Origin: Octopus vulgaris
Taxonomy: Eukaryota
NCBI GenBank assembly: GCA_951406725.2
Contig: OX597834.1
Coordinates: forward strand, 5,332,001-5,396,000
Length of the DNA: 64,000 bases
Direction: 5' to 3'
Shown: piece by piece, positions 1-64,000 of the stretch
How positions within the stretch are numbered: the first letter of the stretch is position 1
Layout: each line of letters begins with the position of its first letter
Translations under genes and position numbers: made by a program
Notes under the pieces: generated by a model
Told to the model about the DNA's origin: nothing
The model's database searches: none
What the model saw: the letters and a program-made list of their open reading frames with translations, nothing else

Positions 1-100
1 CCCGAAGGATTGAAAGGTAAAGTTAAACTTGCGAGTCTTAGTTCTTAGAATACAAGAAACTTGAGTAAGTATCACAAGGCATTTGGTCTCCTCACCCAGT
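1..100 (-). mobile_element. Diverged fragment of SINE family C
   Basis: cccgaaggattgaaaggtaaagtt... resembles the reverse complement of the ctttgcctttcatcctttcgggg core seen at 41014-41244. Confidence 0.45.
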
Positions 101-1296
101 AATTTGTGAGGTAGCTAGTTAATGCTGGGAAATATATTGTTGAATAACTAACAACTGTTGGTTGTTAGTTATTTGTTGGCCAAATAATAATTAAAAAATT
201 ATATTGTTGCTTACTGCCGGTCAGCTAAAGTTTAACAGATTATAATTACTTACTTTCCAGTAAGATTTTCATTACAAAGTGTATCACAAACAACTATATT
301 ATAAAATGAACCCTTCACTTTTTGTGATTGTACAGTAAATTTGTTTAGGTCAACTGGTATGAATAGAAACCTTGGATTATGATATAAATAAATGAGAAGA
401 GGTATGGGGTACATGAGTACAGATTCTATGCTTGGTAATAACCTGATAAATTTGAGATTAAACTACTGAAATAGTGAACCTAGTTGTTATATGTGCAGGT
501 CTTACTTCTGTCATGGTTTTCTCCTTCTAATTAAGATACACAACTGCATGCATAATTTTTCATAACTGACAAACTCAAGATAAAATTTGTTGTTATTGAA
601 AGTTTAGCATTAATAACAGCATTTATCTTTAAAATCAGTTACACCAAAAATCTTGAAACGAAAGCACCCTCTTGAATGCAAACAAAAAGACTGAACTGAA
701 TTGGTGAAAACAAGGATATGTGCATGTTAGATATGTTAGAATAAACATAGGCTGGAAATTATTTGGAGAAAGGGATCACAGTAGATACATTCTCTGCTGG
801 AATAGGTTAAAGTTAAAGAGAAATTCTTGTCTTGAAAATGAAAAAAAAAATGGATAAGGTAAAATTAATGAGGAGATTATATATTTTGGAAAGGAGATGA
901 ATGATGTGTTTCTGCAAATTTTAATATGCTTTTGCTTAGCACAACAAACACTTTAGAAAACCAAGACTGTGAATTACCCTCAGCCAGTATTTAATATGGG
1001 TCTCAGAGACGAGGATAGGCCCAAGATTATCTGTAGGGCTTCTCCCTAAAAATGTTCAGCCACATTGAATTACTGGAGGACTCTCCATCTCATAAATCCC
1101 CAAATCAATCTTGTTCTAATATGCCTTTGAGTCCTGGTTGCCACATACGGCTACATCTGCTCCCAAGAATCTCCCTGAAAGTTAAATAAGCAAGAAGAGT
1201 AGCCTTGTTTAGATAACAGTTGAATTTCTTTCATCATCTGTTCCAAGTTAATTTAAAGAACAGAGTACATAACGTGGTCCTAGATATAATATATAT

Positions 1297-1534
1297 TACT
1301 CTTTTACTCTTTTACTTGTTTTAATCATTTGACTGTGGCCATGCTGGAGCACCGCCTTTTAGTCGAGCAAATCGACCCCAGGACTTATTCTTTGTAAGCC
1401 TTGTACTTATTCTATCGGTCCCTTTTGCCGAACCGCTAAGTTACGGAGACGTAAACACACCAGCATCGGTTGTCAAGTGATGTTGGGGGGACAAACACAG
1501 ACACACAAACACACAGACACACAAACACACAAAC

Positions 1535-1606
<72 letters not shown>

Positions 1607-1760
1607 GACGGGCTTCTTTCAGTTTCCGTCTATCAAATCCATTCACAAGGCTTTGGTCGGCCCGAGGCTATAGTAGAAGACAGTTGCCCAAGGTGCCACG
1701 GTGTGGAACTGAACCCGTAACCATGTGGTTGGTAAGCAAGCTACTTACCATTCCTGCGCC
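1297..1760 (-). mobile_element. tRNA-derived SINE family A (OK-like), full length, internal (TA)n/(TG)n
   Basis: Reverse complement of the 2798-3218 copy; (TAAAAGAG)n tail. Confidence 0.9.
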
Positions 1761-2527
1761 TATATGCAGATAAAAAAAAGTATTATTGTCATAGTGGGGA
1801 CAGATTTGATCATAAGTCTGTCAGGTTTATCAATACTGGCTTGGAGTAAACAATAACAACATCAACAATTAAAATCAAATTATGCCAAAATGGTCATTTA
1901 TAATGTGATACTTGCTGATCTGTGGTCGTTCATAAAATACAGGTACTGAATCAGTCTTTGCTATGTCTGATTTGAAACGATACAAATTTCAAAACTGGAA
2001 AAAAAAAATTAAAAACTTTGGCAAAAGATAAAGTTGAGAAAAGGAAAAAGAAAAAAAAAAACAGAACTAGAAAACATTTGCTAATTAGATTCTAAGTTAC
2101 GTATATTTTTAAGTATAACATAGTTTAATATGTAATTATTATGCTGAAACAATTATCTACTATTTTACTATCATAGTCTGAAAATATAACACTCTTGATT
2201 TTTGTTTTAGTGGAAAACAAAATGGCTGAAGCAAGAAAACTGTAAACAAAACATCGCTGCTGTAGACAGACAACAAAATAGAATTTGTATGATTTTAGTG
2301 ATTTTTATTTAAATTTTTCCGTGTTGTTTAGCCCCAGGTAAATGCCTGAGCAATAAAAATGCTGTCTCTTTTTATAAGATATAGTGAATAGAGTAATTCA
2401 TTACCGAATGTGCTCTCTTGATTTCCATAAATATTTGGGGCATTATTTGTGGAAGATTTAGCTTCTATTTCTAGTTGTCAAATGAGTATAGAAATGCTCA
2501 TTTTATTGGCTAGCTTAGAAAAGGATC

Positions 2528-2529
<2 letters not shown>

Positions 2530-2620
<91 letters not shown>

Positions 2621-2629
2621 TATATATAC

Positions 2630-2689
<60 letters not shown>

Positions 2690-2741
2690 ATATATATACA
2701 TATGTATATATAAACATATGTATATATATATATATATATAT
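2530..2741. repeat. (TA)n microsatellite, one of dozens (e.g. 13938-14059, 17705-17796, 28553-28631, 62903-63013)
   Basis: Directly visible dinucleotide tract. Confidence 0.98.
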
Positions 2742-2797
2742 AAATGGATGAATGAATTATCATTTGTTTACCGTTAACATGGAAAATTCAAAAAACA

Positions 2798-3218
2798 GGC
2801 GCAGGAGTGGCTGTGTGGTAAGTAGCTTGTCTACCAACCACATGGTTCCGGGTTCAGTCCCACTGCGTGGCACCTTGGGCGAGTGTCTTCTACTATAGCC
2901 TCGGGCCGACCAAAGCCTTGTGAGTGGATTTGGTGGACGGAAACTGAAAGAAGCCCGTCGTATATATGTATATATATATATATATATGTGCGTGTGTGTG
3001 TTTGTGTGTATGTGTTTGTCCCCTAGCATTGCTTGACAACCGATGCTGGTGTGTTTATGTCCCCGTTACTTAGCGGTTCGGCAATAGAGACCGATAGAAT
3101 AAGTACTGGGCTTACAAAAGAATAAGTCCCGGGGTCGAGTTGTTCGATTAAAGGCGGTGCTCCAGCATGGCCGCAGTTAAATGACTGAAACAAGTAAAAG
3201 AGTAAAAGAGTAAAAGAG
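2798..3218 (+). mobile_element. tRNA-derived SINE family A (OK-like), reference copy
   Basis: Head with Pol III A-box-like tggctgtgtggt and B-box-like ggttcagtccc; central microsatellite; 3' gactgaaacaag(taaaagag)n; about 20 copies in the window. Confidence 0.9.
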
Positions 3219-3365
3219 AGAGAGTTACCAGGGTAGCAAAATTCACGCAAGTAATATGGATGAAGCGACCTATTCAAAGGTAGAAACTCCGGCTTAATGT
3301 GCAGTACTTTGCGTAGTATAAGTAAATAAATTGAGTTGAACGAAGATGTTATTAAAATTCTTTTA

Positions 3366-3447
3366 CTTTCGACATATGTTTCGAAGACAACATGGTATTA
3401 TTCCAAAGGAATAAACGGTGTAAACTGAAATCTTCTCATCAGGAAAG
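3366..3447 (-). ncRNA. Type I hammerhead ribozyme, canonical core (family HH-A), in a Penelope-like/retrozyme-like repeat of about 3226-3470
   Basis: Minus strand reads CTTTC-CTGATGA-GAAGA..(ttattcc-ttt-ggaataa)..TCTTC-GAA-ACATATGT-C-GAAAG; stems I, II and III all pair. Confidence 0.85.
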
Positions 3448-3734
3448 AAAGAGAGCCTCTCTCAAGAACAAGACATTATAACAATTACGATGACTGCCTA
3501 AATGATAAACAGAACGTTATTAAGTATTTTTAAAAAACCGTTAGTAGATTTGAAGGCAAAGGCAGATACTAGAAAGAGAAGGGTTAAAGAAATAATAATA
3601 TATATATATGGAGAGAGATGTATCTTTTATCTTTTACTTATTTCAGTCACTAGAGTACAGCCATGCTGGTTGTAAAGCAGCAGTGGGGGACAATCACAGG
3701 CATAAAGGCACACAAGCATAGATATCATCAACTT

Positions 3735-4070
3735 TATGGATAGTGTCTCTCGGGATGTTGGTGAGGGATCCTTGTTGATTGTGAGCAATGAACTTGGTCT
3801 TATTAAGTTTAACGAATCGTCCACCATTATGTGCAGCTAATCATAGACTGTGAAACAATAGGATGGCATTTGATATTGTGTCAGAGGGCAAGGTTAAATC
3901 ATCTGCTTGGTCTACATCACTTCTTGTTTGAGCTGGATGACCAATAGATCTTATTTTCACAAGTGTGAAATGGAAGCCGGCTAGTTTGTAAAGTGATGTT
4001 CTAAGGACATAATCCAGAGTGATCCTGAAGAGGAAAGGTACCAGTGTGCCCCCACTGGAGTACTCTAGTT
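3735..4070 (-). pseudogene. Degenerate RTE-clade LINE reverse transcriptase fragment
   Basis: ORF track GGTLVPFLFRITLDYVLRTS...DVDQADDLTL resembles the QGDTLAPFLF and YADD RT motifs. Confidence 0.75.
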
Positions 4071-4081
4071 TTCTTGCCAAA

Positions 4082-4428
4082 GAAACTTGTTACGAGCAGT
4101 CTTAAACATTTCTTGGAGAATTCATCCTACCTAGAAACAACTATAAGGAGATCTCCTGCCTGTTTCCCCCAGTATAAGGGAAAGGCACTTGTGCTTAGTG
4201 AGACATTGCTGGAGAGCTAAAACAAAAGCTGACCAACTGCTATGGATGCCAAAGCATGGCTGTACATGAGCTGGTCATCCAAATACGACATATGTAGATA
4301 ACTGACCAGGAATATTATATCATAATCCCTGAAGATCTATGTCAACTAATGCAGCATGAAGATGGATGGTATGTGCAGGTTAAAAATGTCTGAGCAAGCT
4401 TGACCCGATGATGACGACGACGACGACG
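4082..4428 (+). pseudogene. Degenerate RTE-clade LINE C-terminus and (GAT/GAC)n tail
   Basis: Plus strand LLRAVLNISWRIHPT*KQL*GDLLP...HCWRAK...LLWMPKHG, ending in gatgatgacgacg. Confidence 0.7.
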
Positions 4429-4544
4429 ACACACAAATACATATACACACACACAAACACTTACACGCATCATTTGATTCATGAAAGCATGGAAAATTGA
4501 TAATGACAATGGTGATGATGGTGATACTGATGATATATGCAATA

Positions 4545-4702
4545 GGCGTCTTTCAGTTTCTGGCTACCAAATCCCTACACAAGACTTTGGTCTACTTAGG
4601 GTTATATTAGATGACACTTACCCAAGGTGCTTTGCAGTGGAACTGAACCTAAAGCAACGTGGTTCAGAAGTACATTTCTTAGCAACACAGCTATGCTGAC
4701 AT
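4545..4702 (-). mobile_element. Diverged 5' half of SINE A
   Basis: tctttcagtttc...gacacttacccaaggtgc...gcagtggaactgaacc. Confidence 0.7.
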
Positions 4703-6408
4703 CTGTTCATTTAGGATTACAATTGTATATCAATAATTCCTTGGACTCTATGATGAAACCGCTTAGCTAATGGTAATAAGAATTGTGGGAAAGAAATGGC
4801 ATGCTGTTTGCCTCAATTTACCAGGATGTAAAATCTGTAACAGTCCATTATATCTTAAGACTCCCCAGTTGGAGGTTTGAGATTGGACCTATATGTAATA
4901 GCTATAACATCCTTTGCAACAAAGTCACATGCAAATATTTAAAATTGGTAGAACAACCATCCAATACAATCCATGCAAACATGAAAGAAAATAATATGCA
5001 GTAGACTTTAACTACTAACTGGAATTTGAAGAATGTGTTTATAAAGATACAATAGTTGATGCCATTAGAAAAATCACTGGTATTAGAAGAATGTGTTTAT
5101 AAAGTTTCATGCAGTGACGCATTGACCAGAAATTAATCTGAGGTTTTGTATGCTTCAGTAAATAAATTTGTATTTAAATTTCTTATCTTCTTAAACAGAA
5201 TGTGCAATTTACACTAATATAAAACCATAGGATGAAAGAACTATAGAAATATAAAAAAAAAATGCTTTCTATCTATAAAGTTCTCACTAGTAATTGCATT
5301 ATCATTGAATAGACTTAAAATTCTTCACAGAATTGTTTTAAATTATTTCACTCTGTCAAATTTGTTCAGAAAGCTATGAAGCAAAAATAAATTCTTGCTA
5401 TCTTTTACTTTCGTCCAATACTATTCTAGTTAAGATAACTGCAATAGAACTTAAATAGTTTTCTGCACTTCTATTTTATACATCAAATCGATCTATAATC
5501 TGAATATTGGCTTGCAAGACAAAAGCACGCTTGAAAGATCGCTAAACATTATCTGCTTTGTGGTCTGCACAAGAGGCCTTGCTTCACGTTTGGTCGCCTA
5601 TTTGGCTAGTTCAAATACATAGCTGACATTCATCAAATCTCCTATGAATTTATTTGGCATCACTTGGTACCTAATTAACCTGGGACTTTCAATTTTAATA
5701 AAATGAAAGACAGTAGATATGATACATCGGGGAGACCATTCTTAGAGCCTGAATTAAACTAATCAACCAAGCTTTACAAATAGTAACTGACAATTCTCTT
5801 TAGTAAATATATTTTTTCTTTGTTTGTTTCCCTTTTTGTAAAGATTAAAACTTTTCTTTGCTTCAAAATGTTTACTTCAAACAATGATTCACTACAAAGA
5901 ATTTATTCTATATCTTCTGCTATCCATTTTTGTTCCCATGATATTATCAGAAAGGACTAAAGTCAGTTAATGAAATCTTTTCTTCTCAGCATCAGAATAG
6001 TGCTATCGCCAACCAAACTAAAATTGGCAGTTTGATAGAATACTATAAACATTACGGACCTTACAGGACTCTTATTTATCTGTACTCTGAAATTAATGAA
6101 AGACCACACTTTTGAAGGATAGACTACAAGATAATCACAGGTTATTTTCACAGAGATTCCTACCAGCTTTCAAGCTAAATAGATTGAAGCAAACATATTA
6201 TTATGTCATGAATATATATGGTTATATTAATTCAGTGATGTAAATCCACACATCTAAAGGCTTATAACTGTGAACATGTTGCATCCATAAATTCTTAGAT
6301 ACAAAGTCGAACTATACACTTGTATTTCTTCTCTACATTTTTCATGCCATTACTCTGCCCCTGCCTGATGCTACAATTAGGGATATTTTCTGGAAATGTT
6401 TGTATATT

Positions 6409-6800
6409 AGGTGCAGACATGGCTTTGTGGTAAGAAGCTGACTTTCCAGTCACGTGGTTCCAGTTTCAGTCCCACCACTTGGTACCTTGGGCAAGTGTCT
6501 TCTGCTATAGCCTCTAGTTGACCAAAGTCATCTAAGTAGATTTGGTTGACAGAAAGTGAAAAAGCCCATCGTATATACATATATGTATGTGTGTGTGTGT
6601 GTGTGTGTGTGTCTGTCTGTCTGTCTGTTCTACCACCACTGCTTGACAACCAGTGTTGGTGTGTTTATGTCCCTGTGACTTAGTGGTTCAGCTAAAGAAC
6701 GGACAGAATAAGTACTAGGCTTAAATGAATAAGTCCTAGGTTTGGTTTGGTTTGTTCAACTAAAGCTCTTCAAGGTGGTGCCCCAGCTTGGCCGCAGTCA
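6409..6800 (+). mobile_element. SINE A, diverged
   Basis: Similarity to the 2798-3218 copy. Confidence 0.8.
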
Positions 6801-6949
6801 TCGTTGCTTAGCCCTAGAGAAGCAAAGCCATATCAAACCATAATCATTCTGACTTCTATTTTAAGGAATTCTTTTCTTTTTTTGCTTTAAGATGATAAGG
6901 TGTAATTTGAGGAAAATTTGGTTGATATTCTTAGCACATGGAACGATCA

Positions 6950-7151
6950 TACTCTTTTAGTCTTTTACTCGTTTCAGTCGTTTGAATGTGACCATGCTGG
7001 ATCACCGCCTTTAGTCGAGCAAATCGACCCGAGGACTTATTCTTTGTAAGCCTAGTACTTATTCTATCGGTCTCTTTTGCGGAACCGCTAAGTTACTGGG
7101 ACGTAAACATACCAGCATCGGTTGTCAAGCGATGTTAGGGGAACAAACACA

Positions 7152-7224
<73 letters not shown>

Positions 7225-7404
7225 TTATATATACATATATACGAGAGTCTTCTTTTCAGTTTCCGTCTACCGAATCCACTCATAAGGCTTTGGTCGGACC
7301 GAGGCTATAATAGAAGACACTTGCTCAAGGTGCCACGCTGTGGGACTGAACCCGGAACCATGTGGCTGGTAAGCAAGCTACTTACCACACAGCCACACCT
7401 GCGT
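6950..7404 (-). mobile_element. SINE A
   Basis: Similarity to the 2798-3218 copy. Confidence 0.88.
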
Positions 7405-7473
7405 CTGAAGTTCTTTCATTTCTGGTCAGAGAACGAGACAAAGTAACGTAACTTCTATAAACCATACCACATA

Positions 7474-8050
7474 ATGGCTGGGTGGTACGAAATTTGCTTC
7501 CCAACCACATGGTTCTGGGTTCAGTCCCACGGCATGGCACCTTGTGCAAGTATCTTCTACAGTAACCATAGGCCGGTCCAAACCTTGTCAGTGGAATTAG
7601 TAGATGGAAACTGAAAGAAGCTTGTCATATACATATATGTATATGTCCGTGTGTGGCTGTGGCAGAAACGTTAGCACACCGGGCGAAATGCGTAGCCGTA
7701 TTTCGTCTGCCATTACGTTCTGAGTTCAAATTTCGCTGAGGTCGACTTTGCCTTTCAACCTTTCGGGGTCGATAAATTAAGTACCAGTTACGCACTGGGG
7801 TCGATATAATCGACTTAATCCATTTGTCTGTCCTTGTTTGTCCTCTCTGTGTTTTAGCCCCTTGTGGGTAGTAAAAAATGGGTGTGTTTACATCCCCCAT
7901 AAATTAGCAGTTCAACAAAGAGACTGGTATAATAAGTACCAAACTTGAAAAAAAAGTACTGAGATCAATTAGTTCTACTAATACATTCCCCAAGGTGATG
8001 CCCCAGCATGGCCACAGCCTGATGACTGAAACAATGAAAAATATAAAAAA
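7474..8050 (+). mobile_element. Older SINE A copy interrupted by SINE C at its central microsatellite
   Basis: 5' half at 7474-7627; 3' half resumes at ggtgtgtttacatcccc (7881). Confidence 0.75.
7660..7878 (+). mobile_element. tRNA-derived SINE family C
   Basis: Near-identical to 41014-41244. Confidence 0.85.
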
Positions 8051-8474
8051 GGATAATGTTGAAGGCTAAATCTAAATACCCACCTTTCCTATAGCAACAA
8101 CACAACCAACAGTCTAAGTTTATAGTAATTCCTTAATAATGCCAATTCAATAATTTTTATCTGATTTTAGAATTAAAATAAAAGAACTTTACCATTCTAG
8201 ACATTGTTGGAAGAATTTGTAACGTTTTGTTTCTTCTCTTGACAGATATTGACAAATGTGATATCAAATCTACTAAAAATAAACTGATTCCCCATGAGTC
8301 ACACATGTTTGTTTTATGGTTCTATGGCAATGGTTCAGAGCAAGTTGTATTCTGTTTTAGAATAAAGGAGGAAAAAAATATTCTAATCAATATTTCAGGA
8401 GAAAACAAATCAAGTCTGGTATGTTTCTAGGTCATAGTTAATGTTGATCCGCTTGTTGACAAGGAAGCTTCTGC

Positions 8475-8570
<96 letters not shown>

Positions 8571-9089
8571 TGGATTATATATTTTTTGCAAAGTCAGAAA
8601 CACTGTAACCAGTGTTTTCAAGAATTATCTAGAAATAACACAGCCAGGTAAATATTGTATTTTTTTCCCAAATATGTTTCTAGCTTAAAAATGGAAGAAT
8701 CACTTATGACCCCTTCCAGGGCTTCTAAAACTGGTGTCAAAGAAGGGAGCAAAATATCTTCAACCTGGGGAGAACTGGTCCAAATTTTTACAAGATTAAT
8801 TCCATTGAAAGCACCTAAACACCAGGTTATGGTGCGAACAGCAGATTAACCCAACAATCTAAACTCAGAATTGATCTTAGAAGCAGTCTTTCATACAGTT
8901 TCTGTCAATTCAACCTCACTCATGAGACTTTGGTGCTATGCAATGGGATCAAACTTAAAATCACATAGTCATGAAATAAATTTATCTACTATTGCAGGTG
9001 TGGCCGTGTGGTATGAAGTTTGCTTTCCAACCACATGGTTTGGGGTTCAGTCTTGTGAATGGATATGGTATACAGAAACTAAAAGAGGC

Positions 9090-9120
<31 letters not shown>

Positions 9121-9121
<1 letters not shown>

Positions 9122-9657
9122 AATTAGTAAATAAATGGCACAACTAAGTACCGATACTTACTGGAAATAGCGAACGTAAAAATACGACGCTAATGTGTAG
9201 CTTCACCGCGTATGTATTAGCAAAAATGCGTGTGTGCAACAAATTAGAGAAAAAAACCCGTCTTACCTCCAGGGAGAACATCTGAAAGATGAAACACCCG
9301 GAAAAGGATAATGTGGTACCTGCAGGTTTCAGGTTTTACAAGATATGTCTCACCCATATTTTGTTTTACCTTCATCAGCCAAACATATACCAAGACGAAA
9401 TCTACGATGTTACCACATTAATACTAACACACTCGACTGAAATGCGGAACGCTAACATTACGAGAAACGGTGAAGAAGTTTCAAAATATCAGTAATGCAA
9501 TACAAAGTATTGCCTTCCAGTAAAAAGTAGCCCGTGAGGGAAAAATACACAAATTAGTAAATAAATGGCACAACTAAGTACCGATATTTACTGGAAATAG
9601 CGAACGTAAAAATACGACGCTAATGTGTAGCTTCACCGCGTATGTATTAGCAAAAAT
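9121..9657 (-). mobile_element. Hammerhead-containing 430-bp unit with 107-bp direct terminal redundancy (retrozyme/Penelope pLTR-like)
   Basis: 9121-9227 is repeated at 9551-9657 with 1 mismatch; hammerhead lies between; abuts (TA)n. Confidence 0.75.
9311..9386 (-). ncRNA. Type I hammerhead ribozyme, canonical core (family HH-B)
   Basis: Minus strand reads TGG-CTGATGA-AGGT..(acaaaatatg/catatcttgt)..ACCT-GAA-ACCTGCAGGT-A-CCA. Confidence 0.88.
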
Positions 9658-9659
9658 AC

Positions 9660-9860
9660 TGCTACACATCGCTGGTCACAATGCGCTTCGCATTGTTTTA
9701 GCCTTGAAATGACGCCACTCCGCTGGCTAAGCGAGCAGGCCAACAGAAGAAAGAGTGAGAGAAAGTTGTGGCGAAAGAGTACAGCAGGGATCGCCACCAT
9801 CCCCTGCCGGAGCCTCGTGGAGCTTTAGGTGTTTTCGCTCAATAAACACTCACAACGCCT
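9660..9860 (-). mobile_element. SINE B short-tail subfamily (OR2-like), partial
   Basis: Reverse complement of the middle of 31445-31712. Confidence 0.8.
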
Positions 9861-9920
<60 letters not shown>

Positions 9921-10025
9921 GAAAATAAGGATAAAATCAATATTTAAATGTTCATTTAATGTGGCTTTAGAGTCAGATTTTGACTGCTATTTTCAGCGTG
10001 GTGGTATCTCTCAGATACCCTAAAT

Positions 10026-10064
<39 letters not shown>

Positions 10065-10904
10065 CATGATATATAATATGAATAATATGATTGAGGATAC
10101 AGAAAGATGGCCACTGTGCTAAGATGGCACGTACTATGGCCACTGTGCTAAGAAGCAGACAAGTAATGACAGGTTGAGAGAGATACCTGAAAACCTGATA
10201 TTCCCCTCTGACAAAACTTAATAAGTACACAACACATTCCTTGGATAATGGAACAGTACCTTTAATGATCCTACAAAAAGAAAATAACTGTGCGTCTCCT
10301 TGTCGTAAGTCTCTGTGTTACCACGTGTAGCAACCACGATTGAAAACACGCGATTCTACTTCGTAAAGATAATTGTCAGTACATACCGAATTCTAGAAAA
10401 AACCATACACACAGTTTTATATATCAGCACGCACCACACACGAATATATACACAAACCGAATTTAAATCAAACTTTCTTCTTCTTTGTTGAGGCATTGCA
10501 GTGAGTATCGTGCGCACATTATAAACACACCAACCATTGAATCCTTACATCTCTTGATTGTACATATATCCTGATATAGTTAGCCCAGCATGCTAACAAT
10601 TCTGCCAACTCATCACCCTAGAGTATCTTATAACATTCTGTAGATCTTCTTAAAAATGAATCAGAATACTTTAAAAGATGAGCAAAATACTTTAAAATTC
10701 CCTTGACACAATGTAGCCATTTAGAGTATATAGTTAATAGAGGAATTAACATGTTGACTTGTTATATAGTGTATTTGACGTGTTGATTTATATAGAGTTT
10801 TGAAATATTTGACAATGGTTTGCTTGTTAGAAGGAATACAAGAACACTTGGAATATTAGAGTATTTATTTGAGGTAACAAAATATATTTCCATTCAATTA
10901 ATGA

Positions 10905-11110
10905 TTTCAAATTTGGATGCAGTAATTTCAGAGCAGGCAGTAAATAAATTAAATTGACCCCCAGTGTTTCACTGTAATAAATATATCAACCCCAAAATAA
11001 AGAAAGGCAACGTTGCTCTCAGTAGAATTTGAACTCAGAACTTGAAGATGGATGAAATGCCATAAAACATTTGCCTGATGTGCTAACGATTCTGCCAGCT
11101 TCCCATCTTA
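10905..11110 (-). mobile_element. Diverged SINE C
   Basis: aaaggcaacgttgctctcagtagaatttgaactcagaa...tgctaacgattctgccagct. Confidence 0.6.
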
Positions 11111-11199
11111 ATTTCTATCAAAGTATTGAAAGCAGTAAATGAAGATATTTTTAAAGTAGTTATCAAAATTTGTCTCAAATGTTTGCACTAAAAGACAAT

Positions 11200-13420
11200 G
11201 ACCAACAGACTGGGAGATGTCTTTATGTATCTCTATTCCAAATAAAAATTAATGTGTGGGGATACAATAATTACAGGACAACTGCCCTCACATCAATGGA
11301 AGTAAAGTATTTTGAAAATTTATTTAAAACTGGATGAAGAAATTTCAGGAAGTAGATCGGTTTCATAACAAAATGGTTTTGAGAAAGGAAGGAGGACAAG
11401 AAATCAATTCTTAAACCTGAAATAGAAAATCTAATCATCTGGGGAGTTCTGTAAAATGGTGTACATGTGTTTGCATTGATTACAACAAAGGTTTTGATTG
11501 TGTTGATCATCAAATATTGTGGATATGGTTGAAAGAAATGAGAGTGAGAGCATTTTACCCTTTTCATACAAAAGAACAAAAAGCTACAGTAAAACAGAAT
11601 TTAGGTGACATAAAATGGTTTATAAAACAAGAAAGGAATTAGTCAAGATTGCATAGCTTCTCTTGTTGGTTTCATATTATGCAGTCACCAAAATAGATAA
11701 GATAGAATGAATTAAAATAAAGGGGAAAGCAATTAAAAATCCGTGACATGCAGGTGTCACAATCCAGGTGGTAAATGAAATGCATTTAAAAAGAATTTTG
11801 GAAAAGTTAATGAAAAGATTAAAGTGAAAATTAACAGACACACAGCTGCCTGTGTGCACTCAAAGCAAAAAAAAAAGATAAACGAACTTCAACTTTAAAG
11901 AAATTTAAGATGGAAATCGAACAAAAGAAATGGTTCTGAGTGTACTACTTCTTTTTACTGTAGTCAAGAAGTAAGAACAGTGCCCATGACTATTTGCAGG
12001 GCATCAAGTCTGGTGAGAGAGATGGGGAGAAGATATCTTTCAATCAGGACTAAAGTTGACAGTTTGTATAAAAGGAAAAAAAAACACCCCATCCAAAAAT
12101 TGAATATTTTAAAAAAATCCAGAAATATCAGCTAGATAATGGCTGGGAGTTAAGTTTACTCGGAGGAACCATCCTCAGTTTCCACCATGACCTCAAGACA
12201 GCTCCAGAACATGGCATACGCATTCTTCACTACGCTCTAGGAAATTTTTTAAATGTCCACTTGATCTCGGCCACCAACTTGGCATTGGTGTCTTTCTCAA
12301 TGGCAGTCCACTCACAGTAATCCATGGGATTAAAATCGAGGGAATTATGAGGCTAGAAATTGGGACGAGTGAAGTGGTACTCATAGACATTCTCTGACTC
12401 AAGAAATACAGGAAGGAGCTGAATCCTGCTACCACACATATACGACTTTCTAGCAGCAACCCTCTCTAGCCAGGTTTTGACCACAATCTCAGGCAAAGCT
12501 GTCGGAAATAAGCCTAAGGCCTTGTTCAAACAAATGGGTATGAACTCCAATGAGCAGATGTGGTCAGAATGCCTGTTGCATCCCTTCCTGTTGGCCACAG
12601 CTTTGTCATTTCCATTGCAGCTGTCCATGTCATGACTTACTGCTTTTACAATGTCCACAAAATATTGAGCAACAATCATAATATCAACATTTTGATACCC
12701 AGCACGAATCATCATAATACAGGTAACCTTTTCCCAATATTGAGGTGGCTCCCAGCCCCTCCATGTCAGCTGACTTTTCTTGACTTAAATCATATACTAT
12801 TCAACGCCGTTGACTGTTCACCAATACATTTGTTCCTGAAAAAATGGTCATAAAATAATAATCAACTTTAACCTGAATACCCTGTTAACACTTGCTTTAG
12901 AGTGTAATATATGAATGGCATCTGGGGTTCCAAGCAGTGGTGTTAATCTGTACAACATAGTAATTCTGCCATTCGAGGCTGATGCTTTCAAGATCAGGAA
13001 AGCTTACCGTCATAGGACTGAAGAAAATTATGAAAGATAAAGAAGTATTGTGCAGAACGAAAGAGAGGTTGTTAAAATAATTGATGATATAACCAGTAAT
13101 GAGATATGGATGTGAAAACTGGACAATTAATAAACAATAACTTAAGAAAATTAATGTATTTAAAATGCTATGTCGGAGAAGATTGTTTGGAATCTCACAG
13201 ACATAAAGAAGAGCAAACAAATCGATACTGCAGCAAGAGAAAACTGACAGTAGACTGTGGAAGAATTGATTTTTTAAACAAAGATTGAAATTTCTTATTA
13301 TGAAGGCCAATAGCATAGAAGGAGAATGAGTACAGAAAAGCTGGAGATTCAAGAGGAAACAGGTCAACCATTGAAAAAGATAAAGCGGAATGTATTGATA
13401 GGATGAAGTGGGGAAAGTGG
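11200..13420 (+). pseudogene. Highly degraded RTE/BovB-like LINE ORF, split by a DNA transposon insertion
   Basis: Remnants TDWEMSLCISIP, NYRTTALTS and DYNKGFDCVDHQILW (11200-11530); PVMRYGCENWTI..KKINVFKMLCRRRL (13090-13190). Confidence 0.6.
12045..12884 (-). mobile_element. Internally deleted maT/DD37D-like Tc1/mariner remnant
   Basis: Minus-strand remnants MIRAGYQN, VVKTWLERVAARKSYM and PHNSLDFNPMDY..WTAIEKDTN; residual TIRs cagg..taaagttga / tcaactttaacctgaataccctg. Confidence 0.6.
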
Positions 13421-13732
13421 GACAATATCCTTTAATGAACTCTGGATGTGTTGGACGAATAGAAAGAATCAAAGGAAATGTATCAATTGAGATTGTGAAA
13501 ATTTGAATATCACTTAGGGGGGTGGGTGCATACAAAAATGTGGTATCGAAGATATGAACAGGTATGCGTAGGTATGAACAGGCGCGCTTACACGATGGCT
13601 ATGAACTTTTTACCCCCTTTACTCCCTTACTTAGCGGTCATTCAAATAGCTCTTTTGTCTTAATAACGGTCAATAACACAGTAATTTCCCTTTGTATAAC
13701 GGTCATTTTTTATAGCGTTTTTCCGATGGCCG

Positions 13733-13793
13733 GATGACTGAAGAGATGGCGGCGTGGATTTCTACCTCAGCATCTGAAACTCGGAGTTTCATC
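13733..13793 (+). ncRNA. Type I hammerhead ribozyme, near-canonical (family HH-C)
   Basis: GATGA-CTGAAGA-GATG..CATC-(T)-GAA-ACTCGGAGT-T-TCATC; one extra nt before GAA. Confidence 0.7.
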
Positions 13794-13933
13794 ATGGCTA
13801 ACGAATAATTGTTACATATTACATTTACAGATAAATTCCGATATTTACATAATATCGAGGTCTCTTTCTTTCTTTTGTTATCTTACCGTTTTTATCAATA
13901 TATATATATATATATGTGGGGGAGAGAGAAAGT

Positions 13934-14393
<460 letters not shown>

Positions 14394-14698
14394 GAAAGTG
14401 CATACACACACGCACTTTCCCTCTCTCTCTTACTCACACACGCACACACACGTATTTCTAAAGGAAATTAGTAGCAGACATAAAGAGTGCACTGTTTGTT
14501 CTGGATCTATGATCTCTGAAGTTCAAATCCCGCCAAAATCAACATTCCATTTTATCATAACGGATTTAATACAGCGAAATGCTCAGTTGTTTTTTTTTCC
14601 TCTTACATTCACCGTGACATAGTTTTCTGGAATTACAAACAGCAGCCCTTTATTCAGAAAGTGAGAAGGGTTGAAGGAAACATGGGAGAGTCCTCGTC

Positions 14699-14722
14699 AC
14701 CCTAACCCTAACCCTAACCCTA
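14699..14722. repeat. Interstitial telomere-type repeat (CCCTAA)4
   Basis: ccctaaccctaaccctaaccctaa. Confidence 0.85.
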
Positions 14723-14804
14723 AGCAGCTTTACAAAGAGGGACAGAGCAGCACAGAAGAGAAATAAAGAAAACAAATTATAAAATGATGTTAGATATTAT
14801 AAGA

Positions 14805-15370
14805 AGGAGTTCACGGAGCATACGGAAAAAGTCTGTGAGATTGTTATTTTATAAAGAGAGAATAACTGGCAAAAGAGGGGAAAATCTTGCACAGTAAAAG
14901 CAGCGGAAGTTGGCGCAGAAAGGTTTGTTATTTCACACATGTAGCAAGTCGTAGGTCAGCTTAGAATCAGAAGCTGCAAAAGAACAGTGACAACGATGAA
15001 ACGCCTGTCAGGGAAAGATGAAAAGAGCTCAATGCGGTTACAGGTAAATAGAAGGAAATAGCTGGAGCTGAAAAGGAATACAGCGAGCCGTTAGACATAG
15101 TTGGAGGGACATCCCGTTTCAAATAGATCCAAAAGTCTTGCGGTGTTCTTCGTGGCCAAGTGACATACACCATAGTTAAAAATAGAAAAAAGATCACGCA
15201 AAGGTTCCAAGTTCAGTCCGCGATGAAGGTGGCATTTCAGAAACAGCGGGGGGGGGGCACCTAAGGGTCATGAACTAGGGAGACTAGATCTCGAAGATTG
15301 CCAGGAACTAACGGGTCGAAATACTTGCCTAACGGGGGTTCTTTCTCTGAAGATGTCATCAACTGTCTAC
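14805..15370 (+). pseudogene. Possible degraded 3' end of a HERO/RLE-type non-LTR retrotransposon
   Basis: KAAEVGAERFV..QLRIR..MKRLSGKDEKSSMRL..RRK* resembles the HERO C-terminal VEVGxRGFV..LSExAExSSxW motif. Confidence 0.4.
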
Positions 15371-15431
15371 TTGCGCCACATCGAGTTTCCACTTATACTC
15401 ACACACACACAAATACACACACTTATATATA

Positions 15432-15946
15432 TCTATATATATAAAACTGTAGTTGTGTGAGTGTCTGTCCCCTTCGATTTAGATTCCTAACTACTCCCAC
15501 ATTTTGCGGTGCAGTTTAACCAAATTCGGCTATCTTATAGTCGTGATTCATATCAAGCCCGTCTGAGTATTAGCGCGCGTCTACGATGAGTCTACGATTT
15601 TAAAAATATTTTAACATCATTTTTTATTCCATTTTAATGCATAATTTTTCATGTGTCGATGGCGGCGGAGTTGGCGTCCACGCTCAAACACCTGCACCTG
15701 TTTGCTTCTCCCCCTTCTTCCCTCCCTTGTGAAGCTGTGGGGAAGGGAGTGTAAGGAAATCAACGTCGTAATGTGTTGTCAAGGAGACCAGCGTTCTTTT
15801 AGAACAACGACTTCATGGCTTGAAGACACCAAAACAGAAATGGCTAAGAAAGCCCGAATTGGCATCTATAAGGGAAGTAACTCTCTAAAAATGCTTATAT
15901 AGTTATTTCCCTTACAAACCCGAGCAACGCCGGGCGATACTGCTAG
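15432..15946 (+). mobile_element. Non-autonomous Helitron (about 515 bp)
   Basis: A|TC 5' end (tctatatatataaa); 3' hairpin cccgagcaacgccggg followed by CTAG|T; no TSD. Confidence 0.8.
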
Positions 15947-16156
15947 TATATAAATCAAGTTCCACACACATAAACAAACACGCATACATCTGTATATGTG
16001 TGTATACATGCATACATACATTTATACATATATACATCTACACTCACGCACACACTCGCACACACATAGACACACATACACATCTATACACATACATATA
16101 TGTGTATTAATGTATGTATAACATGTGTGAGCGTGTGTGTTTTTGTATATTTATAT

Positions 16157-16428
16157 AGGCGCAGGAGTGGCTGTGTGGTAAGTAGCTTGCTTACCAACCA
16201 CATGGTTCCGGGTTCAGGCTGGTTTCAACATTCTGCTAAGAGTTTGGGTGCTAAATGCAGCGCAGGAGTGGCTGTGTGGTGAGTAGCTTGCTTACCAGCC
16301 ACATGGTTCCGGGTTCAGTCCCACTGTGTGGCTCCTTGGGCAAGTGTCTTCTACTATAGCCTCGGGCCGACCAAAGCCTTGTGAGTGGATTTGGTAGACG
16401 GAAACTGAAAGAAGCCCATCGTATATAT

Positions 16429-16459
<31 letters not shown>

Positions 16460-16668
16460 CGTGTATATGTTTGTGTGTCTGTGTCTGTCCCCCTAGCATT
16501 GCTTGACAACCGATGCTGGTGTGTTTATGTCCCCGTCACTTAGCGGTTCAGCAAAAGAGACCGATAGAATAAGTACTGGGCTTACAAAGAATAAGTCCCG
16601 GTGTCGAGTTGCTCGATTAAAGGCGGTGCTCCAGCATGGCCGCAGTCAAATGACTGAAACAAGTAAAA
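16157..16668 (+). mobile_element. SINE A, preceded by a duplicated 60-bp head fragment (16157-16216)
   Basis: Similarity to the 2798-3218 copy. Confidence 0.88.
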
Positions 16669-17355
16669 AAAAAAATACATTTATATTTATACACGCAAGC
16701 ATGTAATATGTAGACGTATATATTACAGTATATATTGTGCAATATATACTGCAAATACACATAAGAATATACTGCAATTAGATGTTTGCTCTTATGTAGA
16801 ATTTAATGTTGATTTCGTAGTTTATTAATTGCAACATTTTATCAGCATTCAAAGTAATTCTTTGCACTTGTTTTGTATCAGTGGCTAATTTATATTTTGA
16901 ATAGTATACAATAATATTTGGTATCTTAAGTATTCTCTAAATGTAAAATATTAGAGAAAATAGGAAAAAAAAAAGAAAAAAGAAAAAGAAAACTAAATAA
17001 ATAATATACAACAAATATTCAATTTCATTCTGTTTAAGTTTATGGAGAAAAAGGAAAAAAAAACAAAACTTCAATGCTTCCTGACATTTCGAAAATATTC
17101 TGAAAAATATTTTGGAAATCATCCAATGACTTGCACTGGAATTATATTGATATTTGAGTTAGATAAAATATATTTCTGAATAGATTTATTGCGAATTTTG
17201 CTGCAGGAGAATGGAATTGAAAAGTGTATATCTTAGTATTCAAATTACATCCCATCTCTTGTAGCACTAAAACAGATGCAGAAGAATTATATATTAGATT
17301 TTTTATACGAATGATTTTCTGTAGTTAATAAGAACTAAAAACTGAATACACCCCA

Positions 17356-17447
<92 letters not shown>

Positions 17448-17677
17448 ATAATATAACACGAGGAGGGAGGATATAAGGGTTTAATAGTTGATCATAGCGT
17501 TTGTTTATGCACCACACACCAGCTTTAAGTTGGTGAGTTTAATATTCATATATCATTATAGAAGATCCTGCTATATAATTACCATATATTTGAACATTTT
17601 CAGCAACACCTATGTGTAGGCGCTTCATCGGGTGAAATACAATTAAATCTTGTTGGAATTTTCTTAAATGCACATTA

Positions 17678-17702
17678 CGAAGTGTCTACTCGAATTATAC
17701 GA

Positions 17703-17798
<96 letters not shown>

Positions 17799-19199
17799 AG
17801 CTTGCAGATAAATTGAAACAATTTTACAATGCATAAAACTAGTAATAATTACTAAAATAATTGTAGTGGACAGATTATACACCTATAATTTTAATGTAAC
17901 ATTTATTACAAAAAACAAAAGAAAACACATATCATTCAATATGGCTGCTCTTTTGGCCAATTACTGCCTTCACGCGAGGACGAAATTTTTACGCAGCTGC
18001 CGCAACCTCTCCCCTTTTGATTTTCCATGCCGTACCCACGATGTAGATCTTCAAACTGTTGACACTTGAAAGTGGTGAAGCATCCGTCCTTAATTGAAGT
18101 ACGCGCCATAAAAAGTAATCAAACAAGTTGAGATCTGCGCTATTACTGGTACATATGCAGTTCCTCACAAAAAATGGCTCCTTGTCACCAAGGAAGGCCT
18201 CTGTTGCTTTTGACCTATGGCATAGTGCAGAATTCTGGACAAGCACCACATTGTCAAACCCAAACTTCTGCATCATACAAGGTAACAGGGAGTTCTTCAC
18301 GATGTCCAGATACTCCTCTGTGACGATCTTCAAGCCAGACTCAATGAAGGGTGGATCCATGACACGTTCCTCACTCGTCATGGCTCCAAATAACACCACA
18401 GAGGTAGAATTTTCTTAGTCGCAAACAGTGGGGGACGTCAGAAGTGTTGTATGCAATCACTAAAGTATTTCTGCGATCCACCTCAGCGTCCACAATGAAC
18501 TTCTTCTCGTCCACAATGGACTTCTTCTCGTCCACAAACACAGGAGTTTTTCCTGCACCTTGATGCTTGATGAAGGGTGGACATTTTGAGCATCTCTCAG
18601 CCCTGATTGTTTTGGCCTTGGAGGTGACGGCGTCGCCGATAACCATGCCACGATTGCTGGTCACAGCTCTGGACACCGTGGAGAGGAACACGTTGCGTTT
18701 CTTTCCAAGAGTTGTCATAGATGTGGATGGGCTTGGCTTCAAGTCAAGCGTTTGAGGCCAGTGAGAAATTTTGGATTGCATTTGGAATCACTTCGAGTCT
18801 TGTGTTCTTTACAATCATTCTTTTTCTCTTCTTTAAATTGTTTATACACGCGATAAAATGTTGATTTTGGAAGTTTCCATCAACAATACAATTTTATTGG
18901 CGTTGTGCCCGGTGCAAGTCGAAACAACAATGGCGGAACTATTCTGTTGTTCCACGACTTTCTCTTGTTGAATCAGTTACCTGAAAAATAAAGAGGAGAA
19001 GTAGAAGATTAAGGAAGCAAGATTTTGACAAAAAATGAAATGTTAAACCCACTAAGTCAACTGCTTAAACTTGGTCTCAAATTGTTTTTTGTAATAAATG
19101 TTACATTAAAATTATAGCTGTATAATCTGTCCACTACCATTACTTTAGTATTTATTACTAGTTTTATGCATAGTAAAATTGTTTCAATTTATCTGCAAG

Positions 19200-19236
<37 letters not shown>

Positions 19237-19263
19237 ACATCGTATAATTTCAGTAGACATCTG
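17678..19263 (-). mobile_element. maT (DD37D) Tc1/mariner element with long TIRs, decayed transposase
   Basis: Inverted arms 17798-17918 / 19082-19202; minus-strand VFVDEKKFIVD and VQN(D)SA-37 aa-DLNLFDYFLW, giving DD37D spacing. Confidence 0.8.
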
Positions 19264-19458
19264 CAAGACTATATACATACATACATACGTGTGTTTGTGT
19301 GTGTATGAGAATGTTACATGTAAACATGAACAAATAGTGGGGATTATATTACGACTGTCTCATACTCTTCATGTGTGCAAAGAGAATAAGATGTGTTTTC
19401 ATCTGTGGAAAGTTTTACCGTGGAGGCTTTGTAAACAGCAGCTTAAATTCGTTTTTAA

Positions 19459-19840
19459 GGCGCAGGAGTGGCTGTGTGGTAAGTAGCTTGCTTACCAACC
19501 ACATTGTTCCGGATTCAGTCCCACTGCGTGGCGCCTTGGGAAAGTGTCTTCTACTATAGCCCCGGGCCGACCAATGCCTTGCGGGTGGATTTGGTAGACG
19601 GAAACTGAAAGAAGTCCGTCGTATATATATATATATGTGTGTGTCTGCGTTTGTCCCCCCAACATCGCTTGACAACCGATGCTGGTATGTTTACGTCCCC
19701 GTTACTTAGCGGTTCGGCAAAAGAGACCGATAGAATAAGTGCTAGGCTTACAAAGAATAAGTCCTGGGGTCGATTTGCTCGACTAAAAAGACGGTGCTCC
19801 AGCATGGCCGCACTCGAATGACTGAAACGAATAAAAGAGT
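19459..19840 (+). mobile_element. SINE A
   Basis: Similarity to the 2798-3218 copy. Confidence 0.88.
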
Positions 19841-19891
19841 AGTACATATTAGTAGATATTCCGCTTTATTAAATATTTATTAACGTACAGG

Positions 19892-19941
<50 letters not shown>

Positions 19942-21466
19942 CACACACACATACATACATAGAGTACATGTAATCCAAATATGGAAAGAAAAGGAAATGT
20001 TTTTAAAGCATGAAGAGAAACAAATCCTACCCCCAACTCCTCTCAACAACTTATAAACCCTACAATCTTGTCAATTCTTTTGTTCTCTCTCACTTGCAGC
20101 TACCCCATGGAGTTTATCTCCGAATAATTTACTCCTTTTCTCTCACCCTTACTTGCTGCATTTCCCTTCTACCTTCATGCCAACAACCAAGTCCTCTGCT
20201 TTTAATCTTTCCAACCGGCTTCTCCCAGTCCCTGTTTACTCTACTTAGCAATATCTCTTCACTCTGTTCACAATGACGGCTGCAATACTCTTGGTATTTG
20301 TACATCTATTTTTCCGACGGCAACAAGTCGTCTTTCCTCTCAGATCGACTTTTCACTGAATATATCTATAAAAAATATGCGCACATACTGCTGAAAATAT
20401 AACATCTATACACATACTTCTCTTTCAGTAACTTCACTGTTAGAGGAAGATAAAACAGTTTTATGCAACTTAGTTCTCATACTTTTTGAAAAGAACACAC
20501 TTATCTAAAAATACGGTGGACTTCAACAAACCTACATATCATGATTCCTTTGAATAAAATCATAAGTCATAAAATATATACATATACTTTAGATTATGGA
20601 TTAGCTGAAATATACTTAAAAGTAAATGTGGTACTTAAATTTTATTTTTATTAAAATGTGACTTCTATGACTTTTTATGACGATGCCTTAATTGTCCCCA
20701 AGAGAAAATTCAAAGCTACTATTACACATCTTTTAATTTTTTACATGCTTCAATCAACATTTGGATAGTTTTCTGAAAATCGTTCTAAAACACGAGTTGT
20801 TTCATTAACATTTTTAGATAAAACTTCTATTAAGCCAGATGCGGAGAAATCTTTTCTCTTCTATGAGATCTAACCACTTTCTGTTTCTGTTAATTCCTTA
20901 AAGTTTTCCCTGATGCAGAGTGTATGTGTGTGTGTGCGTGCGTGGGTCTTGCTATCAGTACGCGAATAAAATTTGACTATCATCATATCACCAGCAACAC
21001 TTTCAAATCTTATGATTTGCTCAAACGGTATATGGTTGTTACCACTCTACAGACTGTTTTACTTGCTACCCTACAACTGGATATAATTTTCTCCAATTTA
21101 TCACCAAGAAATTTAATGTTGTTGCTTTTTTTTTTGTATTACTTGAATAAATATAATTTGTCCAGAATTCTTTGACAACTGATATTTATCAACTGACTTA
21201 GATTAATTCTAATATAATGTCTTGAACTGAGAGAACTCCCTAAACTACAGTCTATGGATTGTAGTTTTGAAGTTATATTTCGAGTAAAGGAAACGACTTG
21301 AAAAGGCACCCATGTTTGGAGTGAATTGAGATTGCTAAATGCTCGGGAGTGTTGTCTAGAGATAGATGTGCCTGAGGCCTGAAATTTTTTTTTCTCGTGA
21401 TAACGTTTGACCGCAAATTTCAGTAAACAAATCCTGAGCAGCCAAATAATTTCTGTTACATTACTA

Positions 21467-21986
21467 GGATCTTTTCTAAAAGATGGACAGAATTTTCTAC
21501 TTAACTAAATAATTTGAAACTTCGTATACTGGTAGAATGTGTCAAAAGAAAACATTAATTAACATACACAACAATAACACACACACACACAACAAACACA
21601 CACACGCATACACAACAATAACACACACACACACACACAACAAACACACACACGCACACACATACACAACAAAGACACACACACACACAGGTAATCGTTC
21701 CGTAAGTCAGGGATGACATTGAAATAAACATGCGAGAAGCCTTTGAAGACAGAAAACAGAAGACAGTGATAAGGATGAATAACACGGCAGCAAATGAATT
21801 GAGCTCAAAACAGAGAATACGATTGGTTAAGATTCGAAGAATTAAACTACGTAAAAGTTACAAAATACATTTTTCTCAAAAAAACTAATTGAAATTAATG
21901 TTTTCTATTGACACATTCTACCAGTATACGAAGTTTCAAATTATTTAGTTGAGTAGAAAATTCTGTCCATCTTTTAGAAAAGATCC
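21467..21986. mobile_element. MITE with about 95-bp TIRs, GGATC termini and 8-bp TSD CATTACTA
   Basis: TIRs ggatcttttctaaaagatgg... / ...ccatcttttagaaaagatcc; TSD at 21459-21466 and 21987-21994. Confidence 0.85.
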
Positions 21987-22675
21987 CATTACTATAGAAC
22001 AGACAAGATTTGGGACACGTTTCATATCACTTCAAGAATTAGAAAGATCGATTTGCAATAGCTTAATTTTCGAGTCACAATTGGTGCTTGCTCCCTAAGA
22101 AAATGAGATAATCTTTTGCTGCTTTATATTATCCAGTTATCATTTCCTACAGTGAATAAAAGATTTAGAGGGCAAATATTTTCTAAATATCCTACATCCG
22201 TTCCTATTTAAAAACAGTTTTCTTTTTCCTTCAGCTGTGCGGGGAATTTTGATGCAGTCCCGATGTCATTACAATCGGATTCCTAAGTTATTCTAATACA
22301 AGTGAGATTAAATCGTTGCATGGACTTTTCAAACCAGTAACAAACCCCCCCCCCCCAGAAAATATGAGTGATTTCCTGAGATTTATCATGTTTCAACTGA
22401 TTCAGTAACTATAACACTTTGCTTGTTAAAAGCTTTGGAGTGTGGTAAGTGACAATGTGATGCGGAATCCACTTAGGCGTGTCGTCTTCCCATATTTGCT
22501 ATGAGTTTATTATGCGCGCTTGAGAGTTCTAAACGTGTTACGCTCACTTAACGTTAGCATGATGACATTTATACTGTCACGTTGATTCCTTGTTGCTTTT
22601 GTTTGTTAAAAGTTGGCAGTGCAAGTCCTGATGAATCCATAACATTTCTCTTTCCATACTATTGTTCTCTTGTAT

Positions 22676-23065
22676 GTGGAGGCGCAATGGCCCAGTGGTT
22701 AGGGCAGTGGACTCGCGGTCGTAGGATCGCGGTTTCGATTCCCAGACCGGGCGTTGTGAGTGTTTATTGAGCGAAAACACCTAAAAGCTCCACGAGGCTA
22801 CGGCAGGGGATGGTGGTGATCCCTGCTGTACTCTTTCACCACAACTTTCTCTCACTCTTACTTCCTGTTTCTGTTGTACCTGTATTTCAAAGGGCCGGCC
22901 TTGTCACTCTCTGTGTCACGCTGAATATCCCCGAGAACTACGTTAAGGGTACGCGTGTCTGTGGAGTGCTCAGCCACTTACACGTTAATTTCACGAGCAG
23001 TCTGTTCCGTTGATTCGGATCAACCGGAACCCTCGTCTTCGTAACCGACGGAGTGCTTCCATCCA
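22676..23065 (+). mobile_element. tRNA-derived SINE B long-tail subfamily (OR1-like)
   Basis: tRNA-like head tggcccagtggttagg...ggtttcgattccc; near-identical to 34738-35125 and 61752-62131. Confidence 0.9.
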
Positions 23066-23269
23066 TTCTCTTTTATAATCTTTATTTTGGTATCTTGCGA
23101 AACATAATTGTTACGTCGCACGTTCGGAAGCCTTCTACCCAACGCTACTACTCCACTCTGACTCTCTGACGTCTAGGTTTCTCCCACTATATCTACGTAT
23201 TGGGCTAGCCTAATTCACCGTCTGGGGGCGTCCACGCAACAATAATAAAATAGTAAATGTACTGAAATA

Positions 23270-23692
23270 GGATCTTTTCAGTTTGAACGGCAGTTTTTAA
23301 CATAATTTCTAGGTAACTAAAAAATTTTAAACTTCGTATAATGGTAGAATGTGTTTATAAAACATCTTTTTCTCTTGGCTTTATTGAGAAAATTCTATAG
23401 TTTGTAAGATATTTGTTGTTTTTTTCTTCAATTTCTGCAATTTCAACCAAACACTGACGTCTATTGAGTTAAAAAGCATTTTGTGCCGTATGAATATGTC
23501 CCTCGTTTAAGAAACAGATTGGGTTTATTTACATTTCTGAAACAAAAAATACCCTCCCCCCACCCCTAACCCTAACTAACCTTAACCCTAAAACAAATTG
23601 AAATGCAATAGATCGATTCTAAGGTCATAATTATGGGTGACAATTTCATATGACACCGCTAGAAAAAACTGCCGTTTAAACCGAAATGATCC
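23270..23692. mobile_element. MITE with GGATC termini, 8-bp TSD CTGAAATA and internal (CCCTAA)n
   Basis: TIRs ggatcttttcagtttgaacggcagttttt / aaaaactgccgtttaaaccgaaatgatcc; shares aaacttcgtataNtggtagaatgtgt with the 21467 MITE. Confidence 0.82.
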
Positions 23693-23736
23693 CTGAAATA
23701 TGCTGTACTGTAAGATATTACGAAATCCTACACATA

Positions 23737-25028
23737 CGAGGGACGTTCAATAAGTAATGCCTCTGACCTACTTGCAGTTGTTTGATCTAGCTGAAATTTT
23801 GCATGTGCAATCATTTATATCTCTATAGACTAAGTGGCAAATTACAGCTCTGAACTAATTGTGGTTTCTGATTTACAGGTGTTTGAACCGAGTCAAGTGT
23901 GAAATGGAGCCTGTTGAGTGTCGAGCAGTGATCCGGTTTTTGTATTTGAAAGGACGCACACCACGGGAGACTTTTGATGAAATGAAAGTAACTTATGGTG
24001 ATGATGCCCCATCATATGACCTTGTAAAACGCTGGCATCGTGAATTCAAACATGGTCGGAACTCTGTAGAAACAGCTCCCAGATCTGGTCGCCCCTTCTG
24101 CCATTGATGAGGCATCTGTCCGTCAAGTTGAGGCTGCTATTTTGGAAGATCGACGCATAATTATTCGCCAAATAGCCCATGAGGTCAAGATTAGTACCGG
24201 GTCTGTGGAAACTATCATTCATGACCATTTGCATATGCAAAAGGTGTCTACCAGATGGATTCCCAGGTTGCTCACGCCTTTCCAGAAGCAAGAACGCGTC
24301 GAGTGCTCGAGGGTGAATTTGGAGATGTGCCAAGAAGACGGGTCAAAATTTTTCAAAAGACTGTTTACACAGGATGAAACCTGGGTCCATCACGATGATC
24401 GAGAGACCAAAGCCCAGTCAATGCACTGGAAGCACCGTGACTCACCCCCTCCAAAGAAGGCAAGGGTGCAGCCCTCCGCTGGCAAGGTCATGCTCACAGA
24501 CTTCTGGGACCAGGACGGAGTAGTGATGACATATTTCCTAGCAAAGGGTACCACAATTGCAGGAGCCTATTATGCTGCACTTTTGAGGAAATTAAGAGAA
24601 GCTATCAGAATCAAGAGGCGGGGCAAGATCAGCAAAGGCATCCTCCTCCTGCAGGACAACGCTCCGGTCCAGAACTCGCGTGTCGCCAGATCAGAAGCAC
24701 AGGCGTATGGCTATGAACTCCTCCCCCATACCCCCTACTTTCCTGACCTTGCTCCTTCTGATTTTCACCTCTTTCCAGTCATGAAGTTGTTTTTGAAAGG
24801 AAAGCGTTTCCCAGATGATGCAGCCTTGATTTCTGAAGTCACGTTCAGGTTGGAGGACCAAGCTGGGGTCTTCTACAAAAACGGTCTCCAGAGTTGCATC
24901 AAGCAATGGGAGAAATGCGTAACTCTGGGTGGTTCCTATGTAGAAAAAAGACTAATAACTGTGCCAAGTTTCGTTGCTCTACTGCTATGGGAAGTGGGTC
25001 AGGGGCATTACTTATTGAACGCCCCTCG
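23737..25028 (+). mobile_element. Full-length mariner (DD34D) transposon, about 1.29 kb, TA TSD
   Basis: TIRs TA|cgagggacgttcaataagtaatgcc / ggcattacttattgaacgcccctcg|TA. Confidence 0.95.
23904..24955 (+). pseudogene. Mariner transposase with a frameshift near 24098 and a probable +1 at the C-terminus
   Basis: HTH region ..PRSGRP, WIPRLL, TQDETW, LQDNAP-34 aa-YFPDLAPSD, split across ORFs 23859-24107 and 24142-25068. Confidence 0.92.
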
Positions 25029-25275
25029 TATGTCGTCATTTGACATGAATAAACACTCTAGAACGTAAAACAAAGCTAAGTTTGTGTGATGACGATTATT
25101 TTTTAGGAAACGCTGCCAAAATAATGAGATAGTATTTTAGATGGAGATTTAAAGTTTCACTTGAAATTTCTAGAGATGTCGAGCAAGGAAAACATTTGTG
25201 TGTGTGCGCGTGTATGAATGTGTGTGTCTATGTGTGTGTGTACCTATGTACATATAAAATACATATACATATATA

Positions 25276-25634
25276 GGTACAGGTGTGGCTGTGCGGTAAG
25301 TAGTTTGCTTACCAACCACATGGTTTCGAGTTCAGTCCCGCTGTGTGGCTTCTTGGCAAGTGTCTTCTACTATAGCCTCGGGCCGACCAAGGCCTTGTGA
25401 GTGGATTTGGTAGACGGAAACTGAAAGAATCCCGTCGCATATGTATGTGCGTGTGTGTGTGTGTGTTTGTCCCCAAACCATCGCTTGACACCCGAGGTCG
25501 GTGTGTTCACATCCCCTTAGCATAGCGGTTCAGCTTAAGAGAGCGATAGAGCAAGTACTAGGCTTACAAAGAATAAGTCCTGGGTTCGATTTGTTCGCAG
25601 TGAAATGACTGAAACAAAATAAAAGAATAAAAGA
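25276..25634 (+). mobile_element. SINE A, diverged
   Basis: Similarity to the 2798-3218 copy. Confidence 0.8.
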
Positions 25635-26023
25635 ATGTATATACATATGTAGGTATTTGCGTGTACGTGGTGTGTGTGTGTGTGTGTATAATATATACAA
25701 CACACACATGCAGCCAGCTATTTCATCTCGACAATAGTTTTTTTAATTATAATGATTTCAGCATTGTCTACGTGACTAATTGTAACAGTAACAATTTGGA
25801 GAAGATGAGTTTCACAAAACAGGAAAGAACATTCCTAATCAAAAGATTACAGCTCCAAGCTTTCAGATGTACCTTCAAAGTATACGACATATCGAACACG
25901 TTTAATGAGTAATAAGAACAACTTATGCACTGACATCTATACCTGAACCTACATGTCCGTGTGTGTATACATATTTAGCCATATAGTTGTCTAGATGCAT
26001 GCACATGCTCACACAGACATGGT

Positions 26024-26542
26024 GGTGGCTGCCCCCTCGTTATCGAGTATGGCCATTGCACGAAGCTTAATCAGTGTTGTTATCGTGCAATGCCTGTGCC
26101 AGAAGATTCTTTTTTAAGTGAGGAAAGGCTGTGCACTGAGTCAATCCTACTTACTAAGCAACAGCAGCCATAATCCGAAAAGAAGAACAAGTCAACATCA
26201 TCGGTAACCACTGAGCCGCGGGTTTTATGTCAGAATTATCCCAGTTACCTGAGTTACCTTCTCCTAGAAGGATGCCCTAACAAAGGCTTGGAGTCCTTCA
26301 CTCCCAATGGTTTAACCGCGCGATCGGGTATTCAGTCCGAATATTTCTATGTCCCCACGCATGATACAGCCTTAAGACATTTAATGGATGGCTGTTGACT
26401 CTCAAGAGTTCCTCCGCCCTTTGACAGGTTTTGATTTTCATCCCGCAGGGTGTCCAATAAACACCCCCCTCACCAAGCAAGATTGGTGGGGTTGCCGGTT
26501 TAGTCGCCGATGACCCGACCATACAACAGTTACATGTTACCA
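26024..26542 (-). mobile_element. Non-coding repeat family D (about 550 bp, probable RTE-related non-autonomous retroelement)
   Basis: Reverse complement of 27575-28127. Confidence 0.8.
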
Positions 26543-27429
26543 CATTCATACATACATGCATACATACACATTCACATAGATATGTTGATGTATATATATA
26601 CACATGCATACATATATAGAAATATGTTCTTTTATTCTTTTGCACATACACGTACGAACATACACACGTACATAAATACACACAACATTGGTGTGATGAT
26701 GCCGAAATTCCAACGAAGGAATTGTGCTTCTAAGCTAAAAACCAACCATTTCGCTGCTGGCGAGTAATTTTAAAAGTAAGACCAGAAAAATATTGATACG
26801 TAAAATTTTTCTGTCTCTCATATAGGGAAATTATACCTCCGATCAAAACTGAACCTCAGCAAATACAACTAAATGACATTTAAAGAGAATCAACCAGAGG
26901 GAAGCCAACCAGGCAGAACCTTAAATCTGATCACCAAAAAACAAGTCGTCACCTGTACATTAACGAATCAAAAATTAAATCCGTTCGTGAAAAAGTTATA
27001 AATACACCGGATTCGAAATAACACCGTTACAAACGAAATTTCCAGTACACGACGGAAAGATAATCACAGAGACTGTAAACCAAATCCCTTTTTTTACTAT
27101 CTTCATTTCTCCCTTATTTTTTCCCTCTTAACTCAATATGACTGAAACTTTGATGATATTCGTTTCTTGTCGACCACTACTAACACTATTGAATTTTATA
27201 CATTCGAACAATGGCTGTTTTGAACATTTAAACTTGTCGACATTAAAACTTTTAAAGATGTTTTTCTAATTAAAAATTCTAAATTTCTACCATTGATAAA
27301 CAAAAAATATGGTTGAAACTCGTTTGGTATATATGTAAATAAATGAATTTTAAAACAATTACAAGGTTTTTCAAATTTAGGCGCATTTTAAACAACAATT
27401 TGACTATATGTATACACACACACACACAC

Positions 27430-27519
<90 letters not shown>

Positions 27520-27574
27520 TTGTGTGTATGTATGTATGTATATATATATATGTTATGTATATATATATGTTATA

Positions 27575-28127
27575 TCAGGTCACTTTCGAGTACTACTGGT
27601 AACATGTAACCCAGTACAACCTGTTGCATGGTCGGGTCGTCGGCGACTAAACCGGCAACCCCACCAAGCTTGCTTGGTGAGGAGGGTGTTTATTACATAC
27701 TCTGCGGGATGAAAAACAAAACTCATCAAAGGGCGGAGGAACTGTTGAGAGTCAACAACCATCCAATAAATGTCTTAAGCCTGTATCATGCGCGGGGACA
27801 TAGAAATAATCGGACTGAATACCCGATCACGCGATTAAACCATTGGGAATGAAGGACTCTTAGCCTTTGTTAGGGCATCCTTCTAGGAGAAGGTAACTCG
27901 GGTAACTGGGATAACTCCGACATAAAACCTGCGGCTCAGTGGTTACCGATGATGTTGACTTGTTCTTCTTTTCGGATTATGACTGCTGTTGCTTAGTGAG
28001 TGGGATTGACCAGTGCACAGCCTTTCCTCACTTTAAAAAAAAATCTTCTTGCACAGGCATTGCTAGATAACAACATTGATTAAACTTCACGCAATGGCCA
28101 TACTCGATAACGAGGGGGCAGCCACCA
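27575..28127 (+). mobile_element. Repeat family D, full-length copy in (TA)n
   Basis: Three copies in the window; gttagggcatccttctaggagaagg resembles RTE 5'-UTR motifs; orientation is inferred. Confidence 0.8.
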
Positions 28128-28156
28128 TATATATATGTATGTACATATACATACAT

Positions 28157-28231
<75 letters not shown>

Positions 28232-28248
28232 TATTTAAATATTGCATA

Positions 28249-28303
<55 letters not shown>

Positions 28304-28316
28304 TTGTATGTATGTA

Positions 28317-28387
<71 letters not shown>

Positions 28388-28434
28388 AAAAAGTAAAGGT
28401 AGAAAATGCTAAAGTAATTTTCTAAAAAACATTT

Positions 28435-28470
28435 CGGTACCCGTTTCAGTCATTGAGACTTTTTCAACTG
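28435..28470 (-). ncRNA. Minimal hammerhead variant with U3-A8 core (family HH-D)
   Basis: Minus strand reads CAG-TTGAAAA-AGTC-tcaat-GACT-GAA-ACGGGT-A-CCG; second copy at 50514-50546 has stem III ACCGGT. Confidence 0.5.
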
Positions 28471-28550
28471 TAAGTATGGAAAACAATTAAATTTTGGAAA
28501 AATTAAAAGACAGGAATATTTGCATAGTATTCAAATACAAGGGGCATTTT

Positions 28551-28636
<86 letters not shown>

Positions 28637-28844
28637 TATACTATACTAACCTTTAATTTACTTTTATAGTCAACACTAGATTAACCTCACTATAATCTTG
28701 AAATTGTATCTTTCCCCAAATATATTCTGATTTTAACATTTAATACCATTCCCCCAGTTATAAAATACGATACCTACTATAAATTAGATGAGGGTTTGTT
28801 CCGCTACCCTTTGTAAAATAATTTACTTGACCTCTGGACATTGA

Positions 28845-29325
28845 CCTAGATTTTTTTCTCACCGCATAAAAATAAATACCTTTTTGTTCTAGTGACAACC
28901 TGAATTCCCTTCATGTATTCTAAATTCTTCATTTTTTCTACTAACTTAAACCCCTTTTACAGTATGCTTTCTCATCCCCTTACCTAAATTCCTACTAAAA
29001 AATTCTGATGGTTTTCAGTTGAAAGTAAGGTTTGGTCAGTTAGCAGCTGACCTACTATGTTCCTAAGAATTTTATGATCTTTCTACACTGACCTAAATTT
29101 TTTTGTCACCACATAAATAAATTGACCCTTTGTTCTAGTGACAATCTGTTCTTATTTTACATCTCCGGAATTTTCCTCTTCTTTTCTTCAACTAACTTGA
29201 ATTCTTGACCTGCCCTTACCCCTATCCTTATAACTAAAGAAATTTTCTTACAACAGTCAGTTGTAAACAAGGTTTTGATTAATTGGCATCTAAACTACAC
29301 TACCTCATGTTCCTAAGATTCATAT
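28845..29325. repeat. Diverged tandem duplication, unit about 245 bp
   Basis: gacctagatttttttctcaccgcataaa..ttgttctagtgacaa at about 28844 recurs at about 29090. Confidence 0.7.
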
Positions 29326-29410
29326 CTACACCTTTATCTGTATATTTACCCTCCCTAAGATGTTATTAATTGATTTGAGAACTTTATATTATTGGAAAAC
29401 CTATATAAAA

Positions 29411-29496
29411 TTAGCTGAAGATTACTCGGCATCTTAAATCTGCTGTAATATTTACAGCTTTTAATAGAATGTTTTAGTATGAAACAATTGTACTAA
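29411..29496 (+). ncRNA. Type I hammerhead ribozyme (family HH-E), U.U at the base of stem II
   Basis: TTAG-CTGAAGA-T.TACT..(gctgtaa-tat-ttacagc)..AGTA.T-GAA-ACAATTGT-A-CTAA. Confidence 0.75.
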
Positions 29497-29591
29497 ATTA
29501 CCGGATTCATTCTTGTTGCTTATTTTTGTATATAAATGTATGTGTATCTTTTCAATGTGCACAAATAACACGGAAAAATATATGAATAATT

Positions 29592-30036
29592 ACTAGGGTT
29601 GCAAAAAATTCACATAAGTACCAAGGATGTTACTATCTACTTATAAACGTAGAAATTCCAGAGTTTAGTGAAAAGTTTTTGTATGCAAATAAAGAAAGAA
29701 ATGGAGTTAAATGCAGGTGTTATTCAAATCTTTATACTTCCGACATATGTTCCGAAGAAAACATCGGTATTATTCCAGAGGGAACAAAATGATGTAAAAC
29801 AATGCGATCTTCTCATCAGCGAAAAGAGAAACAACATCAAAAAGCCATTTTAACCATTCGATTAAAATGGTTTGTTGTTTAAAATGGCTTATTGATGATG
29901 TTTATCTTTTTTTCACTAATGAGAAAATTACATTGTTTTATATCATTTTATTCCCCTGGAATAATACCAATGTTTCTTCGAAACATTTGTCGGAAGTATA
30001 AAGATTTGAATAACACCTGCATTTAACACCATTTCT

Positions 30037-30038
<2 letters not shown>
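29592..30038. mobile_element. Family HH-A element with inverted arms (29695-29853 / 29878-30038), each carrying a decayed hammerhead
   Basis: Homologous to 3226-3470; left arm (minus) CTGATGA..GGA-ACATATGTC; right arm (plus) CTAATGA..GAA-ACATTTGTC. Confidence 0.75.
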
Positions 30039-30134
<96 letters not shown>

Positions 30135-30143
30135 GTATGTATG

Positions 30144-30177
<34 letters not shown>

Positions 30178-30194
30178 ATATATATATATGTATG

Positions 30195-30287
<93 letters not shown>

Positions 30288-30292
30288 CAAAA

Positions 30293-30496
30293 TGTGACCG
30301 CGTGTGTACCGTTGGCGATTTTTTCCCTCTGTCTTCCCTTCTCTGTATCTTTCCTTCTCCTATGTTTTCGACGAAGAGCTCCTCTCGAAACGTTAAACCC
30401 TCCTTCTTTCCTTCTTTCCTGAGCGTCCAATAATACTATATTTGTTCCACGTCCTCGCGTTGTTGTGTTTTTTTGTGCTTTCATGTTTGGATTAAC
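30293..30496 (+). mobile_element. About 205-bp (TA)n-embedded element with a minimal hammerhead (family HH-F, mutated copy)
   Basis: GTTT-TCGACGA-A-GAGC-tcc-TCTC-GAA-ACGT-T-AAAC at 30364-30398; inverted homolog at 32252-32457. Confidence 0.7.
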
Positions 30497-30500
30497 TATA

Positions 30501-30560
<60 letters not shown>

Positions 30561-30622
30561 TCCCGGGTTGAGTCGGGTTAACCACAGTAAATAAGGTACT
30601 CAATACATAGCAGAGTAAATTA

Positions 30623-30748
30623 ATTTATTTTATAGAAGGAGCTTCTACAGGACTAGAACTGTTTCATTCAAAAGAAATCATCAGGAAGCTTCCTGATGAT
30701 TTCTTTTGAATGAAACAGTTCTAGTCCTGTAGAAGCTCCTTCTATAAA

Positions 30749-30754
<6 letters not shown>
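30623..30754. ncRNA. Perfect 132-bp palindrome encoding a type I hammerhead on each strand (family HH-G)
   Basis: Axis in AAGCTT (30686-30691); plus strand reads AGCTTC-CTGATGA-T.TTC-tttt-GAA.T-GAA-ACAG-ttctagtc-CTGT-A-GAAGCT (30687-30737). Confidence 0.8.
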
Positions 30755-30788
<34 letters not shown>

Positions 30789-30792
<4 letters not shown>

Positions 30793-31260
30793 CTGTATCG
30801 TGATTTACGTGTGTCCCGACTAACGAGTTTTTCGAGAAATTTATCGTCTCTCGGCCGATGTTTTGCTTTGAGTTGCGAGCTAACATTCGGTTTACGAGCC
30901 AGCTTCAGTTATCCCACTGCTGGTTAGCGTACCGGACGCCACATTGAATGACGTAACATCCGCTCAGCATCCCGGGTCTCACTCGATAGCTAGGCAGACA
31001 TGCGCGTTAGCAAGTCCGAAGATCGTTAGTGGATGCTTAGCTAGACGGGTGTTCAAATGCTTATTTAGTCGTTGCACGCTACAGAAACATGTGATGTACT
31101 CGCAATTGTGCTTGCAGTTATTTTGCAAAACTTTGTTTTTCCAGCCTTGGGTCCAAAAATGTTCTTCATATGCGTCCTTATTGTTATAGTTATTCTAGTT
31201 CTGTTTAGAGAAAAAAGTTTATTGAGATTATATAAATTAATGCATTTTGTTATTTAAATT
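30789..31260. mobile_element. Possible pogo/Tigger-like MITE remnant
   Basis: TA-cag start and repeated ttacga/ttgcgag motifs typical of such subterminal repeats; no matching right TIR found. Confidence 0.35.
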
Positions 31261-31444
31261 TTTAAAAAGAAAACGTTGTATTTGTAAGCAATTAAAAGTT
31301 CTTTCTTGCCAAGTGTTGACTAATTTATCATTCTGAATATATATTTGGTATAATTTCTCTAGACAGAAATTGCATCTTTCGTCCCCTATTTTTTCGGAGG
31401 GTGGGGTATCTCATGGCAGAAAAACATCGCATGGCAGAATGCAG

Positions 31445-31712
31445 GTCGCAGGATCGCGGTTTCGATTCCCAGACCGGGCGTTGTGAGTGTTTACTGAGCG
31501 AAAACACCTAAAAGCTCCACGAGGCTCCGGCAGGGGGTAGTGGTGATCCCTGCTGTACTCTTTCGCCACAACTTTCTCCCACTCTTTCTTCTGTTGGCCT
31601 GCTCACTTAGCCAGCGGGGTGGCGTCATTCGAAGGCTAAACAATGCGAAGCGCATTGTGACCAGCGATGTGTAACAACATCTGATGGTCTGGTCGGTCAC
31701 GTGATCACGTGA
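31445..31712 (+). mobile_element. SINE B short-tail subfamily (OR2-like), 5'-truncated
   Basis: Same 5' body as 22676 but a different 3' part ending cacgtgatcacgtga. Confidence 0.85.
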
Positions 31713-31786
31713 TATATATATACTGCCAAGTCGAATTCAAACTGAAAGCGGAGGAATATTCAGCTTCCAACATTGTCATATTTATA

Positions 31787-31878
31787 TGCCCTGAAGAGAC
31801 CGTACTAATAATGTATAAATCACTGAATATAAATATTTAACAATATGCAGTTAGTGCGATCAAGACACATGTTGGACA
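31787..31878 (+). ncRNA. Decayed hammerhead-like motif
   Basis: TGCC-CTGAAGA-GACCGTACTAA..TTAGTGCGATC-(AAG for GAA)-ACACATGT-T-GGACA. Confidence 0.4.
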
Positions 31879-32111
31879 ATTATTATGAATAAACTAACAG
31901 GTAATAGAGACATGAAGTTCGAATGCTTGAATTCTTCATTCTCCTTGTTATTAATACTGTACTTTACAGCTGTAACAGTGGATGGGAACTAAAGCAGGTG
32001 TACCCACCCCAAAAACGCAGCATCTGAAGGAACCAAACTTAGCATTTTACTCAGAGAAATTCGGTATCTGCCTGAATATTATATCCATTCTCATTTTCAT
32101 AAAGCTTCCCG

Positions 32112-32177
<66 letters not shown>

Positions 32178-32251
32178 ATAAATATTAGGGAATGAATCCA
32201 AAATTACAGGGAAAGATCAGATTATAATTATATTATATATATATATATATA

Positions 32252-32457
32252 GTTAATCCAAACAAGAAAACACAAAAAAAACACAACAACGCGAGGACGT
32301 GGAACAAATGAAGTATTATTGGACGCTCAGGAAAGAAGGGAAGAAGGAGGGTTTAACGTTTCGAGCGGAGCTCTTCGTCGGAAACATAGGAGAAGGAAAG
32401 ATCCCGAGAAGGGAAGACAGAGGAAAAAAAATCGCCGGCGGTACACACGCGGTCACA
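32252..32457 (-). mobile_element. Family HH-F element with intact minimal hammerhead fold (32351-32385), U4C core
   Basis: Minus strand reads GTTT-CCGACGA-A-GAGC-tcc-GCTC-GAA-ACGT-T-AAAC. Confidence 0.75.
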
Positions 32458-32499
32458 CATATATATACATAGACATATACATATGAAGAGAGAGAGAGA

Positions 32500-32540
<41 letters not shown>

Positions 32541-34058
32541 GTACACATATAAACAAATTTATATATGCAGACACATTCACACACACATTTACCTATTCAT
32601 CAATATATGTGTGTGTGTGTGTTTGTGTGTTAGTGTGTTTGTGTGTTTGTGTGTTTGTTTGTGTGTGTGTTTGTGTGTTTGTTTGTTTGTGTGTGTGTGT
32701 ACTGTCATTGCTGAAAATCTAGGAAATAAATTAACTAATACATATTTGTGTGAAATATTGACGAGGAGAACTAAACGTAAATAAAGCAAAAAGTGGGGAG
32801 AAACGAAACCCCTTTTCTTTATTCATTCATTTGATGTTAGCGTCGTAAATAATATTTCAGCCATAGTTAAAATAGCGAAATATTCAATAGTTTTCAAATG
32901 AGAAGTGAAAGCCATTAAATTGACTTATTTTTCTATGGATTGAAGTATGAAATATTAGATAGGTAGCTTTATAAAAGCTGTCATAAACCTCCTTTCATCT
33001 TAGGCGCAAGTGGAAATGCATGTGGATTAAAATCACATTGATTAACACACAGGGCTTCAATACGAAATATATAAAAGAAAAATATATTCACAGTGGAATA
33101 AATGAAGCAAAATAAATTGAACAAAACAGATAATAAATATAATTAAATGTTTCAGAAAACGGTGGTAGTTATTAAAGAATCCTTGTAAAGGAAGTTAGAG
33201 AATCAATGGATTGCAAAAAGGAAAAAAAAAAGGTTAGAAAAGATGGAAGTAGTGTTGGCTATGAAATGATTTGGAAATTGAAGAAACAAAACATTTTACA
33301 ATCATATTCGAGAAAACGGCCACAAGAATGGATTTTGTCTCACGCTGTGTCACCCGCTTTGAATTTGAATAATTTAAACTAATTAAATGTAGCTTTCTTA
33401 GGCCTTTTCTTTTTTGTAGATTCTTTATAAAGATTTTTCTTAAATTAAAATTAAAATTAAAATTTAAGTCATGGTAACTTTACTGATGAATTCATTTTTT
33501 CGTTGCTGCTTATGATTATATTTTTGGGTTTTATTCTTTAATTTTTAACAATTCTGAAATTCTTGATTAATCTTTCAACTAAGCTGAAAATTTTGTCGTA
33601 AAAAATGAAAGTTTTTAAAGCTTACTTTAGTTGCTGTTTATATTCGTTTATGTGTAATTTTTGTGAATCTTGTGTAATAGAGGCGATACGTGAGTAAGAC
33701 TGTTGTGTGCATCTGTGTTTGGTGTGTATATTTACGAGTGTGTATATTTGCGTGTATATGTGCGTGTAGGTGAAGAAATATTGGTAATATAAAGTATTCA
33801 ACTGATTTAAGCAATAGGAAATTGGAATCATTGTGAAGCTAAACAAGTATAAAGAGGCATTTAAATAACGGTTATTCAGTTTGTCAAAGGATTTCGTGAA
33901 ATTCCAATAGGTAAACAGCCTGCCGAGAATATTACACAGATTTAAAAATGAAATGTTAATTATTGGATTTGAAATAATAAAGACACCGATGTCAATAAGA
34001 ATTCATAGACAGAGCGAAGTGTTTCCGCACAACTGTACCAGTTTGACGCTCGGGAAAA

Positions 34059-34204
34059 TGGAGTGGCTGTGTGGTAAGTATCTTGCTTTACATACCACAT
34101 GGTTCCAGGTTCAGTTCCACTGCGTGGCACCTTGGGCAAATGTCTTCTACTATAGCCTCGGGCCAATCGAAGCCTTGTGAGTGGATTTGGTAGACGGAAA
34201 CTGA
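34059..34204 (+). mobile_element. SINE A 5' half
   Basis: Similarity to the 2798 head. Confidence 0.8.
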
Positions 34205-34737
34205 TAACTAGATATTTGAATGGACAAGTGTACTCAATATAATTGTCAAAAAAATTATTCAAGATGGCAAGAAATTATATGATACAATTATATCGAAACT
34301 TGGCGCATCATTGGTCACGAATATGATGTTGATGATACAATTTCTTGTTCGCATTTTAATTCCCACAAGATTCTTCATTTTGTAAATGTTTTAAAAATAT
34401 AGGAATGATAACAAGCTTAAATATTTCCTTTCTAAGTAAAAATCACGACTTTTCTAAATCCTGATCAGCTTATCGCATCTGTATCATATTTGCTGCTCCC
34501 TTGTAAGCATACAACGGCCCGCAAATGGCGTCCACTCATATTAGGAAACACTGCTCTAGGTGATATTATAGAAGAAAGCAAGAATTTTAAAACTGATTTA
34601 CTTTCTTTTCACACTAGAGATTTATAAAGGGTTTTTGTGCATCAAGATGTCACGACATTTACCTCGGTTAACGTCTCTCACTGTTATTGATTGTAGAAAT
34701 TATCTTCCCTCTTCCGATGAATGTATAAATGAAAATA

Positions 34738-35125
34738 GTGGAGGCACAATGGCCCAGTGGTTAGGGCAGCGGACTCGTGGTCGTAGGATCGCGGTTTCGA
34801 TTCCCAAACCGGGCTTTGTGAGTGTTTATTGAGCGAAGACACCTAAAGCTCCACCACGCTCCGGCAGGGATGGTGGTGATCCCTGCTGTACTCTTTCACC
34901 ACAACTTTCTCTCACTCTTATTTCCTGTTTCTGTTTTACCTGTATTTCAAAGGGCCGGCCTTGTCACTCTCTGTGTCACGCTGAATATCCCCGAGAACTA
35001 CGTTAAGGGTACACGTGTCTGTGGAGTGCTCAGCCACTTACACGTTAATTTCACGAGCAGGCTGTTCCGTTGATTCGGATCAACCGGAACCCTCGTCGTC
35101 GTAACCGACGGAGTGCTTCCATCCC
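34738..35125 (+). mobile_element. SINE B long-tail (OR1-like) with 11-bp TSD AAATGAAAATA
   Basis: TSD at 34727-34737 and 35126-35136. Confidence 0.9.
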
Positions 35126-35798
35126 AAATGAAAATAATATGTTCTCACTGTTACAAATATTCCTCGTTATGAATTTATTAACAGTCACATATTATTTGAA
35201 GTAATTCAATTCATACACTAGCTTATGTGAATATTATTATGTCACATAATTTTCCAATTTCTTTCATCAAGGGTAGAAAGACTAGGAATAAAAGTATATT
35301 GGAATAGTGAACATAGTGAATTCTGGAATAGAGGTAACGTATCTAAAAACGGTTGAGCAGTATTCGGTCGAAATTTCTGTCTAGTTTATATGCAAAAAAT
35401 AAGCGGCAGACTTTGAGGTTCATAAATTCGCCCATCTAGAGAAAGTCTGGGCTTTATTAGAAAATATATTTGTTAGAGTTTTTAATACAAACGCTATAAT
35501 GCTACTTTACGTCTACATTTGCTATTCTAATGAGATTTTTTTCATTAACTGTAATTAAATTTTCCATTCATTAAAGAAAAATATCATTAATGCAACTTTA
35601 TTACATTACACTTATTAATTCAATGCGACCTTCAAGTATGAAAACAAGGTTTCCTTTTTCTATTTCATTGAGGTAATTACCAAGAGAGTTGTATGAATAG
35701 AAATACACAGTAATGATATAAAGTAATGATAACTAGAGTGATCCGAGTGTATGCTTGTGTATTCCTTGTGGGTGAGTTCAAAACGTCTGCAATTAATA

Positions 35799-36495
35799 GG
35801 CGCAGGAGTGGCTGTGTGTTAAGTAGCTTGCTTCCCAACCACATGGTTCCCGGTTCAGTCCTACTACATGACACCTTGGGCAAGTGTCGTCTTCTATGAT
35901 TTCGGGCCGACCAAAGCCTTGTGAGTGGATTTGGTAGACGGAAACTCAAAGAAGCCCGTCGTATATAAATATAGGGCAGCGGACTCGCGGTCGTAGGATC
36001 GCGGTTTCGATTCCCAACCGGGCGTTGTGAGTGTTTATTCAGCGAAAGCACCTAAAGCTCCACGAGGCTCCGGCAGGGGGTGGTGGCGATCCCTGCTGTA
36101 CTCTTTCGCCACAATTTTCTCTCACTCTTTCTTCTGTAGGCCTGCTCGCTTAGCCAGCGGGGTGGCATCATTTGAAGGCTAAAACCAATGCGAAGCGCAT
36201 TGTGACCAGCGATGTGTAACAACATCTGATAACCTTGTCGGTCACGTGATCACGTGATATATATATGTGTGTGTGTGTGTGTGTTTGTGTGTATGTGTGT
36301 GCGTGTGTGTGTGTATGTTTAAGTCCTTTAAACTTAACGGTTCGACAAAAGAGAGCGATGAATTAATTACCAGTCTTGAAAAATAAAATAAAGTACGTGG
36401 GTCAATTTATTCGACAAAATTTCTTCATGGTGGTGCCACAGCATGGTCACAGTCTAACAACGACTGAAACAAATAAAAGGTAAAAGGTTAAAAGA
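35799..36495 (+). mobile_element. SINE A split by an OR2-like SINE (35972-36258) in its central microsatellite
   Basis: A head at 35799-35965, B-short body, (TG)n, then a diverged A 3' half at 36320-36495. Confidence 0.8.
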
Positions 36496-36883
36496 TTCAC
36501 TGAGGTGTAGTGCCTCACTTGAAACCATTAACTTCACGTAAGGTTTCGTGTTCAAGTTATCTTGACAGTACTCATCACCACCAGTCTCTATATTATACGT
36601 ACATGGGGCGAGGGATCCTTTCAATACACGAAGTTAACAAAATGCATAAATTTTACTGTGATGCTTCATGTTACAAACCTATGAAACGCATTTACTTTTA
36701 GTTGAGACAATTGTTAAAAAGAACAGTCTTTTAGTCACTGCTACATAAGAACCTGAAACAGGACATCAACTGCTGTTTCCGAGCCCTAGGCTGGTTACAT
36801 GGGATCAAAATTTAGTCACATTTCCTTTAATGACTTTTTAAGTAACAAAAATCATCTGTAAGCTCTATTGTCCATCAGACCAT

Positions 36884-37073
36884 TTTCTTTTATTTGTTTC
36901 AGTCATTTGACTGCGGCCATGCTACAGCACCGCCTTTAGTCGAACGAATCGACCCCAGTACTTATTCTTAGTAAGCTTAGTACTTATTCTATCGGTCTCT
37001 TTTGCCGAAGCGCTAAGTTACGGGGACGTGAACACACCAACATCGGTTGTCAAGCGATGGTGGGGTACAAACA

Positions 37074-37115
<42 letters not shown>

Positions 37116-37294
37116 CACACACATATATATACGACAGGCTTCTTTCAGTTTCCGTCTACCAAATCCACTCACAAGGCTTTGGTCGGCCCGTGGCTCTAGT
37201 GGAAGACATTCGCCCAAGGTGCCACGCAGTGGGATTGAACCCGGAACCATGTGGTTGGTAAGCAAGCTACTTACCACACAGCCATTCCTGCGCC
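36884..37294 (-). mobile_element. SINE A
   Basis: Similarity to the 2798-3218 copy. Confidence 0.88.
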
Positions 37295-37586
37295 ATAATT
37301 AAATTCTTCTTCAATGATTCGCCAATCTGATAGAAATCTTATTTTAAAGTATGCTTATTATGACAAGAAATCACAAGCAATTATAGTAACTTGGAACACT
37401 ACCAGGAAGTCTTCCGGGCGTTTTCACGACTCTGTCAAATCGTATGCGAGTACTGAAATTGTCATTGCAAGTCATTCTTAGCACTTATATACCAAGTTAA
37501 TAGATGCGTTTCACTCTTTCGCAGCAAATTTGAAAATGGGCGATTTACTCGAAATGTCAAGACTAGTCGAATCTCAGTTTAGTCTC

Positions 37587-37790
37587 AAATTTTGGCACAA
37601 GCGCAGCATTCTCAGAGAGGGGTTAAGTCAACGACATCGATCACTGTATTCAGCTGATACTTTATTTTATCGACCCCGAAAGTATGAAAGGTAAAGTCGA
37701 CCTCGACAGAATTCGAACGTAAAGAGCAAGAAGAAATGCAGCTAATCATTCTCCTCGGCGTGCCAACGGTTCTGCCAGTTCCCCACCTTA
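37587..37790 (-). mobile_element. Diverged SINE C
   Basis: ttttatcgaccccgaaagtatgaaaggtaaagtcgacctcg. Confidence 0.7.
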
Positions 37791-37855
37791 GACTAGTTAA
37801 ATATTACTAATGTAGAATTTAGTATTGTTAGTTATTACGGTATTGCTATAGCTTA

Positions 37856-38327
37856 TTATGACTCTTCTCCATCAGGTGATACCCGTCTGTTAAGATTGAG
37901 GGCATCACCGTCATTGGATGCCCTTGGAAGTGCAACGTGATCAGAGACAGGACCCGGCAAAGCAGGGGCTGGACCTACATCCGCAGGTATACCATTAAGT
38001 CTGGTTCCCTGGGGAAGTGGAACCCTAGTGCAGTTAATTGTAAATTCCATAGTCTTTTCAAATGGCAAATAATGTGTGCGCGCACCACTACTACACACAT
38101 TGGAATGCATTGTACAACCAAGTACTAAAGAAGAACTTTCCTCCTCCATGAAACAAAGCTGTTCCCGCAGGACGTCAACCCAGTATTTCTAAGCTACGGA
38201 CCGAATGATTTATTGTAAGGTTATCTCCCTAGACAGATTGCCTTCACTACAGCTAAGGAGCCCTCTCTACCCCACTGACACAGGTTGTACTGGTTTACAG
38301 TTTACCAGTAGTAGGATCCGATGCTTA
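37856..38327 (-). mobile_element. Probable 5' region of an RTE-related retroelement related to family D
   Basis: Shares acaggttgtactgg..ttaccagtag and ctccctaga..tgcc..gctaaggag blocks with family D. Confidence 0.5.
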
Positions 38328-38400
38328 TTATAGCACACACACATACACATTCACTCGCATTCGTGCATGTGCATCTTGCTATCTCTTAGTCTCTGTATAT

Positions 38401-38445
<45 letters not shown>

Positions 38446-38911
38446 CAGATCCAGTAACTCAAGACCTATAGTTTAGTTCGAAGTTCCTGATAAGTGTCAG
38501 GTACAAAGACTCTTGAATTGCTTCGAAAAATATTGTGATAGCCATCGAGAGAAAGACTCACGTGTCATCCAACTGTGATCAAATGTAAAAATTCCATCCA
38601 AGTAGACACCTCGAGCCATGTGTCACAAATTCGAAATCCCGACTACGAGCTGCACAAAATATCTTCCTTTCTGAATATGCACATTCTTTCACAGATGTTG
38701 TGACTGCCTTGGGTCATGAATGACCATGGGATTGCACCTAGAAAATTACCCTCCGAGGCACATGTCTGGGCAAGGTTGTTTATGGAAGACCAGCAGTCGC
38801 CCACGCATACCAGCCTCCCCTCTCCACCCCACCGATGTTATCCAAGGGAAAGGCAAAAGGGCCGATACAGCTTGGCACCAGTGACGTCACAGCTCATTTA
38901 TACAAGTGTAT

Positions 38912-39214
38912 GTGGCTGAGCACTCCACAGACACGTGTACCCTTAACGTAGTTCCTGGGGAGATTCCCCGTGACACAGAGTGTGACAAGGCTGGCCCCTT
39001 TGAAATACGGGTACAACAGAAACAGGAAGAAAGGGTGAGAGAAACTTGTAGTCAAAGAGTATAACAGTGAAAGAGTACACCACCCCCTACCGGAACCTCG
39101 TAGAGCTTTAGGTGTTTTCGCTCAATAAACGTTCACAATGCCCGGTTTGGGAATCGAACCCGCGATCCTACGACCTCGAGTCCGCTGCCGTAACCACTGG
39201 GCCATTACGCCTCC
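38912..39214 (-). mobile_element. SINE B long-tail, diverged and 3'-truncated, fused to another repeat fragment (38705-38900)
   Basis: Reverse complement of 22676-22980. Confidence 0.8.
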
Positions 39215-39736
39215 ACTTGACAGATGTAATGAAAGCCTTATAAGTCGATCTACGGAAAGCAATTTTCGACAGAGCAGGATCCTTATGAAATAAAGCATTA
39301 GACAGACTAGAACAGGATTCTTTGAGACGTTGATTTGTACGGAGTCTATCCTTCCATACATGATCTGACGAGATTTAGGGACAGGCAAATAACCTGGTGT
39401 AAACTTTGTAATTCAAAGATCTCCACAATTATAACCAAGATCTGTATAGCACCACGTCTAACACAAACACAAATTTCATGAGTTTTATACCAACAGTTTA
39501 ATGTTTAGCTATTTTTGTCGAGTGAATATAACATCCAGCACCAAACGCTTTTGTGATCAATTGTAACTAATAATAGGCGTCTCCATCAGAGATTTGCGAG
39601 CGAATCTTGATTCACGAAATGTGTTTAAGATCATGGAAATGTTTTGCATGTGTGTGATTCGCTTTCGCCCTCTTTCTCCCTTTCTCCCTGTCTGTCTGTC
39701 CATCTCTTCCTCTGTCTCCCTCACTCTCTCTGTCTC

Positions 39737-39795
<59 letters not shown>

Positions 39796-39798
<3 letters not shown>

Positions 39799-40202
39799 TC
39801 TTTACTCTTTTACTTGTTTCAGTCATTTGACTGCGGCCATGCTGGAGCACCGCCTTTAGCCGAGCACTCGATCCCGGGACTTATTCTTTTGTAAGTCCAG
39901 TACTTATTCTATCGGTCTCTTTTGCCGAACCACCAAGTAACGAGGACATAAACACACCAGCATCGGTTGTCAAGCAATGCTAGGCGGACAAACACAGACA
40001 CACAAACACACAATAAGCATATATATATATATACATATATACGACGGGCTTCTCTTCAGTTTCCGTCTACCAAATCCACTCACAAGGCTTTGGTCGGCCC
40101 GAGGCTATAGTAGAAGACACTTGCCCAAGGTGCCACGCAGTGAGACTGAACCCGGAACCATGTGGTTGTAAACAAGCTACTTACCACACAGCCACTCCTG
40201 CG

Positions 40203-40204
<2 letters not shown>
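39796..40204 (-). mobile_element. SINE A
   Basis: Similarity to the 2798-3218 copy. Confidence 0.9.
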
Positions 40205-40301
<97 letters not shown>

Positions 40302-40317
40302 ATATATATATATACAT

Positions 40318-40367
<50 letters not shown>

Positions 40368-40751
40368 TAAGTAATGCATTAGGGGAGATATACAATTTAA
40401 TTATATATATAAACCCAACAAAATTATTGCAGATTCATTTCCATTGTGTATATATATTCGTATATGCGTGTATGTATGTTCTCGAGCGTGTATGTGTCTC
40501 TGTGTGTGTAAGCGAGTGTCTTTGTGCATGTTTCTATGTGCATAGATTCATATAAATCCAGGAAATCTGATTTGGTAAATATGGAAGCTGCTGTATTTTC
40601 GATGTCTTTGAATTACTTCTTGGCAGTATCACTGTAATTCCATTCCCTTGACAATGGCAACGAAGTTTAGCTATTTCTATATCACTCAACAAGTTCTAAT
40701 AAGACATCGATGTCAAAACTTCGCCGTAACTGTCAAGAAAAATAACCCCAC

Positions 40752-40783
<32 letters not shown>

Positions 40784-41013
40784 CTAGGTTCTAACTATTT
40801 AACAATATCTTTCAAAATGTCCATCACACAGTTATTGCATTGTCATTAGAATCCCCTGTCAACTGTTTAAAAGTTTGCTTTTGGTCACATCTTGTTGGAT
40901 TCGTTCTTCTTTCGTTGTTCTTTTGCTTTGAACTTCGGGATATACAAGTCTGTTGTATCCAGGTAGAATGACTTCAACACCATGGTTCCGTTCCTCAGTC
41001 AGTCATGGTTTAA

Positions 41014-41244
41014 GGTGGCGAGCTGGCTGAATCGTTAGCACGCCGGGCGAAATGCGTAGCCGTATTTCGTCTGCCGTTACGTTTTGAGTTCAAATTCCGC
41101 TGAGGTCAACATTGCCTTTCATCCTTTCGGGGTCGATAAATTAAGTACCAGTTACGCTCTGAGGTCGATGTAATCGACTTAATCCCTTTGTATGTCCTTG
41201 TTTGTCCCCTCTGTGTTTAGCCCCTTGTGGGTAGTAAAGAAATA
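41014..41244 (+). mobile_element. tRNA-derived SINE family C, reference copy
   Basis: A-box-like agctggctgaatcgttagc and B-box gagttcaaattcc; conserved body gcctttcatcctttcggggtcgataaattaagtacc. Confidence 0.85.
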
Positions 41245-43544
41245 ATTATTTTTAGTTTCCGTGATTTTTCTATCGTTGTTTAACAAAAATGTATTCTCGT
41301 GATGAATCCTGTTCCCTACATCTCTTTTTTTCTCTGTCTGTTCTATTCACTATACTTAAATATAAGGTAATATAAATCCAATGACGAAGGCAATGGATTT
41401 AACAAGAGTGTTGTTGATAAAACAAATTCAAGTCTTTTTCTTTTCAGTACAATGATTCAAATTTTTACTGAATTGTTCACTAATACTAAAAGCTGTCTCT
41501 CATGCGTAGGTTATTTGGGAGGCTAGCATGTGCAAGGGATAAACGAGTATGACCTAAATAAAACAGAAAAATACTGAACTGTCATGACATCTATCGGTAC
41601 ACAGCCTAAAACGTCCGTATCCTTTCGTTTTAAAAAGCTCGAACATTGTTTAATTGGATAATATTTTACTGGAGGACATGTAACCAGTGTGCTCTTTAAA
41701 ACAAGAGGTACTGCCACTCAATGTCTAAATTCAGTTCAAGATTCACATACTGTTGATATAAAATTCTTCTAAGCATAGTGAATACCAACTGCATGAAACT
41801 TGTAAAATGCCACACCAATGTAGCTTTCCATTTTGGAATAGTGAAATATTTTCTTTCGGAATTCATTCACCACAGAACTAATTTATATTGAAAATTTACA
41901 CGTTTTATTAGAGTACATAATTTCATTGCATAGGACTGCAACATGAAAATTCCATTGAAAAATGTAATTTTAATGCATTTCAGTGGCTAAAAATTTCTAA
42001 TATACAATTTCTTCTTGCTAACCATTTGGTAGTTCCTCCTCATTGTTGACTAATTCATATATTTCTACTTAAAATTCTCCGTGTAATGTTTATCTGTGGA
42101 CACAGGTTGTAAGTTTCTCTTTACAAGTAATCAATGTTTGGACGCTATCCTTTAGCAAGTTGGGAACATCTTAAATGGAGAGTCGCAAATGCATTTTATG
42201 GGAATCAGTCGGTCATCTAATTTCATTAACGGATAGAGAGAATTATCATCACCACAAATGTTTGAAGTTCAGTATCGTGCACCAACAAACAGATTTAAAC
42301 ATTGATTCTCTCATCATTCATGAACACTTTCACAACTTGATGTCACACTTAGTTACAGCAGTTCATGTAATAGAAATTAACTCCAAAACCTATGACAGAT
42401 TTTTTCTGTCCTGTTTTTTTTTTTTTTTTTTTGTAATCTTTAATATATAAATGCTTTTCGGAGGCAGTATCAAATTGATTCGTCCAAATGAAGAACTAAC
42501 TAAGACTTCAATCATCAATTTGATCTTTAAGGTAAGTTGCAGCAATAACATTAATTTTTGGTTATAAATGCAATGAATTTTGTTCTATGAAGTTTCCAAC
42601 CAGTTTCATGATGAAAGAATTATCTTATTAAGAAGTTCTAAATGATTGACGCCACGAATACTCGTATAACAAGATAGAAAATTTATTAACAGTCGTTCTA
42701 ATTTTATTATTTTGCTTCGAAAAAGACTGCTTAGACAGTTTGTTGCAAAATTGAGTATATCAGAGAACTACATTTCTTTTGCTAAAAGAACTATGTTTTT
42801 TCTTAAAAGTGTTTCCTGAGTTCACACTGAAGATTGCACACTTTGTACAAAGCTTTACATTGAGTATATTTTTTACTTATATTTTGAAAATTTTCGTCGC
42901 ATTTTGTCAGGTTGTTCACTGCTAAAACAGGAATAGTTTTAGAATTATCAAGCTTATTTAAAAAAAACATATAACGCAATTGCTGTCCATGATTGAGTAA
43001 CTGTTTCCTAAAACATCCGAGTCATTAAACACACAAGGGATCTTCTACGCAGTCACATTATATATTAGCAACTAAATACTCTTCAACTAACGTTCAAACC
43101 TTTTTTAAATAAAGAAGGATATGCTGCAAAAATCATACAGATCCTTTACCTTTATCGTTCAGATAACTAGGTAAAGCTAATATAGATATTTTGATAAACG
43201 CTTGTTGCATAGCCACTGACGAAGTGCATCCTTAGATAGAAACATTTGCTTGACAGTGCAACTAACAATGCCTGCATCCAGTGTTTCAAATCTGGGAAGA
43301 TATATTAATGCCATGACACAATATTGATTATTTATAACTATCGCTATGTTCAATTTAAAATTAATTTTAAAAGAGACTGAAAGAGACATTGATTTTACGA
43401 AGAATATCAGAGTAGCCGGGGCATCAGTAATGACGGTGTCAAAAATAACAAAATGAAGGTTGCCAGTGAGAGAATGGTGGCGTAAATAAAAACGCCAAAA
43501 TAATTTCACAAATGTACATTTATATATATATTTAAAACTATTTA

Positions 43545-44450
43545 CGAGGTGGTACTAAGAGGTTTCTGGATTTGTTATGTTTAATAAATATTTAATAAAT
43601 AACTTATTTACCGAATTTCTAAAATCATCTCCTTCGATATCGTCATCTTGCATAGCAATACACCAGTTCCAGCTTTCCTGCCACTTTCGGAATGCGGCCT
43701 GGAAGTCGTTTTCCGTAAGTGAGTCGACAAGGTTTTGCGATTCGCTCTTGATTTTGACAACGGTGTTTAAATGGTGACCTTTGAGCAGCCTTTTCATCTT
43801 GAGGAAGAGCTGGAAGTCGGCTTGCGCTAAATCTGGCGAATAGGGCGGGCGTGGAAGCGATACCATGTTGTTTTTGTGGAGAAACTCACGAGTGAGGAGA
43901 GCTCGGTTAAGATTTCAATTTCTTTGCGCGTCACAGATCCGGTCCCTTTCACGGAGTGTTCGCCCTCAAACACTTCAAAACGCCGCAGTTGAACTCTCGG
44001 TTAACAGCCTGGCATCGGGTAACGAATCTTCCATGCACAATACCTCACTTCCGGGACTGACGCTCGTCGTAGGTCTTCCAGAGATGTTCGTCTTCCAGGG
44101 ACATTCTTCCGCTTTTGAAGCGCCCGTGCCACTCCAAACATTGAGTACGACCCATTGCCTCGTCGCTGTAAGCTTGCTGAAGCATGCTCAATGCCTCTGT
44201 AGCTGACATTCCAAGTTTAATGCAAAACTTCCTTATGGCTCTTTGGTCCTGTCCATGACAAAATCGCAGAGTACAGCATACACGTGATCACAAAAATACA
44301 AATTTTACAACTTGTGAAGTAAACACAGTGATGTTAATCGGCACACCACCTCATGAAGATCACTGCTAGCCCTCACTGCGCACGCAGCCACGTGCTGCCA
44401 TCTGTTGGCGCGCCACAGAGCTAGTCCGGGAAAATTTTGATATCACCTCG
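43545..44450 (-). mobile_element. Internally deleted mariner (about 0.9 kb), TA TSD
   Basis: TIRs TA|cgaggtggtac / gatatcacctcg|TA; minus-strand PPYSPDLAQADF..LKG C-terminus and LGMSATEALSMLQQAY..EWHGRFKSGR N-terminus. Confidence 0.85.
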
Positions 44451-44711
44451 TATATTTATTTAACTGTTTAGCATTTAAACCGGCCGTATCTAGCCCAAAT
44501 ATTATACGTGTTTATGTTCAAGCTGGCCAGATCTGGCCTCTCGCACCTACCCTACATAAGTATTCTAATAATAAGTAATCACTGCATGGAACTACCAAAG
44601 CTACGAGATAATACATGATTAATTATGATACATGTGAATAAATAAGGATTAAACTGGACGGAATGCTAAAGGGTTTAAATCTACCAAAATATGTTTATTT
44701 ACACACGGGTA

Positions 44712-45073
44712 AATTCGAGCTTTGGTGTTGGAGAAGACTTTTACTGATTCCATGGATAGCGAGGCTCACCAATGGAGAAGTTCTTAAGCAGATCAGGCCG
44801 AAAATGTTGCTAGAAGCTAGGATCACCAAGCATAGATTGGCATATTTTGGTCATATTATGCGGAGAAAATCCCTGGAGAAGGACATCATGCTAGGAATGG
44901 TCAGTGGCAAGAGAGGAAGAGGCCGACCAAGAACCCGCTGGCTTGACACCATCAAGAGTCATACCGGAATGGACATAGCCAATCTGAAAGAAGCGGCCCA
45001 GGATAGAACTGACTGGAGGACACTGATCCAACGAGTGACCGAGAGTGACTTCGACTGAGCGGATAGAGAGAGA
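44712..45073 (+). pseudogene. 5'-truncated RTE/BovB-like LINE 3' end
   Basis: FELWCWRRLL.IPW..R.TN..VL...YFGHIMRR.SLEKDIMLG.V.GKRGRGRPRTRWLD. Confidence 0.9.
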
Positions 45074-45539
45074 CACATGGGCACATGATCTTAATATTAC
45101 AAACTGTCCCCTACATTTTCTAAATGTTTTCTATGAAGAGATGGTTTAGTTTGTGCCAAACTCTGTGTATTTACAACAAATTTGATGCATTTTATGCAAA
45201 AGCTACAATTACAAAGAATAAGCATTAGTTTCACATTCCCTGCAAATCTTCCTGAAAAACAATATTTCTTGTATAGATATAGAGAGACACCAACACAGCT
45301 CAGCTTTCTGAATTTTCATTTTGTAGTTTCTAATTATCATTTATTTATTTATTCATTTATTTTTGTTCTGCTTCAAGCATTGAATATACGAGTACAGAAT
45401 AATACGTAAATAGGCTGAAGTTGAATACAGGATAGGTGTATGTACATGAGTTGAATGTGAAAGGTAATTGTGAAATATTGTGAAATATATAACGCAGAGT
45501 AATCACCAGTAGAACAAGTGAATATACAAATACATATGC

Positions 45540-45826
45540 CATTCAAGTGTGGTTATTGCCAGTGCCACCTGACTGGCTCCCTTCCACTGGCACATAAAAA
45601 GCATCATTCAAGCGTGGTCAATGTCAGTACCACCTGACTGGCCCTTGTGCCAGTGGCATTTAAAAAGCACTCATTACACTCTCGGAGTGGTTGGCGTTAG
45701 GAAGGGCATCCAGCTGTAGAAACTACCAGATCAAGATTGGAGCCTGGTGCAGCCATTTGGTTCGCCGCATCTCCGTCAAACCCATGCTAGCATGGAAGGC
45801 GGAGGTTAAACGATGATGATGATGAT
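45540..45826 (+). mobile_element. SINE 3' part with V-domain-like motif, about 65-bp internal tandem repeat and (GAT)n tail
   Basis: ggttggcgttaggaagggcatccagctgtagaaac resembles the V-SINE central domain; gccagtgccacctgactggc appears twice. Confidence 0.6.
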
Positions 45827-46141
45827 ATAGCGTATTAAAAGTATACTGACGACACATAGTGCATTATATATATATATATTGATTAGATTTATCAATAAGA
45901 AAAAGGAGATAATTGATTCGATCATGAGGATTTATGAATACAACAACATTAGTTGAGCCTTTTGAGTCAAAACAGGAAGCAGAATGAAATTTCGAACACA
46001 AAAAATAAGCAAAGACCCCAGCCTGTGTCAAATAATTTAGAGCTTGTGTAGAATAGGTTAGAGAGTAGAGCATATCATGTGGATCAAATTAACAACTTCA
46101 AATGGTTAAGTGCTACTAACAAGAAAAGTATATATATATAT

Positions 46142-46300
46142 GGAGTGGCTGTGTGTTAAGTAGCTTGCTAACCAACCACATGGTTCCGGGTTCAGTCTCA
46201 CTGCGTGGCATCTTGGGCAAGTGTCTTCTGCTATAGCCTCGGGCCGACCAAAGCCTTGTGAGTGGATTTGGTAGACAGAAACTAAAAGAAGCCCGTCGTA

Positions 46301-46352
<52 letters not shown>

Positions 46353-46573
46353 TGTGTGTGTTTGTGTGAGTGTGTTTGTCCCCCTAGCATTGCTTGACAA
46401 CCGATGCTGGTGTGTTTATGTCCCCGTTACTTAGCGGTTCGGCAAAAGAGACCGATAGAATAAGTACTGGGCTTACAAAAGAATAAGTCCAGGGGTCGAG
46501 TTGCTCGATTAAAGGCGGTGCTCCAGCATGGCCGCAGTCTGAAACAAGTAAAAGAGTAAAAGAGAAAAGAGAG
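46142..46573 (+). mobile_element. SINE A
   Basis: Similarity to the 2798-3218 copy. Confidence 0.9.
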
Positions 46574-47161
46574 TAATATATATATATAAATACACGCAGC
46601 GTATATTGCTGGTTAAGGATAATAACGCGCATGTAAATTGACTGCTTGTGCAAATTGTTTAGAACATGTAATATAACTGGTAGTGCTGTAGTGGTTAATG
46701 AATAATAAAACCAGGAATTCATGGTCAAATAGGAATAAAGTTCGGTGGGAAGTAAAATTTCATGGATCTTCAAGTTGCTGGCTTTTCCCAATTTGTAATC
46801 GACTTTGATAATCAGCATTTGATAGTGACGTTTAAACCTCCAAATAATTACAGTACCTCCGAGATTTCTTTTTGGAAGATTGTTGTCCATAATACAATGA
46901 GCTTAAAAGTATTTAAGCGCAATGCAAAAGTAGAATTTGGGAAAATACAAACAGAATGAATTTTCAAATAGTATTGAGACTTAAGCGTGTTGTAATTCAA
47001 AACAATTGCTGTAAACCCAATATTACTAAGCGATCCGAATTATAGGCTAAAGCGCGAAACCATGATATATGCTACATGCAGACTACTCTCATAATCAAAT
47101 GGGCTGTCAGTCACACACATTTTTATTCTCCGTCTCATACATACGTACATACATACATATA

Positions 47162-47706
47162 TGGTGGCTGTCCCCTCGTTATCGAGTACGGCCATTGCAC
47201 GAAGCTTAATCAATGTTGATATCGTGCAATGCCTGTGCAAGAAGATTTTTTTTTTAAAGTGAGGAAAGGCTGTCAATCCCACTCACTAAGCAACAGCAGC
47301 CATAATCCGAAAAGAAGAACAAGTCAACACCATCAGCAACCACTGAGCCGCAGGTTTTTTGTCGGAGTTATCCCAGTTACCTGAGTTACCTTCACCTAGA
47401 AGGATGCCCTAACAAAGGCTAGGAGTCTTTCACTCCCAATGGTTCAACCGCGCGATCGGGTATTCAGTCCGATTATTTCTATGTCCCCGCGCATGATACA
47501 TCCTTAAGACATTTATTGGATGGCCGTTGACTCTCAAGAGTTCCTCCGCCCTTTGACGGGATTCGTTTTCATCCCGCAGGGTGTCCAATAAACACCCTTT
47601 TCACCAAGCAAGCTTGGTGGGATTGCCGGTTTAGTCGCCGACGACCCGACCATTCAACAGGTTGTACTGGGTTATATGTTACCAGTAGCACTCGAAAGTG
47701 ACCTGA
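47162..47706 (-). mobile_element. Repeat family D
   Basis: Reverse complement of 27575-28127. Confidence 0.8.
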
Positions 47707-47842
47707 CATACATACATACATACATACATGCATACATACATACATACATACATACATGCATACATACATACATACATACATACATACATACATACATACA
47801 TGCATGCATACATACGTACATACATGCATACATACATACAAT

Positions 47843-47874
<32 letters not shown>

Positions 47875-47928
47875 CATACCTACAAACATACAATCATACA
47901 TACATACATACATACATACATGCATACA

Positions 47929-47990
<62 letters not shown>

Positions 47991-48084
47991 CATACCTACA
48001 AACATACAATCATACATACATACATACATACCTACAAACATACAATCATACATACATGCATACATACATACATACATACATACA

Positions 48085-48118
<34 letters not shown>

Positions 48119-48180
48119 CATACATACATACATACATACATACATACATACATACAATCATACATACATGCATACACACA
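47707..48180. repeat. (CATA)n array with higher-order variant unit cctacaaacatacaat
   Basis: Directly visible. Confidence 0.95.
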
Positions 48181-48196
48181 CGCGTGTGTGTACATT

Positions 48197-48798
48197 TTAC
48201 CTTTTATTTGTTTCAGTTATACTCCGACCATGATGGGGCACACCCCTGGAAGAATTTTGCGTTGAACGAATCTACCCCAGTCCTTTTTTTTAAACCTGGT
48301 ACTTATTCTATCGAATTCTCTTTCCGAACCGCTAAGTTACGCAGACATAAAGAAACTGGCATCGGCTGTCAAGCAGTAGCGCAGGGACATATACAGGTGC
48401 AAGGACACACACACATATATATACGACGAGCTTCTTTCAGTTTCCGTCTACCAATCCCACTCACAAAGCTTTGGTCGGCCCGAGGTTATATTAGGAAACA
48501 CTTGCCCAAGCTGCCACGCAGTGGGGCTGAACCCGAACCCATATGATTGGGAAGCAAACTTGTTACCACAGAGCTAGGCCTGCGCCTATCATATTTATAA
48601 GTGTGTCCGTGTGTGTATGTTTGTATGTTTGTGCACGTAGGAGTGGCGGTGTGGTAAGTAGCTTGCTAACTAACCACATGGTTCCGGGTTCAGTCCCACT
48701 GCGTAGCACCTTGGACAAGTGTCTTCTACTATAGCTTCGGGCCGAGCAAAGTCTTGTGAGTGGATTTGGTAGACCGAAACTGAAAGAAGCACGTCGTA

Positions 48799-48841
<43 letters not shown>

Positions 48842-49061
48842 GTGTGCGTATATGTTTGTGCGTCTGTGTTTGTCCCTCCAATATCGCTTGACAACCGATG
48901 GTGGTGTGTTTACGTCCCCGTTACTTAGCGGTGTCGGCAAAAGAGACCGAAAGGATAAGTACAAGGCTTACAAAGAATAAGTCCCGGGGTCGATTTGCTC
49001 GACTAAAGGCGGTGTTCCAGCATGGCCACAATCACATGACTGAAACAAGTAAAAGAGTAAA

Positions 49062-49062
<1 letters not shown>
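48197..49062. mobile_element. Head-to-head pair of SINE A (48197-48586 minus, diverged; 48639-49062 plus)
   Basis: Similarity to the 2798-3218 copy. Confidence 0.85.
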
Positions 49063-49092
<30 letters not shown>

Positions 49093-49144
49093 ATGTCTGT
49101 GTACCTGTGTGTGTTTGTGTGTGTTTGTGTACGTGTGTGAGTGT

Positions 49145-49590
49145 GTATTGTATTGAATCAAAAATTTTGCAATATTTTGGTAACTTAACTACTTTATTCG
49201 TCGAGTTACAACACAAGCAGCCTTGCACTCGGAGTAGAGAGCATCGTGTTGCACCTTCTGAAGCCACCTTCCTGGCAGTTCTTTGATTCCAAGCTGCTTC
49301 CACTTCTTGTCCTTCGAAGCGAAGAACTCCTTTTTACTTGTTCCGATTCATGGCTCACTGAGCTCGTGACGCTTCATCAACCAAGAGGACACGGAAACTT
49401 CAGTGAAGAAGTTCTTCGAAAGACTTAAATTGGTATCTGCCTGAGTTCAAAGAACCGCCAGAAAGGTGTATCTAGAAGGTGCTACACGTTGGCCTCTATT
49501 TTGAATGGTTGGCTGCCTTTGTTGTTACTTGACGAACAAAGCAAATAAGTTAACCAAATGTCGCAAATTTTTTGACTCACGCACAATGTA
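49145..49590 (-). mobile_element. Mariner-derived deletion element (MITE-like)
   Basis: TIRs tgaatcaaaaattttgcaatattttggtaactt / aagttaaccaaatgtcgcaaattttttgactca; minus-strand EFFASKDKKWKQLGIKELPGRWLQ resembles a mariner C-terminus. Confidence 0.7.
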
Positions 49591-49598
49591 TCATATAT

Positions 49599-50758
49599 AG
49601 GCGCAGGAGTGGCTGTGTGGTAAGTAACTTGCTAACCAACCACATGGTTCCGGGTTCAGTTCCACTGCGTGGCATCTTGGGGCAAGTGTCTTCTACTATA
49701 GCCTCAGGCCGACCAATGCCTTGTTAGTGGATTTGGTAGACGGAAGCTGAAAGAAGCCTGTCGTATACATGTATATATATATATAAGTGTGTGTGTATAT
49801 GTTTGTGTGTCTGTGTTTGTCTTCCTAGCATTGCTTGACAACCGATGCTGGTGTGTTTACGTCTCCGGCGAATAAGCCCAGGGACGATTTGCTCGACTAA
49901 AGGCGGTGCTCCAGCATCGCCGCAGTCAAATGACTGAAACAAGTAAAGAGTAAAGAGTGAATCAATATTTTGCCATAATGGCCATTGCTTCCAGTACTCA
50001 TTATAGGTTCTTTACTGATAGGTTTATTCAATTGCCCGGATTGATAATCCTTCACTAATTGTGGCCGTAGGGTAAGAAGCTTGCTCCGGGTTCAGTCCCA
50101 TTGCGTGACACCTTGGGCAAATGCCTTCTACTATAGCCTGGGGCCGACCAAAGTCTTGCGACTAGATTTGGTAGTTGGAAATTGAAAGAAGCCTGACGTG
50201 TATGTATATATGTATATATATTTATGTGTGTGTGTCTTTGTGTCTGTGTTTGTCCCCCCCCCCCAATCACTTGAAAATCGATGTTGGTGTGTTTATGTCC
50301 TTTAGAGGTTCGGCAAAAGAGACCGATAAAATAAGTACTAGGCTTATAAAGAATAAGTCTTGGGGGGAATTCTTTCGACTAAAGGCGGTGCTCAAGCATG
50401 GCCACAGTAAAATAGCTGGAACATGTAAAAGTGAAAAAAATGTATACTATTTATATATAAGGAATATATCACAAGGAAGAAAATGCTAAAATAATTTTAT
50501 CATGAAAACATTTTAGTACCGGTTTCATCCTTTGCGACTTTTTCATGAAAAACAATTAAATTGTGGGAAAATTAAATAAAATATTTTGGTTTCGATTGTT
50601 TAAGCAGCAGTATTAGCCGAGGACTTTCTGTCAACTAAGAGCACTTACAAGGCTTTGGTCGGCCCCAGTTTATTGTGCCCAAGGTACAAAGCAGTGGGAC
50701 TGAACCCAGAACGGTGTTGTTGGGAAGCAAGCTTCTTACCACAGAGTCACGCCTGCGC
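49599..50758. mobile_element. Cluster of three SINE A copies (49599-49958 +, 50060-50435 +, 50630-50758 -) around a second HH-D element (50470-50590)
   Basis: Similarity to 2798-3218 and 28385-28520. Confidence 0.8.
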
Positions 50759-51843
50759 CGCCGAATACTTATTTTCAAATTTCTTCATGGTGTTAAACAA
50801 ACGAAATAAAAAAAAAATTTCACCATAGCTTGTCCAGTTCAAGCTTCCAATATGAATAGTAGAACATTATCAGGTCCTTTTGCTCTAATGGTCATCGCGT
50901 TTTTCCTGTATACAATACATAAGTGATTCTATTCCTTTTGTCGAGTCTGTTCTCATTTTCTGTCGGGAAGGATAATCGTATCCGATGTATAAGACACTAT
51001 TGTCTATACCTCTCACATGACCGCCATATTATAACACAATATTAATAATAATAATAATAATAATGATAGTGAATAAATATTGAATATCTATACTAGATAT
51101 TGAGTTCTTTATTGGTTAAGCGGTTTATTTTTGTTTTATTTTTGGACAATAACACATCTATAATGTTGTATATGAGTTTGTTTCGTTTGTATAATTTTAT
51201 AAACAAATGCTCGCACACGGTATTGTATATGAACACAGTTTCATTCAACCGAACATAAAGCATTTAAGTAAGATGATATGAAACCGTTCCCATGCCAATT
51301 GTTCTGTCGATAACGCTGGGACATTCGCAGCTGTTTTCAATGCGTTGCATCGTCAAATATTCATTATATAAACACAGAGTTGCAAACCTGTATAGGATCA
51401 CCCGCACACGTAGAAGCGTGCACGGGTGTGTACACATTTACGGGTGTTTACACATAAGCTGAGATGTGGACGGGAACGGAAGATGCACAAGCATGCACAA
51501 TGGAACACACATTAGCATTGCAACATGAAATACGCACACATATGTATATACTTACGAAAGGACAGAAATCACACGCACACATGCACAGCCTGAAGCACAC
51601 ATACTGTCATACATAAACACAGACATGTTAATGTTCATTGAAACGCCAAGATACACACACACACACACACATACACACACACACACACAAGGACAAACAT
51701 ACACATATATACATGCTCACAGAACTATACTGTCTTATATGCACATACGTACTCTTTTAGATTCAGAGTGAAAATCGAAGAGTGAAGCATACATAAGTAT
51801 CCTGAAGGACGCACATTTGCATATATATATATATATATGTATG

Positions 51844-51906
<63 letters not shown>

Positions 51907-52213
51907 TTACGCATTCGCATGTTAACACATGCACAATCAAAGATACATACATTTACACATACACATCTGAAGACGTGCACAATCAACACGATTGCACACA
52001 GATATGTGCATATAATGCTGAACACAAAAATATATTCACATAAAATCATAGATAGATAAATGCAAAGAAAGGAATATTTTCACCTATATATTCTTAAATA
52101 TCATTTCTAGAAGAAATACAAAAGGCCTGCAGTGTATATTATTATTAAGAGGTGAAGTGTAAACATATACACTATATAAGTGTAAACATTCATACACATA
52201 TATAGACATATAC

Positions 52214-52259
<46 letters not shown>

Positions 52260-52263
52260 GCAC

Positions 52264-52308
<45 letters not shown>

Positions 52309-52451
52309 TATATATATACATATAAATAAATATATACACACATACAAATGTTTATATATATATATATATATACATATAAATACATATATATATATATATA
52401 CATATACAAATGTTTATATAAATAAATATATATATATATACATATACAAAT

Positions 52452-52494
<43 letters not shown>

Positions 52495-53195
52495 AGTTTG
52501 CGTATATGTGTGTGTAGTGCAAATAAAGCCTATACATCTTCGCTCGCAGATGGATACAAAGTAAGAAACATTCATATGTTTAATTAGATTTTCTTGCATT
52601 AGTAATAAAATAAGTTTAAGGATTTTTATGATGGAAAATATTGACAGGATTCTTTGCAGATGCCCGTACGTGTGAAGATGTATTTACGCAATCATATATA
52701 ATACATACATGCATGCAGACATATATGTAAGGGTAGAAAGAGAGAAGGAAAAGGAGTGAGGGAGACAGATGAATGGCAATTTTCACTCCAGTTCTTGCCT
52801 AACAGATATATGAAAGTCATTTATTGTAAGATGGATCATTGAATTTATTAGTCAGGTATTTCTGAAGATATAACTTTCGCGTATGTTGCATGACATTCAT
52901 ACATATGTATAGGGGTTAGTAGTATAAGCATGTGAGTGGGTGTGCAGCTACGCATATACATAAATAAATACGTACGTACATACATACACACATACTCACA
53001 TATATATATATATATACATACATGCACACATATGTATATATGTGTATGTGAATACTACCTTCTGTGTTTGAATGTATATCGCTAAAAATATCAACTTCTT
53101 TATGGATAATTATATTTGAAAGAATTTTAGCATAATATATATCTATGCTGACATTATGATACATCCAGGCACGCACACACACAGGCGCACACAAG

Positions 53196-53227
<32 letters not shown>

Positions 53228-53290
53228 CACATACACACACTCACATATTCTCTCTTTCTGTCTTTCTCTCCGTCTCCTGTTATCTCTTTG

Positions 53291-53346
<56 letters not shown>

Positions 53347-54489
53347 GAGGCCGAGGAAGGGCGAATGGCACCGCGAGTGTCGCGTTGCTCTCAAGCAACT
53401 CTGCCGTCCTGGGTCGACTTTGAGTGACTTCATCACAACCAAAGCATTCTATAGGGGATTAGTGGAGGGGAGGTACGACGACGAGCTTGGGGCGAACCTG
53501 GACGTCGACGAGGAATACCTGACCCTCCTGTTCGGGACGACTTTCGGGCCAGGGCCCATGGACAACTTCCAGAGATCCCTGGCCTGGCAGTGCTACCGAG
53601 AAGCGCTACCCGTTCGGGATAAGCTCTACAGACACGGCCCGAGAAACACGGAGCCGACCTGCCCGAGATGCGGTCAGAGCGACGAAACCGTTCTGCACGC
53701 ACTCGTGCAGTGTCCAACAATTTCCGACCTGTGGGCTTATGTCGAACAACTGCTGTCACGTGTGGGACGAGTCGGTTTATCAGCTGACTCTATCGTCAAT
53801 ATTGTCACGCCTCCTTCCTTCAAACGGGAAGGAAGAGCTATTTTCATCATCCTCGTGGCTATGGCGAAAGAATGTATCTGGTGGACGCGTCTGAAAGGAT
53901 TGGAGAGAAACACTTTCCTCTCTGGTCAATCTCTCATCAACTTCTTCAAGTACCACTTGAAGAGGAAAGTGAGAGTAGAGAGGCAAGTTTTGTCTAGCGA
54001 ACGTTTTAAAAAAAGATGGGTGAATGTAGCAAGGATGGCACGTATGAATGACGAAGCCACCTTGAGCATAATCCTATGAACCCAGAAATTGAAAACAGAG
54101 GGTTACCCACTTGCAAACAAATGTGGTAACATATAACAATATTGACCAAGGTTACCGTGGTCTTTTTCGTAGGCTTTTCTTCCCACGGATAAACCTTACT
54201 TGCTTTCCCCTTTACACCATACATCATGACACTCTGATACACGATCCCTATTGATCGTTTTTTTTCCCTCTTTCCCTTTTTTCCTCTTTTGTCTTCTTTT
54301 TTCATTTTTCTTTTCTTTAGGTCCCTTTCAGTTTTTTTCTTTTCCTTTTTTTAATTTTTTTAATTCTTTTTTTCCCTTTTACGATCCCTTTTGATCGAAA
54401 ACCTACGCCATCTTCCCCCCCCCAACAGAAAAGCTCTACCTTGTAACTTGTCCCATCTGTGTGCAGCCCTGTGTGGCCAATAAAGAAAC

Positions 54490-54490
<1 letters not shown>
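53347..54490 (+). mobile_element. 5'-truncated L1/Tx1-like non-LTR retrotransposon inserted in (TATC)n
   Basis: GC-rich, stop-free frame 53348-54079 with zf-RVT-like CPRCGQSDETVLHALVQCP; 3' UTR; AATAAA at 54479; (TATC)n on both sides. Confidence 0.82.
53348..54079 (+). CDS. C-terminal 243 aa of a LINE ORF2 (CCHC zinc-finger region), truncated at the insertion junction
   Basis: LAWQCYREALPVRDKL..TCPRC..ETVLHALVQCP..LW..V..MAKECIWWTR; no internal stops. Confidence 0.75.
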   Translation, partial: RPRKGEWHRECRVALKQLCRPGSTLSDFITTKAFYRGLVEGRYDDELGANLDVDEEYLTLLFGTTFGPGPMDNFQRSLAWQCYREALPVRDKLYRHGPRNTEPTCPRCGQSDETVLHALVQCPTISDLWAYVEQLLSRVGRVGLSADSIVNIVTPPSFKREGRAIFIILVAMAKECIWWTRLKGLERNTFLSGQSLINFFKYHLKRKVRVERQVLSSERFKKRWVNVARMARMNDEATLSIIL

Positions 54491-54579
<89 letters not shown>

Positions 54580-54596
54580 GTCTGTCTATCTCTCTC

Positions 54597-54651
<55 letters not shown>

Positions 54652-55363
54652 GTCTAGCATTATCTCTTTCACTCAATGAATGTGTGTAATGTGTGTGTGT
54701 GTTTATGTATTGTGTGTTTGTGTGTGTGTGTGCGCGAGCGTTTGTTAGTGTGTGTGTTTGTGTACGTGCCTTCTTTCATCTCTTGTTTCAATCATTAGAC
54801 TGCAGTCACTCTGGGATGCCGCTTTCAAGCTAATTTAGTCGAATGAATCGACTCCATTACTTTTTTCTTTCAAAACTTGATACCTTTTCTGTCGATCCTT
54901 TTGCCGATTCCTGAATTTATGGATATTTTTTAATAAAATTTTCTACGAACGTGTGTTCTATCATGTCAGTTTCGAATATACAAATTTTTGGAGGGTGGGG
55001 AACTGTTTTAGGAGGGGTAGGGATTTTCTGCAAATTCACCCGAGTCTACTTCAATTCGTCTTAAATTTCAAGAAAATGAATATTTTTTTTTTAATGAAAT
55101 TCTCTAAATTAGATTCACTTCTTTAAAAAGATTTCTCAATGTCAGCTTCCAGTATCGACGTAAAAACGGTGAAGTCTGTCCCTGTCTAAATTTTAATGTT
55201 TTTATTTCAAGTTTTAATTCACTGTTTGTAAACAATTGCGATAAATTGCTGAAAGACGTATTTACTAAGTTCACAAATTTAAATATTCGGAACAAAACAC
55301 TTTTCAAAATGCTTTTATTTGTACGAGTTTTTCATTCCATGTCAATCTCATTCATTGTTTGCA

Positions 55364-55409
<46 letters not shown>

Positions 55410-55909
55410 AAACACACTCTCCAGGTTGGATTTCTTTATTACACAAATATCACGTAATTTTTCAATTAAACATGTGGCGCCCCCACAAATACGGGCATTA
55501 TTTTGCTGGAACTCACACACTTCGTTTATTTGCATAAAAATTCCTTTATTTTCTTTTTCACGCTGTGCTCAGCTCTACGTGTTTATAAGTCACACACACA
55601 CACACGTGTTTTTGTACGTACGTTTGCATACATTTATGTATGGTGGGTGGGTGTGAGTGAGTGAAGGCGTGTGTTGTCATGTATTCGTTCATACATAAAT
55701 ACATATGCATACATCCTTCCTGTATGTATGAGTGTGTGTGAGGGAGACGGATGTCTAAGTAGCTCTCTCTCTTTCTCACACACACGCACACATAAATACA
55801 AGAAAGATGTGCACCTATTATTTATGTATATACATATATATGACAACACACACCTTCACTCACACTTTCTCTCTCTCTCTCTCTCTCACACACACACCTC
55901 CATTCCTTC

Positions 55910-56080
55910 TGTGGTTTGATACTCTTTGTATGTATATCTCTTTGTATGTATGTGTGTGTGTGTGTGAGTATGATACTCTTTGTATGTATATGTGTGTGTG
56001 TGAGTATGATACTCTTCATATGTATATGTGTGTGTGTGAGTATGATACTATTTGCATATATATCTGTGTGTGTGTGAGTG
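55910..56080. repeat. About 36-bp minisatellite (tgtgtgtgagtatgatactctttgtatgtata), about 4 units
   Basis: Directly visible. Confidence 0.8.
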
Positions 56081-56094
56081 CGCGGGTCACGTTC

Positions 56095-57549
56095 TACAAC
56101 CATCAGAAAACAAAGCAGAGGAATTTTCTTTCTTGATGCTCCTGGTGACACACGTAAAACATAGGTAACATTACTTCTCTCCAAAGTAAGGCACAAGAAG
56201 AAAAAAAGAAAATTGCAGTTGCTGTACCATTGTCTGGCTTTGCTGCCACCATTCTCACAGGAGGACGAACAGCTAATTCTGTTTTTAAATTACCACTAAA
56301 CCTGGTTACAAGTGACAGTCTAATTTGTAACATAAGCAAAGATTCAGGGTCAGCAGAAGTGTTGTACCAATGCCATCTGATCATTTGGGATGAGTGCACC
56401 GTGTCACATAGAGGTGCAATGGAAGCTCTTGGTGAGATCTTACGGACATCAGAGGTAACAATAAATTTATGGAAGGAGTTACATTAGTTTTATCAGGAGA
56501 CTTCAGACAGACATTACCAGTCATTCTGAGACGAATAAGATCTGATGAAATAAAAGCGTGCATTGAGTCTTCACACCTATTAAATAAAGTACAGAAATTC
56601 TCCTTCAATACTAACGTTCCAGATTCATTACATGGGGACCAATGTGCAGAACAGTTTTCAATCTGGGTCCTCCAATTAGGAAATGAGAAAGTACCACTTG
56701 ATGGGAATGATGATATCAGTTTGGCTCATATTGCTATCACGATGAATTCCCCAGCTCAATTGAAGAACAGGTTATCTCCACATTTAAGTAATAATTGTAA
56801 TTCACATAAATGGTTGTGTTAAAGAGCAATACTTAATCCAAAAAATGAGACAGTAGCAAGAATTAACCATGAATTAATGAATGAGATTCCGACAGCCATT
56901 AAGAAGTACAAATCAGTTGAGTCAGTCCTTGATGAAAATCAAGCTGTCCATTACCCAACAGAGTTCCTTAATTCCCTTGACCCACCTTTAATTCCTCCAC
57001 ATAAACTTTTTCTGAAGGAATGGGTCACAATAATGCTTCTAAGAAATTTAGATCCTCCTAAATTATGCAATGGGACAAAGATTGATTGTGAAGACATTAT
57101 CACCTAATGTGACAGAGGCTACCATCATCACTGGATATGCCTCTGGGGAAGAGTCTTTCATTCCAAGAATTCCAATCAAACCAACAGACATGCTCTTTGA
57201 ATTCAAATCAACACAATTCCCAGTGCGACTTTCCTTTGCAATGTCTATCTATACATCTCAAGGTCAGTCTTTGAAATCTAATGGCTTGATTCTCTCAAGG
57301 TCAACTTTGCCGGTTGCTCCAGGGTAGGTAGTTTGCAAGACTTGTTTGTCTATGCTCCAAAATAGACGACAAAGAATGTTGTTTACCCAGAAGCTCTGAA
57401 ATAATTTCCTTCAAATTATGTGGTAGAATTTATTTCCTTTCATAAAAATGGTAAATTTTGTATTTTCGTTTATTATTATTTTTTTATTGCTATTCTTCCA
57501 ATATGTAAGGAAAGATTTCATTCCCAAGCAACGCCGAGTGCCTCTGCTA

Positions 57550-57550
<1 letters not shown>
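56095..57550 (+). pseudogene. Helitron 3' portion: frameshifted PIF1-family helicase (to 57404) plus 3' hairpin and CTAG end
   Basis: FFLDAPG.T.KT, AATILTGGRTA, IIWDECT, LSGDFRQTLPV, YPTEFLNSL, MLLRNLDPPKLCNGT, QFPVRLSFAM..SQGQSL, VVYPEAL*; cccaagcaacgccgag..gCTAG|T. Confidence 0.92.
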
Positions 57551-57595
<45 letters not shown>

Positions 57596-57849
57596 GCACG
57601 TATGTATGTATGTATGTATCTATGTATGTACGTATGTATGTATGTATGTATGTATATGTATATGGCAACCATAGAACACAAACAACGGATTTACAAAATA
57701 GAACTGTGATGAAATATAGCCTTGGACTCTGCCACAAAAATACGCGGGTTTCTTTAATTTAACTAACATTGTTAGCTTGGTGTACGAACAGAGAACTTAT
57801 AAAGTATTTTAGCCAAATTCATAATCCTTCAGTACTAACTCTCTTTCTG

Positions 57850-57969
<120 letters not shown>

Positions 57970-59934
57970 CAGGGGCAGGTACCAACATAAATTCATTCAG
58001 AGTCAAGGGATCACCAACTAATCGGAATGCACCGAACGCGAGTAACGGAGTTGGCAGAGGCAACAACAAGGAGACTTTTCGCTTAGTATAAAGCTGTGAA
58101 TAAATGTGTGTGCGTGTATATATATATGTGTGCGTGTGTGTGTCTGTGTGTGTAGAAATCGGATGTGAAATAATGGCGGCTGTGGTGATAATGGTGAAAT
58201 GCATGTTGTCAATATGCTACAGTAAGCTTGTATGTGTGCATCTGTGTAAGCTCTGCATAGGTTTCGATACACACGTCAGATTATACAACACATAGCCTGC
58301 AAGAGGTGTGTACTGGCATCTCTTTCTGTATCTGTGTGCAGCAGTATATAAGTGGATACAGCTAAGAATGTATCACTTTACACATTTAACTATGCTCATA
58401 TGTGTGAATATGCGCATATTTATACTTTTCGGTGTTATGAGATGAATCAGAATAAATTGTCCAAAGAGGTTTCGCATAAAACAAGGCTTTGTAATATTTT
58501 CGCGTCTAGAAATAAGTAATAAGGAAGCAGTTCTGAAAGTTGAACGCAGAATTAGAGAACCAGTGTTACAAAGTTTTCAGCGAACATTTGATTGATGATG
58601 CAAGAAAAGATTAAGGGCTGGAGTTTGTGGACAGGGTTATATGAAGTTGGAATATGATCATTTATCACAACTACAAGATGAAATGGTAAAAACGAATGTC
58701 AGACAGGAAGAGGTTTGAGTGTGAAGATTTGTGTTTCTAGGTCTTATGGCAAGATGAAATGATAATCCAGCATTTTATAGTGACAGTATATACGAAAGTT
58801 GTGGAGCATTTTTGAACTATTTGGAAGAAAATAAAATTTCAAAAACGAATATATTCTGTTGCCAAATAAATTATATGTAATGTCTTATAGGTGACTTTTA
58901 GCGATATATATTGCTTTCTCCTACGGGTTAAAGACCTTGGTCTATCTAGGATAGAGAATAATATTGTGAAATGTTTGTATTTTTCTCAAGAAGAGTTGAG
59001 GTGTTCTGGGAAATTATTAGAAAGAGGTTTCAAAACATAGCAATTCTTGCTTGATTTTGATGTTTATCCTTTGGTCAGCTTTTAGCTGATAGATTAATGA
59101 TCAACCGTCCATTCATATTTAACTATCGGTTGTTCAGTTCATCTTTAGTATCCTTCTTTATTTAAGAGAGCAAGGTGTACTTTCAGGAAGGTTTGGCTGC
59201 TATATCAAAGAGGTAGAGCAAAATTGTAGTGGCTCCCTCTCCTTGGCATGAGCAGTACTACGTCTTTATAATATCCCTTTTATATATCAAATATGATTCC
59301 GTCTGAGAAATTCTCTCACTTGTAAATATTTTGCTGAGTAAATTCTAAACAAGTCGCTTTCTTTCTTAAACGTTCTTGTTTCACAAATTGTAAGAAAAGC
59401 AGTTGCGAACTAATCCAGATCTGATAAGGATGGTGTAAAAAAAGGAAGTTATCATGAAGAAATGGTGAAGAAGTCAGACATTCTAAAGATAATGGATGGT
59501 GCTGCGGGCTTAGTATAATGCATGGTTTCCTTTACATAATTTCTACTTTTTTTGTTTAAATTTTTTTATTAAGTTAATTCAGTTACTGACAGCCTTTGAC
59601 GATGGAAGTATAATAAAAAGCGAGCTAAAAGACATTTTTTACAACCCATCGAAAATATGAAATGAGTAAAGCAGAAATTATGTGATTGGTAGTAGATTAA
59701 TTTTTAAAAGTACATCAGCAGACAATCTAGAAAACGACTTGATAAGTAGAAGGAGATATCATAACGACAGGTATGGAAACTTTTAAGCTTAATGAAAGTA
59801 TATCTGTTTTCGGTAGCAAACATTTATTCTGATGTTAACGCGATTTAGTAAAGAGATATATTAAATACATGGAGCATTAAAAATGTTGATTAGAAATAAA
59901 TTTTCAGTGAGGAAAGGACATAAATACGCAAGCA

Positions 59935-60093
59935 TGGATGCAGGTTTAAGATGGCATCTTTGCAACCATTTGTTTTCGGGTTCAGTCCCACTGGGTAGTA
60001 GTACCTAAAGCATACGTCTTCTACTACAGCCCTTGGTTGGTTAATCCCTCCGGGTGAATATGGTACGCCGAAACTATGTAGAAATCCGTTGTG

Positions 60094-60137
<44 letters not shown>

Positions 60138-60693
60138 TCGTTAGCCACTACACACATTTTTTCTCTCCTTGTTTCTCTCCTTGTTTTTTCTGTGTCACTT
60201 TCTGTAGAAGAGCGTAGGCTCGAAACATAAAAGACTTTTTCTATTCCTGAGCGTTATACTAATACATCTGTTTGTTTTGTACACCACCTGTCTTGTCTTC
60301 GTCTTTTGTTTTTTTTGTAAACTCTCGCTATATATATATATATAAGCTTACATCGATTCACCTGTGGTGTTGTTTTGCATTTATAATAAAAATGATATAT
60401 ACCAATTATGAAAATAGTAAAAAAAATATACAGTACATTTCTCTCTCTACTCCGCAGATATTAACCAATCGCAGCGAGTTTTGGAACGTAACACCTGCGA
60501 TAGTCGAGGGATTACTGTGTATGTATATATATATATACTGGAAGGTTTGGAGATGATGTACAGGTATTTTATATTAGAAGAAATGAGGTACTCAGAAAAT
60601 CGGATGGTTTATATTTACAGATATTTATTTGTATATTACATTTTTTATACATCATATAACTTAGACCATGGATTAGCGCTTTCTCCCATTCTA

Positions 60694-60745
<52 letters not shown>

Positions 60746-61082
60746 TATACAAAATAGACCACTGTGTGTGAGTATTCGTTTTTTCACGGGAAAACGGCTG
60801 CGCAAATTGCTTCCATACATGGGATGCGTAAAGAAACTTAGCTATTTCTTGAAATACATAGCAATACCTACATTTATAGCAAAATTTTCTCAATTTTCTC
60901 AAGAGCTCCCAAATAATATTGTGCATCTCCAATTTACTCTTTTGTTCCTTTGACACCCAAAAATCTCCATGTGACCCCTGAGAGTCCACATAGACCCCAG
61001 TTGAGAACCATTGGACTAAACCTTTCAAGATGGTGCTCCAGCATGGACGCCGCTCCGTAACCGAAACAAGTAAAAAGTAAAG
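59935..61082 (+). mobile_element. Old SINE A head (59935-60090) and tail (61020-61082) separated by nested insertions in (TA)n
   Basis: cgggttcagtcccactg..gtcttctactacagcc and ggtgctccagcatgg..gaaacaagtaaaa. Confidence 0.55.
60136..60330 (+). mobile_element. HH-F-related element with a decayed minimal hammerhead (60198-60233)
   Basis: CTTT-CTGTAGA-A-GAGC-gtag-GCTC-GAA-ACAT-A-AAAG; downstream ttcctgagcg..taatac shared with HH-F. Confidence 0.55.
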
Positions 61083-61751
61083 ACATATTAATAATTAATA
61101 TTTTTTGCATTTTCTGGCAAATAAGGGAGACACATCCAAGCATGTTTTAGTTCATTCCGACCTCAATGAAGTTTAACCATCTCCTTAATTGTCAAATTAT
61201 ATATGAACAGATTCATTAAATTCCTTTACAAGAATGTAAATTTTATTGACATGGAAAATAAATTTCTACATGTCATCTCTAATAAGCTATAAAATCTATA
61301 ATTATTGAGAATTGTCAGTGGAAACTGAATGAATAAACGAAGCCGGCTGCACTTTAATCATCAAATCGAGTTGTTTGGATTCTAATTTTTAAAAAGCTTT
61401 CCAACCAAACAGAAGTCTTATAACTTAAATTCTATTTAATCTCCCATAATGGTATCACGACTTTTACTCTATTTTAAGAAAATCTTTAAAATAATTAGGT
61501 TATTTACCATTTTCTTTAAACATAATGACGTACAAAATAGATAAATCTCAAGAAAAAATAACTTTTCATTATCAGAAAGCTTTAAACGTAAAATGTATAA
61601 TCATAAAATTTTAAGCATTTTTTTTTCTTTCTCTGCAAATACAATTTTAAATGATTGCATTTATTCGTTTCTAAAAGTTCTTCATGCTCATAAATATTTC
61701 ACGTCCCTCTCTATTTTTCCCTTTATATATATATATATAGAGAGAGAGAGA

Positions 61752-62131
61752 GGAAGCACTCCGTCGGTTACGACGATGAGGGTTCCGGTTGATCCGAATC
61801 AACGGAACAGCCTGCTCGTGAAATTAACGTGTAAGTGGCTGAGCACTCCACAGACACGTGCACCCTTAACGTAGTTCTCGGGGGATATTCAGCGTGACAC
61901 AGAGAGTGACAAGGCCGGCCCCTTGAAATACAGGTACAACAGAAACAGGAAGTAAGAGTGAGAGAAAGCTGTGGTGAAAGAGTACAGCAGGGATCACCAC
62001 CATCCCCTGCCGGAGCCTCGTGGAGCTTTAGGTGTTTTCGCTCAATAAACACTCACAACGCCCGGTCTGGGAATCGAAACCGCAATCCTATGACCGCGAG
62101 TCCGCTGCCCTAACCACTGGGCCATTGTGGC
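61752..62131 (-). mobile_element. SINE B long-tail (OR1-like)
   Basis: Reverse complement of 22676-23065. Confidence 0.9.
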
Positions 62132-62142
62132 TATATATATAT

Positions 62143-63017
<875 letters not shown>

Positions 63018-63058
63018 TGTGTGTATGTGTGTGTGTTTCTATTCTTTTATATATTCTT

Positions 63059-63410
63059 TTATTTATGCCTTCTATGTTCATCATTTGGTCCTTTTACCAT
63101 GTACTTCACGCTGCCCAGACGTCCAGTTATATTACCTTGTTCCCTGCCCTGTTTTCCGTTTTTATAAATTTTAAAATATACCTCGCCACCTATGTTAAAC
63201 AATTTCGTTCTACTTCCCGAATTTTGTATTTTCCGTTTCCTACTCGGCAACAAATTGTCAAACACAGAATGAAATCTTTCTGGAGAACATCGAGTCCGCG
63301 GGTCACCTACCCGACTCAGTATTTGGATTCGATGTTATTCTGTGCATCTGTAAAAACTTGTCATATTTCTATCTTCAAAGGAATCCCGTCTGGTCTTTCT
63401 TAAGGCTCTC

Positions 63411-63414
<4 letters not shown>
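63059..63414 (-). pseudogene. Ty3/Gypsy integrase C-terminal fragment
   Basis: [68 protein letters not shown]. Confidence 0.7.
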
Positions 63415-63447
<33 letters not shown>

Positions 63448-64000
63448 TATAAAATATTCCCTCATTTGAAGAAAAACTAATAGAGATAGAGACATTTGCT
63501 CCTGAATATTCGATATATTTATGTAACTTAAAAATTTGGAAATTCATTCAAAGCTTTCATTTTCTCCATCCTGTATTTATTGCAAATCAAAGTAATTTTC
63601 ACAACAAATTGCGGGTTTTAAATCTGCTATCCCCATGACTCAGAATTTTTATGAAATTGTTATGTGCACGTGGCAAATTTTGTAGAGACACTTAGAAACT
63701 TCCCATTAGATAGAGATCTCGAACAATTAAAGTCTGAAAATTAATGACGTTTCAAATTGCTTTTAAGCAAAGGGAACCAATATTGAAAACTCCATACACT
63801 CTCTATAGTCATGAAAATAACAAAAGGGTCTAGGCTTCGTCATGCACAGTAAAATTTATTTAGTTTCTGTGGAATTGTTGATTATGTATTTTGTGGAAAT
63901 ATTCCCATGTAGATAGTATTGATTCAATACTTAATGAAGTATACTTCTTTTTCAATTACTAATATCACCAGATTCTCTCTCTCCAATTCCTACCACGTTA

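What the first reader, a model, noticed from the sequence alone, without database searches (positions are those of the whole stretch)
9121..9657. 1.25-mer hammerhead unit: 430-bp monomer with 107-bp direct terminal redundancy
Seen: near-identical direct repeats (1 mismatch) bracket an ORF-less unit containing a canonical minus-strand hammerhead with a 10-nt palindromic stem III (ACCTGCAGGT). Established: animal non-LTR retrozymes occur as partial tandem repeats of a few hundred nt. Inference: reverse transcription went more than once around a 430-nt circular RNA, or this is a Penelope pLTR tandem. It appears recent.
Basis: partly seen in the sequence, partly recalled or inferred. Interest (0 to 1): 0.75.

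Follow-up and report, generated by a model that had tools for sequence, protein, structure and literature searches.

The report
Penelope-type hammerhead retroelement copy in octopus
A short, recently inserted jumping-DNA copy in an octopus-like genome carries a self-cutting RNA motif and repeats its own end, which is how known Penelope retroelements and their protein-less hitch-hikers (retrozymes) look; whether it was copied from a circular RNA remains open.

Summary
There are 107-bp direct repeats (1 mismatch, period 430) around an ORF-less unit with a minus-strand type I hammerhead and a 10-nt palindromic stem III. The host is most likely an octopod. The 537 bp sit with their 3' end on an (AT)n tract and replace the 35-bp tail of a SINE, with no TSD. 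This fits Penelope-like (PLE) target-primed insertion, and the ribozyme resembles Hydra-clade PLE hammerheads. Two new clues suggest that 430 nt is a natural unit: the arms on either side of the ribozyme pair into a rod (z about -4), and the 6-7 nt across the monomer junction could anneal to an (AT)n primer through G·T wobbles. Best reading: a non-autonomous PLE derivative (retrozyme-like) copied from an uncut, longer-than-unit template, either a tandem transcript or a circle. These two cannot be told apart here. Main rival: two 5'-truncated ends of a longer PLE in partial tandem. No second copy could be obtained, since no animal genome collection was on hand. The locus has one ribozyme, so it cannot itself make circles. 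It is a new member of a known kind.

The parts
9121..9657 (-). Whole 537-bp insertion (1.25 units); hammerhead-sense is the minus strand, 3' end at 9121
   Evidence: single copy in the window (blastn, nhmmer)
9551..9657 (-). Upstream, 5'-truncated partial copy (107 bp; pseudo-LTR-like); may run to 9659
9121..9550 (-). 430-nt monomer, 38% GC, ORF-less, predicted rod-like fold
9121..9227 (-). Downstream copy of the 107-bp repeat, forming the element's 3' terminus
9311..9386 (-). Type I hammerhead: stem I 9381-9379/9316-9314 (plus 9386-9384/9313-9311 after a bulge), core 9378-9372, stem II region 9371-9331, GAAA 9330-9327; predicted cut 3' of 9317 (GUA)
9318..9327 (-). 10-nt palindromic stem III; hairpin -0.4 versus intermolecular duplex -17.7 kcal/mol, suggesting dimer-type cleavage (inferred)
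9159..9522 (-). Long-range pairing of the arm downstream of the ribozyme (9264-9159) with the arm upstream (9392-9522)
   Evidence: duplex -69.3 kcal/mol, z -3.85, 0 of 100 shuffles; 2 of 87 window controls more extreme
9545..9551 (-). Monomer junction; the 6-7 nt lying 3' of the element's end on a tandem or circular template could pair with an (AT)n DNA primer (5 Watson-Crick, 2 G·T): candidate priming site
   Evidence: 6 of 430 positions have a run of >=6, 3 of 430 of >=7; post hoc
9161..9266 (-). Candidate retained spliceosomal intron (donor AG|GTAAG at 9266, pyrimidine-rich CAG acceptor at 9161); speculative
   Evidence: this donor 7-mer occurs 3 times in 128 kb of both strands; splicing untested
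9095..9121 (.). (AT)n target microsatellite, the tail of the left SINE-like repeat
8994..9094 (+). Left flank: internally deleted copy of an abundant SINE-like repeat ending in (AT)n
   Evidence: the SINE label is recalled, not from a call
9660..9862 (-). Right flank: second SINE-like repeat whose 35-bp 3' tail is replaced by the element
   Evidence: two fuller copies at about 36.0 and 31.5 kb keep the tail plus (AT)n; the SINE label is recalled

Best explanation
A non-autonomous derivative of a Penelope-like element (PLE), i.e. a retrozyme-like 430-nt unit, mobilised in trans. Steps: (1, inferred) a master copy with two or more units, or its circle, gives an RNA in which the unit's 3' end is followed by the unit's start. 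(2, inferred from known PLE biology) an autonomous (TA)n-targeting PLE protein of Hydra or Neptune type nicks an (AT)n tract. (3, inferred from sequence) the nicked DNA anneals to the 6-7 GU/AU-alternating bases just past the junction and RT starts at the unit's 3' end. (4, shown by the sequence) the copy runs across an uncut ribozyme site and on to 537 nt, one unit plus 107 nt. (5, shown against other copies) the 5' end joins the target with no TSD and loss of about 35 bp. The hammerhead probably cuts as a dimer in multimeric transcripts to release monomers (inferred). With one ribozyme, this locus is probably a dead-end daughter copy. Within this reading, linear tandem template versus circular template is about 60:40.
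For: Exact 1.25-unit layout. The 3' end lies on (AT)n, there is no TSD, and the SINE tail is lost at the 5' junction. The ribozyme has a 4-bp AC..GT stem III and a GUA site 196 nt from the 3' end, like the Hydra-clade hammerheads in PMC8557442 File S2, which target (TA)n. The monomer folds far better than shuffles (z -4.1 linear; -4.5 circular, 0 of 100), with pairing reaching to within about 28 nt of the 430 boundary. The junction bases pair with an (AT)n primer through G·T wobbles, whereas the rival template jump needs two C·A mismatches. Size (430 bp) and GC (38%) fit retrozymes of 150-450 bp and <50% GC (PMC7229834). PLEs make up 6.83% of O. vulgaris, with 31 recently active families. The host is likely an octopod.
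Against: No second copy was found, so a constant 430-bp period is untested: none in the window, in GTDB, in phages or plasmids, or through translated frames. Only one ribozyme is present, which is not an 'active retrozyme' by the two-ribozyme definition. The junction-priming match was noticed post hoc (about 1%, 6 of 430), and 2 of 87 control windows had stronger duplex z-scores. The same rod could form in the linear 3' UTR of a longer PLE. The active monomer fold is disfavoured by about 6 kcal/mol (p about 3e-5). A later deletion could have trimmed the upstream copy, so 107 need not be the RT stop. No parent PLE was matched (by eye; motif search).
Confidence: 0.62

Rival explanations
1. Partial tandem of two 5'-truncated 3' ends of a longer, possibly autonomous PLE. 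RT copied 430 nt of the 3' UTR, jumped to the 3' start of another RNA and copied 107 nt more. In this case 430 is an accident of this one insertion.
For: PLEs typically occur as partial tandems with a variably truncated upstream copy (PMC2377424; PMC8557442), and most copies are 5'-truncated. The window holds older hammerhead-bearing PLE-like ends of an unrelated family, including an inverted pair. The candidate intron fits a pLTR.
Against: A jump from the cDNA end at 9550 to an (AU)n-flanked 3' end needs two C·A mismatches in 7 nt, while the tandem or circle template needs only G·T wobbles. The predicted structure spans almost exactly the 430 nt. No trace of an ORF end was found in the unit.
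Confidence: 0.27
2. Remnant of a longer retrozyme or satellite array, or a local duplication: a dimer or multimer inserted and a later deletion removed the upstream ribozyme together with the SINE tail.
For: The 5' junction coincides with loss of the SINE tail. Retrozymes form arrays of up to hundreds of units.
Against: A single TPRT event with target deletion explains both features. The repeats are near-identical and the junction is blunt or nearly so.
Confidence: 0.06
3. A TRIM or LTR-retrozyme with 107-bp LTRs.
For: Two near-identical terminal direct repeats; a purine-rich 10-mer near one repeat.
Against: No TG...CA ends, no PBS in either orientation, no TSD. The ribozyme is type I and lies outside the repeats, whereas LTR-retrozymes carry type III in the LTR.
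Confidence: 0.02
4. Assembly artefact that duplicates 107 bp.
For: Both flanks are microsatellite- and repeat-rich.
Against: The repeats differ at one base, the layout matches a known biological signature, and the junction bases fit priming.
Confidence: 0.03

Closest known systems
Metazoan non-LTR retrozymes (Cervera & de la Peña 2020, PMC7229834; Li et al. 2026, bioRxiv 10.64898/2026.07.22.740005)
   Same: Type I hammerhead with palindromic stem III, monomer of a few hundred nt, GC <50%, no ORF/LTR/PBS/PPT, self-paired predicted fold, tandem layout, co-occurrence with PLEs.
   Different: Only 1.25 units and one ribozyme here. At 430 nt it is above the 170-400 nt circles reported. Stem II is long and stem III has 4 bp. 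No circRNA is shown, and no cephalopod example turned up in the searches made.
Hydra-clade PLE 3' ends (Craig et al. 2021, PMC8557442), including Hydra-1_Obim of Octopus bimaculoides
   Same: 4-bp AC..GT stem III with a 1-2-nt loop, GUA/GUU/GUC site, ribozyme about 100-200 nt from the 3' end, (TA)n target.
   Different: No RT/GIY-YIG ORF. The sequence differs from Hydra-1_Obim and from the three Octopus Naiad 3' ends (compared by eye). The stem II region is much longer.
Penelope (D. virilis) and Poseidon PAc (Anolis) pseudo-LTR partial tandems (PMC2377424, PMC11167929)
   Same: Truncated upstream copy plus full downstream copy, AT-rich target, ribozyme not cut in the copied template, an ATG overlapping the ribozyme core, candidate intron downstream.
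   Different: The unit is 430 nt without an ORF; the frame opened by that ATG stops after 43 codons and has no homologue. PAc starts RT at a site without target homology, whereas a short homology is seen here.

Membership tests
Type I hammerhead ribozyme | Core CUGANGA...GAAA...UH with stems II and III closed and stem I open | tested here: met
Type I hammerhead ribozyme | G10.1-C11.1 pair and loop 1-loop 2 tertiary contacts of canonical motifs | tested here: not met
   10.1-11.1 is A-U; a U before GAA is also seen in many Hydra-clade motifs; tertiary contacts were not modelled
Type I hammerhead ribozyme | Self-cleavage (monomer or dimer) | not testable with these tools
   Folding only: active monomer fold costs about 6 kcal/mol; palindrome duplex -17.7
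Non-LTR retrozyme | 150-450-bp ORF-less unit, GC <50%, type I HHR | tested here: met
   430 bp, 38% GC
Non-LTR retrozyme | No LTR, PBS or PPT | tested here: met
Non-LTR retrozyme | Two or more tandem units each with an HHR (active element) | tested here: not met
   One HHR at this locus; it would rank as a monomer derivative under the definition
Non-LTR retrozyme | Multi-copy family with a constant period | tested here: inconclusive
   None in 64 kb; no animal genome collection available; searches are uninformative negatives
Non-LTR retrozyme | Highly self-paired monomer | tested here: met
   z -4.1 to -4.5; prediction only
Non-LTR retrozyme | Expressed as circular RNA | not testable with these tools
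   No RNA data
Autonomous EN+ PLE | RT plus GIY-YIG ORF | tested here: not met
   None in 12 unit frames or 18 selected long frames of the window; not all 74 long frames were scanned
PLE-type insertion | Partial tandem (pseudo-LTR) with truncated upstream copy | tested here: met
PLE-type insertion | HHR near the 3' end, sense strand; 3' end on (TA)n | tested here: met
PLE-type insertion | Retained intron in the pseudo-LTR | tested here: inconclusive
   Donor and acceptor motifs at 9266 and 9161
PLE-type insertion | Optional 30-40-bp tail | not testable with these tools
   Needs several copies
PLE-type insertion | Sequence homology to a known PLE family | tested here: inconclusive
   No match by eye to four Octopus consensus 3' ends or by one exact motif on both strands in the Craig supplement; Repbase, Dfam and the O. 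vulgaris library were not available
TRIM / LTR-retrozyme | TG...CA LTRs, PBS, 4-5-bp TSD, type III HHR in the LTR | tested here: not met

The most novel reading that the evidence does not exclude
This is a footprint of rolling-circle reverse transcription of a 430-nt hammerhead circRNA by a Penelope-like RT. The monomer junction would double as a built-in primer-landing pad (GU/AU-alternating bases that wobble-pair with nicked (TA)n), and the circle might keep a spliceosomal intron. If sister copies show one fixed 3' start, one fixed junction and 5' ends spread over 0.2 to more than 2 turns with turn-to-turn identity, the family would give direct genomic evidence for the circRNA-template model of PLE and retrozyme mobilisation (hypothesised in PMC4209133 and PMC7229834) and a sequence rule for microsatellite targeting, in a cephalopod.
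Probability: 0.22. Interest if true: 0.62.

Novelty: new member of a known kind. Interest (0 to 1): 0.33.

Why it matters
As it stands, this extends a well-described class (PLE pseudo-LTRs and non-LTR retrozymes) to an octopod family that was not found in the papers searched. Its value is as a clean, young test case. How PLE partial tandems arise, and whether retrozyme circles are the real RT templates, is still stated as unresolved in the papers read. A 1.25-mer with a recognisable priming match makes specific predictions that one genome-wide search and one RNA experiment can test.

Tried and rejected
Rfam: no hit at the gathering threshold on the whole window; only two microsatellite-driven chance hits at E<=10. 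GTDB scans with two unit patterns: 0 loci each. Phage and plasmid blastn: none. These four negatives say nothing about an animal repeat. Protein searches with unit frames: none. The representative search gave 2 hits, P0012 and P0013, which proved to be translations of an unrelated short tandem repeat scoring through summed weak stretches; rejected. Octopus Naiad 'half-core' and Hydra-1_Obim 3' ends as parents: no match by eye. Motif searches in the supplements of PMC8557442 and PMC13282606: 0 hits (the latter holds no library sequences). The supplement of PMC7229834 could not be read and the bioRxiv supplements were closed; either might list a related family. Kinship with the second hammerhead family of the window: best local match 14 nt and no profile hit on the unit; rejected. 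TRIM reading rejected. One search timed out and was redone at smaller scale. The viral and metagenome contig collections stayed unchecked.

Full report
OBSERVATION. The window holds two 107-bp direct repeats at 9121-9227 and 9551-9657 with one mismatch and a spacing of 430 bp; two further bases on the right match with one more mismatch. The unit has no frame longer than 69 aa, and 0 of 12 frames scanned reach a Pfam cut-off. On the minus strand there is a type I hammerhead: CUGAUGA 9378-9372, a 41-nt stem II region, GAAA 9330-9327, a palindromic stem III 9327-9318 and a GUA site, with the cut predicted 3' of 9317. In 100 shuffles of the window, none gave a CUGANGA motif with a palindromic stem III of 8 nt or more. 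Departures from the canonical motif are an A-U pair at 10.1-11.1, a 3-bp stem I and a long stem II; Rfam misses it. No other copy lies in the window.

HOST AND CONTEXT. The window is AT-rich and full of microsatellites. A nearby RT-zinc-finger frame hits 11 proteins, of which the two that name an organism are from Argonauta hians and Octopus bimaculoides, so the host is most likely an octopod. The element's sense 3' end (9121) abuts an (AT)n tract that is the tail of one abundant repeat. Its 5' end abuts a second repeat, whose two fuller copies in the window continue for 35 bp plus (AT)n at the point where this one breaks off. No TSD was found. I call both flanking repeats SINEs from recall; ARAGORN finds no tRNA. 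The simplest history is insertion into the (AT)n between two tail-to-tail SINEs, with loss of target DNA at the 5' join. The repeats differ by 0.9% (95% CI 0.02-5.2%), about 1 Myr (0.03-7) on the calibration in PMC13282606 if they were identical at insertion. The host SINE differs by 5-6% from its fuller copies.

WHAT IT RESEMBLES. File S2 of PMC8557442 lists Hydra-clade PLE hammerheads with a 4-bp AC..GT stem III, a GUA/GUU/GUC site, a position about 100-200 nt from the 3' end and (TA)n targets. This unit shares those traits; its site is 196 nt from the end. It does not match by eye the 3' ends of Hydra-1_Obim or the three Octopus Naiads. PLEs occur as partial tandems of a truncated upstream and a full downstream copy, make up 6.83% of O. 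vulgaris and include 31 recently active families. Animal non-LTR retrozymes are 150-450-bp, low-GC, type I hammerhead repeats expressed as circles, and a 2026 preprint ties them to PLE pseudo-LTRs.

IS 430 NT A NATURAL UNIT? Two results say probably. First, the monomer folds much better than shuffles (z -4.1 linear; -4.5 circular, 0 of 100; antisense -2.7, 2 of 100). The arm downstream of the ribozyme pairs with the arm upstream (duplex z -3.85, 0 of 100; 2 of 87 control windows were more extreme; the second hammerhead locus shows none, z +0.6), and the pairing reaches to within about 28 nt of the 430 boundary. No predicted pair sits on the junction itself, and the same rod could form in a linear 3' UTR. 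Second, on a tandem or circular template the bases that follow the element's 3' end are those at 9550-9545. They can pair with an (AT)n DNA primer over 6 nt (7 with the shared base), using two G·T wobbles; 6 of 430 positions offer a run of 6 or more and 3 of 430 a run of 7 or more. The rival template jump would need two C·A mismatches. This was noticed post hoc and rests on one locus.

MECHANISM. Shown by the sequence: the copy runs from 9121 through the cut site and 341 nt beyond, so the template was intact there, either an uncut linear multimer or a re-ligated circle. Inferred: an autonomous (TA)n-targeting PLE supplied nicking and RT; priming used the junction match; RT stopped after 1.25 units; the 5' end joined with target loss. 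The active monomer fold costs about 6 kcal/mol and the palindrome is far more stable as an intermolecular duplex, in line with the dimer cleavage proposed for PLE and retrozyme motifs. With one ribozyme this locus cannot release a circle by itself. A circle is not required: a Poseidon PLE uses uncut RNA and fixed internal starts in vitro. That also means sister copies should have fixed 3' ends rather than free permutation. A donor AG|GTAAG at 9266 (3 such 7-mers in 128 kb) with a plausible acceptor at 9161 hints at a PLE-type retained intron; this is untested.

WHAT COULD NOT BE DONE. No animal genome or RNA collection was searchable. The GTDB, phage, plasmid and protein searches were empty or spurious, which is no evidence of single copy. 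Copy number, period constancy, circularity and cleavage remain untested.

PAPERS SEEN. 10.64898/2026.07.22.740005: parts 1-3 of 5, supplements closed. PMC11167929 and PMC4209133: parts 1-2 of 4. PMC7229834: parts 2-4 of 6 and passages, supplement unreadable. PMC8557442: passages, sections 11 and 15, supplement parts 2, 23, 24 and 53 of 59, and term searches. PMC13282606: part 1 of 3 and a supplement search. PMC3846280, PMC2377424, PMC10886601: passages. Searches for an octopus or cephalopod hammerhead or retrozyme returned no paper describing this family; subscription papers and Repbase/Dfam were not covered.

VERDICT. Real, young, and best read as a non-autonomous PLE derivative (retrozyme-like daughter copy, 0.62), against a chance partial tandem of truncated PLE ends (0.27). 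It works like a PLE or retrozyme insertion but is not an active retrozyme at this locus. New member of a known kind; interest 0.33, rising to about 0.6 if the family proves to record multi-turn copying of a circle primed at its junction.

Noticed in passing
window 3371-3442 (minus), within about 3200-3620: Second intact-looking PLE-type type I hammerhead (CUGAUGA, 53-nt stem II region, 8-nt palindromic stem III, GUC site), unrelated in sequence to the unit, with no terminal repeat seen.
   Followed up: partly
window 29570-29882 (minus) and 29840-30043 (plus): Two decayed copies (72-78% identity) of that second hammerhead family in inverted arrangement, ending at a (CT)n/(TA)n tract: the inverted layout typical of PLE insertions.
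   Followed up: partly
window 9660-9862: The flanking SINE-like copy also lacks an internal stretch of its head region that other copies keep, apparently through a short-homology deletion.
   Followed up: partly
window 24070-25068 (+): 332-aa open frame of a mariner-type transposase (Pfam Transposase_1, E 1e-19).
   Followed up: no
window 53348-54079 (+): Non-LTR retrotransposon C-terminal zf-RVT frame; relatives in Argonauta and Octopus bimaculoides.
   Followed up: partly
window 56158-56822 (+): Broken PIF1 helicase frames, probably a Helitron remnant (the Helitron label is inferred).
   Followed up: no
window 49135-49580 and 23275-23705: Control windows with strong self-complementarity (z -14 and -4.7), explained by inverted copies of abundant repeats or a short inverted repeat.
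   Followed up: partly
window 9375-9244 (minus): An ATG inside the ribozyme core opens a 43-codon frame through stem II, as the Poseidon PAc ORF does; no homologue found.
   Followed up: yes
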